This document shows, piece after piece, positions 1 to 64,000 of a stretch of DNA of 64,000 nt (positions within the stretch are counted from its first letter, which is position 1; each line of letters begins with the position of its first letter). The notes under the pieces were generated by a model, which did no database searches, was not told the origin of the DNA, and saw nothing but the letters and a program-made list of their open reading frames with translations. Source of the DNA: an uncultured Candidatus Rokubacteria bacterium. GTDB lineage: Bacteria > Methylomirabilota > Methylomirabilia > Rokubacteriales > DASRDR01. The DNA lies in the NCBI GenBank assembly GCA_963805625.1, contig CAWDVE010000016.1, positions 512,001 through 576,000 of the forward strand, written 5' to 3'. The position numbers and the translations under genes are program-made.

Positions 1-494
1 ATCGAGATGAAGAAGTCGGGGATTGCGTACCACCGCCCCCCAACCTGAGCCGCGCTCTTGGATGACTCGAGCCAACCCCCGTACTTCTTGTTCAGGGCGT
101 CGGCGAGGTCGCCGAGATCGACGAGGTTCCGGTAGTACTGGCCGGTCAGGATCTGGCCGACGAAGTAGATCAGGTCGTGACCGGTGCCGGCGGCGAACTC
201 GGCCGCATAGCGGGCGGGCAACTCGAGGTGCGGGATGTGATCCACCCGGACCTTGACGCCGTTCGCATCGCCCCACTTCTTGGCGAAATCGTCGAACCAG
301 ACGTCGTAGGCGGGCACATAGTGGCTCCACTTGAGCATGCGTAGGTTCGTGCCCCGGATCTGCGCCGGAGCCTGGCGTGCCCGGAGCATAGTGAGGAGCG
401 AGGCGCCGGCAGCCCCCCCGCCCGCGACACCCAGGAAGCGGCGGCGGCTGACCCCTTCGCGATCGGTCAGAGCGGATCGGGACTCACTCATCAT
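1..494 (-). CDS. ABC transporter substrate-binding protein (sugar-binding type) with Tat signal; 3' end lies outside the window
   Basis: Manual translation MMSESRSALTDREGVSRRRFLGVAGG...LRMLKWSHYVPAYDVWFD...WYAIPDFF; twin-arginine SRRRFL; GGAGG RBS; open to the left edge, so absent from the ORF track. Confidence 0.85.
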   Translation of the reverse strand, partial: MMSESRSALTDREGVSRRRFLGVAGGGAAGASLLTMLRARQAPAQIRGTNLRMLKWSHYVPAYDVWFDDFAKKWGDANGVKVRVDHIPHLELPARYAAEFAAGTGHDLIYFVGQILTGQYYRNLVDLGDLADALNKKYGGWLESSKSAAQVGGRWYAIPDFFIS

Positions 495-679
495 GGGCCT
501 CCCTTGCGGGGGCCACGCGCCAGCCGTGGCGCGTGGCGCTACGGAGTCGGAGGAAGACTCGGGGGGACCAACCTACGACGCGACTGACCGACAAGGCGGA
601 AGACGTCACGTGCAGCATCGGACTGGTGTGGGCCGTCGCTGGAACCACATTGGATAGCGCATCGGGTCTTGCCCGGACG

Positions 680-1558
680 TCAACCTTTGACGGCGCCCGT
701 CAGCCCCGCCACGTAGTGCTCGACGAAGAAGGAGTAAATCAGGGCCACGGGGACCGAGCCGAGCAACGCGCCCGCCATGAGCGGGCCCCAGTAGAAGACG
801 TCACCGCGGATCAGCTCCGACACCACGCCCACCGGCACCGTCTTCTGCTGGGGCGAGGAGAGGAACACCAGGGCGTAGATGAACTCGTTCCAGGACAGCG
901 TGAACGCGAAGATGCCGGCCGACAGGATACCGGGCATGGCGATGGGGAAGACGATTTGGATCATGGCCCGGATGCGGCTGGCCCCGTCGATGCGAGCGCA
1001 CTCCTCGAGCTCCCGAGGGATGGTCTTGAAGTAGCCCATGAGGAGCCAGGTGCAGAACGGGATGAGGAATGTCGGGTACGTGAGGATCAGGGACCATGGG
1101 GTGTCACCGAGCCGGAAGTTCCGGATGATGTCGGCGAGCGGAATGAACAGGAGCGTCGGCGGGACCAGGTACGTGACGAAGATGCTCGTGCCGATACCGC
1201 CCGCCAGCGGGAACCGGAGCCGCGCCAGCGCGTATCCGGCCAGCAGCCCGCAGAACACCGAGATCAGCGTCGACACGATCGCGATGAACATCGTGTTGTA
1301 GAGCCAAGTTCCGAACATCGTCTCCCTGAAAAGGTACGTCATGTGCTCCCAGGTCGGATGGGTGGTCCAAAAAGGCGTGTTGTTTACGGCGCGCCACGGC
1401 CGGTACAGCTCGGCATCGGGGCGGAACGCGGTGATCAGCATCCAGTAGAAGGGGAACAGCGTCCCGACCATGAACAGGGTCAGGGGAATGTAGAAGTAGA
1501 ACCACTTCTTCCACCGAACCCCCTCGACCATCCCCGCGCCGGACCCGCCTCGGCTCAT
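680..1558 (-). CDS. Carbohydrate ABC transporter permease (MalG-like)
   Basis: EAA-type motif IPRELEECARIDGASR; FTLSWNEFIYAL; multiple TM helices. Confidence 0.92.
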   Translation of the reverse strand: MSRGGSGAGMVEGVRWKKWFYFYIPLTLFMVGTLFPFYWMLITAFRPDAELYRPWRAVNNTPFWTTHPTWEHMTYLFRETMFGTWLYNTMFIAIVSTLISVFCGLLAGYALARLRFPLAGGIGTSIFVTYLVPPTLLFIPLADIIRNFRLGDTPWSLILTYPTFLIPFCTWLLMGYFKTIPRELEECARIDGASRIRAMIQIVFPIAMPGILSAGIFAFTLSWNEFIYALVFLSSPQQKTVPVGVVSELIRGDVFYWGPLMAGALLGSVPVALIYSFFVEHYVAGLTGAVKG

Positions 1559-1559
1559 G

Positions 1560-2546
1560 CTAGGCCCCTTCCACGCGCCGGATGTACCAGAGCTGGATCA
1601 CCACGATGATGAAGAGCAGCGGGAACATGGCCAGGGACGCGGCGGCGCCCTCGCCGAGGAGCCCCGTGTTGATGCCGATCTGGTAGGCGTAGGTGGCGAA
1701 GAGGTGGGTCGCGTTGGCTGGCCCGCCATTGGTGAGGACGTAGACCAGCTGGAAGTCGGCGAACGTCTGGATAACGGAGAAGAGCGTCACCACCATCGTC
1801 ACCGGGAGGAGGAGCGGCCAGGTGATCCGCCAGAAGCGCTGCCAGGTGTTGGCGCCGTCGATGGCCGCCGCTTCGTGGAGCTCGGGGCTCACCGTCTGAA
1901 GCCCGGCCAGGAGCGTGATCGCGTAGAAGGGCATGCCGCGCCAGATGTTCACGATGATGATCGACCCCAGGGCCAGCGTGGGGTCGGTCAGCCACCCGAT
2001 CCGCGTCTGGATGATTCCGGCGTGATAGAGGGTCCAGTTCAGGACGCTGAAGGTGGGGTCGAACATCCACTTCCACGCGAAGGTCGACAGCACGGTCGGC
2101 ACGATGAAGGGGAGGAGCATCGAGGCTCGCACCAGGCGCTTGCCCTTGAAGTGTCGGTTCAGAAGGAGCGCCAGCCACATACCCAGCGCGAGCTTCCCGA
2201 CGGTGGCGATCCCCGTGTAGACGAACGTGTTGTAGGCGGCTTGCTGGAAGATCGAGTCGTTCCAGATCTTGACGAAGTTCTTGAAGCCCACGAAGACGCC
2301 CGGAACCCCGACGGTGGCGCTGGTCAGGGAGATCCAGACGCCCTTGACGAACGGATAGGCGATGAACAGCGCGAGCAGGAGGATCGTGGGCGCGAGGAGA
2401 ATCCACCCGAGGACCCGCTCGTCCTCGAGGAGTTTTCCCCTCGCCCCCGCGCGCCGGGCGACCGGGACGATCGTGGGCACGGCGGTAGCCTGCCCAACCT
2501 CGCCCCGGCCGCCGGCGATCGGCCGGATGCGGCGGCCCTCGTTCAT
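1560..2546 (-). CDS. Carbohydrate ABC transporter permease (MalF-like); true start may be downstream
   Basis: FVGFKNF; LHEAAAIDGANTWQRFWRITWPLL; LTNGGP. Confidence 0.92.
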   Translation of the reverse strand: MNEGRRIRPIAGGRGEVGQATAVPTIVPVARRAGARGKLLEDERVLGWILLAPTILLLALFIAYPFVKGVWISLTSATVGVPGVFVGFKNFVKIWNDSIFQQAAYNTFVYTGIATVGKLALGMWLALLLNRHFKGKRLVRASMLLPFIVPTVLSTFAWKWMFDPTFSVLNWTLYHAGIIQTRIGWLTDPTLALGSIIIVNIWRGMPFYAITLLAGLQTVSPELHEAAAIDGANTWQRFWRITWPLLLPVTMVVTLFSVIQTFADFQLVYVLTNGGPANATHLFATYAYQIGINTGLLGEGAAASLAMFPLLFIIVVIQLWYIRRVEGA

Positions 2547-2571
2547 GACCGGGCCGCCTTCGAGTTCATGT

Positions 2572-3882
2572 CTACGCGCCGTAGACCTTCTTCAGCTCGC
2601 CCTCGGCCCACTTCACTGCTTCCTCGGCCGCCATGCCCTGGATGGCCTTCGCGTACATGTCGATGATGATGTACTTCGAGTAGGCCTCGGACGCCTTCGC
2701 GTTGGCGGGGCCGGCCCACCCGAAGAGCCGGAGCTTGCTGGCCGCATCCCGATAGGGCAGCATGACCGGATCCTGCTGCCAGAGGGGGTGAGACTCCCAC
2801 ATCTTGGTCAGACCCTGAGCGAATCCCTTCTGCGCGGTGAACCAGACCTCGAACTGCGGCTTCGCGTACCACCACTTCAGGAAGTCCTTGGCGAGCTTCT
2901 GGTTCTTCGAGTAGCTCATGACGCCGTGGTTGAACGCGGTGTGGATCGCATAGGCGCCGGCCGGCCCGGGCGGGTGTGCCGCGTGCTGGATGTCGGTGTG
3001 CATCAGCGCGCCGGTGTCGGTCTTGTACTTCTCCTTGTTCCGGAGCGACTCGATGTAGATCGACGCGCCGTTGATGGTGGCGCTGATGGTGCCCGAGAGG
3101 AAGGCCCGGTTGTTGTTGGAGTCGTCCCAGGCCAGCCCGCCCTCGTCGCAGGCGTCCTTCCAGAAGCCCGTGAAGAACTTCACGGACTCGACGGTTTCCT
3201 TCGAATTGATGGCCACCTTGCCGTCGGTCCCCACTTCCTTCCCGCCCCAGGCCCACATGGCGGGATACCAGAAGGTGGGGGCGTCGCCGAACGTGTGGCC
3301 AGCCGTCTGGCCGATCGGATAGCCCTTGGCCTTGAGCTTCTTGCCGACGTCGCGGTAGGCCTCCCAGGTCTTCGGGAACTCGTTGGCGCCAGCCTCGGCG
3401 AAGAGGGACTTGCGGTAGGCGATCATTCCGCCGACCACACAGTGGGGCGCGGCGCGCCAGACGCCGTTGACCTTGGCCAGGCCCTCGGCGGCCGGGTAGT
3501 AGCCGCCCTGCTCCTTTCCGATCACGTCCACGATGTCACCGACATCGATCAGGCTCTTCTCGTAGAGATGGGCGAGGTTGTGCTGGAGGAGGAAGATGTC
3601 CGCGCCCGCGCCCGAGGAGATCGCCGCGGTGATGCGCGGCTGGATGTCGTTCGCGTTGATCGTCTCGACCGTGATCTCCGCGCCGAGCGCCTTCCCGGCC
3701 TCCACCGCCTGCTTCTTGAGCGCCTCGTCGGCGGCCGGGACGAAATCCACCCAGCGGACCATGTGGAGCTTCTGGCCCTGGGCGTAGGCGGGAGCCCGAC
3801 CGGAGGCGAGGATACCCGCCAGCCCGGCCGTGGTGGTACCCGTGACCTTCAGGAACGACCGGCGATCCATCTTACCCGCCAT
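2572..3882 (-). CDS. ABC transporter substrate-binding protein with Tat signal
   Basis: MAGKMDRRSFLK twin-arginine signal, AYA cleavage site, AAGGAGG RBS; FPKTWE and WDDSNNN motifs. Confidence 0.9.
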   Translation of the reverse strand: MAGKMDRRSFLKVTGTTTAGLAGILASGRAPAYAQGQKLHMVRWVDFVPAADEALKKQAVEAGKALGAEITVETINANDIQPRITAAISSGAGADIFLLQHNLAHLYEKSLIDVGDIVDVIGKEQGGYYPAAEGLAKVNGVWRAAPHCVVGGMIAYRKSLFAEAGANEFPKTWEAYRDVGKKLKAKGYPIGQTAGHTFGDAPTFWYPAMWAWGGKEVGTDGKVAINSKETVESVKFFTGFWKDACDEGGLAWDDSNNNRAFLSGTISATINGASIYIESLRNKEKYKTDTGALMHTDIQHAAHPPGPAGAYAIHTAFNHGVMSYSKNQKLAKDFLKWWYAKPQFEVWFTAQKGFAQGLTKMWESHPLWQQDPVMLPYRDAASKLRLFGWAGPANAKASEAYSKYIIIDMYAKAIQGMAAEEAVKWAEGELKKVYGA

Positions 3883-4202
3883 CAGCGCCTCCTTGCGCAC
3901 GAGCGCGGGAGTCTGACCCGCACCCGTCAGCTGTAGAACTTCTCGAGCTCTCCGTCGGTCATCAAGTCATGCACCACAGCAGGCGAAGCCGTCATCCCGG
4001 CGCCTCGGTCGGCGCTCCGTCGGGCGCTGCGTTTCCCGACGCTGGCACGCTTCCCTTGGGGGAGGTGGGGCTCATCCTCGCAGCCTCAGCCAATGCACCG
4101 ACCGGCACCCGCGCGGCGGGTCCCTGCGAACCGTGATGGGCGACTGCCCTGGGGCTTGTTCACTGAAGGTTCGAGGTCCGATTTGCCGATCTTGGTGCCG
4201 CG

Positions 4203-4233
4203 ACTCTATCACAACCCGGCCGGAGGCTGTCAA
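4203..4233 (-). promoter_or_regulatory. Putative sigma-70 promoter of the ABC operon
   Basis: TTGACA-N19-TAGAGT with TGn extension on the minus strand; spacer is long. Confidence 0.4.
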
Positions 4234-4326
4234 CGGGGCCGACCCGGCAGGGCGGGCCCTTGGCTGCGGGTCAGGCCGCGGCCGGATGACCACGGGAGTC
4301 CCCGCGGCCCGGGGCCCGCCGGGCCG

Positions 4327-5589
4327 TCAGACTCCCGGGGCCAGGGCGGGGACTCGGGCTGGCGCCCGGAGCGTCAGGGCCACTGCCACCGCACCCGCCC
4401 CGACGAGCGTGCTGGCGAGGTGGAGGCTCCAGTACGTGCCCAGGTGGTCGAAGAGGAATCCGCCGCCGTAGGCGCCGAGACCCATCCCGATGCAGGAGAT
4501 GAAGAAGATCCCCCCGAAGGTCATGCCGACCACCCGCTCGCCGAAGAATTCGCGGGCGACCAGGGCATAGAGGGGCATGGCGCCTCCGTAGGCGACGCCG
4601 AAGACCAGGGCGACGGCGAACAGGGACACGGCTCCGTCGGCGTATAGGTACGTGGAGAGGGTTGCGGCCTGAAGCGCGAGCATGCCCAGGAGCGCAGGCT
4701 TCGCGCCAAGTCGGTCGGCGAGAACGCCGCTCGACAGCCGACCGATGATGCTGGTTGCTCCGGAGAGACCGAGCATCGAGGCCGCGGCCATTTTGGTGAC
4801 GCCCAGGTCCATGGCGTGGGCCACCATGTGAAAGATCGGTCCCGAGTGCGCCGCGCAGCACCCGAAGTGAACGAGGGCCACCCCCCAGAAGGCCGGGTGC
4901 CGGAGCACGTCCGCCGCGGTCATGTCCTCGCCCGGCGGCGCCCGGCGCGCTCCGCTCGACGCGGGCGCCGCGCCATAGCTCCGGAGCCCCCGATCCTCAG
5001 GCTGGTCTGCGAGGTACCGGAGGGCCACACTCCCCACGACCCAGGTGAGTCCGCCGAACACGGCGAAGGTCACCCGCCACCCGAACGCGGTGATGAGGGC
5101 GCGAGCGCTGGGCGGGACGACGAAGATCCCGAGCCCCATGCCGCTCGAGATGATGCCCATGGCGAGTCCGCGCCGCGCGGCGAACCACCGCGTGGCGGTC
5201 GCCGAGAGCGGGACGTAGAACGCGCTCGCGCCGAGAGCCCCGAGGATGCCGAACGCGACGTAGAGCTGCCCGGCCGAGCGGATCTGGCTGGAGACGAGGA
5301 GGGCGGCACCGAGCAGGCCGGAGCCGGCCCCGACGACGCGCCGGGCCCCGATCCGATCGGAGAGGATTCCCGCCACGAGGGAGCCAACCCCGAAGATGAC
5401 CCAGTTGACGAAGGCGACCCCGGAGATCAGGGACCGGGTCCAGCCGAACTCTTCCTCGAGGGGCCGAAGGAACACGGCCAGCGAGAAGATGGTGCCGGTG
5501 CCGACGGCGATGATGGCGACCGACGCCGCGAGGACGACCCAGCCGTAGAAGACGCGGGAGCCGGTCGCGACTCGAACCGGTGCGGCCAC
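4327..5589 (-). CDS. MFS transporter (OFA/MCT-like)
   Basis: FYGWVVL; GILSDRIGARR motif A; RWFAARRGLAMGI; about 12 TM helices. Confidence 0.9.
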   Translation of the reverse strand: MAAPVRVATGSRVFYGWVVLAASVAIIAVGTGTIFSLAVFLRPLEEEFGWTRSLISGVAFVNWVIFGVGSLVAGILSDRIGARRVVGAGSGLLGAALLVSSQIRSAGQLYVAFGILGALGASAFYVPLSATATRWFAARRGLAMGIISSGMGLGIFVVPPSARALITAFGWRVTFAVFGGLTWVVGSVALRYLADQPEDRGLRSYGAAPASSGARRAPPGEDMTAADVLRHPAFWGVALVHFGCCAAHSGPIFHMVAHAMDLGVTKMAAASMLGLSGATSIIGRLSSGVLADRLGAKPALLGMLALQAATLSTYLYADGAVSLFAVALVFGVAYGGAMPLYALVAREFFGERVVGMTFGGIFFISCIGMGLGAYGGGFLFDHLGTYWSLHLASTLVGAGAVAVALTLRAPARVPALAPGV

Positions 5590-5624
5590 GACTCCGGATT
5601 ATACGCGTCTGGAGCGCGCTGGCC

Positions 5625-6942
5625 TCAGCGCCACGTCTGCCCGGTCGGCTCGCGGACCCCGAGGAGGAGGACCACGGCGACCGCCATGGCGCCGGCGAGC
5701 GCGATCCAGCCCGGCCCGTAGCTGCCGAGACGGTCGGCGAGCGCCCCGACGAGCGGCGCTCCCGCGATCACACCGAGTGACGAGACGGCCAGACAGAGGC
5801 CGACGGCGGTCGCCGCGGACTCGCGGCCGGCGAGCTCGGCCACGAGCGTGTGGTGCACGCCGTTCCACCCGATCCTGGCCACGCCGAAGGCCAGCGCGAC
5901 CAGGGCGAGCCACGTCGCCGGCGAGCCGGGCTCGAGCCCGCCGGTCGCGAGACAGAGGAGGCCGCTGGCGATTCCCGCCCCCAGCAGGACGATCAGCCGC
6001 CGTCCACCGAGCACGCGGTCCGAGAGGACGCCGAAGCCTACGCGGCCGAGGATCCCGCCACCCTGGGCGAGCCCGAGCACCGCGCCGGCGCCGATGACCG
6101 AGAGCCCCACGACCTCGGAGAGGTAGAGCGGCGCGTAGCTGATCCACGACACCTGGACCGCCGCGTACAGGGAAGGTCGCCCACGAGACGAGCCAGATGG
6201 GCCGGCTTGCGAGCACGACGCGCGGCTGCGGGCCCGGGCGGCCGCCGCCCGCGTGGGCGGATTCCCGCGGCGGCTCGCGGTACCCGAGGCCCACCGCCGC
6301 GGCGGACAGGAGGATGAGCCCGGCCGCGACCGCCAGCGCACCGCGCCAGCCGAGGCTCGCCGGGATCGCCAGCGTGGGGAGCGCCAGCGCGCCCAGCGCG
6401 CCGCCCAGGGGAAATCCCGCCTGCTTCACGCCGACGACGGTGGCGCGGCTCCGCGCCGGGAACCACACGAGGACGCCCTTGGTGGAGGTCGGATTGACGG
6501 TGCCGAAACCGACGCCCGCCAGCGTGACCAGCGCCAGGAGGATCGGGTAGCCGGGCGCCAAGACCATCAGGGCGAAGCAGACTCCGACGAGGGCCTGGCC
6601 GGCCAGAAGCGTCCACCGCACGCCGATGCGATCCGCGAGCCAGCCCGCGGGGAACGACGTCAGCGCCCCCCCGACGTAGAAGGCCGACAGGAACGAGCCT
6701 GCCTCCTGTCGGGTGAGGCCGAGGTCGCCGCGGAGCAAGGGAGCCAGCGCGGGCAGACCGAGCGCTCCGAGGTTGCTCGCGGTCTGCACGGCCATGATCA
6801 GCGCGAGGGCGACGAAGCGATACGACGGGAGCGCGGGCGAGAATCCGGGCACGGAGCCGATCGTAGCACCCGGGGTACGAAGGAATTCGGCCGGGCGCTC
6901 GGGCACGAGCTCCGCTTTGACGCGCACGGACTCGCGTGACAC
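5625..6942 (-). pseudogene. MFS transporter split by an apparent +1 frameshift near 6170-6172; start uncertain
   Basis: N-half (GWLADRIGVR) is in ORF 5599..6942 and C-half (GVLSDRVLGGRR) in ORF 5625..6341; removing one C from TTCCCTGTAC gives ...WATFLYAAVQ... Confidence 0.8.
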
Positions 6943-7023
6943 GATCAGGCCGTACCGCAGGGGCGCGGCGCCCCGAGTGAAGACACGAGGCCTGTGCGGC
7001 CACGCCGATCAGCGGAGGGAGCG

Positions 7024-8127
7024 ATGGTCACGGTCATCCACGAGGATCGGGAAACGGAGATCGCCGGGGCGCGCGCCGTCGGTGAGAGTCTCTGGCTGTC
7101 GAGTGCCGACGTCCACCGGGCGACGGGCTGGACGGTCACGCCCGAGGGACTCTGCCGCGAGGGAGTCTGCGTCCCGGTGCCACGGGGCCACGACGCCGAC
7201 GTCATCCGGGGCGACGCGGTCGACATCGCCGCCGTCTGGCGGCACGTCGGCCATCCGGTGGTGCGCGACGGCGCGAGGCAGGTCTGGGTGCTGGGCACCG
7301 GGGCGGCCGAGCGGGCTCGCGCTCTTCGGTCGCTGGAGGCGCCGGACTTCGCGCTTCCCGATCTCGACGGGCGCATGCACGCCCTGTCGGATCATCGCGG
7401 GACGAAGGTGCTGCTGGTGACGTGGGCCTCCTGGTGAGGCTGCCGCGCCGACCTGCCGGTCTGGCAGGCCCTCTACGAAGACCTGAAGGCCCGCCGCTTC
7501 ACGGTCATGGCCGTGGCCATGGATCGAACCTCCGACGCGGCCCGCCCCTGGATCGAGGCCGCAAAACCGAGCTATCCGTGCGTCATCGATCACGACCACC
7601 GGGTGGCCGAGCTCTACAACATGGTCAACGTGCCGCAGGCGGTCTGGATCGACGAGACCGGGCACATCGTGCGACCGACCGAGAGCGCCGGCGCCTACGA
7701 GGGATTCCGCTCCATGGATCGCACGACCCGGAAGGTCCCCGATGAGGTGGCCGCGATCACCAGCCGGGCCAAGCGCACCTACGTCGACGCCGTCCGCGAC
7801 TGGGTGATCCGGGGTCGCTCGAGCGTCCACGTGTTCGGTCCGGAGCAAGCGACCGCGCATCTGACCCTGCCGGACGAGAGCGTCGCCCGGGCGCACGCGC
7901 ATTTTCGTCTGGGACAGCACCTGCTGAGGCGAGGCGAGGAGTCCGCGGCGCGAGCCGAGTTCGAGGCAGCGCGGCGCTTTCACCCGGATTCGTGGAACAT
8001 CTGGCGCCAGACGGCGGCGGTCGATGCGCGCGGGCTGGCGGCGGGCCCGGAGTTCTGGGAGCGCGTCGAGGCGCTCGGCAGCCGCCGGTACTACGCGCCC
8101 GTCGACATGGAGGGCATGCCGGACTGA
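7024..8127 (+). CDS. ResA/TlpA-like redoxin selenoprotein (WASW-U-GC), Sec at TGA 7435-7437
   Basis: ORFs 6994..7437 and 7507..8127 share a frame separated by one TGA; APDFALPDLDG...LLVTWASW-U-GCRADLPVWQ; SECIS-like hairpin follows; GGAGG RBS before ATG 7024. Confidence 0.88.
7452..7468 (+). promoter_or_regulatory. Bacterial SECIS element
   Basis: CCTGCC-GGTCT-GGCAGG hairpin; loop starts 21 nt after the UGA and resembles the E. coli fdhF GGUCU loop. Confidence 0.8.
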
Positions 8128-8313
8128 TACGCTGCCCGGCATCTGCCGGGTTCGTCCGAGCGACGAGTCGAGGGTCCTGCGAGGCCCGAGGGACGTGGCC
8201 CCCGGTCTGTCTCGGACGACCAAGAGGCTCACGCCCTAAAGCGCCTCGCTCTCTGGCCCGCCTTCCTCCCGGTCCCCAAGCTCCAGAAGAGGCGCGGCAG
8301 TCTGCCGCGACCC

Positions 8314-8361
8314 TTGACCCGGTGCGCGCGCGGCCGTAACGTGGGTCCGCCATTAGGCGGA
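8314..8361 (+). promoter_or_regulatory. Sigma-70 promoter plus palindrome upstream of the LuxR regulator
   Basis: TTGACC(8314)-N17-TAACGT(8337); TCCGCC-ATTA-GGCGGA at 8346-8361 overlaps the predicted start site. Confidence 0.5.
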
Positions 8362-8381
8362 TACGCGCAGAGCATACACGC

Positions 8382-9485
8382 GTGGGTGCCGTGATAGGGT
8401 TGCCCCAGCGCGACCTCCTGACCATCCTCGACTTCCTTCGGGGAGCCGGCGCGGTCGGGGGAACCCGCACGTTCGCGGCGTATGTCACGTCCGAGGTTAC
8501 CCGGGTCATTCCAGCGGCCTTGACCGCCTTCGCCGAGCTCGATCTCGCGAAGCGTTCTGTCCACTGGGTGATGGATCGCCCGGATGCGGGTCATCCGAAT
8601 GCGGCGCGGGTGCTCGCCGCCCACATCCACGATAACCCGTTCATCCGCTACAGGAAGAGCACCGGCGATGTCGGGGCAGTCCGGCTCTCCGACCTCATCA
8701 CGACTCGCGCTTTCGAGCAGACCGACCTCTACCACGAGTTCTACCGCCCGCTCCACCTCCACTACTCGATGGCCTGCGCGCTGCGGCTCGGCCAGCGGGA
8801 GCTAGCCGCGGTCGCCGTGTACCGGAGCGGGTCCGATTTCTCCGAGCGCGACCGCCTCTGCCTCGACGTACTCCGGCCGCATCTGGCCCACCTCTACCGG
8901 AGCGCCGAGGCGATGTCTCGGACCCGGCGGGACCTCGCGCTCGTGACCCGAGGCGTCGAGATGTCGAACCACGCCCTCCTCATCGTCGGACGAGAGGGAC
9001 GTATCCGACGGGCGACGGAAAGGGTGGACCGATGGCTGACCCACTACTTCGACCCTGCGCCCCGGCCGGCCCATCTCCCCGTGCGCCTCTGGGAGTGGTT
9101 GCAGTGGCACGAAACGATGGGTGGACGCACGGACGCCCTCCCGCCTGTTCGGCAGCCGCTCGTGGTCGAGCGGCTGAATCGCCGCCTGACAGTTCGCTTC
9201 ATCTCGCAGCCACCGGATAGCATTCTTCTTCTCGAAGAGAGCGCCACTGGCCTGGAGCCCGCCGTGCTGGCCCATCTAGGGTTATCGTCCCGCGAGGCAG
9301 AGGTCCTCGCCTGGGTGACCGCCGGCAAGACGAACCCCGCCATCGCGACTCTCCTGCGGATCTCTCCGCGCACCGTCCAGACTCACCTCGACCGCATCTA
9401 CCGGAAGCTCGGCGTGGAGACGCGGACGGCCGCGGCAGCGCGCGCTCTGGAGGCCATGCGCGAAGCGCCGCTCGAGCAGCCCTAA
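8382..9485 (+). CDS. LuxR-family HTH regulator with N-terminal GAF-like domain
   Basis: C-terminal LSSREAEVLAWVTAGKTNPAIATLLRISPRTVQTHLDRIYRKLGVETR; DFSERDR motif. Confidence 0.9.
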   Translation: MGAVIGLPQRDLLTILDFLRGAGAVGGTRTFAAYVTSEVTRVIPAALTAFAELDLAKRSVHWVMDRPDAGHPNAARVLAAHIHDNPFIRYRKSTGDVGAVRLSDLITTRAFEQTDLYHEFYRPLHLHYSMACALRLGQRELAAVAVYRSGSDFSERDRLCLDVLRPHLAHLYRSAEAMSRTRRDLALVTRGVEMSNHALLIVGREGRIRRATERVDRWLTHYFDPAPRPAHLPVRLWEWLQWHETMGGRTDALPPVRQPLVVERLNRRLTVRFISQPPDSILLLEESATGLEPAVLAHLGLSSREAEVLAWVTAGKTNPAIATLLRISPRTVQTHLDRIYRKLGVETRTAAAARALEAMREAPLEQP

Positions 9486-9502
9486 ACCCCCTCGGGGTCC
9501 GT

Positions 9503-9967
9503 CTATGCTGCGCCCGAGGTCATTGGATCGGATGCGAGCGTGTGCCGGTCGGAAGCGAGGCGCTGGGCGAGGATCACGGCGACCCGCAGGGCGAGCTCCG
9601 GGTTCGACTGCAGGAGCTCGAGGAACACCGGGCCGGGGATTTTGAGGGTCGCCACGTCGGTCTCGGCCTTGATCGTGGCGCTTCGCGGGCCCCGATAGAG
9701 GACCGCCGTCTCCCCGAACAGCTGACCGGACCGCATGGTCCGGAGGAGCACGGGTCGGTGCGGGGCGTCGTCGAGCCAGACCTCGGCCTTGCCCTCGATG
9801 AGGGCGTACACCGCGTCCGCCGGGTCACCCTGCCGGACGATCACCTCTCCGGCGCCGAAGCGCGTCACCTCCGCGGCCTGCGCGACAGGCCTCAGGGGAG
9901 CTGTCGGCAGCTCTGCGAAGGGGCCGATGGTCCGCAGCAGGTCGATCTTGCGCTCGAGGCTCTCCAT
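9503..9967 (-). CDS. Stand-alone cyclic nucleotide-binding domain protein
   Basis: IVRQGDPADAVYAL...FGETAVL...PRSATIKA phosphate-binding cassette; no HTH. Confidence 0.9.
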   Translation of the reverse strand: MESLERKIDLLRTIGPFAELPTAPLRPVAQAAEVTRFGAGEVIVRQGDPADAVYALIEGKAEVWLDDAPHRPVLLRTMRSGQLFGETAVLYRGPRSATIKAETDVATLKIPGPVFLELLQSNPELALRVAVILAQRLASDRHTLASDPMTSGAA

Positions 9968-10551
9968 CGTGCGCTCTCCTCTCCGCGACTCCGATCGGGC
10001 GAGATTCTCGGACCGGGGTGCGCGGCTGTCCCGTCGGCAGCCCCGAGATGCCGTCCTAGGCTTTCTAGACCAAGTCTAGCCCTTCTCGAGCTGTTCGAAC
10101 ACATCATCCCGAACCAGTGGAGGCAGCGTCGTCTGATACGGCCGACCGTCCCCATCACCCGCGATCGGCCATCGGCCGGAACCCAAGACCTGTGGCCAGG
10201 CCCCTGCAGATCGCTAAGGGGGTTCGTCTGCGGGCTCGACACCCTCCAGTCGTCGTGCAACGGCTCGCCGCCCTGCGCCGACGCGAGGCGCACTGGCATC
10301 CCCAGCGGCTGGATCGGGCAGCGCCCGTACGCTGACCGCCAATTGGCAGAGCACGGCGGGGGCGGACGCGAAACTCGGGCTGCGACGCGTCAGCGAGAAA
10401 TGGTGCTAGCATGCAAACGATGCGCGGGTCGGTGAGCGGCAACGGTCAGAGAGGGTAACGTGTTCACCTGTGTCTGGGCGGCCCCTGTGTCAGACTGCCG
10501 CGTCGGCGGTGGCCCGTGGCCGCCGACTCGTCGGGTCGCTGGCTGATCGGA

Positions 10552-13500
10552 ATGGTCGACCAGCCCACAGGACGCTGTCCCGCTTGCGGCGCTGACAACC
10601 CCGCGACCCAGAAGTTCTGCGGCGAGTGCGGCGCCCGCCTCGCCCTCGTCTGTCCTGCCTGTAGCCACCAGAACCCCGGCGGCCAGAAGTTCTGCGGGGA
10701 ATGCGGGGCGAAGCTCGGCGCGCCGGCGGCCCCGCCCCCGGCGGCACCGGTGGAGCGGGTTCCGGTGGCGCCGACGCCAGTGGAGGCTGACACGGCCCCC
10801 GCCGCGCTGCGACCGGGTTCGGCTTTCCGGGAGGCGGCGCCCGCGGCCTACACCCCGAAGCACCTCGCCGAGAAGATCCTGACCTCCAGGAGCGCCATCG
10901 AGGGCGAGCGCAAGCAGGTGACGGTCATGTTCACCGACGTCTCGGGCTTCACCGCGATGTCGGAGCGCCTCGATCCGGAAGAGGTCCACGCCATCATGGA
11001 CCGCGTTTTCGAGGTGATCCTTGGCGCCGTCCACGGATACGAGGGGACGATCAACCAGTTCCTGGGGGACGGCGTCATGGCACTCTTCGGGGCGCCGATC
11101 GCCCACGAGGATCATGCGGGCCGCGCCCTGCGGGCGGCGCTGGCGATCCAGGAGAAGCTCGCGCCGGTCCGCGTGGACGTCCAGCGCCAGCACGGGCAGA
11201 ACTTCCTCATGCGGGTCGGCATCAACACTGGGCCCGTGGTGGTGGGCGCCATCGGCCGTGACCTGAGGATGGACTACACGGCCGTGGGCGACACCGTGAA
11301 CCTGGCGGCGCGGCTGCTGAACGTTGCGCAACCGGGGCAGATCGTGGCCAGCCGCCACACCAAGGCGCTCTGCGAGGGCTTCTTCCTGTTCGACGATCTC
11401 GGCGACTTCCAGGTCAAGGGGAAGACCGAGCCCCAGCGCGCCTACGCCGTGAAGAGCGAGATCAGCGGCCGGACCAGGCTGGAGGTCTCGAAGGAGCGCG
11501 GGCTGACGCCGCTGATCGGACGCGTGGCGGAGCGCGAGCGGCTGATCGAGGGCTTCCAGCGGGCCAGCGGTGGCCATGGGGGCGTCGTTGTCATCTCGGG
11601 CGACCCCGGGGTCGGCAAATCGCGCCTGCTCTACGAGTTCCTCCGGGGCCTCGACGAGACCGGGTACCTCGAGCTGGAAGGCACCTGCGCCTCCTACGGT
11701 CGCACCATGGCGTACCGTCCGCTCCTCGAAGTGTACCGGCGATACCTCGAGATCACCGAGGAACTGTCCCCCGAAGACGTCAGGCGGCGCGTGGCTGCCC
11801 GGCTCGTCGCCCTCGGCCTCGAGGGCGAGGAGCCGGCATTCCTGCTCTGCCATTTCCTGGGCCTTCCGGTGCCGCCGGAGTTCCTGCTCCGGGTGCAAGG
11901 CGCGAAGCTCCGGGACCGCACCCACGAGGTCCTCCAGAGCCTCATCTTCCGCGAGAGCGTGCGACAACCGGTCGTGCTGGTCGTCGAGAACATACACTGG
12001 GTCGACGCCAGCTCGGAGGTGTTCCTGAAATCGCTGGCGGAGCGCGTGCACGAGCACCGGTTGTTGCTGGTGTTGACCACGCGGCCCGGGTCAGCCCTGG
12101 AGTGGCTCCCGGCCACGACCGTGAGGCTCAAGCTGGAGGGTCTCGACCACGACGACATCAGGGAGATGGTGGGCGCGCTCTGCGGCGCGCGCGCGGTGTC
12201 GGAGCCGCTGTTCGAGCTGCTCATGGCCAAGGGAGAGGGCAATCCCCTGTACGTCGAGGAGATCGTCCGGCAGCTCCAGGAGACCGATGGGATCGTCGTC
12301 GACGACGGCGAGGCGCGGCTTCGCGCCGCCGACGTGACGGTGCCGGAGACGATCCGCGACATCATCGCCGCCCGGGTGGACCGCCTCGCGGAGTCTCCCA
12401 AGCGGACACTGCAGGTCGCCTCCGTCGTCGGCCGCCGCTTCGGCATCACGCTGGTGTCCCGCGTCCGCGAGAGCGATCACGATCACGTGGCCGGCGACCT
12501 CCAGGATCTCCATGCCGTCGACTTCGTCTTCCCGAGCGCGAACGACCCCGAGCTGATGTACAGCTTCAAGCACGCGCTCACCCAGGATGTCGTCTACACG
12601 AGCCTCCTGGAGCGTCGTCGCCGGCGGTTCCACGCCGCCGCCGGACGTGGCCTCGAGGAGCTCTATGCGGACCGGATCGACGACGTCGTCGAGCTGCTCG
12701 CCTACCACTACGAGCACAGCGGGGAAGATGACAAGGCGGTGGACTACGCGATTCGAGCCGCCGAGAAGGCGCAGGGCCGCTGGGCCACCGCCGAGGCGGT
12801 CGCGTACTTCGAGACCGCCGTAAAGCGCCTGGAGACGATGCCCGACACGCCGGAGAACCAGGTGCGCCGCATCGATGCTGTCGTGAAGCAGTCGGAGATC
12901 ATGTTCGCCCTCGGGCGCCAGGCCGAGCAGCTCCAGCGCCTGGAGACCATCCGCGACCTCGTGGAGACGGCGGCCGACCCACCCCGCCGCGCGGCCTGGT
13001 ACTCCTGGGCCGGGTTTCTTCGCAGCGGCACACAGGGTCGACCCGACGTGCCGATCGCCTATTGCCGTGAGGCGATCGCGGTGGCGGAGGCCAACGGGCT
13101 GGACGAGATCAGGGCGTTCGCCGAAGGCTGCCTGGCGCATGTCTACGACATGGCGGGACGTCTCCGGGAGTCACTGGAGGCGGGTGAGCGCGCGCTCGAG
13201 ACCTTCGAGGCACGCGGGAACGTGTGGTGGGCGTGCCGGACCCTCTGGGGCATCAGCATGGCGGCCACGGGGCTGGGGGAATGGCAGCGCAGCCTGGACT
13301 ACTGCCGGCGGGCTCGTCAGCACGCCAAGGGGGTGAACGATCGGCGACTGAAGGTGGTCGGCTTCTGGCGGACCGGCTGGACGCATGTCCAGCGCGGCGA
13401 CATCGAGGCAGGCCTCCGCTATTGCGAAGAAGCCCTCGCCCTGTCTCCCAGCCCGTTCGACGCAGCCATGGCCAAGGCGGCGCAGGGGTACGGCCAGGTC

Positions 13501-13992
13501 AAGGCCGGGGAGCTGGCGGTCGGGACGGCGCGGTTGGAGGAGGCGGTGGCGTGGTTCGATCGCTCGCACCTGCCGCTGACGTACGCGCGGTTCGCGCTGT
13601 GCCTGGGGGAAGCCTACGTGCGCCAAGCGAGGCCGGCCGAAGCCCGAGCGCTCTTCGAACGGGGCCTGGGTATGAGCCGCGAGCTCGGGTACCGCTACTT
13701 CGAAGGCGTGGCGCACCGCCTCCTTGGAGAGTCACTCGCGACCGACGCGCCGTCCGACGCCACCCAGCACCTCGACGCGGCGGCGAAGATCCTCGAGGAG
13801 GTGGACGCGCGCAACGAGTACGCCAAGACGCTCGTCGCTCAGGCCGAGCTGCGACGCGCGTCAGGCGACCGGGGCGAGGCCGATCAGCTGCTGGAGCGCG
13901 CGTTGGAGATCTTCGACGAGCTCGGGACCCTCGACGAGCCGCCCCACGTCCGGGCTGCGCTCGCCGCGCTACGGGACAATCTACCAGCGTAG
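10552..13992 (+). CDS. Class III adenylate/guanylate cyclase with double zinc ribbon, AAA ATPase and TPR domains
   Basis: CxxC...FCGECG twice; ERKQVTVMFTDVSGFT; FLGDGVMALFG; GDTVNLAARL; Walker A GDPGVGKS; GNPLY. Confidence 0.93.
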   Translation: MVDQPTGRCPACGADNPATQKFCGECGARLALVCPACSHQNPGGQKFCGECGAKLGAPAAPPPAAPVERVPVAPTPVEADTAPAALRPGSAFREAAPAAYTPKHLAEKILTSRSAIEGERKQVTVMFTDVSGFTAMSERLDPEEVHAIMDRVFEVILGAVHGYEGTINQFLGDGVMALFGAPIAHEDHAGRALRAALAIQEKLAPVRVDVQRQHGQNFLMRVGINTGPVVVGAIGRDLRMDYTAVGDTVNLAARLLNVAQPGQIVASRHTKALCEGFFLFDDLGDFQVKGKTEPQRAYAVKSEISGRTRLEVSKERGLTPLIGRVAERERLIEGFQRASGGHGGVVVISGDPGVGKSRLLYEFLRGLDETGYLELEGTCASYGRTMAYRPLLEVYRRYLEITEELSPEDVRRRVAARLVALGLEGEEPAFLLCHFLGLPVPPEFLLRVQGAKLRDRTHEVLQSLIFRESVRQPVVLVVENIHWVDASSEVFLKSLAERVHEHRLLLVLTTRPGSALEWLPATTVRLKLEGLDHDDIREMVGALCGARAVSEPLFELLMAKGEGNPLYVEEIVRQLQETDGIVVDDGEARLRAADVTVPETIRDIIAARVDRLAESPKRTLQVASVVGRRFGITLVSRVRESDHDHVAGDLQDLHAVDFVFPSANDPELMYSFKHALTQDVVYTSLLERRRRRFHAAAGRGLEELYADRIDDVVELLAYHYEHSGEDDKAVDYAIRAAEKAQGRWATAEAVAYFETAVKRLETMPDTPENQVRRIDAVVKQSEIMFALGRQAEQLQRLETIRDLVETAADPPRRAAWYSWAGFLRSGTQGRPDVPIAYCREAIAVAEANGLDEIRAFAEGCLAHVYDMAGRLRESLEAGERALETFEARGNVWWACRTLWGISMAATGLGEWQRSLDYCRRARQHAKGVNDRRLKVVGFWRTGWTHVQRGDIEAGLRYCEEALALSPSPFDAAMAKAAQGYGQVKAGELAVGTARLEEAVAWFDRSHLPLTYARFALCLGEAYVRQARPAEARALFERGLGMSRELGYRYFEGVAHRLLGESLATDAPSDATQHLDAAAKILEEVDARNEYAKTLVAQAELRRASGDRGEADQLLERALEIFDELGTLDEPPHVRAALAALRDNLPA

Positions 13993-14200
13993 CCAGCGCC
14001 GAGCAGACCAAGCGGCTAGCCTACAGACGTACCTTCACAGTGCGTGGCGGGCTGGCTCCTTTGCGCGTGGGCGCGATGGGTCCGCAAACTGGTAGGCCTC
14101 GAGGAGGCGGAGCGGGCAGAATCCGTGCCGACTCTCTCCGTGGTTCTCGAGTTGGCGAACGCATTCTGGACAACACGCGACCCCTCGCGCGCCGGCCAAG

Positions 14201-14244
14201 CTGACGAGGGGGCGGGCCGCGCTCGCAACCCGCCCCCTCGTCAG
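14201..14244 (-). terminator. Strong hairpin just after the large secreted-protein gene
   Basis: Perfect 16-bp inverted repeat CTGACGAGGGGGCGGG / CCCGCCCCCTCGTCAG; no clear U-tract. Confidence 0.6.
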
Positions 14245-14257
14245 GACTGAAGAGTCG

Positions 14258-17026
14258 TCAGGGCTGAAGAAGAGGAGAGGCACCGTGGTCTAGGCGCTGC
14301 TGTTGTGTCGCCTGACTGCACTTCGGGCTTGTCGATTCGGTCAAGTCGCCGCAGTACAGCGCTTGCGACTGGTTGATCTGGACCACCCCGGTTGAGGGCG
14401 ATCCGACCGTGAAGCTGCCGGTCGGCGCGGCGTGAAGTCGTGTACTGCCGCTCACCGCCTCGACGGTCTCGTGACCCAACTCGTGAGCGAGTGTGAAGTC
14501 GGTGGCGATGCTCGTCAGCATCGTGCCCGTGTTGGTCGCTGGGGCGACGACCTCCGAACAGAAATCGCCCGGATTGGCCGTGAACGCCTTGACCCCGCTG
14601 ACGCCCGTCGCGGATATCACATAGTAGAGGTTCACGTCGGTCGCCACGGTCGGGGGCGCGGGGGACGGGGGCTCCATGTTCATGAGGTTCTGTTCTTCTG
14701 TCGTGAGAACCTTATTCGTGAGGGCCACGCCGTCGACTCCGAGCACGATGGCGGGAGGGGACGCGGTTGTCAGGCAGTTGGGCTCCGTCGCATTCAGTTG
14801 ATGGTTGACATCGACGTCCAGGAGGGTATCGACGACCGGCACCGTCGTGATGCGACGGAGCCGGACGTTCACCCCGGCCTGCGAGAGGATCTCAGTCACG
14901 TTGCGGACGTCCCGCTCGACTAAGGCGTTGTCAACAGCCCCTGTCTGCCCGGCCGTCGGGTAATTCACCCGGTTTGCAAACCTGGTCGTGCTCTTGAGGA
15001 TCTTGGCGTCGACCCAGATCGTCTGGAAGCGGATATCGTCGATGAGCACCCGCGTCTCGTACTGGCCGTCGCCCCCGTTGGACAGCGTGAACAGCAACTC
15101 GAGTGTTGCGTTCGTCCCAGCAGCGCTGCTCAGGTCGAACTCGACAGTCCTCCAGTTCGTCTGTGCGCACGATGTATCCCCGGGGGTGGGGCTGGCGGCG
15201 AAGCAGTCACCGAACTGATACGGCGAAAGAACTGCGCCCGCGCTACTGATGAGCGTGAAGGCGCTGTTCACTGTCGACTGGAATTGTTTCGGCGTCCAAC
15301 CCGAGGGGCAATTGGCGGTGCAGTTGATGAGGATCGTGAACGGATCTTGAAACGGCTTGCCGACCCACTCGGTGATCTCCTCGGTGACGTAGTTGTAATT
15401 CATGCGAAACTTCGTCGCCCCGGCCGGGACGGTGATGGTCTGCTTCAGACTCGAGCCGGTGTTCAAGCCCGTGGTCGGGTCGTTGGTCCTCAGGGCCGCC
15501 ATCGATTTACCTTCCGACGGCAGGATGGTACCAGGAATGGTACCTAGCGTGCCACGCCCCCATGCGCTGGGGGAGCAAATATTCTGATAATTGATGTTGT
15601 TGCCGCGTTTGATCGTTTTGCAGAGAGGGTTGGGAGGGACATAGGTAGCGGTCGGCCCGAGTTGCTGTATGACCGAGGCGCCTCCGGTGAACGCCCAGCT
15701 CGAGAGGTCACCGCGCTCGAAGCCGCCGTTCCGAATCCCCGGGCGCGTGTTGACTGGCGCGCTCGGTGCCGTAAGCGTGATGTTGGCGGTTCCCGTGCCC
15801 AGTTCAGACGGAATCGTGCCGGTTCCCGAGCCGACTGAGCCTTTCAAGGGGTGAAAGGCGTTCACGGTGAACTGGCCGCCCCCGGGCGTATCGACGAAGA
15901 GCGTGTACTTGCCGCTCGAGTCCGTCGTGGCGACGAGAGTGTTCGTCGGGTTGCTCACGACGACACCGGGCTGCGCCACCCCCCCTTGGGTGACGGTCCC
16001 CGAAGCGTATCCGCTCCCATTCCCCGCCAAGATCCCGTACGTCCCCGCCGTGAGAATACCTGGAAGCGCGCATGGTTGCCCATCCAATACCGTGGTCGTC
16101 ATGATCGTCCCCGCGGAGACGCTTGCGCAGGCCACCGGAATCGCCTGCGCGGTCGCGGAACCGACGCAGATGGGGGTGGGGCCGTCGACGAGAGTGTAGC
16201 CCATGGGGCACTGGCCGCCGGAGGGAAGCGTGACCTTGTCGACGAACACCTCCTGGGCGACCACTAACTTCGTGCCGTCTATCAAGCCCGACTGCGTCTG
16301 CACCTCGATGTCGAACGGCAGGCTCGGATCCTCAGCCTCGCCTCCGAACACTGCGCTATCGACGGTCAGGTTCACGACTTCGACGACCGGCTTGTTTCCA
16401 GGGTTCGCGCCGAAGACCTTCCCTTTCTTGGCTGAGACGAAGGCGGCCCCGCGAAGGGAACCTGGCGGGACGTGCACCGTGACTCCGTTCCCCTGAACCG
16501 TCCCGGCCGCCCCCGCGTCGAAGAACTCGCCGACCAGCAAGATGAATTCACCCGACTCGAACGAACTCGGCGAGTTCTTCAGACTGTAATTGAGGCGAAC
16601 CTTGAGACGCATGGAGATCGCGAGAGGCTCGTTGAAGGTTTGATCGCAGATGAAGAGTCCCTTCCCGACGTTGTGAAAAGATGACCCCTGACCCGTACCG
16701 ACCGCTGTCGAATCCTTCATCTGACAGACGGTCGTCTCGGAGCCGGTGTCGCTTACCCGCATCAGCTTGACGAGGAGGGACCCCTTCAGGGCGGGATTAT
16801 TAAAGTCGCCGATCTGTGCCGTGAACGACACCGTTGTCGGCACGCCGACCTGGATGCAACAGTAGTTGTCATTGAAAGCGTCCGCGTTCTGGGCTACGAA
16901 TGACGTGGCCGCGACCGTCGGGGCAGCCCACGCGATGGCGGGGCCTCCGAGAATAATCCCGAAGAACAAAGCGGACAGGACTGTGGACCCAACGATTGCC
17001 AGAATCCCCGCCGGCTGGCTTCTCAT
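14258..17026 (-). CDS. Large secreted multidomain protein (922 aa) with beta-rich modules and a C-terminal HExxH zinc-peptidase-like motif
   Basis: ATG 17026 with GGAGG RBS; signal peptide ending AIAWA; GTVTQGGVAQPGVVV...TTDSSGKY (carboxypeptidase-regulatory-like); IRNGGFERGDLSSW; TLAHELGHE. Confidence 0.8.
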   Translation of the reverse strand: MRSQPAGILAIVGSTVLSALFFGIILGGPAIAWAAPTVAATSFVAQNADAFNDNYCCIQVGVPTTVSFTAQIGDFNNPALKGSLLVKLMRVSDTGSETTVCQMKDSTAVGTGQGSSFHNVGKGLFICDQTFNEPLAISMRLKVRLNYSLKNSPSSFESGEFILLVGEFFDAGAAGTVQGNGVTVHVPPGSLRGAAFVSAKKGKVFGANPGNKPVVEVVNLTVDSAVFGGEAEDPSLPFDIEVQTQSGLIDGTKLVVAQEVFVDKVTLPSGGQCPMGYTLVDGPTPICVGSATAQAIPVACASVSAGTIMTTTVLDGQPCALPGILTAGTYGILAGNGSGYASGTVTQGGVAQPGVVVSNPTNTLVATTDSSGKYTLFVDTPGGGQFTVNAFHPLKGSVGSGTGTIPSELGTGTANITLTAPSAPVNTRPGIRNGGFERGDLSSWAFTGGASVIQQLGPTATYVPPNPLCKTIKRGNNINYQNICSPSAWGRGTLGTIPGTILPSEGKSMAALRTNDPTTGLNTGSSLKQTITVPAGATKFRMNYNYVTEEITEWVGKPFQDPFTILINCTANCPSGWTPKQFQSTVNSAFTLISSAGAVLSPYQFGDCFAASPTPGDTSCAQTNWRTVEFDLSSAAGTNATLELLFTLSNGGDGQYETRVLIDDIRFQTIWVDAKILKSTTRFANRVNYPTAGQTGAVDNALVERDVRNVTEILSQAGVNVRLRRITTVPVVDTLLDVDVNHQLNATEPNCLTTASPPAIVLGVDGVALTNKVLTTEEQNLMNMEPPSPAPPTVATDVNLYYVISATGVSGVKAFTANPGDFCSEVVAPATNTGTMLTSIATDFTLAHELGHETVEAVSGSTRLHAAPTGSFTVGSPSTGVVQINQSQALYCGDLTESTSPKCSQATQQQRLDHGASPLLQP

Positions 17027-17085
17027 GGGGAAATCCGCCTCCATCTTTTGTTGGTGAAGACACGATCTTGTGGTGAAGATGCGAC

Positions 17086-17142
17086 CGCTTCGTTCGATAC
17101 GACGATACGATGAAGATCCCCCGAGCGCTTCGTTCGATACGA
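17086..17142. repeat. 17-bp direct repeat, 40-bp period
   Basis: CGCTTCGTTCGATACGA at 17086-17102 and 17126-17142. Confidence 0.9.
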
Positions 17143-17167
17143 TGGAGATTGTCTGCAAAGCGTCAAT

Positions 17168-17199
17168 CTGAGGCACTTCCTGACTGAGGCACTTCCTGA
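17168..17199. repeat. 16-bp perfect tandem repeat
   Basis: CTGAGGCACTTCCTGA twice. Confidence 0.9.
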
Positions 17200-17214
17200 C
17201 CAAAACACGCGGCA

Positions 17215-17242
17215 ATACTAGCATTCTCTGAGACGGTGTCAA
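17215..17242 (-). promoter_or_regulatory. Sigma-70 promoter of the secreted-protein gene
   Basis: TTGACA-N16-TAGTAT with TGn extension on the minus strand. Confidence 0.65.
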
Positions 17243-17259
17243 TCCGCGGGGTTCTCCGA

Positions 17260-18756
17260 TGCTGTTGGTCCATAAGAATGTCATAGGCTAACTGTTCAGT
17301 GAGAGTGTCACCCCATGCCGACATGGGAGCCTCTCACGATGAGTCGCAAGGAAGTCCCGCGGCCCGGCCTGCTCAAGGCGGCCCTGGCCGGGAAGTTCAC
17401 CAATGCCGAGGGAGCCGGGGCCTTGCACCTGAGCGTCCGGCAGTTCATCCGGGTCAAGCATCGCTTCCAGGCCGCCGGGGCGTCGGGCCTGTGCCACCGC
17501 CTGCGGGGGCGACCCTCCCCCCGCCGGCTGCCGGCCGACGTCCGGGCGCGGGTGGCGGCGCTCCTGCAGACCACCTACCTCGATGTCAATGACTGCCACG
17601 CCACGGAGAAGCTGCGCGAGGTCGAGGGCCTCCGCGTCAGCCGGGCCTCCGTGCGGCGGATCCGCCGCGCCCTGGACCTGCCGGCCAAGCATCGCCGCCG
17701 GCCCCGCCAGCACCGGGCTCGCCGGACCCCGGAAGCCCGCATGGGCGTCCTCGTCCAGCTCGACGGCAGCCCCCACGCGTGGCTCGAAGACCGGGGCCCC
17801 GCCCTGACCCTCCACGGCGCGATCGACGACGCCACCGGCACGGTCCTGGCCCTGCACGTTCGGCCGACCGAGGACCTGCACGGCTACGCCACCGTGCTCC
17901 AGCAAATCGGTCTGGCCTACGGCCTCCCGCTGACCCTGTACGGCGATCGTTTCGGCGTTTTCGTCCGCAACGACCCGCACTGGACGCTCGCGGAAGAACT
18001 CCAAGGCCACCAGCACCCCACCCATTTCGGCCAGATCCTCCGAGACCTCGCCATCGGCTTCCTGGCGGCGGGCTCCCCCCAGGCCAAGGGGCGCATCGAA
18101 CGGCTCTGGCGCACCCTGCAAGATCGCCTCGTCGTCGAGCTCCGCCTGCGCGGGATCGCGACCCGCGCGGCGGCCAACGCCTTCCTCCCTGAGTTCCTCG
18201 CCGATTACAATGGCCGCTTCGCTCATCCCCCCACCGACGCCCACGCCGCCTGGCGGCCGCGGCCGCGGGACTTCGCCGACCAACTCAGCTGCCGCTACAC
18301 CCGCGTCGTCGCCCCCGACAACACCGTCCGCCTGGGGACCCGCTGGGCCCAGATCCCCCCCGGTCCTTCCGGCCGCTCCTCCGCGGGCCGCCGTGTCGAC
18401 CTCCGCGAGTGTGTCGACGGCCGGCTCCTTGTCGTCCGCGCCGGCGGGCGACTCGTCAGTCAGCCCTCGCCGGGGCCTGATTTCGTCCTCACGCCCCGCA
18501 GCAAGCCCCACGCGGAGCGCACGCGTCGCCTACGCGCCTCCAGGACTGCGTCGGAGGAGGGGGGCCGCCATCAGAGTATTCCCCAGAAACCGCCTGCGCG
18601 CCCCTCGGCGCGCCGCCTCACCCCGACCACCCAGACGGCTCGCCCCGCCGCCACGCATCCCTGGCGCCGCTCACTCAACCTCCGTCGCCACACCCCTCAC
18701 ACAGGGGTGACATTCTCACGGAACAGTTAGGGTGACATTTTCACTGGACAGCTACA
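17260..18756 (+). mobile_element. Intact IS1202-family (ISNCY) insertion sequence, 1497 bp, with 17-bp target-site duplication
   Basis: TCCGCGGGGTTCTCCGA at 17243-17259 and 18757-18773; TG...CA ends; long imperfect inverted repeats each holding two RTGTCA-ending sub-repeats. Confidence 0.9.
17315..18730 (+). CDS. ISNCY/IS1202-family DDE transposase
   Basis: LVQLDGSPHAWLE; AIDDATG; LYGDR; SPQAKGRIERLWRTLQDRL; C-terminal HPWRR. Confidence 0.93.
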   Translation: MPTWEPLTMSRKEVPRPGLLKAALAGKFTNAEGAGALHLSVRQFIRVKHRFQAAGASGLCHRLRGRPSPRRLPADVRARVAALLQTTYLDVNDCHATEKLREVEGLRVSRASVRRIRRALDLPAKHRRRPRQHRARRTPEARMGVLVQLDGSPHAWLEDRGPALTLHGAIDDATGTVLALHVRPTEDLHGYATVLQQIGLAYGLPLTLYGDRFGVFVRNDPHWTLAEELQGHQHPTHFGQILRDLAIGFLAAGSPQAKGRIERLWRTLQDRLVVELRLRGIATRAAANAFLPEFLADYNGRFAHPPTDAHAAWRPRPRDFADQLSCRYTRVVAPDNTVRLGTRWAQIPPGPSGRSSAGRRVDLRECVDGRLLVVRAGGRLVSQPSPGPDFVLTPRSKPHAERTRRLRASRTASEEGGRHQSIPQKPPARPSARRLTPTTQTARPAATHPWRRSLNLRRHTPHTGVTFSRNS

Positions 18757-19110
18757 TCCGCGGGGTTCTCCGACACCGGCTCAATCCGCGCGGAGTCGGC
18801 TGCCAGGTCGTTGGAGGATCTTAGAGCGACAACGGAGGAACCGGGTGGGGGCGACATCTCGGCTGGCGATGTTGCCCTCGTCGGTGGCCAGGCAGCAGGC
18901 TCAGACCTTCCTGAGCCTATGACGACGCGTCAGGTAGGCCGTTACCCCCGGCGGGCGATGACCTCGCAGGACTCAACTCAGGTGAAAGCGCCGCACAAAA
19001 TTCACCCAGCACCGGCCGTAACCTCCCAGCCGGTCGGGTAGTCCTTCAGTGTTTCCGGGCAAGCATCTTCGCCCGGTCTATCGAGACGCCTGGTGGGGTC
19101 GGCGAATCCG

Positions 19111-19263
19111 TTAGCGTCGCCGACGGGCCCACCATGCGACGCCGGCCACGCCGATGCTCAGCAGCGCCATCGTCCCGGGCTCGGGCACCTGCTCAAACCC
19201 ACCAGCCTGGGCGACCGCGGCCCAACTCAGGATCAAAGCGACCACCATCATCGTCCTGCGCAT
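19111..19263 (-). CDS. Minimal PEP-CTERM protein (50 aa)
   Basis: MRRTMMVVALILSWAAVAQA-GGFEQ-VPEPGTMALLSIGVAGVAWWARRRR*; GAGGGGGAG RBS; below the ORF-track size cutoff. Confidence 0.88.
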   Translation of the reverse strand: MRRTMMVVALILSWAAVAQAGGFEQVPEPGTMALLSIGVAGVAWWARRRR

Positions 19264-19316
19264 AGACTCCCCCTCATGTGGATTGCGAGGAAACCCTTGT
19301 CGCAGTCTTAGAGCGA

Positions 19317-19332
19317 TGCACGAAGTGGGCCA
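19317..19332 (-). promoter_or_regulatory. Sigma-54 promoter of the PEP-CTERM gene
   Basis: TGGCCCACTTCGTGCA (GG-N10-GC) about 55 nt upstream of the ATG. Confidence 0.65.
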
Positions 19333-19397
19333 AAAGGCGCAAGTTACGGCCAGATATGCTCTTTCATGAAGTCCATCGCGCTGACGGTGCTAACTCT

Positions 19398-19414
19398 TGT
19401 AAACATTGATGACA
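19398..19414 (-). promoter_or_regulatory. Putative enhancer (PEP-CTERM box-like TGT-N11-ACA ending TTTACA)
   Basis: Minus strand TGTCATCAATGTTTACA; second TTTACA at 19449-19454; another TGT-N11-ACA at 19533-19549. Confidence 0.55.
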
Positions 19415-19751
19415 GTGGCACTTAGAGATTGGGGCACATCCAAACGATTGTAAACAAGCACCAGCTGACTCTATTTCTGATCGGCACAGCGCCGCGGGAA
19501 TTACAGCAAGCGCATCATATCGACGATAGGGTTGTCGGCTTTGTTGACACAGCGGGGCTGTCAGACGCGGGATACATTGCAAAGGGATCCAGGCTCCGTT
19601 ATGAGAGAAATGGCACGATTCCAACCCCAAACGATCGTGAAGGAGGACCCCCCTGGTTCACTTGACCCATTTCACCAGGCGATCGAGGCCCGTATACTAG
19701 TTGGCGCCCAGATAGGAGCCGTCCAAGCTGTCCGGTATAGCGAGTCCGTCC

Positions 19752-20339
19752 ATGACGAGGCGCACCCTTATCCAGGGGCTGGCCATCCTGCTCCTGGGGC
19801 TCGCGGCGTCTATCTGGCTGATTTCGCCGAAACGGCTGCTTCGGGTCCTCTCCCGGCTCACGGCCAACCTTCTGGGCCCTCGACTGGATGCTTCCTCTCC
19901 CACCGGAGTCCTGGGGCCGGCCGAGCTGGATAGCGTCGTCGCTTTCGCTGAAGTGCTGGCGGAAGGGGTCCCCCTGCCCTCCGAGGGGTTGCAGATCCTG
20001 GTAGAGCACGTCAACGGGCGCACTCGAACCACCCCTGGGTGCCTCTCGCTCTATCGGGCGACCGCCACGGCGCTCGATCGCCTGGCCAACCGCCCATTTT
20101 CCGCTCTCGATCTCCCTGAGCGCACCGCCGTGATCATGGAGCACGGCCTTGCGCACCCGGTACGCATCTGGGAGCACCTAGTCCCCGTCCGGCGTCACGC
20201 CCTAGCGGTGCGCTTCCTGGCGGTTCCCGATCTGATCGACGGCTACTATCGCTCGGCGGCAGGGTGGGCCATCGTTGGATATGCCGCCTTCCCCGGACGC
20301 TGCGGCGACCTGGTTCGTTACACTCGCCCGGAGCCCTGA
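19752..20339 (+). CDS. Gluconate 2-dehydrogenase subunit 3-like protein with Tat-like signal
   Basis: MTRRTLIQG; FSALDLPER; C-terminal GYYRSAAGWAIVGY; directly precedes a GMC oxidoreductase. Confidence 0.65.
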   Translation: MTRRTLIQGLAILLLGLAASIWLISPKRLLRVLSRLTANLLGPRLDASSPTGVLGPAELDSVVAFAEVLAEGVPLPSEGLQILVEHVNGRTRTTPGCLSLYRATATALDRLANRPFSALDLPERTAVIMEHGLAHPVRIWEHLVPVRRHALAVRFLAVPDLIDGYYRSAAGWAIVGYAAFPGRCGDLVRYTRPEP

Positions 20340-20345
20340 CCGCTC

Positions 20346-21941
20346 ATGGCCGTAGCGGACCCTCCGGAGCGGACGGAAGTCTGCATCATCGGCGCCGGAG
20401 CCGCGGGCGGGATTATCGCCGCAGAGTTGGTGCGGCGGGGCCTCCGGGTGGCCATGCTGGAATCAGGACCACGCCATGAGCTCGCCAAGCGGGCCGAGTA
20501 TGCAAGACGGTTCCTTCGAGGCGAGAACCCTTGGCGAACGGCTCTCACAGGGCTGGACCGCTACACGACAGGGGGGAGCGTCGCATATCGCCTCGAGTGG
20601 AACCGGGCGCGCGGGGTTGGCGGAAGCACGCTCCACTGGGAGGGTTACGCCCTGCGATTTCACGCGAATGATTTTCGCTTGCGCTCGCTTTACGGTATCG
20701 CCGACGATTGGCCGATCTCCTACCAAGATCTGGAGCCGTTCTATGCCCGAGCCGAGGTGAGTCTCGGGGTTGCCGGAGCCCCGGATGATCCGTGGGCCTC
20801 ACCGCGAAGCGCGGGCTTTCCGCTGCCGCCATTCTCATTCAGCTACTCCGATGGCGTGTTTGCCCAAGCCTGCAGCAGCCTCGGCATCGCCCTGCATCAC
20901 TATCCTCAGGCCAGAAACTCCGTCCCGTATGGCGGCCGCGCGCAATGTCGCGCCTGTGGCACCTGCCACGTCTGCCCCACGGGGGCCAAGGCGACCATCG
21001 ATCTCACCCACATCAGAGAGGCGGAGGCGACGGGCCGTCTCCAGCTCGTGACAGATGCGACGGCTCTGAGACTCCATGTCGATGAATCCGGCCAGGTGAC
21101 CTCCGTCGCATACGCGGGTCACGACCGGCGCGAGCGCAGGTCGGTCGCACGCATCTTCGTCGTCGCCGCCGGTGCGATCGAGACGGTCCGCCTCCTCCTC
21201 CTGTCCGCGTCAGAGCGCTTCCCGCGGGGTCTGGCGAATCGCAGCGGAGTCCTGGGAAAGTACTTCATGTCACACCCTGCGATCACGGTGACCGGGCGCC
21301 TGAAGGCAAAGGTCCATCCTTATCGCACGGGCTTCTCGAGCGCCATGTCGCGGCAGTTCGCCATTGACCGCATGCGGGCGAGAAGAGGCGCCTTCATGCT
21401 CGAGCTTCTCAACTCCGCCGGCCCTACACCGAACCAGATTGCTACTTCCAGTGGCCTCTGGGGGGAGGCGTTGCGGGGTCATGTTCGCGAAGAATTCGGG
21501 CACGTGCTCGGAATCCGGATCTCCTGCGAACAGCTCCCCGACGCGGCGAACTCGATCTCCCTGGACCCGGAGCTCAAGGACCACTTCGGGAATCCGGCGC
21601 CCCGCATCACATATGATGTCGGGTCGTACGAGCGTGAGACGCTCCACGAAGCGACGGGGGTGGCCCAGCGGATTCTCGGAGCCACCGGTGCGGTTGACGT
21701 CGAGTCCCACCCATTGTGGTTTCTCGCCCACCAGATCGGAACCCACCGCATGGGAACCGATCCGCGATCGAGCGTCGTCGATTCCGACCTCCGCGCTCAC
21801 GATGTGTCAAACCTCTATCTGGTGGGGAGCGGGTGCTTCGTCACCGCAAGCTCCTCGCCACCAACCCTGACCATTGCCGCGCTGGCGATCCGAGTCGCCG
21901 AGCACATCGCCGCCCGACTCCGTCGCGATGCGACCGCGTAG
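20346..21941 (+). CDS. GMC family oxidoreductase
   Basis: IIGAGAAGG; GVGGSTLHW; CxxCxxCxxCP; HQIGTHRMG; PTLTIAALA. Confidence 0.93.
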   Translation: MAVADPPERTEVCIIGAGAAGGIIAAELVRRGLRVAMLESGPRHELAKRAEYARRFLRGENPWRTALTGLDRYTTGGSVAYRLEWNRARGVGGSTLHWEGYALRFHANDFRLRSLYGIADDWPISYQDLEPFYARAEVSLGVAGAPDDPWASPRSAGFPLPPFSFSYSDGVFAQACSSLGIALHHYPQARNSVPYGGRAQCRACGTCHVCPTGAKATIDLTHIREAEATGRLQLVTDATALRLHVDESGQVTSVAYAGHDRRERRSVARIFVVAAGAIETVRLLLLSASERFPRGLANRSGVLGKYFMSHPAITVTGRLKAKVHPYRTGFSSAMSRQFAIDRMRARRGAFMLELLNSAGPTPNQIATSSGLWGEALRGHVREEFGHVLGIRISCEQLPDAANSISLDPELKDHFGNPAPRITYDVGSYERETLHEATGVAQRILGATGAVDVESHPLWFLAHQIGTHRMGTDPRSSVVDSDLRAHDVSNLYLVGSGCFVTASSSPPTLTIAALAIRVAEHIAARLRRDATA

Positions 21942-21944
21942 CCC

Positions 21945-22483
21945 GCAAATTCGCCCCCGGACGGCCACGCCGGCCCCCGCTTCGATGCTCGCGAGCGCCT
22001 CCATCGTCTCACCGGCGTCGATCTCACCCGGATCGATGGGATTGATGCCCCCATGGCCTCAGTGCGGTCGCCGAGATCGGGCTCGACATGACCGGTGGCC
22101 CACTGAGAAGCATTTCGCCTCCTGGCTCAGCCTCGCGCCCGGCAGCAAGGTCTCCGGGGGCAAGAAGCTCAGCAGCCGGACCAAACCCTCAGTCAGCCGG
22201 GTGGCGGCCGCGCTCCGTCTCACCGCCAGCTCTATCACAGCCAGTCCACCCTCGGCGCCTTCCACCGCCCACTGAAAGGCCGCTTCGGTGCTCCAGGCCA
22301 TCACCGCGACCGCCCACAAGCTCGGTCGGGCTCCGGTTCAGCACCGAATACGTCGACCGCGGTCAGGACTACTGCGAGCGACGGTACCAGCCCCGCGTCC
22401 TCTTCAATCTCACGCGCGTCCAAGAACTCGGCTACCGTCTCATCAAGAGCGACAACCTACCCACGACCACTTCACCGGCCTGA
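21945..22483 (+). pseudogene. IS110-family transposase remnant (C-terminal part, frameshifted)
   Basis: Fragments in different frames: LTGVDLTRIDGID; WPTEKHFASWLSLAPGSKVSGGK; AITATAHKL; EYVDRGQDY. Confidence 0.85.
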
Positions 22484-22499
22484 ACAGGTGACTTGGTCC

Positions 22500-22597
22500 C
22501 CGGCGACGCTGCCGAAGAGGTAGGCGGCCACGACACCGCGGTGCTCCCGCGCGAAGAACGCCCGGAGCGTCGGCTCGAAACCGCTTCAGTTCTTCAT
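22500..22597 (-). pseudogene. 5' remnant of a minimal nucleotidyltransferase (MNT-like) gene
   Basis: MKN*SGFEPTLRAFFAREHRGVVAAYLFGSVA; YLFGS motif; early in-frame stop; breaks off at the IS110 remnant before the DxD motif. Confidence 0.55.
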
Positions 22598-22742
22598 GAG
22601 CGGATTACAGAGCCGTTGACCCGACGCCGATTCTGACCGATTCAGGGAGCGTTGCGCCCTGGGTCGTGCCTCCGGTCGAGGGGTCAGGCCAGAGGGCGAG
22701 CATGCCGACCCAGGCGACTTGCCCCTCGGGCGGGATGCCGAG

Positions 22743-24098
22743 TCAGAACGACCGGATCAGGCGCTCCACCCGCTCGTCGTGAGCCTGGAACGGGTCCTTG
22801 CAGAGGATGGTCTCGCGCTCGGGGTCGTTCAGCTTGAGGTAGACCCAGTCCACCCGGTAGTCCTTGCCCTTGAGGTTCGCCCGGCGGATGAACTCGCCCC
22901 GGAGCCGGGCGCGCGTCGTCTGGGGCGGCGTGTGCTTGGCCCCCTCCACCTGCTCGTCGCGCACCAGCCGATCGACGCGGTCGTTCCGCGCCAGCAGGTA
23001 GTAGACGCCCTTGAAGGGCCGGATGTCGTGGTACTGGAGGTCGATGAGGGACACGCGGGGGTCCCGCCACGACAGGCGGTGCCGGGTCATGTAGTCCTCG
23101 ATCACCTGGCGCTTGATGACCCAGTCGACCTCACGGTCGCACTGGTTGGGGTCCGTTTCGAGCCGGGTCAGCATGTCGGCCCAGCGATCCAGGACATCGC
23201 GCGTCACCGGGTCGGCGTCGACGTGCTGCGCGTAGGCGAGGCACGCCTCCAGGTACTCCTTCTGGATCTCGAGGGCGGTCATGGCGCGCCCGTCCTTGAG
23301 CTTCACCGTCTCCCGGAGCCCTGGGTCGTGGGAGATGTCCCGGATGGCCTGGACCGGCGACTGGAGGCTGTAGTCCCGGTCGAAATAGCCGTCCTCGATC
23401 ATGTCGAGGACCACGGCGGTGGTGCCGACCTTGAGGTAGGTCGCGACCTCCGACATGTTCGAGTCGCCGACGATCACGTGGAGCCGCCGGTACTTCTCCG
23501 CGTCCGCGTGGGGCTCGTCGCGCGTATTGATGATGGAGCGGGACGAGGTGGTGGCGCCGGAGATCTCCTGGCAGATGTGCTGGGCGCGCTGCGACAGGCA
23601 ATAGTGGAAGCCCCGCGGCGTCTGGAGGACCTTGCCGGCGCCCGCGAAGATCTGGCGGGTCACGAAGAACGGGATCAGCGCCTCGGCGAGCCGCTGGAAC
23701 GAGACGTCGCGTGACACCAGGTAGTTCTCGTGGCAGCCGTACGAATTGCCCGCCGAGTCGGTGTTGTTCTTGAAGAGGAGGATGTTCCCCGAGATCCCGT
23801 CCTCGCGGAGCCGCTTCTCGGCCTGGTGCAGGAGGTCCTCGACGATGCGCTCGCCGGCCTTGTCGTAGACGACCAGGTCCATCACGTCGTCGCACTCCGG
23901 AGTGGCGTACTCCGGATGGAAGCCGGTGTCGAGATAGAGTCGCGCCCCGTTCTCCAGGAAGACGTTGGCGTTGCGCGCTCCCGGAATGACCTTCTCGAAG
24001 AGATAACGAGCGACGTTGTCCGGGGAGAGCCGGCGCTGACCGTTCAGCGTGCACGTCAGCCCGTACTCGTTCTCGAGCCCGAAGATGCGTCGCTTCAT
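22743..24098 (-). CDS. pafA: Pup--protein ligase
   Basis: [11 protein letters not shown]; [20 protein letters not shown]; [18 protein letters not shown]; [11 protein letters not shown]; DLQYHDI. Confidence 0.95.
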
Positions 24099-24820
24099 GA
24101 GGTCCCCGTGGGCCGGCCGCCCTCTGGCGGGTCGGGACGCCCGAGGATCGTGCGGAGCTCGCCGTTGGCGACGCGCCGGAACTTCCGGCGCTCGCGCTTC
24201 TGGTCGAGCACCGCGACCTCGAGGTCGCGGTCCGTCAGCGTCTTGTTCTGCGTGACCGTCAGTGCACGGATCCCCAGCCGCACCGCCTCGGCGAGGGGGG
24301 TGCCCTCTCGGTAGTGCTCCTTGAGGAAGCGGCGGATCTCCTCCGCCTGGCCACCCATGGCCGCGTAGTTGCGCTCGTCCTCGATCGACCCGTCGTAGAG
24401 GACATGATACATCTCGTTCTTCCCGTTGGAGCCGTCGGCCACCTCGACGACCAGCACCTCGACCTCGAACGGCTTGAGCCCCTCGGTGAAGATGGTCCCG
24501 AGCGCCTGGGAATAGGCGTTGGCGAGCGCCTTCGCGGTCACGTCCTCACGGTGGTACGAGTAGCCGCGGAGGTCGGCGTGCCGCACCCCTGCGATCCTGA
24601 GATTCTCGAACTCGTTGTACTTGCCGACCCCGGCGAAGGCGATCCGGTCGTAGATCTCGGAGATCTTGTGGAGCAGGGTGGAGGGGTTCTCGGCGACCAG
24701 GAGCACGCCATCCTGGTACTCGAGAGCGACGATGGACCGGCCGCGGGCGATGCCCTTGCGGGCATACTCGGCCTTGTCCTTCATCATCTGCTCGGGCGAG
24801 ACGTAGTAGGGAAGGGGCAT
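24095..24820 (-). CDS. prcA: 20S proteasome alpha subunit
   Basis: [26 protein letters not shown]; [24 protein letters not shown]. Confidence 0.95.
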
Positions 24821-24823
24821 GGA

Positions 24824-25654
24824 TCAGCGTCCCTGGCGCCGCGCCGCCACCACGGCCTCGCACTGGGCTCGCACCTCGGCCTCGGCGACCTCCTCGAACC
24901 CGGCGCGGGTGATCACCTTCACGGTCGGGAAGATCCCGTAGGTGAAATCGGGGCCGCCGGTCCCCACGTCTTCCTCCGCCGCGTCGACGAGCGCCTCGGC
25001 TGCCCAGCGGATTCCGTCGACTCGCGACGCGCCCGTCCGGTACAGCTTCTTGAGCGTGGTGCGCGCGTCCTTGCCGCCCGACCCGGTCGCCGCGTAGTCG
25101 GTCTCCTCGTACCGGCCCCCCGTGACGTCGTAATTGAAGATCCGCCCCTCGGCGCGGCGCAGGTCGTAGCCGGCGAAGATGGGCACGACCACGAGGCCCT
25201 GCAACGCCATCGGGAGGTTCATCCGGATCATCTGGCCGAGCTTGTTCGCCTTGCCTTCGAGCGACAGGCCGTCGCCCTCCACCTTCTCGTAGTGCTCGAG
25301 CTCCGTCTGGAACAGGCGGGCCATCTCGATCGCCGGTCCGGCCGCGCCGGCGATCGCGACCGCGGAGTACTCATCGGTCTTGTAGACCTTCTCGATCCGC
25401 CGGTGGGCGACCTGGTAGCCCTCGGTGGCCTGCCGGTCGCCGGCGACGATGACCCCGTCGGCGTACCGCAGCGCGAGGATCGTCGTCCCGGTCGGCACGC
25501 CCGGAACGCCGTGGGGCTCGGCATGGGGGGCCGGCCCGCTCACACCGGGGCGTGAGCCGAGCAGGTCCGGCGCCTCCTGGCGCAGGAGATCCACGAAGCT
25601 CCGGTTCACGTAGCGCCCGAAGAGACCTTGCCAGGACTCGTGCATGGGGGCCAT
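24824..25654 (-). CDS. prcB: 20S proteasome beta subunit with propeptide
   Basis: G-TTILAL autoprocessing site; AGDRQAT; LEHYEKVEG; ATGSGG. Confidence 0.95.
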   Translation of the reverse strand: MAPMHESWQGLFGRYVNRSFVDLLRQEAPDLLGSRPGVSGPAPHAEPHGVPGVPTGTTILALRYADGVIVAGDRQATEGYQVAHRRIEKVYKTDEYSAVAIAGAAGPAIEMARLFQTELEHYEKVEGDGLSLEGKANKLGQMIRMNLPMALQGLVVVPIFAGYDLRRAEGRIFNYDVTGGRYEETDYAATGSGGKDARTTLKKLYRTGASRVDGIRWAAEALVDAAEEDVGTGGPDFTYGIFPTVKVITRAGFEEVAEAEVRAQCEAVVAARRQGR

Positions 25655-25665
25655 CCGTAGGGGGG

Positions 25666-25671
25666 ATTATA
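25666..25671 (-). promoter_or_regulatory. -10 element just upstream of prcB
   Basis: Perfect TATAAT 11 nt upstream of ATG 25654 in GC-rich context; no clear -35. Confidence 0.5.
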
Positions 25672-25948
25672 CAGCCGAGCTTCGCCGGGAGCCGCGCCTT
25701 CCGGCGCCCCGGGTGTCCGGCTCTAGCGCCGTGGCCGATCCGCATCGCATCCCGTCGTCCTCGGTCGTCGGCGGCCCTCAACGTACAGGAGTACGCCTCG
25801 GGCCGCCTTCTCCCTGCGTCCTAGGGCTGCTCGCGTCTCGGCCACGGCACAAGTGGCCCGACAAGGCATCTAGAGTCCTTGAAGGACAGAACTTGGTGTG
25901 AATGAGTCAAGTTTTCGTGGGGCAACGATCTTGGGGGCGCCCACGGCT

Positions 25949-27445
25949 CTAGACGATGGTCGGCTTCGAGATGTTCTTGAGGAGATCCCGCGCGGTCGGC
26001 GACTGGTCGAACAGCCGACGCACGAGGGCCTCGGTGCCCCGCAGGGGCTCGAGCATGAAGATCTTCTTCAGCGGCCCCTCCTTGAGGTCGAAGAGCACCG
26101 AGTCCCACGAGGCCGAGACGATGTCCTCGGAGTAGCGCTGGAGGCACATCCCCCGGAAGTAGGCCCGCGTGTCGCGCGGGGGGTCGTTGACCGCTCGCGC
26201 GATCTCCTCGTCGCTCGCGATTCGCTCGACCGCCTCGGACTGCTCGAGCTTGTAGTAGAGGCCCTTGCTCGGCCGGATGTCGTGGTACTGGAGGTCGATC
26301 ATCGCCACCCGGGAATCGGTCCAGCCCACTCCGTGCTTGGCCCGATAGCTCTCGAGGAGATCGAGCTTGATCACCCAGTCGAGCTCGCGGCTGAGTGACA
26401 TCGGATCCTGGGCGAGCCGGTCCAGCACGTGCTCCCACCGCACCAGGACGTCCTTCGTCACGGGATCGAGCTCCCGGTCCCGGTAGTAGCGGTGGGCCAG
26501 CTCCAGGAACTCCCGCTGGAGGTCGATGGCCGTCACGGTCCGCCCGTCGCGGAGGCGAAGCGTCGACCGGCAGGCGAGGTCGCGGGAGACCTGGCGGAAG
26601 GCCTGGACCGGGCTGTCCAGCGAGAGGTCCCGGTCGATGAAGTCGTCCTCGATCATGGACAGGACGATCGCCGTGGTCCCGACCTTGAGGTAGTTCGCCA
26701 CCTCCGACATGTTGGCGTCGCCCACGATCACGTGGAGCCGGCGGTACTTCTCGGGATCGGCGTGCGGCTCGTCCCGGGTGTTGATGATGGGGCGGGAATG
26801 CATCGTCTCGAGGCCGACCTCCGTCTCGAGGAAGTCCGCACGCTGCGAGACCTGGTACTCGGTGTACTCGAGGTTGTTCTCCGACCCGACCTTGCCCGCG
26901 CCGGTGAAGATCTGGCGCGTGACCAGGAAGGGCATCATGTACTGGACGATCCGCGTGAAGGGGCAGCGCCGGTCCATGAGGTAGTTCTCGTGGGTGCCGT
27001 AGCTGTTGCCCTTGGAGTCGGTGTTGTTCTTGTAGATGAGGATGCGCTGCTCGGGCGGGGAGGCTGCTTCCGCGCGCCGGCGTGCCAGGTCGAGGATTCG
27101 CTCGCCCGCCCGGTCCCAGACCACGAGGTCCCGCGGGTTCGTGCACTCCGGAGTCGAGTACTCGGGGTGGGCGTGGTCGACGTAGAACCGGGCCCCGTTG
27201 GGCAGGATCAGGTTGATGAGGCGCGACTCCTCCTTGGACGGGAGCTCCTTCTCCTCGGCGTACTCGAACCCCCGGGCGTCCCTGAGCGGGCTCTCGGCCT
27301 CGTAATCCCAGCGGATGCGGGCGGTGCGGTAGGTCTCGTAGGAGTTGATGAGGAGGAGGGAGGACAGGATCGGGTTGAAGTCCGCCTGGTTGCGGACCGT
27401 GATCCCGTACTCGGTCTCGATCCCCATCACCTTCGGGATGGCCAT
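25949..27445 (-). CDS. dop: Pup deamidase/depupylase
   Basis: VMGIETEYG; Dop-loop RWDYEAESPLRDARGF; NGARFYVDHAHPEYSTPE; SASWDSV. Confidence 0.95.
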   Translation of the reverse strand: MAIPKVMGIETEYGITVRNQADFNPILSSLLLINSYETYRTARIRWDYEAESPLRDARGFEYAEEKELPSKEESRLINLILPNGARFYVDHAHPEYSTPECTNPRDLVVWDRAGERILDLARRRAEAASPPEQRILIYKNNTDSKGNSYGTHENYLMDRRCPFTRIVQYMMPFLVTRQIFTGAGKVGSENNLEYTEYQVSQRADFLETEVGLETMHSRPIINTRDEPHADPEKYRRLHVIVGDANMSEVANYLKVGTTAIVLSMIEDDFIDRDLSLDSPVQAFRQVSRDLACRSTLRLRDGRTVTAIDLQREFLELAHRYYRDRELDPVTKDVLVRWEHVLDRLAQDPMSLSRELDWVIKLDLLESYRAKHGVGWTDSRVAMIDLQYHDIRPSKGLYYKLEQSEAVERIASDEEIARAVNDPPRDTRAYFRGMCLQRYSEDIVSASWDSVLFDLKEGPLKKIFMLEPLRGTEALVRRLFDQSPTARDLLKNISKPTIV

Positions 27446-27520
27446 GCCGTCCTCGAGCCGGTCCGCGTCACCCGTGCCTACCGGCGCCCTCCGGCGCCCC
27501 GCTGGGAACGCGGCCGACAG

Positions 27521-27558
27521 AAAAGGGGTGAGGGGGCGACCCGCGCTCCCTCACCCCT
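27521..27558 (-). terminator. Intrinsic terminator after arc
   Basis: AGGGGTGAGGG / CCCTCACCCCT stem followed by a short T-run on the minus strand. Confidence 0.7.
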
Positions 27559-27563
27559 GCCGC

Positions 27564-29387
27564 CTACAGGTACTGGCCGGTAGTCTGACGCTCCACGGGT
27601 CGGTGCTTGTCCTTGCTCTCGCCCGTGAGCGGCTTGACGTAGACGATCCGCTCGCCCTTCTTCCCCGCGATCTTCGCCCAGTCGTCGGGGTTGGTCGTGT
27701 TGGGCAGGTCCTCGTTCTCCTTGAACTCCTCGCGCACGGCCGCCAGCAGGTCGTCGAGCTTGACGCCCTTCTCGGCGCTCGCGATGTAGCGCTTGAGCGC
27801 GAGCTTCTTGGCGCGACGCACGACCGACTCCATCATCGCGCCCGAGGCGAAGTCCTTGAAGTACAGGATCTCCTTGTCCCCGTTGGCGTAGGTGACCTCG
27901 AGGAAGCGGTTCTCGTCCGCGATGGTGTACATGGCGTCGACCGCCATCTCGATGAGCCGCGCGATGGCCGCCGACATGTCATCGCCGTGGGGCCGGAGCT
28001 CCTGCTCGTGCATCGGGATATCCGGCGTGAGGTACTTTGCCATGATGTCGGCCGCCGCCTGACGGTCCGGCCGGTCGATCTTGATCTTCACGTCGAGCCG
28101 CCCGGGCCGAAGGATGGCGGGATCGATCAGGTCCTGCCGGTTCGAGGCGCCGATCACGATGACGTTCTTGAGCCCCTCGACCCCGTCGATCTCGGCCAGG
28201 AGCTGCGGCACGATGGTCGTCTCGACGTCGGAGGAGATCCCCGAGCCGCGCGTGCGGAAGAGCGCGTCCATCTCGTCGAAGAAGACGACGACGGGCACGT
28301 CCTCGGCGGCCTTCTCCTTGGCCTTGACGAAGATCTCCCGGATCTTCCGCTCGGTCTCGCCCACGTACTTGTTGAGGAGCTCGGGGCCCTTGATGTTCAT
28401 GAAGAAGCCCTTGATCTTCTCCCCGCGCTTCTCCGAGACCTTCTCTGCCAGGTTGTTCGCGACCGCCTTGGCGATCATCGTCTTGCCGCACCCCGGCGGC
28501 CCGTAGAGGAGGACGCCCTTGGGCGGCGCGAGCTTGTGCTCGCGGTAGTAGTCGGCGTAGAGATACGGGAGCTCCACCGCGTCCCGGATCGCCTCGATCT
28601 GGGACGTGAGGCCGCCGATGTCCTCGTACTGGATGTCGGGGACCTCCTCGAGAGCCAGGTCCTCGACCTCGCTCTTCGGCAGCTTCTCCAGGAGGTAGCC
28701 CGACTTCGAGTCCATGAGGAGGTGATCGCCAACCTTGAGCTTGGCCGGGCGGAGCGGCTCCGCGATGACCGCGACCTTCTCCTCGTCCGCCCGCACCGTG
28801 ACGACCGCGCGCGCCTCGTCCAGGGTCTCCTTCATGATGACGACCTCGCCCTGGATCTCGTAGCCCGCCGTCTCGATGACGTTCAGGCCCTCGTTCAGGA
28901 CGAGCTCCTGCCCCGGCTTGATCGATTCCTTCCCGATCGACGGGTGGAGGTTCACCTTGACCTTGCGCCCGCTCGACAGGATGTTCACCGTGCCGTCGTC
29001 GTTCAGCGAGAGGAACACGCCGTAGCTGGAGGGTGGCGCGCAGAGCTTGTCCACCTCTTCCTTCAGGGAGGAGATCTGCTCGCGCGCCTCGTAGAGCGTG
29101 TTCACGAGCTTCTCGTTCTGGTTGAAGGCCTGGACCAGCTGCCGGTTCGCCTCCCGCAGCTTGTTCTCCAGGACGACGAAGTCCTTGGGGATCTCCTCGA
29201 GCTTCTTCCGGAGATGCACGACCTCCGTCTCCATGGCCCGGGCGTGAGCCTGGAGATCCTGGATTTGGATCTCGTACTCCGTCAGGCGGCGGCGGTAGGC
29301 GGATTCCGTCATTGGCAGGAATTTTGACAGCCCCTTGACACCCTCGGAGTCACGGGGAGGATTCGCCTTCTTTTCGAACTCTTTCAT
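27564..29387 (-). CDS. arc: Proteasome ATPase ARC/Mpa
   Basis: N-terminal coiled coil; GPPGCGKT; [16 protein letters not shown]; FFDEMD; [12 protein letters not shown]; C-terminal GQYL docking motif. Confidence 0.96.
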
Positions 29388-29474
29388 GGCCTCCCGTCCC
29401 TCTCGGCGAGCACTGAGACCGCGCCGCGCCGGCCGGGTCCGGCGCGGGCGACTCTACCCCCGCCAGCTTGAGCA

Positions 29475-29504
29475 ACTATAGGCGGCGCTGGAAAAAAAAG
29501 TCAA
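29475..29504 (-). promoter_or_regulatory. Sigma-70 promoter upstream of arc
   Basis: TTGACT-N18-TATAGT. Confidence 0.65.
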
Positions 29505-29575
29505 GTTGTGGAGCCATTCCCGCCCCCGTTCAGACGTGCCGTTGCCATCACGCTGCCTTCTGACGCCCGAAACCG

Positions 29576-29591
29576 TGCAACGCCGGTGCCA
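29576..29591 (-). promoter_or_regulatory. Sigma-54 promoter upstream of arc
   Basis: TGGCAC-CGGCG-TTGCA, exact -24/-12 consensus, oriented toward arc. Confidence 0.7.
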
Positions 29592-29669
29592 GCGACGAGT
29601 CGGGCGCGGGTCGAAAGGTCCCGCGCGAGAGGGGTCCGCGGAGCCGAGACATCTCTATAATGGGCGCCA

Positions 29670-31289
29670 ATGCGCCCCAGGGCTGCTCGACGGTGTCGGT
29701 GTCCCCGGAGTCCGGCGCGCGCGGCAGTCCTTGTCAGCTTCATCGTACTGTTCGCCGTCACCCGTCTCGCCAGCGCGGCGCCGGCCGCCGAGCTTCACGT
29801 CGGCGTGCTCCACGTTCCTGCGAGTCTCGATCCGGCGGAGGCCACGGCGTCGTCCCAGCTCCTGGCGATGCGCCTGCTCTACCAGGGCTTGGTCGCATTC
29901 GGCGAGCGAGGCGACATCGAGCCCGCTCTCGCGACGACGTGGACCGTCTCCCGCGACGGGCTGGTCTGGACCTTCCGGCTCCGCCAGGACGTCCTGCTTC
30001 ACGACGGCACCCCGCTCGGGCCCGATGAGGTCGTCGCGACCCTCGCCGAACGGATCTCCGCCGACGAGCCCCCGGACGGCGCGCCCCCCTGGGTCCGTCC
30101 CTTCCGCGGCGCGGGGCGGGTCGTCCGGGAGGTGCGACGCGGTGAGGGCGCGTCGGTCCAGATCGTCGTGGGGCAGCCATACGCGCCGCTGCTCGCGCTC
30201 CTGGCCCATCCCGGCCTCGCGATCGCCGTCGCGCGGTCCAGCGGCCCTCGGGTCGGGAGCGGGCCTTACCAGGCCGTCGAGCTCACACCCGATCGGCTCG
30301 CGCTGGAAGCGGCGCCGGTCTGGCGAGGGGACCCGCCCCACAGCGCCCGCCTGATACTGCACGCGGTCGCGGACGACGCGGCCGCTCTCGCCGGGCTCGC
30401 TCCCGGAGGTCCTCTCCATGCGGCGCTGCTCGCCGCCCCCCCGGCCTGGGCCGCGGTGGGCCTCCAGGTCATGTCCGGGCCGACCCGGCGGGTCGGACTC
30501 CTGGCGCTTCGGACCGACCGGGGTCTCACGAGCCGCAAGACGGTGCGCCAGGCCGTGGCGCTTGCCCTCGATCCCGCGCTCCTCCGCCCGGCGCTCGGGC
30601 AGTGGGCGGTGCCGCACGCCGCCTGGCTGCCGCCCGGCGCCTGGGCAATGCGCGACGCCAGCACCCTCCTGTTCGACCCCGCGCGAGCGAGGCGACTGCT
30701 GGCTCAGGTCGCTCCGGTCGACCCGACGTTGACCCTCCTCGCGTCGGACCAGGTCTCGGGGCCAGAGGCCGCGGGCATCGCCGACGCCATCCGGCTCTCG
30801 CTGGGCGCCGCGGGCTTCCGCGTACAGGTGCGGCTGGAGCCGCCGGACGCGGCCGAGACCGCCGCGCGGCAGGGTGCGGCAGAGCTGACCCTCCACGAGG
30901 AGACGCTCGAGGTGAACGACCCCGACATCTTTCTCCGGCGGCTCCTGGCCACCGACGGAGCCACGCCCGGGAGCGCGACCAACATCGCCTTCCTCCGGAG
31001 CCCGCTGGTCGATGGCATGCTGTCGCGCGCGGGCCAGCTCGGGTTCCGGCCCGAGCGCTTCCGGCTCTATCAGCGCCTCCAGGGGCTCCTCGGCGAGGAG
31101 TTGCCGTACGTGCCGCTCTACGTCCGGCTCCAGTGGATGGTGGCTCGACCCGAGGTGCGGGGCATGGCCCTGGATTCTGCTGGGCTGCACCGCCTCGAGC
31201 GCATGAGCCTCGAGCCTCCGCCCGTGCCCGCGCCGCCGGAGGCTCCACTGAACCCGCTCTCGGGGATGCCACCGCCCACACGTCCGTGA
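29670..31289 (+). CDS. ABC transporter substrate-binding protein, family 5 (DppA/OppA-like)
   Basis: SLDP; IEPALATTWTVSRDGLVWTFRLRQDVLLHDG; GSGPY; VRQAVALALD; TATAAT at 29656. Confidence 0.88.
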   Translation: MRPRAARRCRCPRSPARAAVLVSFIVLFAVTRLASAAPAAELHVGVLHVPASLDPAEATASSQLLAMRLLYQGLVAFGERGDIEPALATTWTVSRDGLVWTFRLRQDVLLHDGTPLGPDEVVATLAERISADEPPDGAPPWVRPFRGAGRVVREVRRGEGASVQIVVGQPYAPLLALLAHPGLAIAVARSSGPRVGSGPYQAVELTPDRLALEAAPVWRGDPPHSARLILHAVADDAAALAGLAPGGPLHAALLAAPPAWAAVGLQVMSGPTRRVGLLALRTDRGLTSRKTVRQAVALALDPALLRPALGQWAVPHAAWLPPGAWAMRDASTLLFDPARARRLLAQVAPVDPTLTLLASDQVSGPEAAGIADAIRLSLGAAGFRVQVRLEPPDAAETAARQGAAELTLHEETLEVNDPDIFLRRLLATDGATPGSATNIAFLRSPLVDGMLSRAGQLGFRPERFRLYQRLQGLLGEELPYVPLYVRLQWMVARPEVRGMALDSAGLHRLERMSLEPPPVPAPPEAPLNPLSGMPPPTRP

Positions 31290-31513
31290 GACCGGCCACG
31301 GGCTGACACCAGTCCGCCAGTCCGGCGCACCTCGTTCACGCCCCCGCCCCGGCGCCTCCCGCGGGTTCGGGTGTCATCGCGGGCCGGGTCCTGGCGGAGC
31401 GCCCACGGACGAAGGGCCCGCGGCGTGGTTTGCCGGGGGCCAGCGCCGCGGCTACAATGAGTCGGCCTCCCACACGACGGGCCACGACGGGCCAAATCAC
31501 GGAGGAGTCGCTG

Positions 31514-32494
31514 GTGCCCACGGTTCGTGAGACCGTCGCCGAGATGGTCCAGTACGTCTTCCCCCAGTACGCGGGCGCACCGGGCCAGATCTACGGCGGG
31601 CGGATGATGGATTGGATCGCCACCGCGGGAACCCTGGCTGCGTCCCGCGTGGCTCGCGGTCCGGTGACGGTGGGCGCGATGGATGAGATCGACTTCCTTC
31701 ACCCCGTGCGGGTGGGGGAGATCGCGATCCTCCGGGCCCGGGTGGAGTACGTGGGGCGCACGTCGCTCGAGGTAGGGGTGCGGGTCTATTCGGAGAACGC
31801 GGCTACCGGGGAGCGCCACGTGACGCTCTCGTCGCACATGGTGTTCGTCGCGATCGACGAGGCGGTTCAGCCGCGCCCGGTCGCGGCGCGCATCGTTCCC
31901 GCCGACCCCGGGGAGGTCGGCGTCATCGAGGCCGCGCGGGCCCGGCGGGAGGTGCGTCGAGCGCGGCTCGCCTCGCGGGCCGAGCGCGCGCGCGAGGTGA
32001 GAGACGAGACGGAGGGCTTCCACTGGCGATTCGAGCAGCATCGGTTCGTGTTCCCGGAGGACGCCCTCCACGGGACACTGATGTTCGCGGGACGTCTGCT
32101 CCTCACGGTGGACGAGGTCGCCGGGATCCTCGCGGTGCGGTATGCGCGGGCCCCCCTGGCGACGGCGTCGATGGACGCGCTGGAGTTCTACGCGCCGATC
32201 CGGGTGGGCGACATGCTCACACTGCGGGGCGCCCTGACGCGCGTGGGGACGCGATCGATGGAAGTGGAGATCCAGGTGCTCGCCGAGGTGCCGTTCACGG
32301 GTGACATCCGGCACACCTGCACGGCGTACCTGACCTTCGTCAAGCTGCGCGGGGCGGGTGGACCGCTTCCACCACTGGAGGCGGCGACCGCGGTGGAACA
32401 GCGGGAGCGGGACGCGGCGGACAAGCGCCAGGCGGCGCGCGTGGCGCGCGTGCACGCGCTCAAGGAGAGCCTCGAGCGCGAGCCCGCCTGGTAA
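31514..32494 (+). CDS. Acyl-CoA thioesterase, tandem hotdog domains
   Basis: GQIYGGRMMDWI...FLHPVRVGE...VGRTSLEV and a second copy GTLMFAGRLL...VGTRSMEV; GGAGGAG RBS before GTG 31514. Confidence 0.88.
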   Translation: MPTVRETVAEMVQYVFPQYAGAPGQIYGGRMMDWIATAGTLAASRVARGPVTVGAMDEIDFLHPVRVGEIAILRARVEYVGRTSLEVGVRVYSENAATGERHVTLSSHMVFVAIDEAVQPRPVAARIVPADPGEVGVIEAARARREVRRARLASRAERAREVRDETEGFHWRFEQHRFVFPEDALHGTLMFAGRLLLTVDEVAGILAVRYARAPLATASMDALEFYAPIRVGDMLTLRGALTRVGTRSMEVEIQVLAEVPFTGDIRHTCTAYLTFVKLRGAGGPLPPLEAATAVEQRERDAADKRQAARVARVHALKESLEREPAW

Positions 32495-32577
32495 CGGGAA
32501 GCCAGCGAACCGATCGGCTGGCGGCATGCGGAGACGGGGGACGCTTTGCCCCCCGGGGAACGGAGAGGGGTGAGAGG

Positions 32578-33327
32578 ATGTCCGGTCATTCGAAGTGGTC
32601 CCAGATCAAGCGCAAGAAGGCGAAGACGGACCAGGCGCGAGGGAAGGTGTTCTCCAAGCTCGTCCGGGAGATCACGACCGCGGCGCGGACCGGCGGGGAT
32701 CCGAAGATGAACATGCGGCTCAAGACCGCGATCGAGGAGGCGAAGGCCGTCAACATGCCCGCCGACACCCTCAAGCGCGCGATCCAGAAGGGGACGGGCG
32801 AGCTGCCGGGCGAGACCTACGAGGAGATCACCTACGAGGGGTACGGGCCGGGCGGGGTCGCCGTCATGGTCAAGGTGCTGACCGACAACAAGAACCGCAC
32901 CGCGCCGGAGATCCGGCACACGTTCACGAAGTTCAGCGGCAACCTCGGTGAGGTGGGCTCGGTCGGCTGGATGTTCGACCGCAAGGGGATCATCCAGGTC
33001 GAGGCCGCCCGCGTGGACGAGGACGAGCTCCTGGGGCTGGCTCTGGATGCCGGCGCGGCCGATCTCAGGCGCGCGGACTCGGTCTTCGAGATCACGGCGA
33101 CGCCGCACGATCTCGAGGAGGTCCGGCGGGCGCTGGAGGGGCGAGGAGTGCCGATCCAGTCCGCGGAAGTGACCTACGTGCCGCAGTCGACGGTCCGCCT
33201 CGAGGGCAAGGACGCGCAGCAGGTGCTACGCCTCGTCGAGGGGCTGGAGGAGCTCGACGACGTGCAGCACGTGTACGCGAACTTCGACATTCCCGACGAG
33301 GTGCTGGAGGCGCAGGGAGCCGCTTGA
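32578..33327 (+). CDS. yebC: YebC/PmpR family protein
   Basis: MSGHSKWSQIK; YEGYGPGG; TDNKNRT; DDVQHVYAN. Confidence 0.96.
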   Translation: MSGHSKWSQIKRKKAKTDQARGKVFSKLVREITTAARTGGDPKMNMRLKTAIEEAKAVNMPADTLKRAIQKGTGELPGETYEEITYEGYGPGGVAVMVKVLTDNKNRTAPEIRHTFTKFSGNLGEVGSVGWMFDRKGIIQVEAARVDEDELLGLALDAGAADLRRADSVFEITATPHDLEEVRRALEGRGVPIQSAEVTYVPQSTVRLEGKDAQQVLRLVEGLEELDDVQHVYANFDIPDEVLEAQGAA

Positions 33328-33332
33328 GCGGG

Positions 33333-33854
33333 ATGGACGAAGCCTCCATCCCGCCGCGCCCCGCGCCGCGCGCCGTCGGGTTCGATCCGGGACTGGCCGA
33401 TACGGGCTACGCGGCGCTCGAGGGCGGGCGCCGGGTACCCACCGTGCTCGGGACCGGGGTCATCCGGACGAGCGCCCGAGACCCGCTGGAGGTGCGGCTC
33501 GAGGCGCTGTTCGACGGAGCGCGGGACGTGCTCGAGCGGTTCGTGCCCGATCTCGTGATCATCGAGGACATCTTCAGCGCGTCGTCGATTCCGCGCACCG
33601 CCATCCTGATGGGTCATGCGCGGGCTGCCGTTTGCCTCGCTGGCCGGCGGCAGCGGGTCCTGCTCGTCTCGGTGGCGCCGTCGGAGGTCAAGCGGGCGGT
33701 GACCGCCTCGGGGGCCGCGCCCAAGGCGCAGGTCGCGCGGGCCATGCAGGTCCTTCTGGCCCTGACCGCCCCGCCGCGACCGAGCCACGTCGCCGACGCG
33801 CTCGCGCTCGCCTACACCGGCCTGTCGCGGGCCCGCGGGCTGGGCGGACGATGA
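33333..33854 (+). CDS. ruvC: Crossover junction endodeoxyribonuclease RuvC
   Basis: GFDPGLADTGY; IEDIF; EVKRAVT; ADALALA; gene context. Confidence 0.92.
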   Translation: MDEASIPPRPAPRAVGFDPGLADTGYAALEGGRRVPTVLGTGVIRTSARDPLEVRLEALFDGARDVLERFVPDLVIIEDIFSASSIPRTAILMGHARAAVCLAGRRQRVLLVSVAPSEVKRAVTASGAAPKAQVARAMQVLLALTAPPRPSHVADALALAYTGLSRARGLGGR

Positions 33855-34495
33855 TTGCCTCGCTCCGCGGGCGGCTGCGCCGCCGATTGGAGGGCCGCGT
33901 GATCCTCGAGTCGGCCGGCGTGGGGTACGAGGTCGTGCTGCCGCCCGTCGTCGCCCGCGGACTCGAGGACCTGATGGCGGGCGACGGCGACGCCGCCGCC
34001 GAGCTCGAGCTCGTGATCTACTACCATGCCACGCGTGACCAGCCCCGGCCCGTCCTGATCGGGTTCGCCAAGGACGTGGAGCGTGAGTTCTTCGAGCGGC
34101 TCATCACCGTCAAGGACGTGGGGCCCCTGGTCGCGGCTCGCGCGCTGGTCGCGCCGATCGCGGACATCGCGGAGGCGATCGTCCGGAAGGACGAGCGCTT
34201 CCTCCGCCGGCTGCCGGGGATCGGACCCCAGAAATGCCGCAACATCGTCGCGCAGCTGGAGGGTAAGGTGGCCAAGTACGCGCTCCTCCCGCGGGAGGAG
34301 GCGCCGACGCCGCCGCCGCGCGAGGAGGGCGACGAGGTGCGCGTGCTGGTCCGCGATATCTTGGTCCGGCAGATGGGGCTCAGGCCGGGAGAGGCCGACC
34401 AGGCGATCCGCGAGGCCCTGGCGCGGCGGCCGGACATCGACGCGCCGGAGGCGCTCTTCGAGGAGATCTACCGTGCTCGCCGGGGGTCGCCATGA
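33851..34495 (+). CDS. ruvA: Holliday junction branch migration protein RuvA
   Basis: MIASLRG; GVGYEV; FERLITVKDVGP; LPGIGP. Confidence 0.9.
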   Translation: MIASLRGRLRRRLEGRVILESAGVGYEVVLPPVVARGLEDLMAGDGDAAAELELVIYYHATRDQPRPVLIGFAKDVEREFFERLITVKDVGPLVAARALVAPIADIAEAIVRKDERFLRRLPGIGPQKCRNIVAQLEGKVAKYALLPREEAPTPPPREEGDEVRVLVRDILVRQMGLRPGEADQAIREALARRPDIDAPEALFEEIYRARRGSP

Positions 34496-34604
34496 CGCCG
34501 ACGAGGGCGCCGCTGGGGCGAGCCCGGGACAGGACCCGTGTCGGGAGGACGGTCAGGGGGCGGCAGGATCCGTCGGGGTCGGGCCGTGGCGGACGAGGGG
34601 TGCG

Positions 34605-35627
34605 GTGAGCGAGAACCTGCTGAGCGGCACCCCACTGGCCGACGAGGCGCCGTTCGAGCGCGCGTTACGCCCGCAGCGCCTGGACGAGTACATCGGCCAG
34701 CGCGAGGCGGTGGAGAGCCTGCGCGTTTCGGTGGAGGCGGCGCGGCAGCGCGGAGAGTGCCTGGACCACGTGCTCCTCTACGGGCCGCCGGGTCTCGGCA
34801 AGACGACGCTCGCCATCATCCTGGCCAACGAGATGGGGAGCGGGCTCAAGAGCACATCGGGGCCGGCGCTCGAGCGCGGCGACGATCTGATGGGGGTCCT
34901 GACGAGTCTCGAGCCCCGCGACGTGCTCTTCGTGGATGAGATCCACCGGCTGCCACGGGTGGTCGAGGAGCTCTTCTACCCGGCAATGGAGGATTTCGAG
35001 GTCAACTTCGTCATTGAGCGCGGGATGCACGCCCGGACCATGCGGATCCCGCTCAAGCCGTTCACCCTGGTTGGCGCCACGACGCGGCCCGGCATGCTGA
35101 GCGCGCCGCTGCGCGAGCGCTTCGGGATCTTCCACCACCTGGACTTTTACGACGACGAGGAGCTGGCGCGGATCGTCGTCCGGTCGGCGGGCATCCTCGG
35201 CCTCCCCATCGAGCCAGGGGGCGCCGCCGAGATCGCGCGGCGCGCCCGGGGCACCCCGCGCATCGCCAACCGCCTCCTCCGGCGCGTCCGGGACTACGCG
35301 CAGGTCAAGGGCGACGGCCGCATCAGCCCCGGCATCGCCGACGCCTCCCTCACCATGGAAGGTGTCGACACGCGCGGCCTGGACCGGTTGGACCGACGCT
35401 TCCTCCAGGCGATCGTCGAGCAGTACGGGGGCGGCCCCGTGGGTCTCGAGGCCATCGCCGCGACCATCAACGACGACGCGGAGACGCTGGCGGAGCTGGT
35501 CGAGCCCTATCTCCTCAAGATCGGACTGGTGGTGCGAACCCCGAGCGGCCGGCGCGCGACGCCTGCCGCCTACCGGCACCTCGGCCACCGAGGGGGCGAA
35601 GGCCCTCTCCAGCTGTCTCTCGAGTAG
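34605..35627 (+). CDS. ruvB: Holliday junction DNA helicase RuvB
   Basis: LRPQRLDEYIGQ; GPPGLGKTT; FVDEIHRL; RGTPRIANRLLRRVRD. Confidence 0.96.
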   Translation: MSENLLSGTPLADEAPFERALRPQRLDEYIGQREAVESLRVSVEAARQRGECLDHVLLYGPPGLGKTTLAIILANEMGSGLKSTSGPALERGDDLMGVLTSLEPRDVLFVDEIHRLPRVVEELFYPAMEDFEVNFVIERGMHARTMRIPLKPFTLVGATTRPGMLSAPLRERFGIFHHLDFYDDEELARIVVRSAGILGLPIEPGGAAEIARRARGTPRIANRLLRRVRDYAQVKGDGRISPGIADASLTMEGVDTRGLDRLDRRFLQAIVEQYGGGPVGLEAIAATINDDAETLAELVEPYLLKIGLVVRTPSGRRATPAAYRHLGHRGGEGPLQLSLE

Positions 35628-35647
35628 CTGGCGAGTAGGCGGAGACG

Positions 35648-35875
35648 ATGGCGGACGTCGGTCGGATGCTGGTGGTGCTCGGGGTCGTGCTGGTCGTGGT
35701 CGGCGGCGTGCTCTGGCTGGGTGGCGCCGCTGGCGGCAAGGTTCCCTTCCTCGGCCGGCTGCCGGGCGACATTCACGTCGCGCGAGGCAACTGGTCGTTC
35801 TACTTCCCGCTGACCACCTCGATCCTTCTGAGCATCGTGCTCACGCTGGTCTTGGCGCTTCTTTCCCGCCGATGA
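35648..35875 (+). CDS. DUF2905 family membrane protein
   Basis: LGRLPGDI...FYFPLTTSILLS. Confidence 0.9.
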   Translation: MADVGRMLVVLGVVLVVVGGVLWLGGAAGGKVPFLGRLPGDIHVARGNWSFYFPLTTSILLSIVLTLVLALLSRR

Positions 35876-37044
35876 TCGAGCGCGTGAGCGGGACGGCTCG
35901 CCGCCTCTCCGCCGGGCGGGCGATCGCGGCTGTCGTCGTCTGGCTTGCGTGCGCGGCCGGCATGGCGAGTCCGGCGAGGGCGCTCGAGCCGATGAGGATC
36001 GCCCTCCTGGACGGCCTTCGTCATGCGGAGATCGGCGTGGCCGAGGTCGTGACGATATCCGACCCGGTCGCCGGGCGGGCGCTTTTCAGACTGCCCGGTC
36101 CGCGCATCCTGCGCGTGGTGCCGTCGGGCACAGGGCTGGATGTGGTCGGGGGCCGGCGGGTGGATCTGCCTCGCATCCGCCTCGAAGTGCGACGCGGCCC
36201 CCTCCGGGTGGGCACGCGAGACTACATCGGAGCGATCGAGATATGGCGCCAGGCGGACGGGCTCCTTCTGGTGAACGAGCTGCCCATGGAGGAATACGTT
36301 GCCGGGACGGTGCGCGGCGAGGCCTCCGAGCGGTGGCCCGTGGAGGCCCTGCGGGCGCTGGCGGTGGTGGCGCGCACGTACGCCGTCTTCCAGCAGAGCC
36401 GCGCCGCGGGGAAGGCGTTCCACGTCGTCGCGAGCAACCAAGACCAGAACTTCGCCGGCTGGGCGATGGAGGGGTCGCCCGCGCGGGAGGTCGCCCGGAC
36501 GACGGCCGGGCAAGTGCTGACCTGGCAGGGTCGGGTGTTCCCGACCTTCTATCACTCGGACTCCGGCGGCTTCACCGAGGCGGCACAGAGCGTCTTCTCG
36601 GGGGACGGTGTCCCCCCGCTCGAGGGCGTCCGCGACGAGTTCTCCATGGAGTCGCCGAACTACACGTGGACCGTGACCCTCCCGCTCACCGTGATCGGGG
36701 AGCGGCTCCGCCGGGGAGGGCTCGAGGTGGGGCAGGTGACCCGGCTCACGGTGCTCGAGCGCAGCCCCTCCTTCCGTGTCGCGCGCCTTGCCGTCGAGCA
36801 CTCTCGCGGGACGGCCACGCTCCGGGGGGCCGACTTCCGGCGGCTGATCGGGTACGATGCGTTGAAGAGTACGCTCTTCGTTCCGGTCGCCCATGATGGT
36901 GTGGTGCGGTTCGAGGGGCGCGGCTGGGGGCATGGCGTGGGCCTGTCCCAGTTCGGCGCCAAGGGCATGGCCGACCGCGGATACGCGTATCCTCAGATTC
37001 TCGAGCATTACTATCCAGGCACCGCTCTGGCGACCCTGCGGTGA
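35872..37044 (+). CDS. SpoIID/LytB domain protein
   Basis: VNELPMEEYVAG; EALRALAVVARTY; GRGWGHGVGLSQFGA; ILEHYYPG. Confidence 0.93.
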   Translation: MIERVSGTARRLSAGRAIAAVVVWLACAAGMASPARALEPMRIALLDGLRHAEIGVAEVVTISDPVAGRALFRLPGPRILRVVPSGTGLDVVGGRRVDLPRIRLEVRRGPLRVGTRDYIGAIEIWRQADGLLLVNELPMEEYVAGTVRGEASERWPVEALRALAVVARTYAVFQQSRAAGKAFHVVASNQDQNFAGWAMEGSPAREVARTTAGQVLTWQGRVFPTFYHSDSGGFTEAAQSVFSGDGVPPLEGVRDEFSMESPNYTWTVTLPLTVIGERLRRGGLEVGQVTRLTVLERSPSFRVARLAVEHSRGTATLRGADFRRLIGYDALKSTLFVPVAHDGVVRFEGRGWGHGVGLSQFGAKGMADRGYAYPQILEHYYPGTALATLR

Positions 37045-37058
37045 GAGGGGGCCGGAGG

Positions 37059-37418
37059 GTGACTGACGAGCCCCAGATCCCAGTGAGCGAGATCACCTGG
37101 AGCGACTTCGAGCGAGTGGACATGCGGGTTGGCACCGTCGTGCGGGCCGAGCCCTTCCCGGAGGCTCGGAAGCCGGCGTACAAGCTCTGGATCGATCTCG
37201 GCCCGCTCGGGGAGCGGCGGTCGAGCGCTCAGATCACCGACCGGTACCGGCCCGAGGACCTGCTCGGGCGCCAGGTCGTGTGCGTCGTCAACTTCCCGCC
37301 GAAGCGGATCGGGCCGTTCGTCTCCGAGGTGCTCGTGCTCGGAGCCTACGTCGACGGCCACACGGTCGTCCTTCTCCGTCCCGAGCAGGACGTCGAGCGG
37401 GGAAGCCGCATTGGCTAG
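37059..37418 (+). CDS. csaA: tRNA-binding protein / chaperone CsaA
   Basis: DFERVDMRVG; ARKPAYKL; SSAQIT; VVNFPPKRIG. Confidence 0.9.
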   Translation: MTDEPQIPVSEITWSDFERVDMRVGTVVRAEPFPEARKPAYKLWIDLGPLGERRSSAQITDRYRPEDLLGRQVVCVVNFPPKRIGPFVSEVLVLGAYVDGHTVVLLRPEQDVERGSRIG

Positions 37419-37419
37419 C

Positions 37420-38487
37420 GTGGCCCCGGTCGCCGGCGACCTCGCCCAGTTCGACTACGCGCTGCCGCCGGACCGGATCGCCCAGGAGCCGGCGGAGCCG
37501 CGCGACGCGGCGCGGCTCCTCGTCCTCGACCGACGGTTCGGCGCGCTCGGGGACGCCCGGGTGAGCAACCTCCCGCGCTTCCTCCGGGTGGGGGACTGTC
37601 TCGTGCTGAACGACACGCGGGTCCTGCCCGCCCGCCTCCTCGGGCGAATCGAGGAGACCGAGCGCGACGTCGAGATGCTGCTGCTCCACCCGGTCGGCCC
37701 GACCAACGAAGACTGGGCCGCGCTCCTCCGTCCGGCCCGGCGCTGTCCGGTCGGGACGACGGTTGCCCTGGCCGACGGGGCTGCCCGGGCGACCGTGACC
37801 GCCCGGGAGGAGCTGGGGCGGGCGCGGGTCCGGCTCGACGGGACCGGTCCGGTCGAGACGTTCCTCGAGGTCCACGGGCTGCCGCCGCTCCCGCCGTACA
37901 TCCGCCGGTACCGGAAACCCGGCGGCGAGGACTGGGCACGTTACCAGACCGTCTACGCGGCCCGGCCCGGCGCCGTGGCTGCGCCGACGGCAGGCCTTCA
38001 CTTCACGGAGGCGCTGCTCGCGGCCCTCGAGGCGCAGGGCGTCGAGCTCCACCGGGTGACGCTTCACGTCGGCCCGGGGACCTTCCGGCCTGTCCGTGCC
38101 GAACGGATTGCCGATCACCGGGTGGAGGCGGAGCGATTCGAGGTCTCGGAGGCAACGGCGATGGCGGTCGGCCGCGCCCGGCGCGAGGGCCGCCGCGTGG
38201 TGGCGGTGGGGACGACGACCGTCCGGGTGCTCGAGACCGTGGCCATGCCGGACGGCTGCGTGGCCCCGGGCGCCGGCTGGACCGACCTCACCATCGTGCC
38301 CGGGCATCGGTTCCGCGCGGTCGACGCGCTCCTCACGAACTTCCACCTGCCACGCTCGTCGCTGCTTCTCCTGGTTTCGGCCTTCGCCGGGCGCGAGCGG
38401 GTGCTCGACGCCTACGCTCACGCCGTCGCCGTCGGCTACCGGTTCTACAGCTACGGCGATGCCATGCTGATCACGGACGGCGGTTAG
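37420..38487 (+). CDS. queA: tRNA preQ1(34) SAM ribosyltransferase-isomerase
   Basis: FDYALP; LPPYI; YQTVYA; AAPTAGLHF; TNFHLPRSSL; YRFYSYGDAM. Confidence 0.96.
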   Translation: MAPVAGDLAQFDYALPPDRIAQEPAEPRDAARLLVLDRRFGALGDARVSNLPRFLRVGDCLVLNDTRVLPARLLGRIEETERDVEMLLLHPVGPTNEDWAALLRPARRCPVGTTVALADGAARATVTAREELGRARVRLDGTGPVETFLEVHGLPPLPPYIRRYRKPGGEDWARYQTVYAARPGAVAAPTAGLHFTEALLAALEAQGVELHRVTLHVGPGTFRPVRAERIADHRVEAERFEVSEATAMAVGRARREGRRVVAVGTTTVRVLETVAMPDGCVAPGAGWTDLTIVPGHRFRAVDALLTNFHLPRSSLLLLVSAFAGRERVLDAYAHAVAVGYRFYSYGDAMLITDGG

Positions 38488-38490
38488 CCC

Positions 38491-39666
38491 TTGACCCCAT
38501 CCTTCGAGCTGCTGGCGCAGGATGGCGAGGCGCGACGGGGCCGGCTCCACACCCCGCACGGCACCGTCGAGACGCCCGCCTTCATGCCGGTCGGGACGCT
38601 GGGGACGGTCAAGAGCCTCACCCCGGCGGATCTCCGGGGGATCGGGGCCGAGATCGTCCTCGCCAACACCTACCACCTGTTCCTGCGGCCCGGCGCCGCG
38701 CTGATCGCCGAGCTCGGGGGTCTCCACCGCTTCATGGCGTGGGATGGGCCCATCCTCACCGACTCGGGTGGGTTCCAGGTGTGGAGCCTCGCCGCGCTCC
38801 GGACCATCCGCGAGGAGGGGGTGCGCTTCCGCTCGCACCTCGACGGCGGCACGGAGCATCTGCTCACACCCGAACTGGTCGTCGAGGTGCAGCAGGCGCT
38901 CGGGGTCGACGTCCTGCATCCCCTCGACGAGTGCCTGCCGCACCCGGCGTCGCGGGATGCGGTGGAGGCGTCCTTGCGGCGCACGGTCCGCTGGGCCCGG
39001 CGGGCGCACGCGGCCCACGTGGCCGGGCGCCGCGCGGGCCAAGCCTGCTTCGGCATCGTCCAGGGCGGCATGTACCCGGATCTGCGGCGCGCGGCCGTGG
39101 CGGAGACCTGCGCGCTCGGGTTCGACGGCTACGCGCTCGGCGGGTTCGCGGTCGGCGAGCCCCGGGGGCTCATGCGCGAGCTGGTCGGGCTCACGGCCTC
39201 CGCGCTCCCCGCCGATCGCCCCCGCTACCTGATGGGGGTCGGTCGTCCCGGGGACCTGGTGGACGCGGTGGCGGCCGGGGTGGACATGTTCGACTGCGTG
39301 CTGCCGACCCGGCACGCCCGGACGGGCCAGGCGTTCACGCGCCGAGGTCTGCTGGTCATCCGCCACGCCGCACATGCCCGGGCCCCCGAGCCGCTCGACC
39401 CATCGTGCCCGTGCTACGCGTGCCGGAACTTCTCGCGCGCCTACCTCCGGCACCTCTTCCTGGCGCGGGAGCTCACCGTGTACCGGCTCCTCACGCTCCA
39501 CAACCTGACATACTATCTCGGCTTGATGGCCGGCCTGCGCGCCGCCATCTCGGCCGGCACTTTCGCCGCGTTCCGACAGGCCGTGCTCGAGGCGTATGGC
39601 TCGGACGACGCCGAGCCGGTGACGGCGCCGGGTGGCGAACCACCCGGGCAAGAGGAGGCATCGTGA
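38491..39666 (+). CDS. tgt: tRNA guanosine(34) transglycosylase
   Basis: TPAFMPVGT; LTDSGGFQV; GIVQGG; DMFDCVLPTR; CxCxxC. Confidence 0.96.
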   Translation: MTPSFELLAQDGEARRGRLHTPHGTVETPAFMPVGTLGTVKSLTPADLRGIGAEIVLANTYHLFLRPGAALIAELGGLHRFMAWDGPILTDSGGFQVWSLAALRTIREEGVRFRSHLDGGTEHLLTPELVVEVQQALGVDVLHPLDECLPHPASRDAVEASLRRTVRWARRAHAAHVAGRRAGQACFGIVQGGMYPDLRRAAVAETCALGFDGYALGGFAVGEPRGLMRELVGLTASALPADRPRYLMGVGRPGDLVDAVAAGVDMFDCVLPTRHARTGQAFTRRGLLVIRHAAHARAPEPLDPSCPCYACRNFSRAYLRHLFLARELTVYRLLTLHNLTYYLGLMAGLRAAISAGTFAAFRQAVLEAYGSDDAEPVTAPGGEPPGQEEAS

Positions 39667-40001
39667 TCGACCTCGCCTACGCCATGGGGCCGTCACCGCA
39701 GCCGGGTGGTGGCGCCGCGTCCATGCTGATCCAGCTCGTCCCGATCGCGCTCGTGCTGGGCATCTTCTTCTTCCTCGTGATTCGCCCCCAGCAGGCGGAG
39801 CGCCGGAGGCGCGAGCAGATGCTCGCCAGCCTGAAGAAGGGCGACCGGGTGGTGACGTCCGGAGGCCTGATCGGCACGATCGTCGGCGTCACGGACCGGA
39901 AGGTCAGCCTGAAGCTCGGGGACTCCATCCGCGTGGAGTGTCTCAGGAGCGCGATCACGGGGTTCGAGTCCGACGGCAAGGCCGACGCGGACACGGCCTG
40001 A
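39663..40001 (+). CDS. yajC: Preprotein translocase subunit YajC
   Basis: FFLVIRPQQ; LKKGDRVVTSGGLIG. Confidence 0.93.
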   Translation: MIDLAYAMGPSPQPGGGAASMLIQLVPIALVLGIFFFLVIRPQQAERRRREQMLASLKKGDRVVTSGGLIGTIVGVTDRKVSLKLGDSIRVECLRSAITGFESDGKADADTA

Positions 40002-40016
40002 CGGGAGCAACCGACC

Positions 40017-41585
40017 ATGCCTCGTTACCTCTGGCTTCGCATCGGCGTCGTGGTGGCCGTCATCGTGGGATCTCTCGTCCTGGTGGCGCCCCGAGACTGG
40101 CGGGGCCAACCCCGGCAGCCCATCAACCTCGGCCTGGACCTCCAGGGCGGGATCCATCTGGTCCTCGGCGTGGACCTCGAGAAGGGGATCCAGAACGTGC
40201 TCGACCGCATGGCGGGAGACCTGCGGGCGGCGCTTCAGAAGAAGGGCATCGGCGCCCAGGTCGCCCGCCAGGGGCAAACGGGGATCGTGGTCCAGCTCGC
40301 CTCCCCGCAGGCGTTCCAGCAGGCTCAGCAGGCTCTCGCCAGCTTCGTCGAGTTCGACACGCGCTCGCAGGATGCGGCGGCCGGCCGGATCGAGCTCACG
40401 CTGAAGGAGAAGGTGATCAACGAGCGCCGCAACTCCTTCGTGGATCAGGGACTCAAGGTGATCCGGAACCGCGTCGACCAGTTCGGCGTGGCGGAGCCGA
40501 CCATCCAGAAGCAGGGCGAGAACCGCATCCTCGTCCAGCTGCCGGGCGTTCAGGATCCGGCCCGGGCGAAGGCGCTCATCGGAAAGACCGCGGTGCTGGA
40601 GTTCAAGCTGGTCGACGACCAGGTGGTGGACATGACCCGGGCCGTCCAGGAGGGGCCGCCCCCCGGCGACGAGGTTCTCTACGGACGGCGTGTGGACCGC
40701 ACGACGAAGGCTGAGACCCGGGTCCCGTACGTGGTCAAGAAGGAGGTCCTGCTGACCGGCGACGTCATCTCGGACGCCACGGTCCGCGTCTCCGACGTGG
40801 GCGAGCCCTACGTCTCCGTGTCGTTCGACAGCGTCGGCGCGCGCCTCTTCGGCGAGGCAACCGAGAAGAACGTCGGCAAGGCGCTCGCGATCGTCCTCGA
40901 CGGCAACGTCCACTCCGCACCCGTGATCCGCGAGCGCATTCCCTCGGGGCAGGCGCAGATCTCCGGGGGCTTCACCTTCGAGGAGGCCAGTGACCTCGCG
41001 ATCGTGCTGCGGACGGGGGCGCTGCAGGCGCCGGTCCAGGTCCTCGAGGAGCGCACGGTCGGCCCCTCGCTCGGCGCGGACTCGATTCGCAAGGGCGTCA
41101 TCTCGACGGCCGCCGGCGCGCTGGCCGTGTTCCTGTTCATGCTGATCTACTACCGGCTGTCGGGCGCGATCGCCGACCTGGCGCTCCTGCTCAACCTCGC
41201 CATCCTCCTCGCGGCGTTGGCCTGGTTCCAGGCGACGCTGACCTTGCCCGGCATCGCCGGCATCGTGCTGACGATCGGTATGGCGGTCGACACCAACATC
41301 CTCATCTTCGAGCGCATCCGCGAGGAGTTCCGGCTCGGGAAGACCGTCCGGGCGGCGATCGACGCGGGCTTCCGGCGGGCGCTCACGACTGTCATCGACA
41401 CCCACGTGACGGTGGTCGTGTCGGGCATCATCCTCTATCAGTTCGGAACGGGACCGATCAAGGGCTTCGCGGTCACGCTCATGTTGGGTATCGTGGCCAG
41501 CCTGTTCACGGCGGTCTTCTTCACGCGCCTGATCTTCGACCTGGTCTACATGGGCCGCCGGCGGCTCCAGACGCTGTCCATCTGA
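40017..41585 (+). CDS. secD: Protein translocase subunit SecD
   Basis: LGLDLQGG; RVDQFGVAEP; VGPSLG; GMAVDTNILIFERIREE. Confidence 0.96.
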   Translation: MPRYLWLRIGVVVAVIVGSLVLVAPRDWRGQPRQPINLGLDLQGGIHLVLGVDLEKGIQNVLDRMAGDLRAALQKKGIGAQVARQGQTGIVVQLASPQAFQQAQQALASFVEFDTRSQDAAAGRIELTLKEKVINERRNSFVDQGLKVIRNRVDQFGVAEPTIQKQGENRILVQLPGVQDPARAKALIGKTAVLEFKLVDDQVVDMTRAVQEGPPPGDEVLYGRRVDRTTKAETRVPYVVKKEVLLTGDVISDATVRVSDVGEPYVSVSFDSVGARLFGEATEKNVGKALAIVLDGNVHSAPVIRERIPSGQAQISGGFTFEEASDLAIVLRTGALQAPVQVLEERTVGPSLGADSIRKGVISTAAGALAVFLFMLIYYRLSGAIADLALLLNLAILLAALAWFQATLTLPGIAGIVLTIGMAVDTNILIFERIREEFRLGKTVRAAIDAGFRRALTTVIDTHVTVVVSGIILYQFGTGPIKGFAVTLMLGIVASLFTAVFFTRLIFDLVYMGRRRLQTLSI

Positions 41586-41612
41586 GGCAGCGGGACAAGA
41601 GGGCGGCACGCG

Positions 41613-42560
41613 ATGCACCAGATCTTCGTCAACGCGAAATACGACTTCATCGGCAAGCGGCGCTGGGCCTATGCCATCTCCCTGATCGTGACCCTGATCG
41701 GGCTCGCCCACATCGCCTGGCAGGGTGGGCTCCGGTACGGTATCGACTTCTCCGGCGGCACGCTGGTGCAGGTGCGATTCCAGCAGGCCACGACGGTCGA
41801 CGCCGTGCGGAGCGCGCTGGACCGGGTTCGCCTCGGGGAGAGCGTCATCCAGGAATTCGGCGATGCTCAGGAGTACCTGGTCCGGGTCCCCGCGTCGAGC
41901 GGGGCCCTCGAGGAGACCTCCAAGAAGGTCGAGCAGGGGATCCGTGAGGCCGGGCTGCCGGGCTTCGAGGTGCGGCGGCTCGAGTTCGTCGGGCCCCAGG
42001 TGGGCCGAGACCTGCAGCTGCAGGCGGTCTATGCGGTGCTCGCGGGCATGGCGGGGATCCTCGCCTACGTGGCGCTCCGCTTCGACTTCCGCGGCGGGGT
42101 CGCGGCGATCATCGCGCTCCTGCACGACGTCCTCGTGGCCCTAGCCGCCCTGTCGTTCGCCAACCGCGAGATGTCGCTTCCGGTGCTGGCGGCGCTCCTC
42201 ACGATCGTGGGGTTCTCCATCAACGATACGATCGTCGTCTTCGATCGCATCCGGGAGACGCGGGGCCGAGGGCTGCGGAAGGGCGAGACCCTGGCGGACG
42301 TCATCAACGCGGCCGTCAACCAGACGCTGTCTCGGACGGTTCTCACCTCGCTGACGGTCTTCTTGGTCGTGGCCATCCTGTACGTCGCGGGGGGCGAGGT
42401 CCTGCGGGACTTCGCGTTCGCGCTGCTGGTGGGTGTGGTGACCGGGACCTACTCCTCGGTCTTCGTCGCCGCGCCGATCATCGTGGACTGGGAGAACTGG
42501 AGCCAGGCGCGCCAGCGGGGGGCCAAAAAGACCGTGGTGAAGGCGAGCGCCGGACGGTAA
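41613..42560 (+). CDS. secF: Protein translocase subunit SecF
   Basis: GIDFSGG; VGPQVG; GFSINDTIVVFDRIRE; GTYSS. Confidence 0.96.
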   Translation: MHQIFVNAKYDFIGKRRWAYAISLIVTLIGLAHIAWQGGLRYGIDFSGGTLVQVRFQQATTVDAVRSALDRVRLGESVIQEFGDAQEYLVRVPASSGALEETSKKVEQGIREAGLPGFEVRRLEFVGPQVGRDLQLQAVYAVLAGMAGILAYVALRFDFRGGVAAIIALLHDVLVALAALSFANREMSLPVLAALLTIVGFSINDTIVVFDRIRETRGRGLRKGETLADVINAAVNQTLSRTVLTSLTVFLVVAILYVAGGEVLRDFAFALLVGVVTGTYSSVFVAAPIIVDWENWSQARQRGAKKTVVKASAGR

Positions 42561-42653
42561 ACTGCTAGGCTACCCGGCGGCCGTCGGGCCGCTTCCCGGG
42601 CCGGGGCGCCTAGTGCCCCGGCTGGTATCCCGCGGGCGAGCCGGGATGCGCAT

Positions 42654-44798
42654 ATGCGGACGCTGAGCGACCTCCTGATCGAGATCCCCCGCTATCAGTC
42701 GGGCGGGGACGTCGAGGTTGTCCGCCGGGCCTACGAATTCACCCAGGAGGTCCACCGGGGCCAGCTCAGGGTGTCCGGCGAGCCCTACGACATCCACCCC
42801 CTGGCCGTCGCCGGCCTCCTCGTCGAGTTCAAGATGGACGCCACGACCGTGGCGGCCGGGCTCCTCCACGACGTCCTCGAGGACACGGCGACCAGCAAGG
42901 CCGTCCTCGTCGAGCGGTTCGGGGGCGACATCGCCGAGCTGGTCGACGGGGTCACCAAGATCGGGAAGCTCGCGTTCGGGAGCCGCGAGGAGCGGCAGGC
43001 GGAGAACTTCCGCAAGATGCTGGTCGCCATGGCCCGGGACATCCGGGTCCTGATGATCAAGCTGGCCGACCGCCTCCACAACATGCGCACCCTGCATTAC
43101 CTGCCCCCGGAGAAGCAGCGCGCGATCGGCCGGGAGACCCTGGACATCTACGCGCCGCTCGCTCACCGCCTGGGTATGGCGAAGGTCAAGGGCGAGCTGG
43201 AGGACTTGGCGCTCAAGGCCCTCCATCCGGAGGCGTACGACGACCTCCAGCGTCGGGTGGCCAAGCGGCGCCTCGAGCGCGAGGCGGAGATCAACCAGGT
43301 CATCACGATCATCACGACGAAGCTGTCGGAGGTCGGGATCTCGGGGCAGATCACCGGGCGGCCGAAGCACTTCTACTCGATCTACAAGAAGATGCAGGCG
43401 GGGCGGGAGTTCGACGAGATCTACGACCTCACCGCCGTCCGCATCCTCACCCCGACCGTGCGCGAGTGCTACGGCGCGCTGGGCATGGTCCATTCACTCT
43501 GGAAGCCCGTGCCCGGCCGCTTCAAGGACTTCATCGCGATCCCGAAGTCGAACATGTACCAGTCCCTCCACACGACGGTCATCGGGCCGAAGGGCGATCC
43601 GGTGGAGATCCAGATCCGGACGCCCGACATGCATCGGATCGCCGAGGAGGGGATCGCCGCGCACTGGCTCTACAAGGAGAAAAAGGACCGTACGGGCCTC
43701 GACCAGGCATTCGTCTGGCTGCGGCAGCTGCTCGAGTGGCAGAAGGAGATGAAGGACCCCCGGGAGTTCATGGAAACCGTCAAGGTCGATCTGTTCCCGG
43801 ACGAGGTCTACGTGTTCACGCCGAAGGGCGACGTGAAGGCGCTGCCCGAGGGCTCGACGCCGATCGACTTCGCGTACGCGGTCCATACGGAGGTCGGCAA
43901 CCACTGCGCCGGCGCCCGCGTCAACGGGAAGCTCGTGCCTCTTCGTCAGGTGCTCCGCCAGGGTGACATCGTCGAGGTCGTCACGTCGCCCACCCAGAAG
44001 CCGTCGCGCGACTGGCTCAAGACCATCAAATCGACGCGCGCCCGGTCCAGGGTCAAGCAGTGGCTTCGGACCGAGGAGCGGGCCCGTTCGCTCGCCGTCG
44101 GTCGCGAGCTCCTCGACCGCGAGGCACGGAAGTACCGCCTCTCGCTCACCACGATCCTCGAGTCGGAGGAGCTCCGAAAGCTCGCCGTCGAGCACGGGTA
44201 TCCCACGGTCGACGACCTGCTTGCCGGGCTCGGCTTCGGCAGGCTCGCGGCCTCGACCGTGGTCACGCGGTTCCTCCCGCCCGAGGCGCCGGACGAGTCC
44301 CGGACGGAGGCGAAGCCCGCGAAGCCCGCCCGCCCGCGGACGGAGGCCGGCGGTGTCACGGTCAAGGGCGTGGACGACGTGCTCGTGCGGTTCGCGAAAT
44401 GCTGCGGCCCCGTGCCGGGCGACCCGATCGTGGGCTTCATCACCCGAGGACGCGGGATCACCGTGCATGCGCAGGATTGTCCGAACCTCGCGGGAGGCGC
44501 CATCGACAGCGAGCGGAGGGTGACCGTGGAATGGGCGGTCGCCGACCAGCAGGCACTGCCCGTGAAGATCGCCGTGCACATTGGGCGGGACCGGCCCGGG
44601 CTGCTCGCGGACATCTCGACGGCCATCTCCTCGCGCCAGGCCAACATCGTGAAGGCCGAGGTGACGGTCACCGAGGACCGCAAGGGGCTGAACCACTTCA
44701 CCGTGGAGGTCAAGGACCTCGACCAGCTCCAGGGCGTCATGGCGGCGATCTCGGCCATCAAGGACGTCATCGACGTCGAGCGGGTCCGCGGGCTCTAG
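42654..44798 (+). CDS. rel: Bifunctional (p)ppGpp synthetase/hydrolase (long RSH)
   Basis: Intact HD motif LLHDVLED; KLADRLHNMRTL; YQSLHT; TGS and ACT domains. Confidence 0.95.
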   Translation: MRTLSDLLIEIPRYQSGGDVEVVRRAYEFTQEVHRGQLRVSGEPYDIHPLAVAGLLVEFKMDATTVAAGLLHDVLEDTATSKAVLVERFGGDIAELVDGVTKIGKLAFGSREERQAENFRKMLVAMARDIRVLMIKLADRLHNMRTLHYLPPEKQRAIGRETLDIYAPLAHRLGMAKVKGELEDLALKALHPEAYDDLQRRVAKRRLEREAEINQVITIITTKLSEVGISGQITGRPKHFYSIYKKMQAGREFDEIYDLTAVRILTPTVRECYGALGMVHSLWKPVPGRFKDFIAIPKSNMYQSLHTTVIGPKGDPVEIQIRTPDMHRIAEEGIAAHWLYKEKKDRTGLDQAFVWLRQLLEWQKEMKDPREFMETVKVDLFPDEVYVFTPKGDVKALPEGSTPIDFAYAVHTEVGNHCAGARVNGKLVPLRQVLRQGDIVEVVTSPTQKPSRDWLKTIKSTRARSRVKQWLRTEERARSLAVGRELLDREARKYRLSLTTILESEELRKLAVEHGYPTVDDLLAGLGFGRLAASTVVTRFLPPEAPDESRTEAKPAKPARPRTEAGGVTVKGVDDVLVRFAKCCGPVPGDPIVGFITRGRGITVHAQDCPNLAGGAIDSERRVTVEWAVADQQALPVKIAVHIGRDRPGLLADISTAISSRQANIVKAEVTVTEDRKGLNHFTVEVKDLDQLQGVMAAISAIKDVIDVERVRGL

Positions 44799-44827
44799 GG
44801 CGCGCCGGCCGCCCGGCCGCCCCTATC

Positions 44828-45211
44828 ATGGTCGAGATCGGCCGTAAGGAGTTCGAGCAGCTCGTGGCGCGTGCCTTGCGGCGGCTGCCGCGGCGCTTCC
44901 GCGACCGTCTCGAGAACATCGCCGTCGTCATCGAGGACTGGGCCGACGACGACACCCTCGACGAGATGGACATCGAGCCGCCCGACACGCTCTACGGCCT
45001 CTATCGCGGGACCGACCTTACGCGCCGGGACACGAACTACGGGAACGTCCTGCCGGACGTGATCACGATCTACCAGGGGCCGATCCAGGAGGACTGTGAG
45101 ACGGTGGAGGAGATGGAGGAGCTGGTCCGGGACACGGTCGTCCACGAGGTCGGGCACTACTTCGGCCTGGACGACGACCGGCTGTCGGAGCTGGAGGACG
45201 GCTCGGGCTAG
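44828..45211 (+). CDS. Zincin-like metallopeptidase family protein
   Basis: LYGLYRG; PDVITIYQGPI; TVVHEVGHYFG. Confidence 0.88.
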   Translation: MVEIGRKEFEQLVARALRRLPRRFRDRLENIAVVIEDWADDDTLDEMDIEPPDTLYGLYRGTDLTRRDTNYGNVLPDVITIYQGPIQEDCETVEEMEELVRDTVVHEVGHYFGLDDDRLSELEDGSG

Positions 45212-45394
45212 TGGCGGCCTCCGAGCGGTCGAGGATGACGTGCAACGCCTGATTGCGATGGATTCGTGCCACGCGGCCATGGACGTTCGGGACGTGGCCG
45301 AACGGCTGGGCCGGCGCTCCGCTCGACCGGCGCCCGAGGGCTCACCCGGACCGGCGCCCGGCTGGGCGCCACCTGTCACCGGCGGGCGGGCAGG

Positions 45395-47254
45395 GTGACC
45401 CGGTATCCCATCGCCGTCCGCCAGCGAGCCCTGCTCATGTTCGTGGCGGCGAACTTCCTCGCCGCCGGTCTGCACGCCCAGCGCTTCCTCTTCGCGGAAG
45501 ACGGGCTGCCGTCCAGCCTGGGGCTCGCGTTCACCGCGCTGGCGTTGCTGGCCCAGGTGGGCCTGGCAACGCTGGCCCTCCATGCCGTGCTCGGCGCGGT
45601 CGCGCTCGTCGACTCCTGGGCGCTCGCCACCCGCTGCGTGGCGGCGCTCGCCTTCACGCTGCTCCAGACCTTCATCTACGTGGACGCGCGGATCTACGGC
45701 TTCTTCAGGTTCCACTTCAACGCCCTCGCGCTGAACGTCCTCCTGACGCCGGGCGGCTTCGAGTCGATGGAGCTTCCGAGCCGGGACATCGCGATGGCGT
45801 GCGTCGGCATCGTGATCCTGCTCGGCCTCGAGCTCCTCGGCTACACGGCCCTGCTCAGGTGGGCCGGATCGGCCACATGGCCGGTCCGGCGTCGCTGGCT
45901 CGCGCTCGTGGTCACGGTCCTGGGGCTCTTCGCGGCCGAGCGGCTGACCTACGCCGCTGGTGACCTCCTCGATATCTCCGGGGTTGTTCGCCAGACGCGC
46001 CTGATCCCGCTCTATGAGCCTCTCCGGCTCCGAGAAGTTCGGCAGCGGCTACGGATCCGGGGCGATGCCGGAGCTCTAACCTATGATCCGAGCGGGAGCG
46101 CTTTGAACTACCCGCGGGTGCCCGTCGTCGGGACGGTCAGGGCGGACCGCCGATGGAACGTCGTGTGGATCCTGGTCGAATCCTGGCGCGCCGACACGTT
46201 CACCGCCGACAATACGCCGAATATCTGGCGGTTCTCCCGCCAGGCGCAGGTGTTTCGTCAGCACCTGAGCGGCGGCAATTCGACACGCTTCGGGATCTTC
46301 TCCATGATCTACGGCCTGCATGGCACGTATTGGTGGCCGTTCCTCGCCGAGGGCCGGGAGCCCGTTCTCATCGCGAAGCTCGCCGAGGCGGGTTACCGCT
46401 TCAGGATCTCGTCGAGCACCTCCCTCGGGTACCCCGAGCTCCGCCGCACTGCGTTCGTCTCCGTGCGGCCCTTCCTCGTCGACCGCCTCCCAGGCGGGAC
46501 CACGGCCGAACGGGACGTCCAGCAGGCGCGTGCGTTCGAGGCGTTCCTGGAGGAAACACCTCGAGAGGAGGCGTTCTTTGGCTTCCTCTTCTTCGGCGCG
46601 CCCCATTTCCCGTTCCTGTTCCCGCCGGAGCACGCGAAGTTCCTGCCGGTCCTGACGAAGCCCACGATCGCGCAGGCCCAGACGCCAGAGGGGGCACGCC
46701 GGATGTTCAACGGCTACCGGAACTCGATCCACCACGTCGACTCGGTGGTCGGGCCGGTCCTGGCGACCCTGGAGCGGCGCGGCTTGCTCGACCGAACGAT
46801 CGTCGTCATCACGGGGGACCACGGCCAGGAGTTCTACGAGCACGGGTTCTTCGGGCACGGCAGCGCGTTCACCCCAGAGCAGACCCGCGTCCCGCTCATC
46901 ATGCGCGTGCCTGGGCTGCCCTTCGGCGAGCACGATCACCTGACGCAGCACCAGGACCTGCCGGCCACGGTGCTAGCGCTCCTCGGAATCGACGACCCAC
47001 CGGAGGGCTACAGCCTCGGCCGGAGCATGCTGGAAGGGAACGGGCGGTCGTATGCGGTCGTGTGCGGCTTCCGGGAGTGCGCGCTCCAGGACTCGGAGGG
47101 CTGGGTGGTCTTCGGGGTGGAGGGCAAGACCTCGCTTTCGCTCGAGGCGCGCGACCGCGACTACGCCGAGATCGACGATTCAGGCCCCGCCGTGAGCCGG
47201 CGCCTCGGCCAGCTGACCGCGATCATGCGGGAGATGCGGCTCTTCGCGCGGTAG
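45395..47254 (+). CDS. YejM/PbgA-like membrane protein with sulfatase-like domain
   Basis: About 5 N-terminal TM helices with FRFHFN; LNYP; HLSGGNSTRFGIFSMIYG; ITGDHGQEF; start uncertain. Confidence 0.8.
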   Translation: MTRYPIAVRQRALLMFVAANFLAAGLHAQRFLFAEDGLPSSLGLAFTALALLAQVGLATLALHAVLGAVALVDSWALATRCVAALAFTLLQTFIYVDARIYGFFRFHFNALALNVLLTPGGFESMELPSRDIAMACVGIVILLGLELLGYTALLRWAGSATWPVRRRWLALVVTVLGLFAAERLTYAAGDLLDISGVVRQTRLIPLYEPLRLREVRQRLRIRGDAGALTYDPSGSALNYPRVPVVGTVRADRRWNVVWILVESWRADTFTADNTPNIWRFSRQAQVFRQHLSGGNSTRFGIFSMIYGLHGTYWWPFLAEGREPVLIAKLAEAGYRFRISSSTSLGYPELRRTAFVSVRPFLVDRLPGGTTAERDVQQARAFEAFLEETPREEAFFGFLFFGAPHFPFLFPPEHAKFLPVLTKPTIAQAQTPEGARRMFNGYRNSIHHVDSVVGPVLATLERRGLLDRTIVVITGDHGQEFYEHGFFGHGSAFTPEQTRVPLIMRVPGLPFGEHDHLTQHQDLPATVLALLGIDDPPEGYSLGRSMLEGNGRSYAVVCGFRECALQDSEGWVVFGVEGKTSLSLEARDRDYAEIDDSGPAVSRRLGQLTAIMREMRLFAR

Positions 47255-47367
47255 GCCCGTAGGGAGGCGTCCCCGCCTCTGCGCCCGGTCGCCCGGCCGA
47301 GCTCGACTCCTGACGGTCCGCAGTGGTCGCTGGCCGGTCGCTGGACCGTCTGAACCACCTGCCGTGC

Positions 47368-47469
47368 CCTGTCAACTGAATGACATCTTTGTCATGTTTC
47401 TTCTTGACAGGCCCTTTCACTCAGAGCTACGCTTTCAGCGCACGCTGAAAATGCTCGGACAAGTGAAAG
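47368..47469 (+). promoter_or_regulatory. Sigma-70 promoter within nested inverted repeats upstream of the AbiEi-like gene
   Basis: TTGACA(47404)-N18-TACGCT(47428); IRs CCTGTCAA/TTGACAGG, ATGACA/TGTCAT, TTTCAGCG/CGCTGAAA, CTTTCACT/AGTGAAAG. Confidence 0.75.
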
Positions 47470-47470
47470 T

Positions 47471-48523
47471 ATGGTTCGGATCGTCGAATTCAAGAAGGAA
47501 GCCGCGGAGCGGCTCCGCGGGTTATTTCCGCAAGTCGCGGAATGGCAGGAGTCTTTAGATGCAACCGTCGGAGACCAGACGGTGGATGTACTCGTCCGGT
47601 TCAAGATGGGGCAGGCGCAGGAGACCAAGACTCTGATCTGTGAGATCCGCTCCCGGGGCGAGCCCCGGTATCTTCGAGAGGCCATCACCCGACTTCGCGA
47701 GCTCCGGCCGCATCTGCCGGGGGCTTATCCGATCGTTGCTGCTCCCTACGTAACCCCACAGTCGGCAGCGCTCGTCAGGAGAAATAACTGTGGTTACTTA
47801 GATCTTGCTGGCAACTGCTATATCGCCTTTGACAACGTCCTGATCCAGAAGGAGGGGCGGCCCAACACCGGGCTAGTTCGCCGCCCGCTCAAGACCCTCT
47901 TCGCTCCCCGCGCGACGCGGGTTGTGCGGGCCCTTCTGGTGGAGCGGGACCGGGCCTGGCGCCTGGACGAGCTGGGGCGCGCCGTCGGCGTGAGCCTCGG
48001 CCATGCCCACAACGTGATCAAGCGACTCGAGGAGCTCGACTGGGTCGAGCGGGGTCGGGACGGGCTCTACCGGCTGCCTCGTCCGGGCGAGCTGCTCGAC
48101 GCCTGGCGCGACGCGTACAGCTACCGCGTCAATGGGCTCAGCGCCTTCGTCTCGCCCGCTGGAGACAAGCGCCGGGTCATGGAAGCCCTCACCCGGCACG
48201 CGACCGAGCTTGGCATGAGCTACGCGTTCACCCTCCACGCGGGGACGTCCCTGATCGGGCCGCACACGCGGGTCTCGGCCGTGCACTGCTACGTGAGCGG
48301 CGACATCGAGGCGCTGGCCCGGATCCTGGGGCTCCAGCCGGTGGAGGGCGAAGGATCCGTCTATCTCATGACCCCGTACGACCCGGGCGTCTTCTACGCG
48401 CCCGTGATCAAGGGGGGATTCCGGGTGGTCAGTCTCCCGCAGCTCTACGTGGACCTCCATAGCCACGAGCGGCGCGGGCGCGAGCAGGCGGAGAAGCTCC
48501 GTCGTGACGCGATGGGGTTCTAA
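47471..48523 (+). CDS. Type IV TA AbiEi-family antitoxin-like protein (wHTH plus AbiEi C-terminal domain)
   Basis: GYLDLAGNC; LFAPRATRVVRALL; ELGRAVGVSLG HTH; LLDAW; VVSLPQLYVDL...RGREQAE. Confidence 0.75.
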   Translation: MVRIVEFKKEAAERLRGLFPQVAEWQESLDATVGDQTVDVLVRFKMGQAQETKTLICEIRSRGEPRYLREAITRLRELRPHLPGAYPIVAAPYVTPQSAALVRRNNCGYLDLAGNCYIAFDNVLIQKEGRPNTGLVRRPLKTLFAPRATRVVRALLVERDRAWRLDELGRAVGVSLGHAHNVIKRLEELDWVERGRDGLYRLPRPGELLDAWRDAYSYRVNGLSAFVSPAGDKRRVMEALTRHATELGMSYAFTLHAGTSLIGPHTRVSAVHCYVSGDIEALARILGLQPVEGEGSVYLMTPYDPGVFYAPVIKGGFRVVSLPQLYVDLHSHERRGREQAEKLRRDAMGF

Positions 48524-48556
48524 CCGCGCTCACGGCGACGGAAGGAGGTGAACACG

Positions 48557-48592
48557 ATGGCGAAGAAGAAGGCGGCGAAGAAGAAGAAGTAG
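48557..48592 (+). CDS. Lysine-rich micropeptide MAKKKAAKKKK, copy 1
   Basis: AAGGAGGTGA Shine-Dalgarno directly upstream of the ATG; 11 codons plus TAG; duplicated 110 nt downstream. Confidence 0.7.
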   Translation: MAKKKAAKKKK

Positions 48593-48666
48593 TGTCGGAG
48601 GTGTCGCTCGAAGGGGGTGCAGCCCCTTCGCGGGACCGAAACCAAAATGAAGGGAGGTGATCATCA

Positions 48667-48702
48667 ATGGCGAAGAAGAAGGCCGCGAAGAAGAAGAAGT
48701 AG
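48667..48702 (+). CDS. Lysine-rich micropeptide MAKKKAAKKKK, copy 2
   Basis: GGAGGTGA SD; identical peptide; single synonymous change (GCG to GCC). Confidence 0.7.
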   Translation: MAKKKAAKKKK

Positions 48703-48761
48703 TGTGTGTGATCGGGTCAGGGGACGATGCCAGCCCTGATCCAGTGTGACTTGTCAGCGCA

Positions 48762-48794
48762 GGCCGCCGGGGGCGACTGGCACCCCCGGCGGCC
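48762..48794. terminator. GC-rich hairpin between the convergent micropeptide cassette and rpmB
   Basis: 12-bp perfect stem GGCCGCCGGGGG / CCCCCGGCGGCC; no clear U-tract. Confidence 0.6.
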
Positions 48795-48799
48795 GGTCC

Positions 48800-48991
48800 T
48801 CAGACGGCCTTGATGACCTTGCCCCCTCGCAGGCAGCGCGTGCAGACGCGGACCCGCTTGGCTCGGCCCCTCACGACCGCCCGCATCGATACCAGGTTCG
48901 GCAACCACCGGCGCGCGGAGACGTTGTGCGCGTGGCTGATCTGGTTGCCCACGACCGGACCCTTCCCACAGACATCACAGCGCTGGGCCAT
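48800..48991 (-). CDS. rpmB: 50S ribosomal protein L28 (zinc-ribbon form)
   Basis: MAQRCDVCGKGPVVGNQISHAHN...RRWLPNL...VCTRCLR. Confidence 0.96.
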   Translation of the reverse strand: MAQRCDVCGKGPVVGNQISHAHNVSARRWLPNLVSMRAVVRGRAKRVRVCTRCLRGGKVIKAV

Positions 48992-49137
48992 GCTTCTGGA
49001 CTCCTCGGGAGAGATGGGGCCCCGGCGGCTCCCCGGTCCCGGAACGGGCCGGCTTGCCGCCGAGCAACGCACTTCTATACCATGGGGCTCGAGGTGAGAC
49101 AAGCCTGGCACCTCGAGCCCGCGCGGTCGTCCCTTCC

Positions 49138-51231
49138 GTGAACCCGGCCGCCAAGGCGCCCGCCGGCCTCGACACCCTCCTCCAGTACCTCAAGGGTGTG
49201 GGGCCCCAGCGCGCCCGCCTGCTCGAGCGGCTGGGGCTCGTGACGGTCCGGGATGCGTTGAACCACTTTCCCCGGGACTACCAGGACCGCCGGGAGTTCG
49301 TGCCCTTCCACAAGCTCCCCCTCGGGGGGATGGGCGTGGTCCAGGGGACCGTCTTCGGCGTAGCCCCGCCCCGCCGCGGCTCCCGGGCGCCGGTCCAGGT
49401 GACCTTCCGCGACCAGACGGGCTACTTCACCGCGCTCTGGTTCGGGCGGGGCTTCCTCGCGCAGGTCTTCAAGCGGGACCAGCGGGTCGTCCTCTACGGC
49501 AAGAAGGCCCTCACTAAGGACCGCCGCGTCGTTCTGGAGGGCCCCGATTTCGAGATCGTGGAAGAGGACGACCTGGCGTCGATCCACATGGGCCGGGTGG
49601 TTCCGGTCTATCCGCTCACGGAGGGGTTGTTCCAGCGCCCGTTGCGGTCGCTCCTCCACCGCCTGGTCGAGGCTCATGCCGGGGAAGCCCCCGACATCCT
49701 GCCGGACGAGCTCTGCCGCCGGCGGAATCTCCTGCCGGCGGCCGCGGCGTACCGGAGCGTGCACTTTCCCGAGCAACTGGACGACGTGGAGGCGGCCCGA
49801 CGGCGCTTCGCCTTCGAGGACTTCTTCGTGCTGCAGGTTGGCCTGACCCTCCGGCGCCGGCGGCAGGCCCGCGAGCCCGGACGTTCGCTCGCGCCTCCGG
49901 GTGCGCTGGTGGCGCAGCTTCTTCGCCAGCTGCCGTTCGCCCTCACGTCTGCCCAGGAGCGCGTCTGGTCCGAGATCCGGTCGGACCTCGCGCGCCCGGT
50001 GCCCATGAACCGGCTCCTGCAAGGGGACGTGGGATCCGGCAAGACGATCGTCGCGGTGATGGCGCTCCTCACGGCCGTGGAGGCGGGATGCCAGGCAGTG
50101 CTCATGGCCCCGACCGAGATTCTCGCCGAGCAGCACGTCCGGACGCTGCGGAGCCTCGTCGAGCCGCTCGGGCTCTCGGTCGCGTGGCTCTCCGCCGGCC
50201 AGCGCGCCCGGGAGCGCCAGGCCGCACTGGAAGCCCTCCGGAGCGGCGCTGCCGCCATCGGCGTGGGGACGCACGCGCTGATCCAGGACGCGGTCGAGCT
50301 CCAGCGCCTCGGTTTGGCTGTCGTGGACGAGCAGCACCGCTTTGGCGTCATCCAGCGCGCGTCGCTTCGCGGGAAAGGGGAGCACCCGCACGTGCTCGTC
50401 ATGACGGCGACGCCGATCCCGCGAACGCTCGCGCTGACGCTCTACGGCGACCTCGACGTCTCCGTCCTCGACCAGCTGCCGCCCGGGCGGACACCCATCC
50501 GGACCGAGTCGCGCTACGAATCGGCCCGGGAGAAGATCTACGACTTCATCCGAAGCGAGCTCCGGGCCGGGCGTCAGGCGTACGTGGTTTGCCCGCTCAT
50601 CGAGGAGACGGAGGCGAGGGACCTCAAGGCGGCGACGGAGATGGCCGAGCGCCTCCAGGCGGGTCCCTTCCGGGACTTCCGGGTCGGCCTGATCCACGGC
50701 CGGCTCGCGTTCGACGCGAAGGACGCGGTGATGCGTGCGTTCAAGGCGGGGGAGATCGATGTCCTGGTCGCCACGACGGTGATCGAGGTCGGGATCGATG
50801 TGCCCAACGCCTCGGTGATGCTCGTCGAGCACGCCGAGCGGTTCGGCCTGGCGCAGCTCCACCAGCTCCGCGGCCGCGTGGGTCGCGGGGCGGCCAAGTC
50901 CTATTGCATCCTACTGGCGAGCGAGCCCATGTCCGAGGACGCCCGGCAGCGACTGGACGCCATGGTCAAGACCCAGGATGGGTTCCGCCTCGCGGAGGTC
51001 GATCTCGAGATCCGTGGGCCGGGGGAGTTCTTCGGAACGCGCCAGTCGGGTCTCCCTGAGTTCCGGACCGCCGGCCTCGTTACCCACGCCCGGCTCCTCG
51101 AGGAGGCGCGGCAGGATGCCGCCCAGCTGGTGGGGCGTGATCCCGGGCTCCGCCTCCCGGAGCACCGGGCCCTGCATGAGGCGCTCGTCGCCCGCTGGCG
51201 GGAGCGTCTCGAGCTGGCGTCGATCGGGTAG
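49138..51231 (+). CDS. recG: ATP-dependent DNA helicase RecG
   Basis: LKGVGP; RLLQGDVGSGKT; DEQHRFG; MTATPIPRTL; QLHQLRGRVGRG; start uncertain. Confidence 0.96.
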   Translation: MNPAAKAPAGLDTLLQYLKGVGPQRARLLERLGLVTVRDALNHFPRDYQDRREFVPFHKLPLGGMGVVQGTVFGVAPPRRGSRAPVQVTFRDQTGYFTALWFGRGFLAQVFKRDQRVVLYGKKALTKDRRVVLEGPDFEIVEEDDLASIHMGRVVPVYPLTEGLFQRPLRSLLHRLVEAHAGEAPDILPDELCRRRNLLPAAAAYRSVHFPEQLDDVEAARRRFAFEDFFVLQVGLTLRRRRQAREPGRSLAPPGALVAQLLRQLPFALTSAQERVWSEIRSDLARPVPMNRLLQGDVGSGKTIVAVMALLTAVEAGCQAVLMAPTEILAEQHVRTLRSLVEPLGLSVAWLSAGQRARERQAALEALRSGAAAIGVGTHALIQDAVELQRLGLAVVDEQHRFGVIQRASLRGKGEHPHVLVMTATPIPRTLALTLYGDLDVSVLDQLPPGRTPIRTESRYESAREKIYDFIRSELRAGRQAYVVCPLIEETEARDLKAATEMAERLQAGPFRDFRVGLIHGRLAFDAKDAVMRAFKAGEIDVLVATTVIEVGIDVPNASVMLVEHAERFGLAQLHQLRGRVGRGAAKSYCILLASEPMSEDARQRLDAMVKTQDGFRLAEVDLEIRGPGEFFGTRQSGLPEFRTAGLVTHARLLEEARQDAAQLVGRDPGLRLPEHRALHEALVARWRERLELASIG

Positions 51232-51239
51232 GGAGCGTC

Positions 51240-51821
51240 ATGCGTGTCATCGGCGGCCACGACCGAGGGCGGCGTCTCCGGGCGCCGCGGGGTCTCCGGA
51301 CACGCCCGACGGCCGACCGGGTGCGCGAGACCCTGTTCGACATCCTCGGGCCGGCCGTGGCGGGCGCCCGGGTCCTCGACCTCTTCGCCGGTACCGGGGC
51401 GGTGGGCATCGAAGCGCTGTCCCGCGGCGCGGCGCGCGTCGTCCTGGTGGAGCGCGACCAGTCGGCGCTGCGCGCGCTGCGCGCCAACCTGGCGGCCCTT
51501 GGTGCATCGCGCGCCGCCGCGCGCGTGATGGCTGGCGACGTCCTCCACGTGCTCCCGGAGCTCGGCGCGCAGGAAGGGCCGTTCGACTTCGTGTTCGTGG
51601 ATCCGCCGTACGCGACGGCGCTGGCTGGGCGCACGCTGGAGGCGCTGGCGCCGGCGCGGATCTGCCGTGACGGGACGGAGGTGGTGGTGCAGCACTCCAC
51701 GCGGACCGTGCTGCCGGTCGTGCCGGGTCTTGCCGCGCATCGCCGACCGCGTCAGTTCGGCGACACCGCCTTGACTTTCCTTCGAGCCGGGGAGTACACT
51801 CCCGACGGCTCGAGGCCCTGA
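51240..51821 (+). CDS. rsmD: 16S rRNA m2G966 methyltransferase
   Basis: RPTADRVRETLF; LDLFAGTG; EALSRGA; DPPY. Confidence 0.94.
   Translation: MRVIGGHDRGRRLRAPRGLRTRPTADRVRETLFDILGPAVAGARVLDLFAGTGAVGIEALSRGAARVVLVERDQSALRALRANLAALGASRAAARVMAGDVLHVLPELGAQEGPFDFVFVDPPYATALAGRTLEALAPARICRDGTEVVVQHSTRTVLPVVPGLAAHRRPRQFGDTALTFLRAGEYTPDGSRP
51771..51800 (+). promoter_or_regulatory. Internal sigma-70 promoter for coaD within the 3' end of rsmD
   Basis: TTGACT-N18-TACACT. Confidence 0.5.
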
Positions 51822-51922
51822 GTGCGTCAGTTCGTCGCCGCCGTGCGGCTCCGATCGCTCCTTCTCGACGTGAGCCGCCGCGGCCGTCAGTTCACCTAGC
51901 GCCGAGACAGCAGGAGCGATTC

Positions 51923-52408
51923 GTGGCCGTCCGCGCCGTCTACCCAGGATCGTTCGACCCGCTGACCAACGGGCACCTCGACCTCATCGAGCGGAGCCTC
52001 CGACTCTTCGACGAGCTAGTGATCGCGGTCGTGACGAATCCAGCCAAGATCGCCCTGTTCACGGACGACGAGCGCGTCCACATGATCCGGGAGGCGACGC
52101 GGCATCTGCGCGAGATCGAGATCGTCGTGTTCGACGGGCTCCTCGTCGATCTCACCGCCCGGCTCGGCGCGAGCGCGATCATTCGCGGGCTCCGGGCCGT
52201 GTCCGACTTCGAGTACGAGTTCCAGATGGCCCTGATGAACCGGAAGCTGCGCGAGGAAGTCGAGACGGTCTTCCTCATGCCTCACGAGGCGTATTCGTAC
52301 ATCTCCTCGCGCCTGATCAAGGAAGTCGCCGGCCACGGGGGCTCGGTCAAGGGCCTGGTTCCCGCCGGCGTCGAGCAGCGGCTCCGGGATAAGCTGCGCC
52401 GCGGCTGA
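51923..52408 (+). CDS. coaD: Pantetheine-phosphate adenylyltransferase
   Basis: YPGSFDPLTNGHLD; RGLRAVSDFEYE; ISSRLIKE. Confidence 0.96.
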   Translation: MAVRAVYPGSFDPLTNGHLDLIERSLRLFDELVIAVVTNPAKIALFTDDERVHMIREATRHLREIEIVVFDGLLVDLTARLGASAIIRGLRAVSDFEYEFQMALMNRKLREEVETVFLMPHEAYSYISSRLIKEVAGHGGSVKGLVPAGVEQRLRDKLRRG

Positions 52409-52448
52409 TCCTGATCCGCGAGACCCCCGAAGAGGAGTGAACGGACCT

Positions 52449-53639
52449 ATGCTGGCCGAGCGCGCCCGCCGCCTCACCCCGTCCCCGACCCTGGCCCTTT
52501 CCGCCCGGGCTCGCGCCCTGCGGGCCCAGGGGATCGACGTCCTCTCCTTCACCGCGGGAGAGCCCGATTTCGACACCCCCGAGCGCGTGAAGGACGCCGC
52601 AATCCGCGCCCTTCGCGAGGGGAAGACAAAGTACACCGACGCGGGCGGAATCCCGGAGCTCAAGTCCGCGATCTGCGCCAAGCTCAAGCGCGACAACGGG
52701 CTCGACTACGAGTCCGCCGACGTCATTGCCTCGGTCGGGGCGAAGCACACCCTCTACAACATCTGCGCGGTCCTCGTCGACCCCGGGGACGAGGTCCTCG
52801 TGCCCTCGCCGTACTGGGTGAGCTACACGGAGCAGGTGCGTCTCTGCGATGGTGTCCCCGTCGTGGTGCCGACCGACGAGCTCCGGGGCTTCCAGCTTGA
52901 TCTGACGGCGCTTCGCAGCGCGGTGACGCCACGGACCAAGCTCCTCATCCTCAACAGCCCCAACAACCCCACCGGCGCCGTCTATCCCCGGGCGGACCTC
53001 GAGCGCGTCGCCGCTCTCGCGCTGGAGCGTGGATTCTATGTCGTCTCCGACGAGTGCTACGACGCGTTGTCCTACGAGGGACGCGTGCCGAGCATCGCGG
53101 AGCTGGATCCTGAGATCAAGGCGCGGACGATCCTCGTCAACACGTGCTCGAAGGCATACGCGATGACGGGGTGGCGTCTCGGCTTCGCGGCTGGCCCTCG
53201 CGAGATCGTCAAGGCGATGGGCGATCTTCAGGGGCAGTGCACGTCGAACCCGACCTCGATTGCCCAGTGGGCGGCCGTCGAGGCGCTCGCCGGGCCGCAG
53301 GACGAGGTCGCGAAGATGGCCGGCGAGTTCGACCAGCGGCGGCGCGTGATCGTGGCCGGCCTGAACCGCATCCCCGGCTGGCGGTGCCCGATGCCGCAGG
53401 GCGCCTTCTACGCCTTCCCGGACGTCTCCGGGCTGTTTGGCCGGCGCTTCAACGGTCAGACGCTGCGCGGCTCGGCGGACGTGACGACGTTCCTGCTCGA
53501 CGCGGCGCGCGTGGCGGTCGTGCCCGGCGTGGATTTCGGTTCCGACCGGCACCTCCGAATCTCGTACGCGTGCGGCCTCGAGCAGATCCGCGAGGGCCTC
53601 GCGCGGATCGAGGCGGCCTGCGCCGGGCTCGAGGGCTGA
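52449..53639 (+). CDS. Class I PLP-dependent (aspartate-type) aminotransferase
   Basis: GEPDFDTP; LNSPNNPTG; SDECY; SKAYAMTGWRLG. Confidence 0.93.
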   Translation: MLAERARRLTPSPTLALSARARALRAQGIDVLSFTAGEPDFDTPERVKDAAIRALREGKTKYTDAGGIPELKSAICAKLKRDNGLDYESADVIASVGAKHTLYNICAVLVDPGDEVLVPSPYWVSYTEQVRLCDGVPVVVPTDELRGFQLDLTALRSAVTPRTKLLILNSPNNPTGAVYPRADLERVAALALERGFYVVSDECYDALSYEGRVPSIAELDPEIKARTILVNTCSKAYAMTGWRLGFAAGPREIVKAMGDLQGQCTSNPTSIAQWAAVEALAGPQDEVAKMAGEFDQRRRVIVAGLNRIPGWRCPMPQGAFYAFPDVSGLFGRRFNGQTLRGSADVTTFLLDAARVAVVPGVDFGSDRHLRISYACGLEQIREGLARIEAACAGLEG

Positions 53640-53812
53640 GCCGCCGGAGGCGCTCGCCGGCGTGAGCTCGGGCCCGCGCCTCTCGGCGGCGGCCTCCCGG
53701 GCGACCGACGTCGCCGAGCGGGCCATGGTCGTCGAGACGCCGGTCCCCGAGCGCGCCATTGTGGGCGTCCGCCTCGGGCGGTACCAGATCCGCTGACCCT
53801 GGGACAGACCCC

Positions 53813-54727
53813 GTGAGCAAGATCCTCCGGCTGGCGGAGGCGCTCCGGTGCCATGTGCCCGACGGCGCATCGGTGGCGCTTGGCACGGCGCTCGAGTGCC
53901 TCATCCCCTTCGCGGCGGCGCACGAGCTGATCCGTCAGCAGCGGCGAGACCTCACGCTGGTGGGGCCGATCTCGGACATCTGCTTCGAGCTGCTGATTGC
54001 CGCCGGCTGCGTGCGGAAGGTCGTCGCGGCGTGGGTCGGCAACGTCCAGCACGGGGCGGCCTACGCCTTCCGCCGCGCGCTGGAGCAGGGCGTCCCGCGC
54101 TCGCTCGAGATCGAGGACCACTCGAACTTCTCGATCGCGCTGGCCCTCGAGGCGGCCGCGCAGGGCGTGCCGTACCTGCCGACCCGGAGCCTGCTCGGTT
54201 CGGACCTCCTGGCTCGCAATCCCTGCCTGCGCGTGGCGCCGTGCCCCTTCACGGGCGTCCCGCTGGTCCTGGTACCGGCGCTGGCGCCGGATGTCGCCAT
54301 CCTCCACGTCCAGCGGGCGGATGCGGACGGGAACTGCCACGCGTGGGGACCGACAGGCGTCAGCGCGGCGGCCGGGAAGGCCAGCCGGATCGTGATCGTC
54401 GTGACGGAGGAGCTCGTCGAGCCCGCCGTGATCCGGAGTGATCCCAACCGGACTCTCGTGCCCGGGTTCCTGGTGACTTCCGTCGTCCACCTGCCCGGGG
54501 GGGCCCACCCCTCGCCCGTCCAGGGACACTACAACCGCGACCACGCGGTCTACGCCGACTGGCACGCGCGCTCGGCGACCGCGGAGGGCGCGGCGGCCTG
54601 GCTCGACGAGTGGGTACGAGACCCCGGAGATCACGCCGGCTACCTCGCGAAGGTCGGCCAGGCCCGGCTCGACCGCCTTCGGCCCCGCGCGGCCCGGCTC
54701 GCGGCGCCCGTCGACTACGGGTGCTGA
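53813..54727 (+). CDS. CoA-transferase subunit A (glutaconate/3-oxoadipate type)
   Basis: IPFAAAHELIRQ; GVPYLPTRSLLGSDL; PDVAILHVQRAD; GAHPS. Confidence 0.88.
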   Translation: MSKILRLAEALRCHVPDGASVALGTALECLIPFAAAHELIRQQRRDLTLVGPISDICFELLIAAGCVRKVVAAWVGNVQHGAAYAFRRALEQGVPRSLEIEDHSNFSIALALEAAAQGVPYLPTRSLLGSDLLARNPCLRVAPCPFTGVPLVLVPALAPDVAILHVQRADADGNCHAWGPTGVSAAAGKASRIVIVVTEELVEPAVIRSDPNRTLVPGFLVTSVVHLPGGAHPSPVQGHYNRDHAVYADWHARSATAEGAAAWLDEWVRDPGDHAGYLAKVGQARLDRLRPRAARLAAPVDYGC

Positions 54728-54743
54728 CGATGAGGGTCTCCGC

Positions 54744-55514
54744 GTGCCCCTGAACTACACGCCGGCCGAGCTCATGGTGGCTGCCGCCGCTCGCGAGATC
54801 CGGGACGGTGAGGTCGTGTTCGTAGGCATGCGGCTTCCCCTTCTCGCGTTTTGCCTGGCCCGGTCGACCCACGCGCCGTCGGCGGTGGGTCTCTTCGAGA
54901 ACGGCGTTGTCCGCGACTCGCCCGCGCTCGCGTTTCTGGTGACCATGTCGGACGGTCCCAACGTGACCGGCGCCGTCTGGTGCACCGAGATGCGCGAGGT
55001 CATGGGCCTCATGCAGTCGGGAAGGGTGACGCTCGGATTCATCGGCGGCGCCCAGGTGGACCGCTTCGGCAACCTCAACACCACGTACGTCGGCCCACGG
55101 GACAAGGCCCTCCGCTTGCCCGGATCCGGGGGTGCTCCTGACATCGCCTCGCTCGCGCGCCGCCACGTCGTGATCATGGCGCACGAGCGCCGGCGGTTCG
55201 TGGAGCGGGTCGACTACGTGACGTCGCCGGGGCACGGCGAGGGTGGTGACTGGCGGGCGCGGACCGGGCTGCCCGGCGGCGGCCCATCGGCCGTCATCAC
55301 CACGCTCGGGCTCTTCCGCTTCGACGCGGTGACACGGGAGATGGTGCTCGCCAGTGTGCACCCCGGGGTGACCGCCGAGGAGGTCCAGGTCGAGACGGGC
55401 TGGCCGCTCCGCCCCCCCCGCCCGGTGATCGAGACGCCGCCGCCGAGCGCCGACGAGCTGGCGATGATCCGGCGGTTCGACCCCGAGGGCTTCTGGACGG
55501 GCGCGCGACGCTGA
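54744..55514 (+). CDS. CoA-transferase subunit B
   Basis: LFENG; GGAQVDRFGNLNTT; LPGSGGA; VDYVTSPG. Confidence 0.88.
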   Translation: MPLNYTPAELMVAAAAREIRDGEVVFVGMRLPLLAFCLARSTHAPSAVGLFENGVVRDSPALAFLVTMSDGPNVTGAVWCTEMREVMGLMQSGRVTLGFIGGAQVDRFGNLNTTYVGPRDKALRLPGSGGAPDIASLARRHVVIMAHERRRFVERVDYVTSPGHGEGGDWRARTGLPGGGPSAVITTLGLFRFDAVTREMVLASVHPGVTAEEVQVETGWPLRPPRPVIETPPPSADELAMIRRFDPEGFWTGARR

Positions 55515-55517
55515 GCC

Positions 55518-56342
55518 GTGCGGTTCCTCGGCGTCGACCTCGCCTGGAAGGAGCACAACCCCTCGGGTGTGGTCGTGCTCGAGGGGCCCCGGTTCCCGCT
55601 GCGCCTGGTCGAGGGGCCCCGGACGCTGCCCACCCACACTGCGGTGCTCGACTGGCTCGCCGGATGGCTGGATCGACCCGGGCCCCGGCTGGCCACGGCC
55701 GTCGGCATCGACGCGCCACTCCTCGGCCTCGCCGGTGCCCGCGGGCGGCGGGAGTGCGACGACGAGGTCTCCCGGCTCTTTGGCCGGTTCGCCGCGTCCG
55801 TCCACAGCCTGTCGGCGTTCCGGGGGATGCTGCAGTGCTTCGCCGCCCAGCTCCAGGCGCGCTGCGCGCGGGCGGATCTTTGCCCCGACGGTCGCGCCGC
55901 GCCCGGTCGGCCGGTCATCCGAGAGGTGTATCCCAATGCGCTCCAGGTGCGCCTCTTCGACCTCGACCGGCCGCCGGTGCGGAAGAAGTACGTCTACAAG
56001 CAGCGGAAGTTCCGCTCCAAGCGCGAATGGGTCGAGGGCGGGCTCGGGCCGTTCGTGGAGAAGTGCGTCACGGTGGTCGAGGCGCGCGGGTACGTCGCGC
56101 GCGACCGGGCCTGGCAGGCGCTCGTCCGGGACAAGCCGAGCGCCGGTGATCGCGGGCGCGCGCTCAAGGCGCTCGAGGACCGCTGGGACGCGCTCCTCTG
56201 CGCGCTCGCCGTCGCGCTCGAGCATCTCGAGCGCGGCGGCATGCACGCCTACACGGGGCCGGAGCCCGGGTCCTGGCGACAGGGATACATCCTGGCGCCG
56301 ACCCTACGGCTCCCGAGGGATCCACGAATCGTGGTGAGCTGA
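55518..56342 (+). CDS. DUF429 family protein (predicted RNase H-like nuclease)
   Basis: FLGVDLAW; VGIDAPL; EVYP; EDRWDALLCA. Confidence 0.85.
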   Translation: MRFLGVDLAWKEHNPSGVVVLEGPRFPLRLVEGPRTLPTHTAVLDWLAGWLDRPGPRLATAVGIDAPLLGLAGARGRRECDDEVSRLFGRFAASVHSLSAFRGMLQCFAAQLQARCARADLCPDGRAAPGRPVIREVYPNALQVRLFDLDRPPVRKKYVYKQRKFRSKREWVEGGLGPFVEKCVTVVEARGYVARDRAWQALVRDKPSAGDRGRALKALEDRWDALLCALAVALEHLERGGMHAYTGPEPGSWRQGYILAPTLRLPRDPRIVVS

Positions 56343-56394
56343 GGGCCACGCCTCCACCTTTCGGTGGAGCCGCGCCCGGGGTCGGAGGGACCGG

Positions 56395-57071
56395 ATGGTT
56401 CGCAATGCAGACGTCGTCGTGATCGGGTCGGGCGGCTTCGGCGCCACCACCGCCTACTTCCTGATGCGCCGAGGTGGCCGGCGGGTCGTCCTGCTGGACC
56501 GGCACGCCCTCGCCTCGCAGACCTCCCCGCGCGCCGCCGGTAACGCCGCCGTGCTGCGTTCGACCGACCTGATGAGCCGGCTGGCGGGCCGCGCCGTGGA
56601 ATGGCTCCTCCGGCTCACCGCCGATACAGACGAGCCCCTTGAGATCGTCCGGTCGGGGAGTCTGAAGGCGGCGCGGACGGCCGAGGACGCGGAGACGCTC
56701 GCGCGCGAGGCTCGCCGGGGCGAGAAGCTGGGGCTCGAGACCCGGCTCGTCTCGCCGGAAGCGGCGCATCGCATGCACCCCTTCTTCCAGCCCAGCGGGG
56801 TACGGTCGGTCCTCCATACCCCGGGCGACGTCTACTTCGAGCCTTCCCACGTCGCGAGTGGCTACGCGGCCGCCGCCGGCAAGCTGGGCGCGACGCTGCT
56901 TCCGAGCACGACGGTCACCGGGGTCCATGTCCAGGACGGCGCGGTGCGCGGCGTCGAAACGGATCGGGGACGAATCGAAAGCCCGGTCGTGGTCGACGCG
57001 GCCGGGGCCTGGGCCCGTCAGGTCGCCGCCAGCGCCGGGGTCCACGTGCCGATGGTCCCCACACGCCACCA
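56395..57071 (+). pseudogene. Truncated FAD-dependent oxidoreductase (sarcosine/glycine oxidase-like)
   Basis: VIGSGGFG; VVDAAGAWA; similarity ends after VPMVPTRHQ and the C-terminal half is missing. Confidence 0.75.
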
Positions 57072-57122
57072 GGGAGTACTGGCACTTCTACTCGTACGAC
57101 GCCCCGAGCGGCTGAGGTTTCC

Positions 57123-57956
57123 ATGCGCACACAGGCGGAGAGAGCGGCCGCGTTCCGCGCCCTGCACCAGCGGTCGGGCGCCTTCATCATCCCGAATCCG
57201 TGGGACGCCGGCACGGCCCGGCTCCTCGCGTCCCTCGGCTTCGAGGCCCTCGCCACGACGAGCCTGGGGCTGGCGAACAGCCTTGGGCGTCCCGACGGAG
57301 CCGGCGCCGTGAGCCGGGGCGAGGTCCTCGAGAACTGCCGGGCGATCGCCGGCGCGATCGACCTCCCCGTCAACGCCGACCTGGAGAACGGGTACGCGCA
57401 CGAGCCGCGCGCCGCCGCCGAGATGATCCGGCTGGCGGCGGAGGCGGGGGTCGTAGGCGGCTCGATCGAGGACACCACCGGGGAGCCGGCGACGCCGATC
57501 TACGAGTTCTCCTTGGCGGTCGAGCGCGTGCACGCCGCGGCCGAGGTGGCGCGGTCCCTGCCGGTGCCGTTCATGCTGACCGCGCGGGCGGAGAACCTCC
57601 TGCACGGCCGCCTCGACCTCGACGACACGATCCGGCGCCTCCAGGCGTTCGAGAAGGCCGGAGCAGAGGTGCTTTACGCGCCGGGCCTCCGGGACCTCGA
57701 CACCATCCGCACCGTCGTCTCCGCGGTGACGCGTCCCGTCAACGTCGTGGCGAGCTTCATGGATCCGTCGATCACGCTGGCGCAACTCGCCGAGGTGGGG
57801 GTCAAGCGCATCAGCGTCGGCGGCTCGCTGTCGCGGCTCGCCCTCGCGGCGTTCCTCGAGGGCGCGCGCGAGATGAAGGACACGGGCGGGTTCACCTGGC
57901 TGCGCAACATGATCCCGATCAGCGAGCTACGGGCGATCTTCACCGCGAAGGGATAG
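57123..57956 (+). CDS. Isocitrate lyase/PEP mutase family protein
   Basis: PNPWDAGTA; ALATTS; PVNADLENGY; GGSIED; RISVGG. Confidence 0.92.
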   Translation: MRTQAERAAAFRALHQRSGAFIIPNPWDAGTARLLASLGFEALATTSLGLANSLGRPDGAGAVSRGEVLENCRAIAGAIDLPVNADLENGYAHEPRAAAEMIRLAAEAGVVGGSIEDTTGEPATPIYEFSLAVERVHAAAEVARSLPVPFMLTARAENLLHGRLDLDDTIRRLQAFEKAGAEVLYAPGLRDLDTIRTVVSAVTRPVNVVASFMDPSITLAQLAEVGVKRISVGGSLSRLALAAFLEGAREMKDTGGFTWLRNMIPISELRAIFTAKG

Positions 57957-57969
57957 GGGGGATGAGCCG

Positions 57970-58334
57970 ATGAGCGCGAATCGCGCCGTCGTGGTCGCCC
58001 CGGAGGTGCCGGGCCGCACCCTCGGGACGGCGCTGGCTGCGCTCGTGCCTGGGGGGCTGCGTCTCCCTCGGCGTCTCGGCCTCCGCCGAGGTCACCTTCG
58101 ACGCGCGGCAGTTGTTCCTCGCCGGGCGCGCGACGCTCGACGGCTTCTACATCTTCGCGGAGCTCGGGAGCGAGCCCTCGTCCGTGGGCTTGTGGCGCCT
58201 GGCCGACCTCGTGGCGACGGGGCGGCTCGTGGCGCACATCACCGTGGAGCGGCCCCTGGACCGAGATCGCCCAGGTGGCCCAGGACCTGATCGCGCGGCG
58301 CTTCCCGGGCAAGGCCGTCCTGACGCTCGACTGA
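57970..58334 (+). pseudogene. Internally deleted MDR-family dehydrogenase/quinone oxidoreductase remnant
   Basis: N-terminus MSANRAVVV joined to GRTLGTALA...; C-terminus DLIARRFPGKAVLTLD* in another frame; only about 365 nt remain. Confidence 0.65.
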
Positions 58335-58346
58335 TCCGGAAGACCG

Positions 58347-58375
58347 TTGACCCCCGAGGGCGGTCGGCATAGCAT
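58347..58375 (+). promoter_or_regulatory. Sigma-70 promoter upstream of the CBS gene
   Basis: TTGACC-N17-TAGCAT. Confidence 0.65.
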
Positions 58376-58381
58376 CGGAGG

Positions 58382-58492
58382 GAAGACAGTCCGGCCGAGG
58401 GGGACCGAGAATGCCCCTGACGCGGTTACCCGGACAGCTGCCTGGCGCCCCCACGGGTCATGGTGATGACCGTCGGGGGTGTTCGTGTCTTC
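58382..58492 (+). ncRNA. Candidate structured 5' leader RNA (three-way junction)
   Basis: P1 GAAGACA/TGTCTTC encloses two hairpins and starts at the predicted transcription start; no family recognised. Confidence 0.4.
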
Positions 58493-58523
58493 GGGGGACC
58501 TCGGGCCGGCACGAGGTGCGGGG

Positions 58524-58958
58524 ATGAAGAAGCTGCGGGAGATCATGCGTCCGGGGTTCGTCTTCGCGGTGCCGCGCCACGCGACCGTCGCCGAGGCCAC
58601 GCGGCTGATGGTCGCCGAGAACGTCGGGATCGTGTCCGTCGTCGACGGGGACCGGCTGGTCGGGGTCTTCTCCGAGCGGGACGTGACACGGCGCGTGGTC
58701 GCGACGGGCCTGGACCCCGGCAGCGTGCGGGTCGATGACGTGATGACGTCGGACCTGATCGTCGCCGACGCGGAAGAGGACTACCAGTCGGCCATGCTCA
58801 AGATGGATCAGGCGAACATCCGACATCTGCCCGTTGTGAGCGACGGCCGGCTCCTCTCCATGCTCTCGATCCGGGACCTCATGCGGGTTCACATCGACCA
58901 CCAGGGAGAGGAGCTCCGCTACCTCCACGAATACCTCTACCAGGTGCCTTCCGCGTAG
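58524..58958 (+). CDS. CBS domain pair protein
   Basis: LVGVFSERD; VDDVMT; IRHLPVV; LSIRDL. Confidence 0.92.
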   Translation: MKKLREIMRPGFVFAVPRHATVAEATRLMVAENVGIVSVVDGDRLVGVFSERDVTRRVVATGLDPGSVRVDDVMTSDLIVADAEEDYQSAMLKMDQANIRHLPVVSDGRLLSMLSIRDLMRVHIDHQGEELRYLHEYLYQVPSA

Positions 58959-59062
58959 CCGACCGCCTCGCTCCGGCGGCCTGGCACTGAGGTCGCCTCT
59001 GACCGGACCCGCCATGGCATACTCGGGCCATTCCCGACGCCATTCCCGACGGAGGTGTGACC

Positions 59063-59917
59063 ATGTCCTCGCTGCGGATCGCGCTCGCGCAATGCCGCCA
59101 GACTGCCGACTTCGACACGAACGCCGCGACCATCTTCCGCATGATCGACGAGGCCGCCCGACAGCGCGTCCAGGTCCTCTGCTTCCCGGAGACACAGACG
59201 GTCGGCTACCGCGTCGACATCGGCACGCCCGACCAGCCGGTCCCGGTCGAGCAGCTCGCCGAGCTGGAAGGCCGCGTCGCGGAACGCTGCGCAGCACTGG
59301 CCATGGCGTGCATCCTCGGGACGGAGACGCCCCTCGAGTCGAACCCCCGACGCGGCAAGCCGTACAACTCGGCCCTCGTGATCTCCGAGACGGGCAAGGT
59401 GCTCGGGGTGCACCACAAGACCCGGCTCACGCCCCTCGATGCGCTGGCCTACACGCCCGGTCACGGCTTCCAGACGTTCGAGCTGTTCGGGGTCCGGGTC
59501 GGCGTGGTGATCTGTTTCGAGGGCCTTCGGTTCCCGGAGACGACGCGCGAGTGCGTTCGCCAGGGCGCCCAGGTCATCTTCCATCCCCAGAGCAACACCA
59601 CGCGGGCGAACGACTGGAAGGTGCCCGTGCACCACGCCATGATCGTGACGCGGGCGGCGGAGAACACGGTGTGGTTCGCCTCCTGCAACGCCTGCCTGGT
59701 GCCCCACCAGAACTCCCGCTCGCTGGTCGTGGCGCCGGACGGCCAGATCTGGGCCCAGACCGAGCTCCGGCGGGAGGAGCTCCTGGTGACCGATCTGGAC
59801 GTGGCGCGGGCCACCCGGGCCATGTTCGAGTTCGAGCGGGGCGGGATGGCCGACGTGCTGTTCGGAACCACGGTCCGGCCGGAGGAGTTCGCGGCCGCGG
59901 GCCCGATGACGTCGTGA
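59063..59917 (+). CDS. Carbon-nitrogen hydrolase (nitrilase family)
   Basis: E-K-C triad: LCFPE, HHKTRL, VICFE; RAAEN. Confidence 0.92.
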   Translation: MSSLRIALAQCRQTADFDTNAATIFRMIDEAARQRVQVLCFPETQTVGYRVDIGTPDQPVPVEQLAELEGRVAERCAALAMACILGTETPLESNPRRGKPYNSALVISETGKVLGVHHKTRLTPLDALAYTPGHGFQTFELFGVRVGVVICFEGLRFPETTRECVRQGAQVIFHPQSNTTRANDWKVPVHHAMIVTRAAENTVWFASCNACLVPHQNSRSLVVAPDGQIWAQTELRREELLVTDLDVARATRAMFEFERGGMADVLFGTTVRPEEFAAAGPMTS

Positions 59918-60006
59918 CCCGGAGCCGCCCGTAGGCGGCCCCGGGCGTCCTCATGCGGCTCTCGGCCCGCAGCCGGACGCGGCGCCCGCCGACCCGCTGA
60001 ACCCCT

Positions 60007-62532
60007 TCACCGCTGCCACAGGATCTCATGGGCCTCGAGGGGGATCGAGGCATCGGGATGGTGCGGGAGGAGTCGCGGCGTGTAGTCACCGGGCGCTCGC
60101 GCCGCCGGGATGCTCACGCGGTACTCGTAACCGGCGCCGGCCTCGTCGAGCTTCCGGGCCGGCACCATCGGGTGGCACTCGGGCTCTGCGTCGTCGACCG
60201 CGTTCGCGTACAGCTCGACGCGCACCGCCTCGGGGTCGAGACCGCCGAGATGCACCTGGACGGTGACCCGGTGCTCGGCACCGTGCGTCTCCACGCGAAG
60301 GGCATCGAAGCGCGCCTCCGGCCAGTGCGTGGCGAGGGCCTGTCGCCACGCGATCAGCTGGCCCCCGAGTCGGCCCCGGTCCGCGGCTCGTGCCCGGTAC
60401 CCTGATGCGAGCGGCAGGTAGTACGTCTCCGTGTACTCACGCACCGCCCGGTTCGCCGAGAACCTCGGCGTCAGACGCGCCATGCTCGCGCGCATCTTCG
60501 CGATCCAGGCAACGGGAATGCCCCCCGCGTCGCGTGCGTAGAACGTGGGCACCACCTCGCGCTCGAGCAATTCGTACAGGGCCTCGGCCTCCGCCGCATC
60601 CCACGCGGGATCGGTGTCGTGCTCGCGCCCGTCCCCCAGCGCCCAGCCGACCTCGGGAGTGTAGGCTTCCGCCCACCACCCGTCCAGCTCCGAGAGGTTC
60701 AGGCCCCCGTTGACCAGCACCTTCATGCCGCTCGTGCCGCTCGCCTCCCAGGGTCGCCGCGGCGTGTTGATCCAGAGGTCCACGCCCTGCACGAGGTGCT
60801 CGGCGGTGTGCAGGTCGTAGTCTGGCAGGAAGATGACGCGGCCCCGGACCTCGGGGCGCCGGATGAACTGGATCCATTCTCGGATCAGGTCCTGGCCGGG
60901 CTGGTCGGCGGGGTGCGCCTTGCCGGCCATCACCAAGTGCACGGGGCGTTCGCGGTTCGAGAGAAGCCGGAGCAGCCGGTCCGGGTCGTGGAGGAGCAGG
61001 TTGGGGCGCTTGTAGGTGGCGAAGCGGCGGGCGAATCCCAGCGTGAGCGCGTCGGGGTCCAGGCACGCGCGGAAGGCCGCGGCCTCGTCCGGCGTGGTAT
61101 CCCAGAACTCGACATGCGACGTCATGCGCTCCCGGACGTACGCGACGAGCGCCGTGCGGCCGTCGGCTCGCATCGCCCAGAGCTCGTCATCCGACGCGCA
61201 GGCCACGCCCCGCTCGATGGTCTCCATGGTGCCCCGCCACCGCTCGCCCCCGCACGTCCGGGTCCAGAGCGCGTCGGCCTCGGCCGAGTCCCACGTGGGC
61301 GTATGCACGCCGTTGGTGACGTGCGCCACCGGTACCTCGATCTCGGGCCACCGGGGGAAGAGCGACTGGAGGAGGCGGCGGCTCACGGCGCCGTGCAGGC
61401 GGCTGACGCCGTTGACCGCCGCGCTGCCGCGGATGGCGAGGTACGCCATGTTGAACGGCTCGTCCGGGTCGTCCGGACACTCCCGTCCGAGCGCGAGGAG
61501 CCGGCCGGGCTCGATGCCCAGCCGCTCCTGGGCGTACCGGCCGAGGTACCGCTCGACGAGCGAGGACGGGAAGCGGTCGAGGCCGGCTGGCACCGCCGTG
61601 TGAGTGGTGAACAGGGTGCCGGCTCGCGTGACCGCCAGGGCCACGTCGAAGGGCTGGCCGCTCTCTTCCATGAAGGCCCGGGCCCGCTCCAGGACCGCGA
61701 AGGCCGCATGCCCCTCGTTGAGATGACAGACCTCGGGTTCGAGCCCGAGGGCACGTAGAAGCCGCCACCCGCCGATCCCCAGCAGGAGCTCCTGCCGCAG
61801 GCGCAGCTCGAGTCCGCCTCCGTACAGCTCGCTGGCGATGCCGCGGACGGCCGGCGGATTGGCCGGGTCGTTGCTGTCCAGCAGGTAGAGCACGACCCGC
61901 CCGACCTGGACCTGCCAGGCCCGGAGCCAGATCGTGTACCCCGGCAGCTGGATCGAGAGCCGGAGCCATTCGCCGCCCGGACCCCGGACCGGGGTGATCG
62001 GGAGCTGGGCTGGCTCGTTGTAGGGATAGAACTCCTCCTGGCTCCCATCGGCGGCGATCATCTGGCGGAAGTACCCCTGCTGGTAGAGGAGCCCCACGCC
62101 GACCACGGGCACCGCGAGGTCGCTCGCCGCCTTGAGCTGATCCCCGGCCACGTTCCCGAGGCCGCCCGAATAGATGGGTAGGGCCTCGCTCAGGGCGAAC
62201 TCCATGCTGAAATAGGCCACGCGGCTCAGGGGCGTCTGGGCGTGATGCTGCTGGAACCACGCCGCCGAGTCGAGGTATTCGCGCCGCTGTGCGAGGAGGT
62301 CCTCGATCCGCTTCCGAAAGGCCGGGCGCGCGAGGAGCGCCCCGACCCGCGTGGGCGAGGCAGTCTGGAGAACGAGCCACGGGTTCTGGGTGAGGGCCCA
62401 GAGCTCGGGATCGAGCTGACTCCAGAGCTCGTCGCTGCCGTGATACCACGACCAGCGAAGATCGAGCGCGAGCTCCTTCAACGCATCGTTCCCGACGTCT
62501 CTGGTCCCGCCAGCTCCCTTCTTCTTCGTCAT
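60007..62532 (-). CDS. glgP: Alpha-glucan (glycogen) phosphorylase
   Basis: AYFSMEF; YSGGLG; HLNEGH; FARRFATYKR; EASGTSGMK. Confidence 0.95.
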   Translation of the reverse strand: MTKKKGAGGTRDVGNDALKELALDLRWSWYHGSDELWSQLDPELWALTQNPWLVLQTASPTRVGALLARPAFRKRIEDLLAQRREYLDSAAWFQQHHAQTPLSRVAYFSMEFALSEALPIYSGGLGNVAGDQLKAASDLAVPVVGVGLLYQQGYFRQMIAADGSQEEFYPYNEPAQLPITPVRGPGGEWLRLSIQLPGYTIWLRAWQVQVGRVVLYLLDSNDPANPPAVRGIASELYGGGLELRLRQELLLGIGGWRLLRALGLEPEVCHLNEGHAAFAVLERARAFMEESGQPFDVALAVTRAGTLFTTHTAVPAGLDRFPSSLVERYLGRYAQERLGIEPGRLLALGRECPDDPDEPFNMAYLAIRGSAAVNGVSRLHGAVSRRLLQSLFPRWPEIEVPVAHVTNGVHTPTWDSAEADALWTRTCGGERWRGTMETIERGVACASDDELWAMRADGRTALVAYVRERMTSHVEFWDTTPDEAAAFRACLDPDALTLGFARRFATYKRPNLLLHDPDRLLRLLSNRERPVHLVMAGKAHPADQPGQDLIREWIQFIRRPEVRGRVIFLPDYDLHTAEHLVQGVDLWINTPRRPWEASGTSGMKVLVNGGLNLSELDGWWAEAYTPEVGWALGDGREHDTDPAWDAAEAEALYELLEREVVPTFYARDAGGIPVAWIAKMRASMARLTPRFSANRAVREYTETYYLPLASGYRARAADRGRLGGQLIAWRQALATHWPEARFDALRVETHGAEHRVTVQVHLGGLDPEAVRVELYANAVDDAEPECHPMVPARKLDEAGAGYEYRVSIPAARAPGDYTPRLLPHHPDASIPLEAHEILWQR

Positions 62533-62853
62533 TGGATCGCTCCCGAAGGGCTGCGGACTTCTTGCCGTCTCCTCAGCGCCCGCCCCTCGCTCGCAAGACG
62601 TGTCAGATCGCGGCCAGCGCTTGCACCTGGCGCATGGCCGGGCTCATGTCCAGCGCGACCGCGGTCCCTTCCGCGCCTACAAGATGTGCGTCGTGCCGGC
62701 CACGCTGCCCGTGCCACACGCCACATCCAGAGCACGTTCGCCGAGCTTCCGAGCCGCGTACTCAAGAGGCGAGCCCGTCCACGGGGTGGAGATCAGATGT
62801 GGCCTCGAACCGTGCGAACCGGGCTCGTCTCGTAGAGCTTCCGGTGAGACCCG

Positions 62854-64000
62854 TCACGGCACCGTCCATGTCCAGTCGCGGATCTCCGGCATGTCGTCGC
62901 CGTGCCGGTTGATATACGCGCGGTGCGCGGTCCGCTTGTCCCGCATCGCCTGCTCGACATGGGCCGCCCGGTACCCCAGCGCGGGGACCCGGTCGATCAC
63001 GTCCATCACCAGGTGATAGCGGTCCAGGTCGTTCCGCACCACCATGTCGAAGGGTGTCGTCGTCGTCCCCTCCTCCTTGTAGCCGCGGACGTGGAGATTC
63101 GGGTGGTTCGTCCGCCGGTAGGTCAGGCGGTGAATGAGCCAGGGGTATCCGTGGTAGGCGAAGATGATCGGCTTGTCCGTGGTGAACAGGGAATCGAACG
63201 CCGCGTTCGACAGGCCGTGTGGATGCTCCTCGGCCGGCTGGAGTCGCATCAGGTCCACCACGTTGACCACCCGAACCTTGAGCGTCGGCAGGTGCTCGCG
63301 CAGCAGGCTCACCGCCGCCAGCGTCTCGAGCGTGGGCACGTCCCCGGCGCAGACCATCACGACGTCGGGCTCGGCGCCCTGATCGTTGCTCGCCCACGTC
63401 CAGATCCCGATCCCCGCCGTGCAGTGGGTCACGGCCGCGTTCATGTCCAGGTACTGGAGCGCCGGCTGCTTCCCTGCGACGACGACGTTCACGTAGTTCC
63501 GGCTCCGCAGGCAGTGGTCCATCACGGACAGCAGGGTGTTCGCGTCCGGCGGCAGGTAGACCCGGATGACCTCCGCCTTCTTGTTGACGACGTGGTCGAT
63601 GAACCCCGGGTCCTGATGGGAGAAGCCGTTGTGGTCCTGGCGCCAGACGTGGGAGGTCAGGAGATAGTTGAGCGACGCAATGGGCTCGCGCCATGGGATC
63701 GCCCGCGTCACCTTGAGCCACTTGGCGTGCTGGTTGAACATCGAGTCGACGATGTGGATGAACGCCTCGTAGCTCGAGAATAGTCCGTGCCGGCCGGTCA
63801 GGAGGTAGCCCTCGAGCCAGCCCTGGCACGTGTGCTCGCTCAGGATCTCCATCACCCGACCGTCCGGGGCCAGGTGGTCGTCGTCGGGTTGCCGCTCGGC
63901 GACCCAGGTCCGATCGGTCGCCTCGAAGAGATCCGACAGGCGGTTCGACGCGGTCTCGTCCGGGCCGAAGACCCGGAAGTTCCGGCGGTCCCCGTTGAGC
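62854..64000 (-). CDS. xfp: Phosphoketolase; 5' end lies outside the window
   Basis: [14 protein letters not shown]; [13 protein letters not shown]; [12 protein letters not shown]; [14 protein letters not shown]. Confidence 0.95.

Follow-up and report, generated by a model that had tools for sequence, protein, structure and literature searches.

In an uncultured Candidatus Rokubacteria bacterium, the operon arc-dop-prcB-prcA-pafA carries the genes of a pupylation and proteasome system in their canonical order, save for the gene of the tag itself: no pup stands in the 294-nt gap between dop and prcB. Where, then, is the protein tag of this organism encoded, and is it Pup at all? The question arises from what has been published on these loci, since the accessible sections of two papers state that pup "invariably" adjoins a gene of the PafA family (PMC2588565) and that, in most actinobacteria, it immediately precedes prcB/prcA, with a rigidly conserved gene order (PMC3511204). 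This usual layout, in which pup adjoins dop or pafA upstream of prcB, is descriptive and not mechanistic, and it is not the layout found here. We analyzed the operon in a window of 64,000 nt (the whole stretch of DNA considered, part of contig C16) together with the rest of the genome (G000) and its relatives. These analyses indicate that the operon is intact and that pup forms part of a dcd-pup-fmdB unit on a different contig. The two loci together probably make up a standard Pup-proteasome system, a reading to which we assign a probability of about 0.93 on the basis of sequence. A relocation of pup explains the empty slot; the tag is not an unknown one, nor was pup recently lost from the slot or dropped by a mis-assembly.

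Gene identities were called from NCBIfam equivalog cut-offs, as bit scores against the cut-off (Table 1). An earlier note on this DNA, based on the letters alone, had described a pupylation cluster lacking pup at its canonical site, with five other genes that looked intact and retained their catalytic motifs. Both descriptions hold: the coordinates are right, no pup was found in or near the gap, and all five products score above their equivalog cut-offs. A motif check likewise found the processing site of PrcB and the C-terminal tail of Arc. Dop carries the N-terminal segment specific to Dop, and its residues 5-490 align to the solved depupylase 5lrt (E = 2e-175); residues 2-449 of PafA align to the solved ligase 4b0t (E = 2.5e-121). 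The two enzymes are distinct, each passing its own equivalog cut-off and staying below that of the other. They are also the only two PF03136 genes recovered by a search of the whole genome. We observed, in addition, a gene for an ISNCY-family transposase (471 aa, above cut-off) at positions 17315-18730 of the window, 4 kb downstream of pafA.

Table 1. Coordinates of the proteasome operon, the dop-prcB gap and the distant pup gene (window positions unless a contig is given; scores in bits).
Feature	Position	Strand	Description
arc/mpa, proteasomal ATPase	27564..29387	-	607 aa, C-terminus GQYL; TIGR03689 749 vs cut-off 505
dop, Pup deamidase/depupylase	25949..27445	-	498 aa; TIGR03688 636 vs cut-off 492
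REP/MITE-like insertion	25718..25943	.	226 nt, polymorphic between close strains; absent from 9/9 aligned same-genus gaps
Palindromic core of insertion	25728..25848	.	121 nt, bounded by 11-bp inverted repeat; dispersed repeat family
Ancestral dop-prcB spacer	25655..25717	-	alignment to same-genus gaps; conserved TATAAT at 25666-25671
prcB, 20S proteasome beta subunit	24824..25654	-	propeptide and catalytic Thr (GTT); TIGR03690 301 vs cut-off 192
prcA, 20S proteasome alpha subunit	24095..24820	-	TIGR03691 336 vs cut-off 139
pafA, Pup-protein ligase	22743..24098	-	451 aa; TIGR03686 629 vs cut-off 551
pup	G000:C13:478518-478718	-	outside the window; 66 aa, ends GGQ; PF05639 and TIGR03687

Searches around the operon did not yield any tag gene. 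None of the stop-to-stop frames of at least 20 aa overlapping positions 25550-26050 ends in G[EQ], and neither strand of positions 22000-30000 presents a frame of at least 40 aa with G[EQ] before its stop; these scans agree with the earlier observation that no Pup-like C-terminal motif occurs in the gap or near the operon. The whole-genome search with the Pup profile that the note had proposed found one canonical Pup: PF05639 yields a single match, on contig C13 (76.8 bits; cut-off 27), and this protein also passes TIGR03687 (64.1 bits; cut-off 41.45). The pup gene is preceded by a ribosome-binding site and starts 9 nt past the stop codon of a dCTP deaminase gene, with a gene for an FmdB-type zinc-ribbon protein 5 nt further on. 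The C-terminal half of this Pup aligns to the Pup chains in solved complexes of Mpa, Dop and PafA. A scan of the genome for acidic frames of at least 40 aa ending in G[EQ] returned 400 frames, including 58 with GG[EQ] or R[ST]G[EQ], and the Pup of C13 was the only tag-like protein among the top 12 of each ranking of G[EQ]-ending frames. The best match to UBact (NF033388) in the genome reached 13.5 bits, below its cut-off of 35. Because there are only two PF03136 genes, a single Pup match and no UBact, we infer that the genome encodes one tag and one ligase. The note's suggestion that the modifier is encoded elsewhere was therefore correct, and the existence of a normal pup elsewhere reduces the case, as the note itself had foreseen, to a relocation.

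The estimated contamination of this genome is 6.26%, and we therefore checked the provenance of the pup locus. Over 3.2 kb, it is 96.0% identical at the DNA level to the corresponding locus of a relative (G013), whose proteasome operon is 97.7-98.8% identical to that of the window. The titles of the best 80 of 233 Pup relatives mostly refer to Ca. Rokubacteria or Methylomirabilota, the others being labeled "uncultured bacterium" in some cases and Saccharibacteria in one. These sequence comparisons indicate that the pup locus belongs to the lineage of the window's organism.

The distribution of both loci was analyzed across this genome and 40 relatives (41 in total). Pup was detected in 40 genomes, the sole miss being a genome that is 68% complete, and prcB scored above its cut-off in 36. 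Within the order, each of the 30 prcB loci examined presents dop directly upstream and no pup; at most 128 nt separate the dop stop from the first aligned prcB codon in 27 of them, and the three longer gaps (294 nt here, 232 nt in G019 and 223 nt in G018) contain no frame ending in G[EQ]. A larger sample of the phylum comprised 121 genomes, with Pup in 114 and prcB in 104. Relative positions were counted in 104 genomes with both genes, using one prcB row for each and excluding three secondary fragment rows. Within the same order, pup does not adjoin prcB in any of the 78 genomes having both: the two genes are on different contigs in 76 genomes, and they are 303 kb and 1.2 Mb apart in the two genomes where they share a contig. 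Location on different contigs does not by itself prove separation in fragmented assemblies, but the 30 loci and the two same-contig cases do. The split layout is common to the whole order. It constitutes an order-wide exception, in an abundant uncultured soil lineage, to the published rule of pup beside dop or pafA, and calls of a "missing" or "orphan" pup based on gene neighborhood in these genomes are therefore false alarms. The finding is of modest weight, being a variant gene order with no new tag or chemistry. Ten genomes that are each at least 90% complete (G027, G029, G031, G083, G101, G104, G110, G132, G066 and G068) were found with Pup and without a prcB match at E 1e-15, which reflects either assembly gaps or a loss of the proteasome.

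The length of the gap in the window has an origin of its own. Only the final ~68 bases of the window's gap can be aligned with nine gaps from the same genus, and the gap of the closest relatives is 68 nt long. The 294-nt gap consists of this 68-nt spacer of the genus and an insertion of 226 nt. The note had judged the gap large enough for pup and had proposed aligning it across relatives; the length was correctly reported, but it is due only to the insertion, and the alignment reveals a 68-nt ancestral spacer that the relatives share without it. The TATAAT hexamer of the spacer was found in 14/14 loci of the same family and in 1/12 others, and is predicted to act as an internal -10 box upstream of prcB-prcA-pafA. 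A promoter and terminator scan found nothing, its sigma-70 two-hexamer search yielding no site. RNA runs contain small shares of the gap region (0.15-0.32).

The insertion is flanked by a 9-bp direct repeat (25718-25726 and 25944-25952), and at its outer left end the match is imperfect. The region 25720-25950 is predicted to fold more stably than shuffled sequences (z = -4.0; 0/200 shuffles as stable). Three other copies of the palindromic core were found in the genome at E <= 0.006; they cover the core only, and ~95 nt of the insertion, with a GC-content of 54%, are missing from them. Related copies are present in the loci of three relatives: in the dop-prcB gap of G019 in the opposite orientation (L059:2425-2537), between prcB and prcA of G018, where the first 17 codons of prcA also occur a second time (L063:2248-2359), and directly ahead of a pup gene in L086 (L086:2866-2976). 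REP/MITE-type repeats are small, non-autonomous elements. The insertion resembles them in being short, palindromic, intergenic, variable between strains and flanked by direct repeats, and in the dispersal of its core; it differs in its low copy number, with the three other copies, and a search of the gap for structured RNA gave no Rfam match (best E 0.13). Four public DNA runs (X1-X4), one of which may be the source sample so that not all are independent, were searched for both forms of the locus. Contigs of X2 and X4 skip exactly the 226 nt between near-identical flanks and represent an empty-site allele. A 505-nt contig of X1 is identical to the inserted form across the junction on the prcB side, and short identical contigs of X3 tile the junction on the dop side, none of them spanning it by 31 bases. 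The insertion is genuine and polymorphic between close strains, and it is not a replacement of pup. The segment 25869-25912, on the lower-GC left side of the insertion, is also present in unrelated contigs of X1 and X3, which suggests that it derives from another mobile sequence.

These observations bear on the two other explanations offered for the empty slot. The gap is longer than in relatives, as would be expected if pup had recently been lost from it, or dropped by a mis-assembly, and the 294 nt were its remnant. Yet the additional 226 nt carry a palindromic repeat element along with a direct repeat, and no Pup-like sequence; the inserted and the empty allele both occur in public runs, and the empty one leaves no space for pup, which contradicts the mis-assembly considered by the note. 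The recent loss that the note also considered is at odds with a pup-less operon present in 30/30 prcB loci of the order. We regard this explanation as scarcely credible. A divergent and unrecognized tag, with the distant Pup irrelevant to the operon, is nearly as implausible: beyond the empty slot between dop and prcB, nothing speaks for it. PafA and Dop pass the equivalog cut-offs of the actinobacterial type and align with solved enzymes over nearly their whole length, a canonical Pup is found in 40/41 genomes, UBact was not found in the genome, and in 27/30 loci the dop-prcB gap could not accommodate a tag gene. The divergent tag that the note had listed thus gives way to a canonical Pup encoded at a distance.

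With pup relocated, the system would be expected to operate as follows. Dop would deamidate the terminal Gln of PupQ to Glu, PafA would then join PupE to lysines of the substrates, and Arc would bind the Pup tag and feed the substrate via its GQYL tail into the PrcAB 20S core for degradation, with Dop also recycling Pup. This scheme is taken by analogy from established knowledge of the family; the accessible text of PMC3511204 describes the successive steps from deamidation by Dop, through ligation by PafA and tag recognition by Arc, to degradation in the 20S core. An unlinked pup would need only a separate promoter, because all the parts are diffusible proteins.

Pup and PafA are a textbook pair, and the same six components as in the actinobacterial and Nitrospirae systems (Mpa/Arc, Dop, Pup, PrcB, PrcA and PafA) are present here, all above their family cut-offs. 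The Pup of those systems has 60-70 aa and ends in GGE or GGQ, and the protein found here has 66 aa and ends in GGQ; the order arc-dop-prcB-prcA-pafA is canonical save for pup. The difference is that pup is unlinked from the operon (C13 against C16) and belongs to a dcd-pup-fmdB unit. The UBact system likewise associates a small tag, enzymes of the PafA/Dop family and proteasome genes in diderm bacteria. The present system is similar in these respects, but its tag is Pup, with UBact not found in the genome, and there is one dop/pafA pair only. Homologs of Dop and PafA have been described as sporadic in draft genomes of NC10, in a paper whose accessible part does not mention Rokubacteria (PMC7947786). 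Our search of the literature on pupylation or proteasomes in Rokubacteria or Methylomirabilota, judged by titles and the beginnings of abstracts and with most subscription papers and all supplements outside its scope, found no work on this layout.

We further analyzed the position of pup in the sister families, using gene maps of 16 stretches. In families f8, f9 and f12, pup adjoins prcB in 10/10 genomes (8/8, 1/1 and 1/1, respectively), and the gene order in f12 is moaB-fmdB-arc-dop-pup-prcB-prcA-pafA. The order in f11 is pup-fmdB-arc-dop-prcB-prcA-pafA, with moaB ahead of pup in the fully read locus and pup 4.0-4.2 kb upstream of prcB in 5/8 genomes. In the eight genomes of f7, pup is apart from prcB, with 50 kb between them on one single-contig genome, and a moaB-pup-fmdB group is distant from arc-dop-prcB. 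One genome of f9 (G049) contains both the canonical pup and a second pup after moaB, the two copies being 71% identical. The simplest reading of this distribution is that pup would have been copied from the dop-prcB slot to the moaB-fmdB junction ~4 kb upstream, that the original between dop and prcB would then have been lost, and that the pup-fmdB pair would later have parted from arc. It is plausible that the sister families preserve intermediate steps of this move, with the duplication intermediate represented by one genome, G049. We also built an unrooted tree from Dop, PrcB, PrcA and PafA of 21 genomes (locus L105, described below, was excluded, having no match that passed the identity filter). 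In this tree, the order is set apart from all other families with a support of 100, and the branching among sister families is weak (46 and 34). Because the tree leaves these families unresolved, the proposed sequence of steps is argued from parsimony, the canonical layout being assumed ancestral on the basis of the accessible parts of PMC2588565 and PMC3511204. The tree is compatible with one relocation or with several.

The neighbors of the relocated pup are themselves conserved. Among the best 80 of 233 Pup relatives, fmdB follows pup in 78 loci; in 76, the gene ahead of pup encodes a dCTP deaminase, of the short TIGR02274 type in 35 and of the long DCD_N/DCD_C type in 41 (40 and one truncated). 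L001:1708-2262 and L033:280-1407 are examples of the two types in Rokubacteria. Such frequencies, a deaminase slot occupied by two different enzyme types, and the retention of pup-fmdB in f7 and f11 despite another upstream neighbor could mean that pup is kept with both genes by co-regulation, or that FmdB acts with Pup as an adaptor, a sensor or a preferred substrate. We consider this unlikely, as the pairing is a matter of neighborhood alone among kin that are not independent. In f12, fmdB is upstream of arc without an adjoining pup, and fmdB is therefore plausibly a mere neighbor at the landing site. A gene for a 598-aa oxidoreductase separates pup and fmdB in G049, the upstream neighbor in f7 and f11 is moaB with no deaminase, and the extra pup copies of family f1 are without both neighbors. 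Were the pairing functional, it would for the first time assign a role to a zinc-ribbon family that has no known function. The broader proposal is slightly more doubtful still: in Methylomirabilota, Pup might be under separate control and paired with the FmdB zinc-ribbon, which would be a novel participant in pupylation, either an adaptor or a metal/redox sensor, and the dCTP deaminase slot, kept through an enzyme swap, would link the supply of Pup to the nucleotide or nitrogen status.

Additional pup genes were observed outside this unit. Stand-alone paralogs that are 46-59% identical to the Pup of C13 are present in unrelated neighborhoods (L005, L017, L018, L022 and L024); they occur in several genomes of the same family, and two are followed by the same gene for a Cys-motif protein. 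Finally, a genome assembly titled uncultured Saccharibacteria, with a GC-content of ~50%, contains a locus (L105:1-5195) with arc, a dop-like gene, pup and a pafA-like gene. The 3' part of its Arc is 80% identical to the Arc of the window and ends in GQYL, and its Pup ends in GGE and is 74% identical to that of C13. The products of its divergent dop-like and pafA-like genes score 185 and 250 bits, far below the Dop and PafA cut-offs. This locus is possibly a transferred and fast-evolving pupylation locus in a Patescibacteria genome.

Follow-up and report, generated by a model that had tools for sequence, protein, structure and literature searches.

A strongly conserved and probably translated cassette of polylysine micro-genes in a probably domesticated AbiE-type toxin-antitoxin operon of Rokubacteriales

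The window, a stretch of 64,000 nucleotides from an uncultured Candidatus Rokubacteria genome, carries two tandem genes of 11 codons each behind an orphan AbiEi-family regulator. Judged from sequence comparison, they are a strongly conserved, probably translated micro-gene cassette in what is probably a domesticated toxin-antitoxin (TA) operon. The comparisons establish the structure of the cassette, its conservation in the order Rokubacteriales, selection on the charge of its peptides, loss of the toxin, a palindrome in front of the operon, a lost lysine in the regulator and a second locus in the genome. For the role of the operon, we hold with moderate confidence that it is a former TA operon in which the micro-genes replaced the toxin, that they supply a bulk housekeeping polycation and that the AbiEi-family protein is a toxin-less autorepressor. 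The features of the locus, in window coordinates, are:

47404..47433, plus strand: predicted sigma-70-type promoter (TTGACA, 18 nt, TACGCT), read from the sequence
47415..47468, no strand assigned: predicted operator region, from palindrome conservation
47471..48523, plus strand: orphan AbiEi-family protein of 350 aa, predicted autorepressor, from Pfam, structure model and motifs
47585-47650, plus strand: nuclease-motif segment, regulator residues 39-60, from motif comparison
48542..48551, plus strand: Shine-Dalgarno (SD) site 1 (AAGGAGGTGA), 10-nt complement of the 16S 3' end
48557..48592, plus strand: micro-gene 1, MAKKKAAKKKK, from sequence and order-wide conservation
48609..48630, plus strand: hairpin 1, whose conserved loop is GGTGCAGCC here and GGTGGCGGCC in the sister family, from folds and loop comparison
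48653..48662, plus strand: SD site 2 (GGAGGTGATC), 10-nt complement of the 16S 3' end
48667..48702, plus strand: micro-gene 2, MAKKKAAKKKK, from sequence and order-wide conservation
48714..48742, plus strand: hairpin 2, from folds, with arms variable among relatives
48762..48794, no strand assigned: 12-bp G+C hairpin between cassette and rpmB, predicted shared transcript end, from the fold
48800..48991, minus strand: rpmB (bL28; PF00830, E 3e-21), the convergent neighbour that marks the locus, outside the unit

Re-reading of the window sequence places the two ATG codons at 48557 and 48667, 110 nt apart. Both ORFs (11 codons) encode MAKKKAAKKKK, end in TAG followed by TGT, and differ from each other at a single synonymous site (GCG/GCC). 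The SD core GGAGGTGA is found at 48544-48551 and 48653-48660, and at each site it extends to a 10-nt perfect complement of the 3' end of the genome's own 16S rRNA. The hairpins at 48609-48630 and 48714-48742 are present in both the MFE and the centroid folds. All of these elements are as the preliminary description of the locus gave them. It had also placed ORF1 33 nt past the stop of the AbiEi-like gene (48523) with no terminator between, and the terminator scan indeed finds no terminator-like site there. The three GGAGG sites that it counted are present, but the third (48597) is not conserved among the relatives.

The loop pattern of hairpin 1 (GGTGCAGCC or GGTGGCGGCC) is kept in 81 of the 90 order loci compared (L236-L325), where it nearly always closes a G+C stem whose arms vary. 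We regard this conserved-loop hairpin behind one micro-gene as a candidate protein-binding or stabilising element. The start position of the hairpin at 48762-48794 is kept within the genus; it has no T run and the terminator scan makes no call there. Folding of the whole 277-nt stretch is no better than that of shuffled sequences (z -1.39). Rfam gave one chance-level match over 47200-49200, outside the cassette, and none above chance, and no DNA match to the cassette was found in annotated phages. Sites combining GGAGGTGA with a start codon number 65 in the 7.27 Mb genome, three of which are micro-genes. Likewise, a genome scan for short Lys-rich ORFs with an SD returned exactly three, the two in the window and one stand-alone copy. 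Separately, a 45-aa Lys-rich ORF lies on the minus strand of contig C25 near 90763, within an A+T-rich stretch that, in a genome of 69% G+C, may come from foreign DNA or from contamination.

Relatives were sampled by anchoring on the AbiEi-like gene, so that the peptide itself played no part in their selection. The 90 anchored order loci consist of the 30 best-scoring ones, including this genome, and 60 chosen from the listed places, a choice that favoured genomes where the peptide pattern had failed. SD-led Lys-rich micro-genes are found behind the regulator in 90 of 90 loci, two of them in 77, one in 10 and three in 3, although the genomes are related and such counts are non-independent samples. 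The convergent rpmB gene follows in 88 of the 90 loci, and the remaining two reach a contig edge. Conservation in relatives and the possibility of an assembly artefact had both been set as tests beforehand. The first is borne out, with one to three copies per locus and with SD and frame kept. The second is excluded, since the tandem pair is found in all 14 examined loci of the genus (L236-L249, this genome among them) with diverged spacers. Nor is the pair a product of chance, because a reversed-pattern control gave 0 matches in 251 genomes against 154 in the forward direction. With a strict sequence pattern, a match was obtained in 14 of 14 further genus members; with a looser one, 151 of 182 order genomes matched, compared with 2 of 68 from the remainder of the phylum. 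Several genera have a longer first micro-gene, of 20-25 residues, which resembles an H1 tail (L261, L263-L265, L276-L278, L281, L296, L297, L304, L305, L309, L313, L314, L324 and L325). This form links the 11-mer to longer Lys/Ala proteins.

We scanned the 90 intergenic regions for any SD-led ORF without a composition filter. This gave 174 ORFs, 173 of them Lys-rich; the one remaining ORF, at L258, reflects an alternative start further upstream. The 74 distinct peptides are 10-25 aa long. The composition of the 173 Lys-rich ORFs is narrow (n=2118 residues: K 1431, A 449, R 85, T 64, G 53, V 14, S 12, P 7, H 3), with K and A making up 1880 residues and with no acidic, amide or aromatic residue and no Leu, Ile, Met or Cys. 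The charge-losing single-step neighbours of AAG (GAG, CAG, AAC and AAT) do not occur once, and neither does GAA. The 85 Arg codons are 58 CGN and 27 AGR, the starts ATG, GTG and TTG interchange, and so do the stops TAG and TAA. The earlier suggestion of selection on SD and reading frame thus agrees with what the unfiltered scan returned. Length changes that preserve the frame were not counted as evidence, because triplet slippage produces the same. This loose sequence rule, with variable length, K/R swaps and one to three copies, fits a peptide that may act by charge alone.

The composition also bears on the proposal, made in the preliminary description, that the RNA is the effector. It could then be an (AAG)n or GGA sponge, or serve as a decoy on which 30S subunits are parked, and the peptide would be a by-product. 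AAG does account for 1347 of the 1431 Lys codons, and the loop of hairpin 1 is widely kept. However, AAG is equally dominant over the whole genome (21604 against 1301 AAA), so that its dominance in the micro-genes follows from the general codon usage of this genome. Hfq (PF17209) and CsrA (PF02599) were not found in this 99.91% complete genome, and both were detected in control genomes; Rfam adds nothing above chance. The GGA and A-R-N motifs are not kept independently of coding, and an A-rich RNA motif would predict the opposite of what is seen, namely acceptance of CGN Arg codons and complete lack of GAG and GAA. Since the changes from Lys to Arg are mostly to CGN, and Hfq and CsrA were not found, selection acts on charge and not on an (AAG)n RNA, and an RNA effector is hardly probable at all.

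Codon and stop usage also set the micro-genes apart from the rest of the genome. TGA ends none of the 173 micro-genes against 2309 of 3443 (67%) long ORFs of this genome, and TAA ends 68 of 173 (39%) against 165 of 3443 (5%). In low-GC genomes the peptides are encoded with AAG 82:AAA 68 (55% AAG) against 221:863 (20%) in neighbouring ORFs, in a sample of 19 ORFs of which one is probably spurious and one was counted at two starts. This preference fits avoidance of ribosome sliding on poly-A (PMC4363877). Together, the SD sites, the stop bias and the AAG preference are strong indirect signs of translation, and signs of high expression as well.

A gene product that is short, very basic, near-universal in the order and led by a top-rank SD might also be a tiny ribosomal or ribosome-associated protein that fills an rRNA pocket. 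The proteins bS22, bTHX, bL37 and eL41 have about 25-33 aa and fixed Arg-rich sequences with position-specific residues. The micro-peptides share with them that they are very short, very basic and easily missed by gene callers. Furthermore, the stops of the ribosomal-protein cluster lean the same way (TAG+TAA in 20 of 33), and rpmB adjoins the cassette. The micro-peptides differ from these proteins in that their length and sequence drift and their copy number varies. Across the 74 sequences of 10-25 aa there is no position-specific residue beyond K/A, and the copies per genome reach three or more. Moreover, rpmB is convergent, the neighbours at other loci are not ribosomal genes, and the occurrence outside the order is patchy. 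We consider a ribosomal protein unlikely.

The regulator in front of the cassette is predicted to consist of an N-terminal PD-(D/E)XK nuclease-like fold, a winged helix-turn-helix (HTH) and an AbiEi_2 C-terminal domain. Pfam matches AbiEi_2 (PF09952) with E 3.7e-4, at 21.3 bits against a cut-off of 21, and HTH_IclR with E 1.9e-4; no NCBIfam family was found at 1e-8. The structure model has a pLDDT of 95, and a single-sequence fold gave 46. The fold search ranks EndoMS/NucS and MspJI best, with some 110 aligned columns and E from 3e-4 to 1e-3, and a profile search against solved structures gave weak HTH matches. The protein has 3,374 relatives. Named public records labelled Rokubacteria or Methylomirabilota hold the regulator at 50-90% identity, and plasmid homologues at 31-38% identity are annotated as AbiEi antitoxin. 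In the order, 173 of 182 genomes carry the gene, against 10 of 68 others in the phylum, and on these comparisons it belongs to the core of the order, as one copy in a syntenic position.

Several of the plasmid homologues have an AbiEii/AbiGii gene abutting, and in five of five homologues from other orders of the phylum a toxin follows the antitoxin and no micro-gene is present. Among the 90 order loci the toxin query matches none, and neither PF08843, the toxin family, nor six toxin protein queries found a toxin in this genome. PF08843 is found in 43 of 97 order genomes and in 0 of 8 in this genus; since it detects this toxin subtype only weakly, the negative result in this genome rests mainly on the six protein queries. 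Compared with these operons, the micro-genes sit where homologous operons hold a nucleotidyltransferase toxin, as the preliminary description had expected. In a quick, unrooted tree of 50 rows, the 21 order sequences fall on one side of a branch with support 100, which may be compatible with a single loss of the toxin.

The nuclease motif of the regulator has changed as well. D39, E58 and K60 are kept in 90, 87 and 74 of 104 other homologues, while the catalytic K60 is found in 0 of 57 order loci and in 4 of 5 toxin-linked loci. The regulator retains conserved C-terminal residues, on account of which it may still have a partner or an activity beyond repression. As a side observation, toxin-linked AbiEi_2 homologues mostly keep the N-terminal PD-(D/E)XK-like D...ExK, so these antitoxins may be nucleases.

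A TTGACA box with a TAnnnT hexamer precedes the regulator in 30 of the 30 order loci inspected, and in this genome a consensus promoter scan finds 0 sites reaching threshold at the operon promoter. The predicted operator palindrome TTTCAGC-N4-GCTGAAA lies at 47433-47450, flanked by half-sites TTTCAC (47415-47420) and GTGAAA (47463-47468). The palindrome or a one-base variant is found in 30 of 30 order loci, and the same or a related palindrome precedes the five toxin-linked homologues. AbiEi and Rv2827c are described as repressing their own operons via inverted repeats (PMC7319586); by analogy with this family the regulator would bind the palindrome. A wider regulon was considered and rejected, as TTTCA-N8-TGAAA occurs once in the genome. 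An internal promoter in the 3' end of the regulator gene was also dismissed, with no fixed synonymous positions and no consensus site found there.

In 21 RNA-labelled runs a small share of the stretch is found. Contigs of X1, X3 and X5, three of the four runs examined, cover the cassette including its unique spacer, and the X3 pieces over 48577-48697 show 0-8 letter differences; such contigs show presence, and not strand, ends, level or co-transcription, and DNA may be present in the libraries. No contig bridging regulator and micro-gene is among those listed, and cover is zero at 47200-47412 and 49188-49300. The summed contig depth is highest over the cassette, at 5450 in X5, where most bins of the regulator and rpmB have 8-56, and at 338 in X3, against 2-6. 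We set this peak aside as evidence of expression, because genes cannot be ranked by the depth of contigs, the same stretch had served to find the runs and a low-complexity ORF attracts other organisms.

The third copy in the genome stands alone on contig C10 (L001:6540-6720), where an ORF at 712627 with a GTG start encodes MAKKKATKKKK. It has a TTGACA-18-TAGGAT promoter-like site, a 10-nt SD and a strong hairpin, and the operator palindrome is absent. On one side of it lies a divergent gene for a B12 radical SAM/DUF4070 protein, on the other a gene for an EamA transporter. This arrangement recurs in both families of the order, with a promoter-like site before the ORF in 31 of 31 order loci examined, some of which are one place counted twice.

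In both families most stand-alone loci have the divergent B12 radical SAM gene as a neighbour, and EamA is found beside 18 of the 31. The peptide might on this ground be a precursor that is modified by the radical SAM protein, or a leader that controls the transporter downstream. Between the two families, however, the radical SAM proteins share only about 25% identity, no EamA gene was found at 13 of the 31 loci, and neither gene is present at the window locus or, by the families matched, at the loci of other phyla. The peptides also have no leader/core layout. At the window locus an attenuator leader would lack a co-oriented downstream gene, as the next gene is rpmB, convergent in 88 of 90 loci, and for the same reason the lysine sensor put forward in the preliminary description is not supported there. 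A precursor or leader is very improbable.

A scan of species genomes gave at least 120 loci. Among the 120 listed, 30 of 30 Rokubacteria-labelled loci and 51 of 90 others hold an ORF that is in frame, no longer than 20 residues and closed by KKK. The labels of the other records include Woesearchaeota, Pacearchaeota, Patescibacteria, Acidobacteriota, Planctomycetota, Brocadiales, Eisenbacteria, Burkholderiales and Dactylosporangium, among others. In Dactylosporangium (L072, L094), a cultured carrier, the related peptide includes Asp and is possibly not a homologue. Two of the 51 (L169 and L181) carry the Rokubacteriales regulator and cassette under other-phylum labels and may be mis-binned contigs of the order. 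Such an ORF is also found in 18 of 52 viral loci. In even samples of other phyla, with the centre genomes excluded, the strict pattern is rare and matched 5 of 120 genomes in one DPANN phylum and 2 of 120 in Acidobacteriota, all in frame, against 0 in the control. The neighbours of the other-phylum micro-genes are varied and include no AbiEi-like gene. Similar micro-genes thus have a patchy distribution among other bacteria, among DPANN archaea and on viral contigs, and at such low complexity their homology across phyla is unprovable.

Two further groups of ORFs were noticed. Near-pure polylysine ORFs lie directly behind serS in L078, L087 and L133 (Patescibacteria or Nanoarchaeota labels), and those of L078 and L133 also precede secA. 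A 17-residue Lys-rich ORF with acidic residues recurs in the viral contigs L196, L197, L202, L206, L208 and L219, with a terminator-like hairpin and, in the two loci checked (L196 and L206), behind a Rad50/SbcC-like gene. The latter is probably a different family.

The position of the micro-genes behind an intact operator could suggest a replacement toxin: upon derepression, very fast initiation on the short Lys ORFs would tie up tRNA-Lys in peptidyl-tRNA, or translation would be poisoned by the polycation, leading to dormancy or abortive infection. Toxic minigenes are shorter than these micro-genes, which counts against it, and so do the tolerated changes from K to R and the environmental RNA-library contigs that cover the locus. 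The locus is moreover a core one (173 of 182 genomes, single-copy, syntenic), unlike the patchy AbiEii genes (43 of 97). The stand-alone copies have a near-consensus promoter and no operator, and this stand-alone gene, together with the other-phylum copies without an AbiEi-like neighbour, disfavours a dedicated toxin. In its favour, minigenes can inhibit translation through build-up of peptidyl-tRNA (PMC8012679), and the toxin AbiEii is likewise directed against translation (bioRxiv 2026.01.19.700257). On balance a replacement toxin is distinctly doubtful. The micro-genes resemble the lambda bar minigenes in being very short ORFs behind a strong SD (PMC8012679), and differ in being conserved chromosomal core genes selected for positive charge.

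The operon resembles AbiE (type IV/VII TA) and the M. tuberculosis pair Rv2827c-Rv2826c, which have the antitoxin-family gene first, inverted repeats over the promoter and the second gene directly behind (PMC7319586; bioRxiv 2026.01.19.700257). Homologues of the regulator over its full length carry the AbiEi annotation and adjoin AbiEii/AbiGii genes. The winged HTH and AbiEi C-terminal domain of the AbiE antitoxin are also found in the Rokubacteriales regulator. In contrast to AbiE, the DUF1814/AbiEii nucleotidyltransferase directly behind the antitoxin is absent and 1-3 polylysine micro-genes take its place, the locus is single-copy core, and the regulator has an extra N-terminal nuclease-like domain whose catalytic Lys is found in 0 of 57 order loci against 74 of 104 other homologues. 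At the peptide level, AlgP of Pseudomonas (PMC9239181) and Hc2 of Chlamydia (PMC2848022) are comparable in their Lys/Ala low complexity, with no fold expected and a variable repeat number. The tail of AlgP has been linked to DNA binding and to the spacing of polyphosphate granules (PMC9239181). AlgP carries a 154-aa KPAA region on a folded domain (PMC9239181) and Hc2 has 165-237 aa (PMC2848022), whereas the micro-peptides are free and have 10-25 residues. Unlike H1-like proteins, they are about two-thirds Lys with Pro at 7 of 2118 residues, and have no Pro-containing repeat of more than 100 aa. In these comparisons the cassette is H1-tail-like and AbiE-descended, yet it lacks a defining feature of each family tested.

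Under the preferred reading of a former TA operon that now supplies a housekeeping polycation, a single mRNA would begin at the promoter, span the regulator and micro-genes and end at the hairpin that faces rpmB. Its main product would be the peptides, as the regulator has no evident SD and the micro-genes each have a near-perfect one. The peptide has a net charge of about +7, no fold and no export signal. Its charge alone would let it bind polyanions, with no preference for particular sequences; its composition points to DNA, RNA or polyphosphate as ligands, in the manner of a free histone-H1 tail or a polyamine. The dose would grow with additional micro-gene copies and be limited by autorepression, and the stand-alone copy would provide a level independent of the regulator. 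The highly expressed polycation first proposed for this locus is retained as the best reading, to which we give about an even chance. A spermidine-synthase-family gene is present in the genome (E 4e-43), so the peptides do not simply fill in for a missing polyamine pathway, and the idea of polyamine replacement was rejected.

More tentatively, and with some doubt, there may be a hidden class of ribosome-made polylysines of about 10 residues in bacteria, DPANN archaea and some viruses, acting as gene-encoded polyamines or free H1 tails. At the root of Rokubacteriales a TA operon would then have been domesticated to set their dose and its toxin swapped for the micro-genes, with the nuclease-dead antitoxin as a homeostat and with a rise of the polycation on loss of the repressor.

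The exact peptide was found in no paper in a search of open full text. Small-ORF and antimicrobial-peptide catalogues may list such sequences without comment. In open full text we found no literature on a lysine-rich small protein in Rokubacteria or on an AbiEi toxin swap, and none of the papers found on AbiEi and orphans evidently deals with replacement of the toxin by polylysine.

The micro-genes are invisible to gene callers. If they are translated, their products are among the shortest conserved stand-alone gene products of prokaryotes, fixed in a whole soil order. The locus would also be a clear case of a TA module that took on a core regulatory role and whose ancestral state can still be seen in sister lineages. 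As the peptide is trivial to synthesise or express, its function is directly testable. If the proposed reading is true, cells encode a polyamine-like cation directly, which would bear on the nucleoid, the ribosome and polyphosphate chemistry in uncultured lineages.
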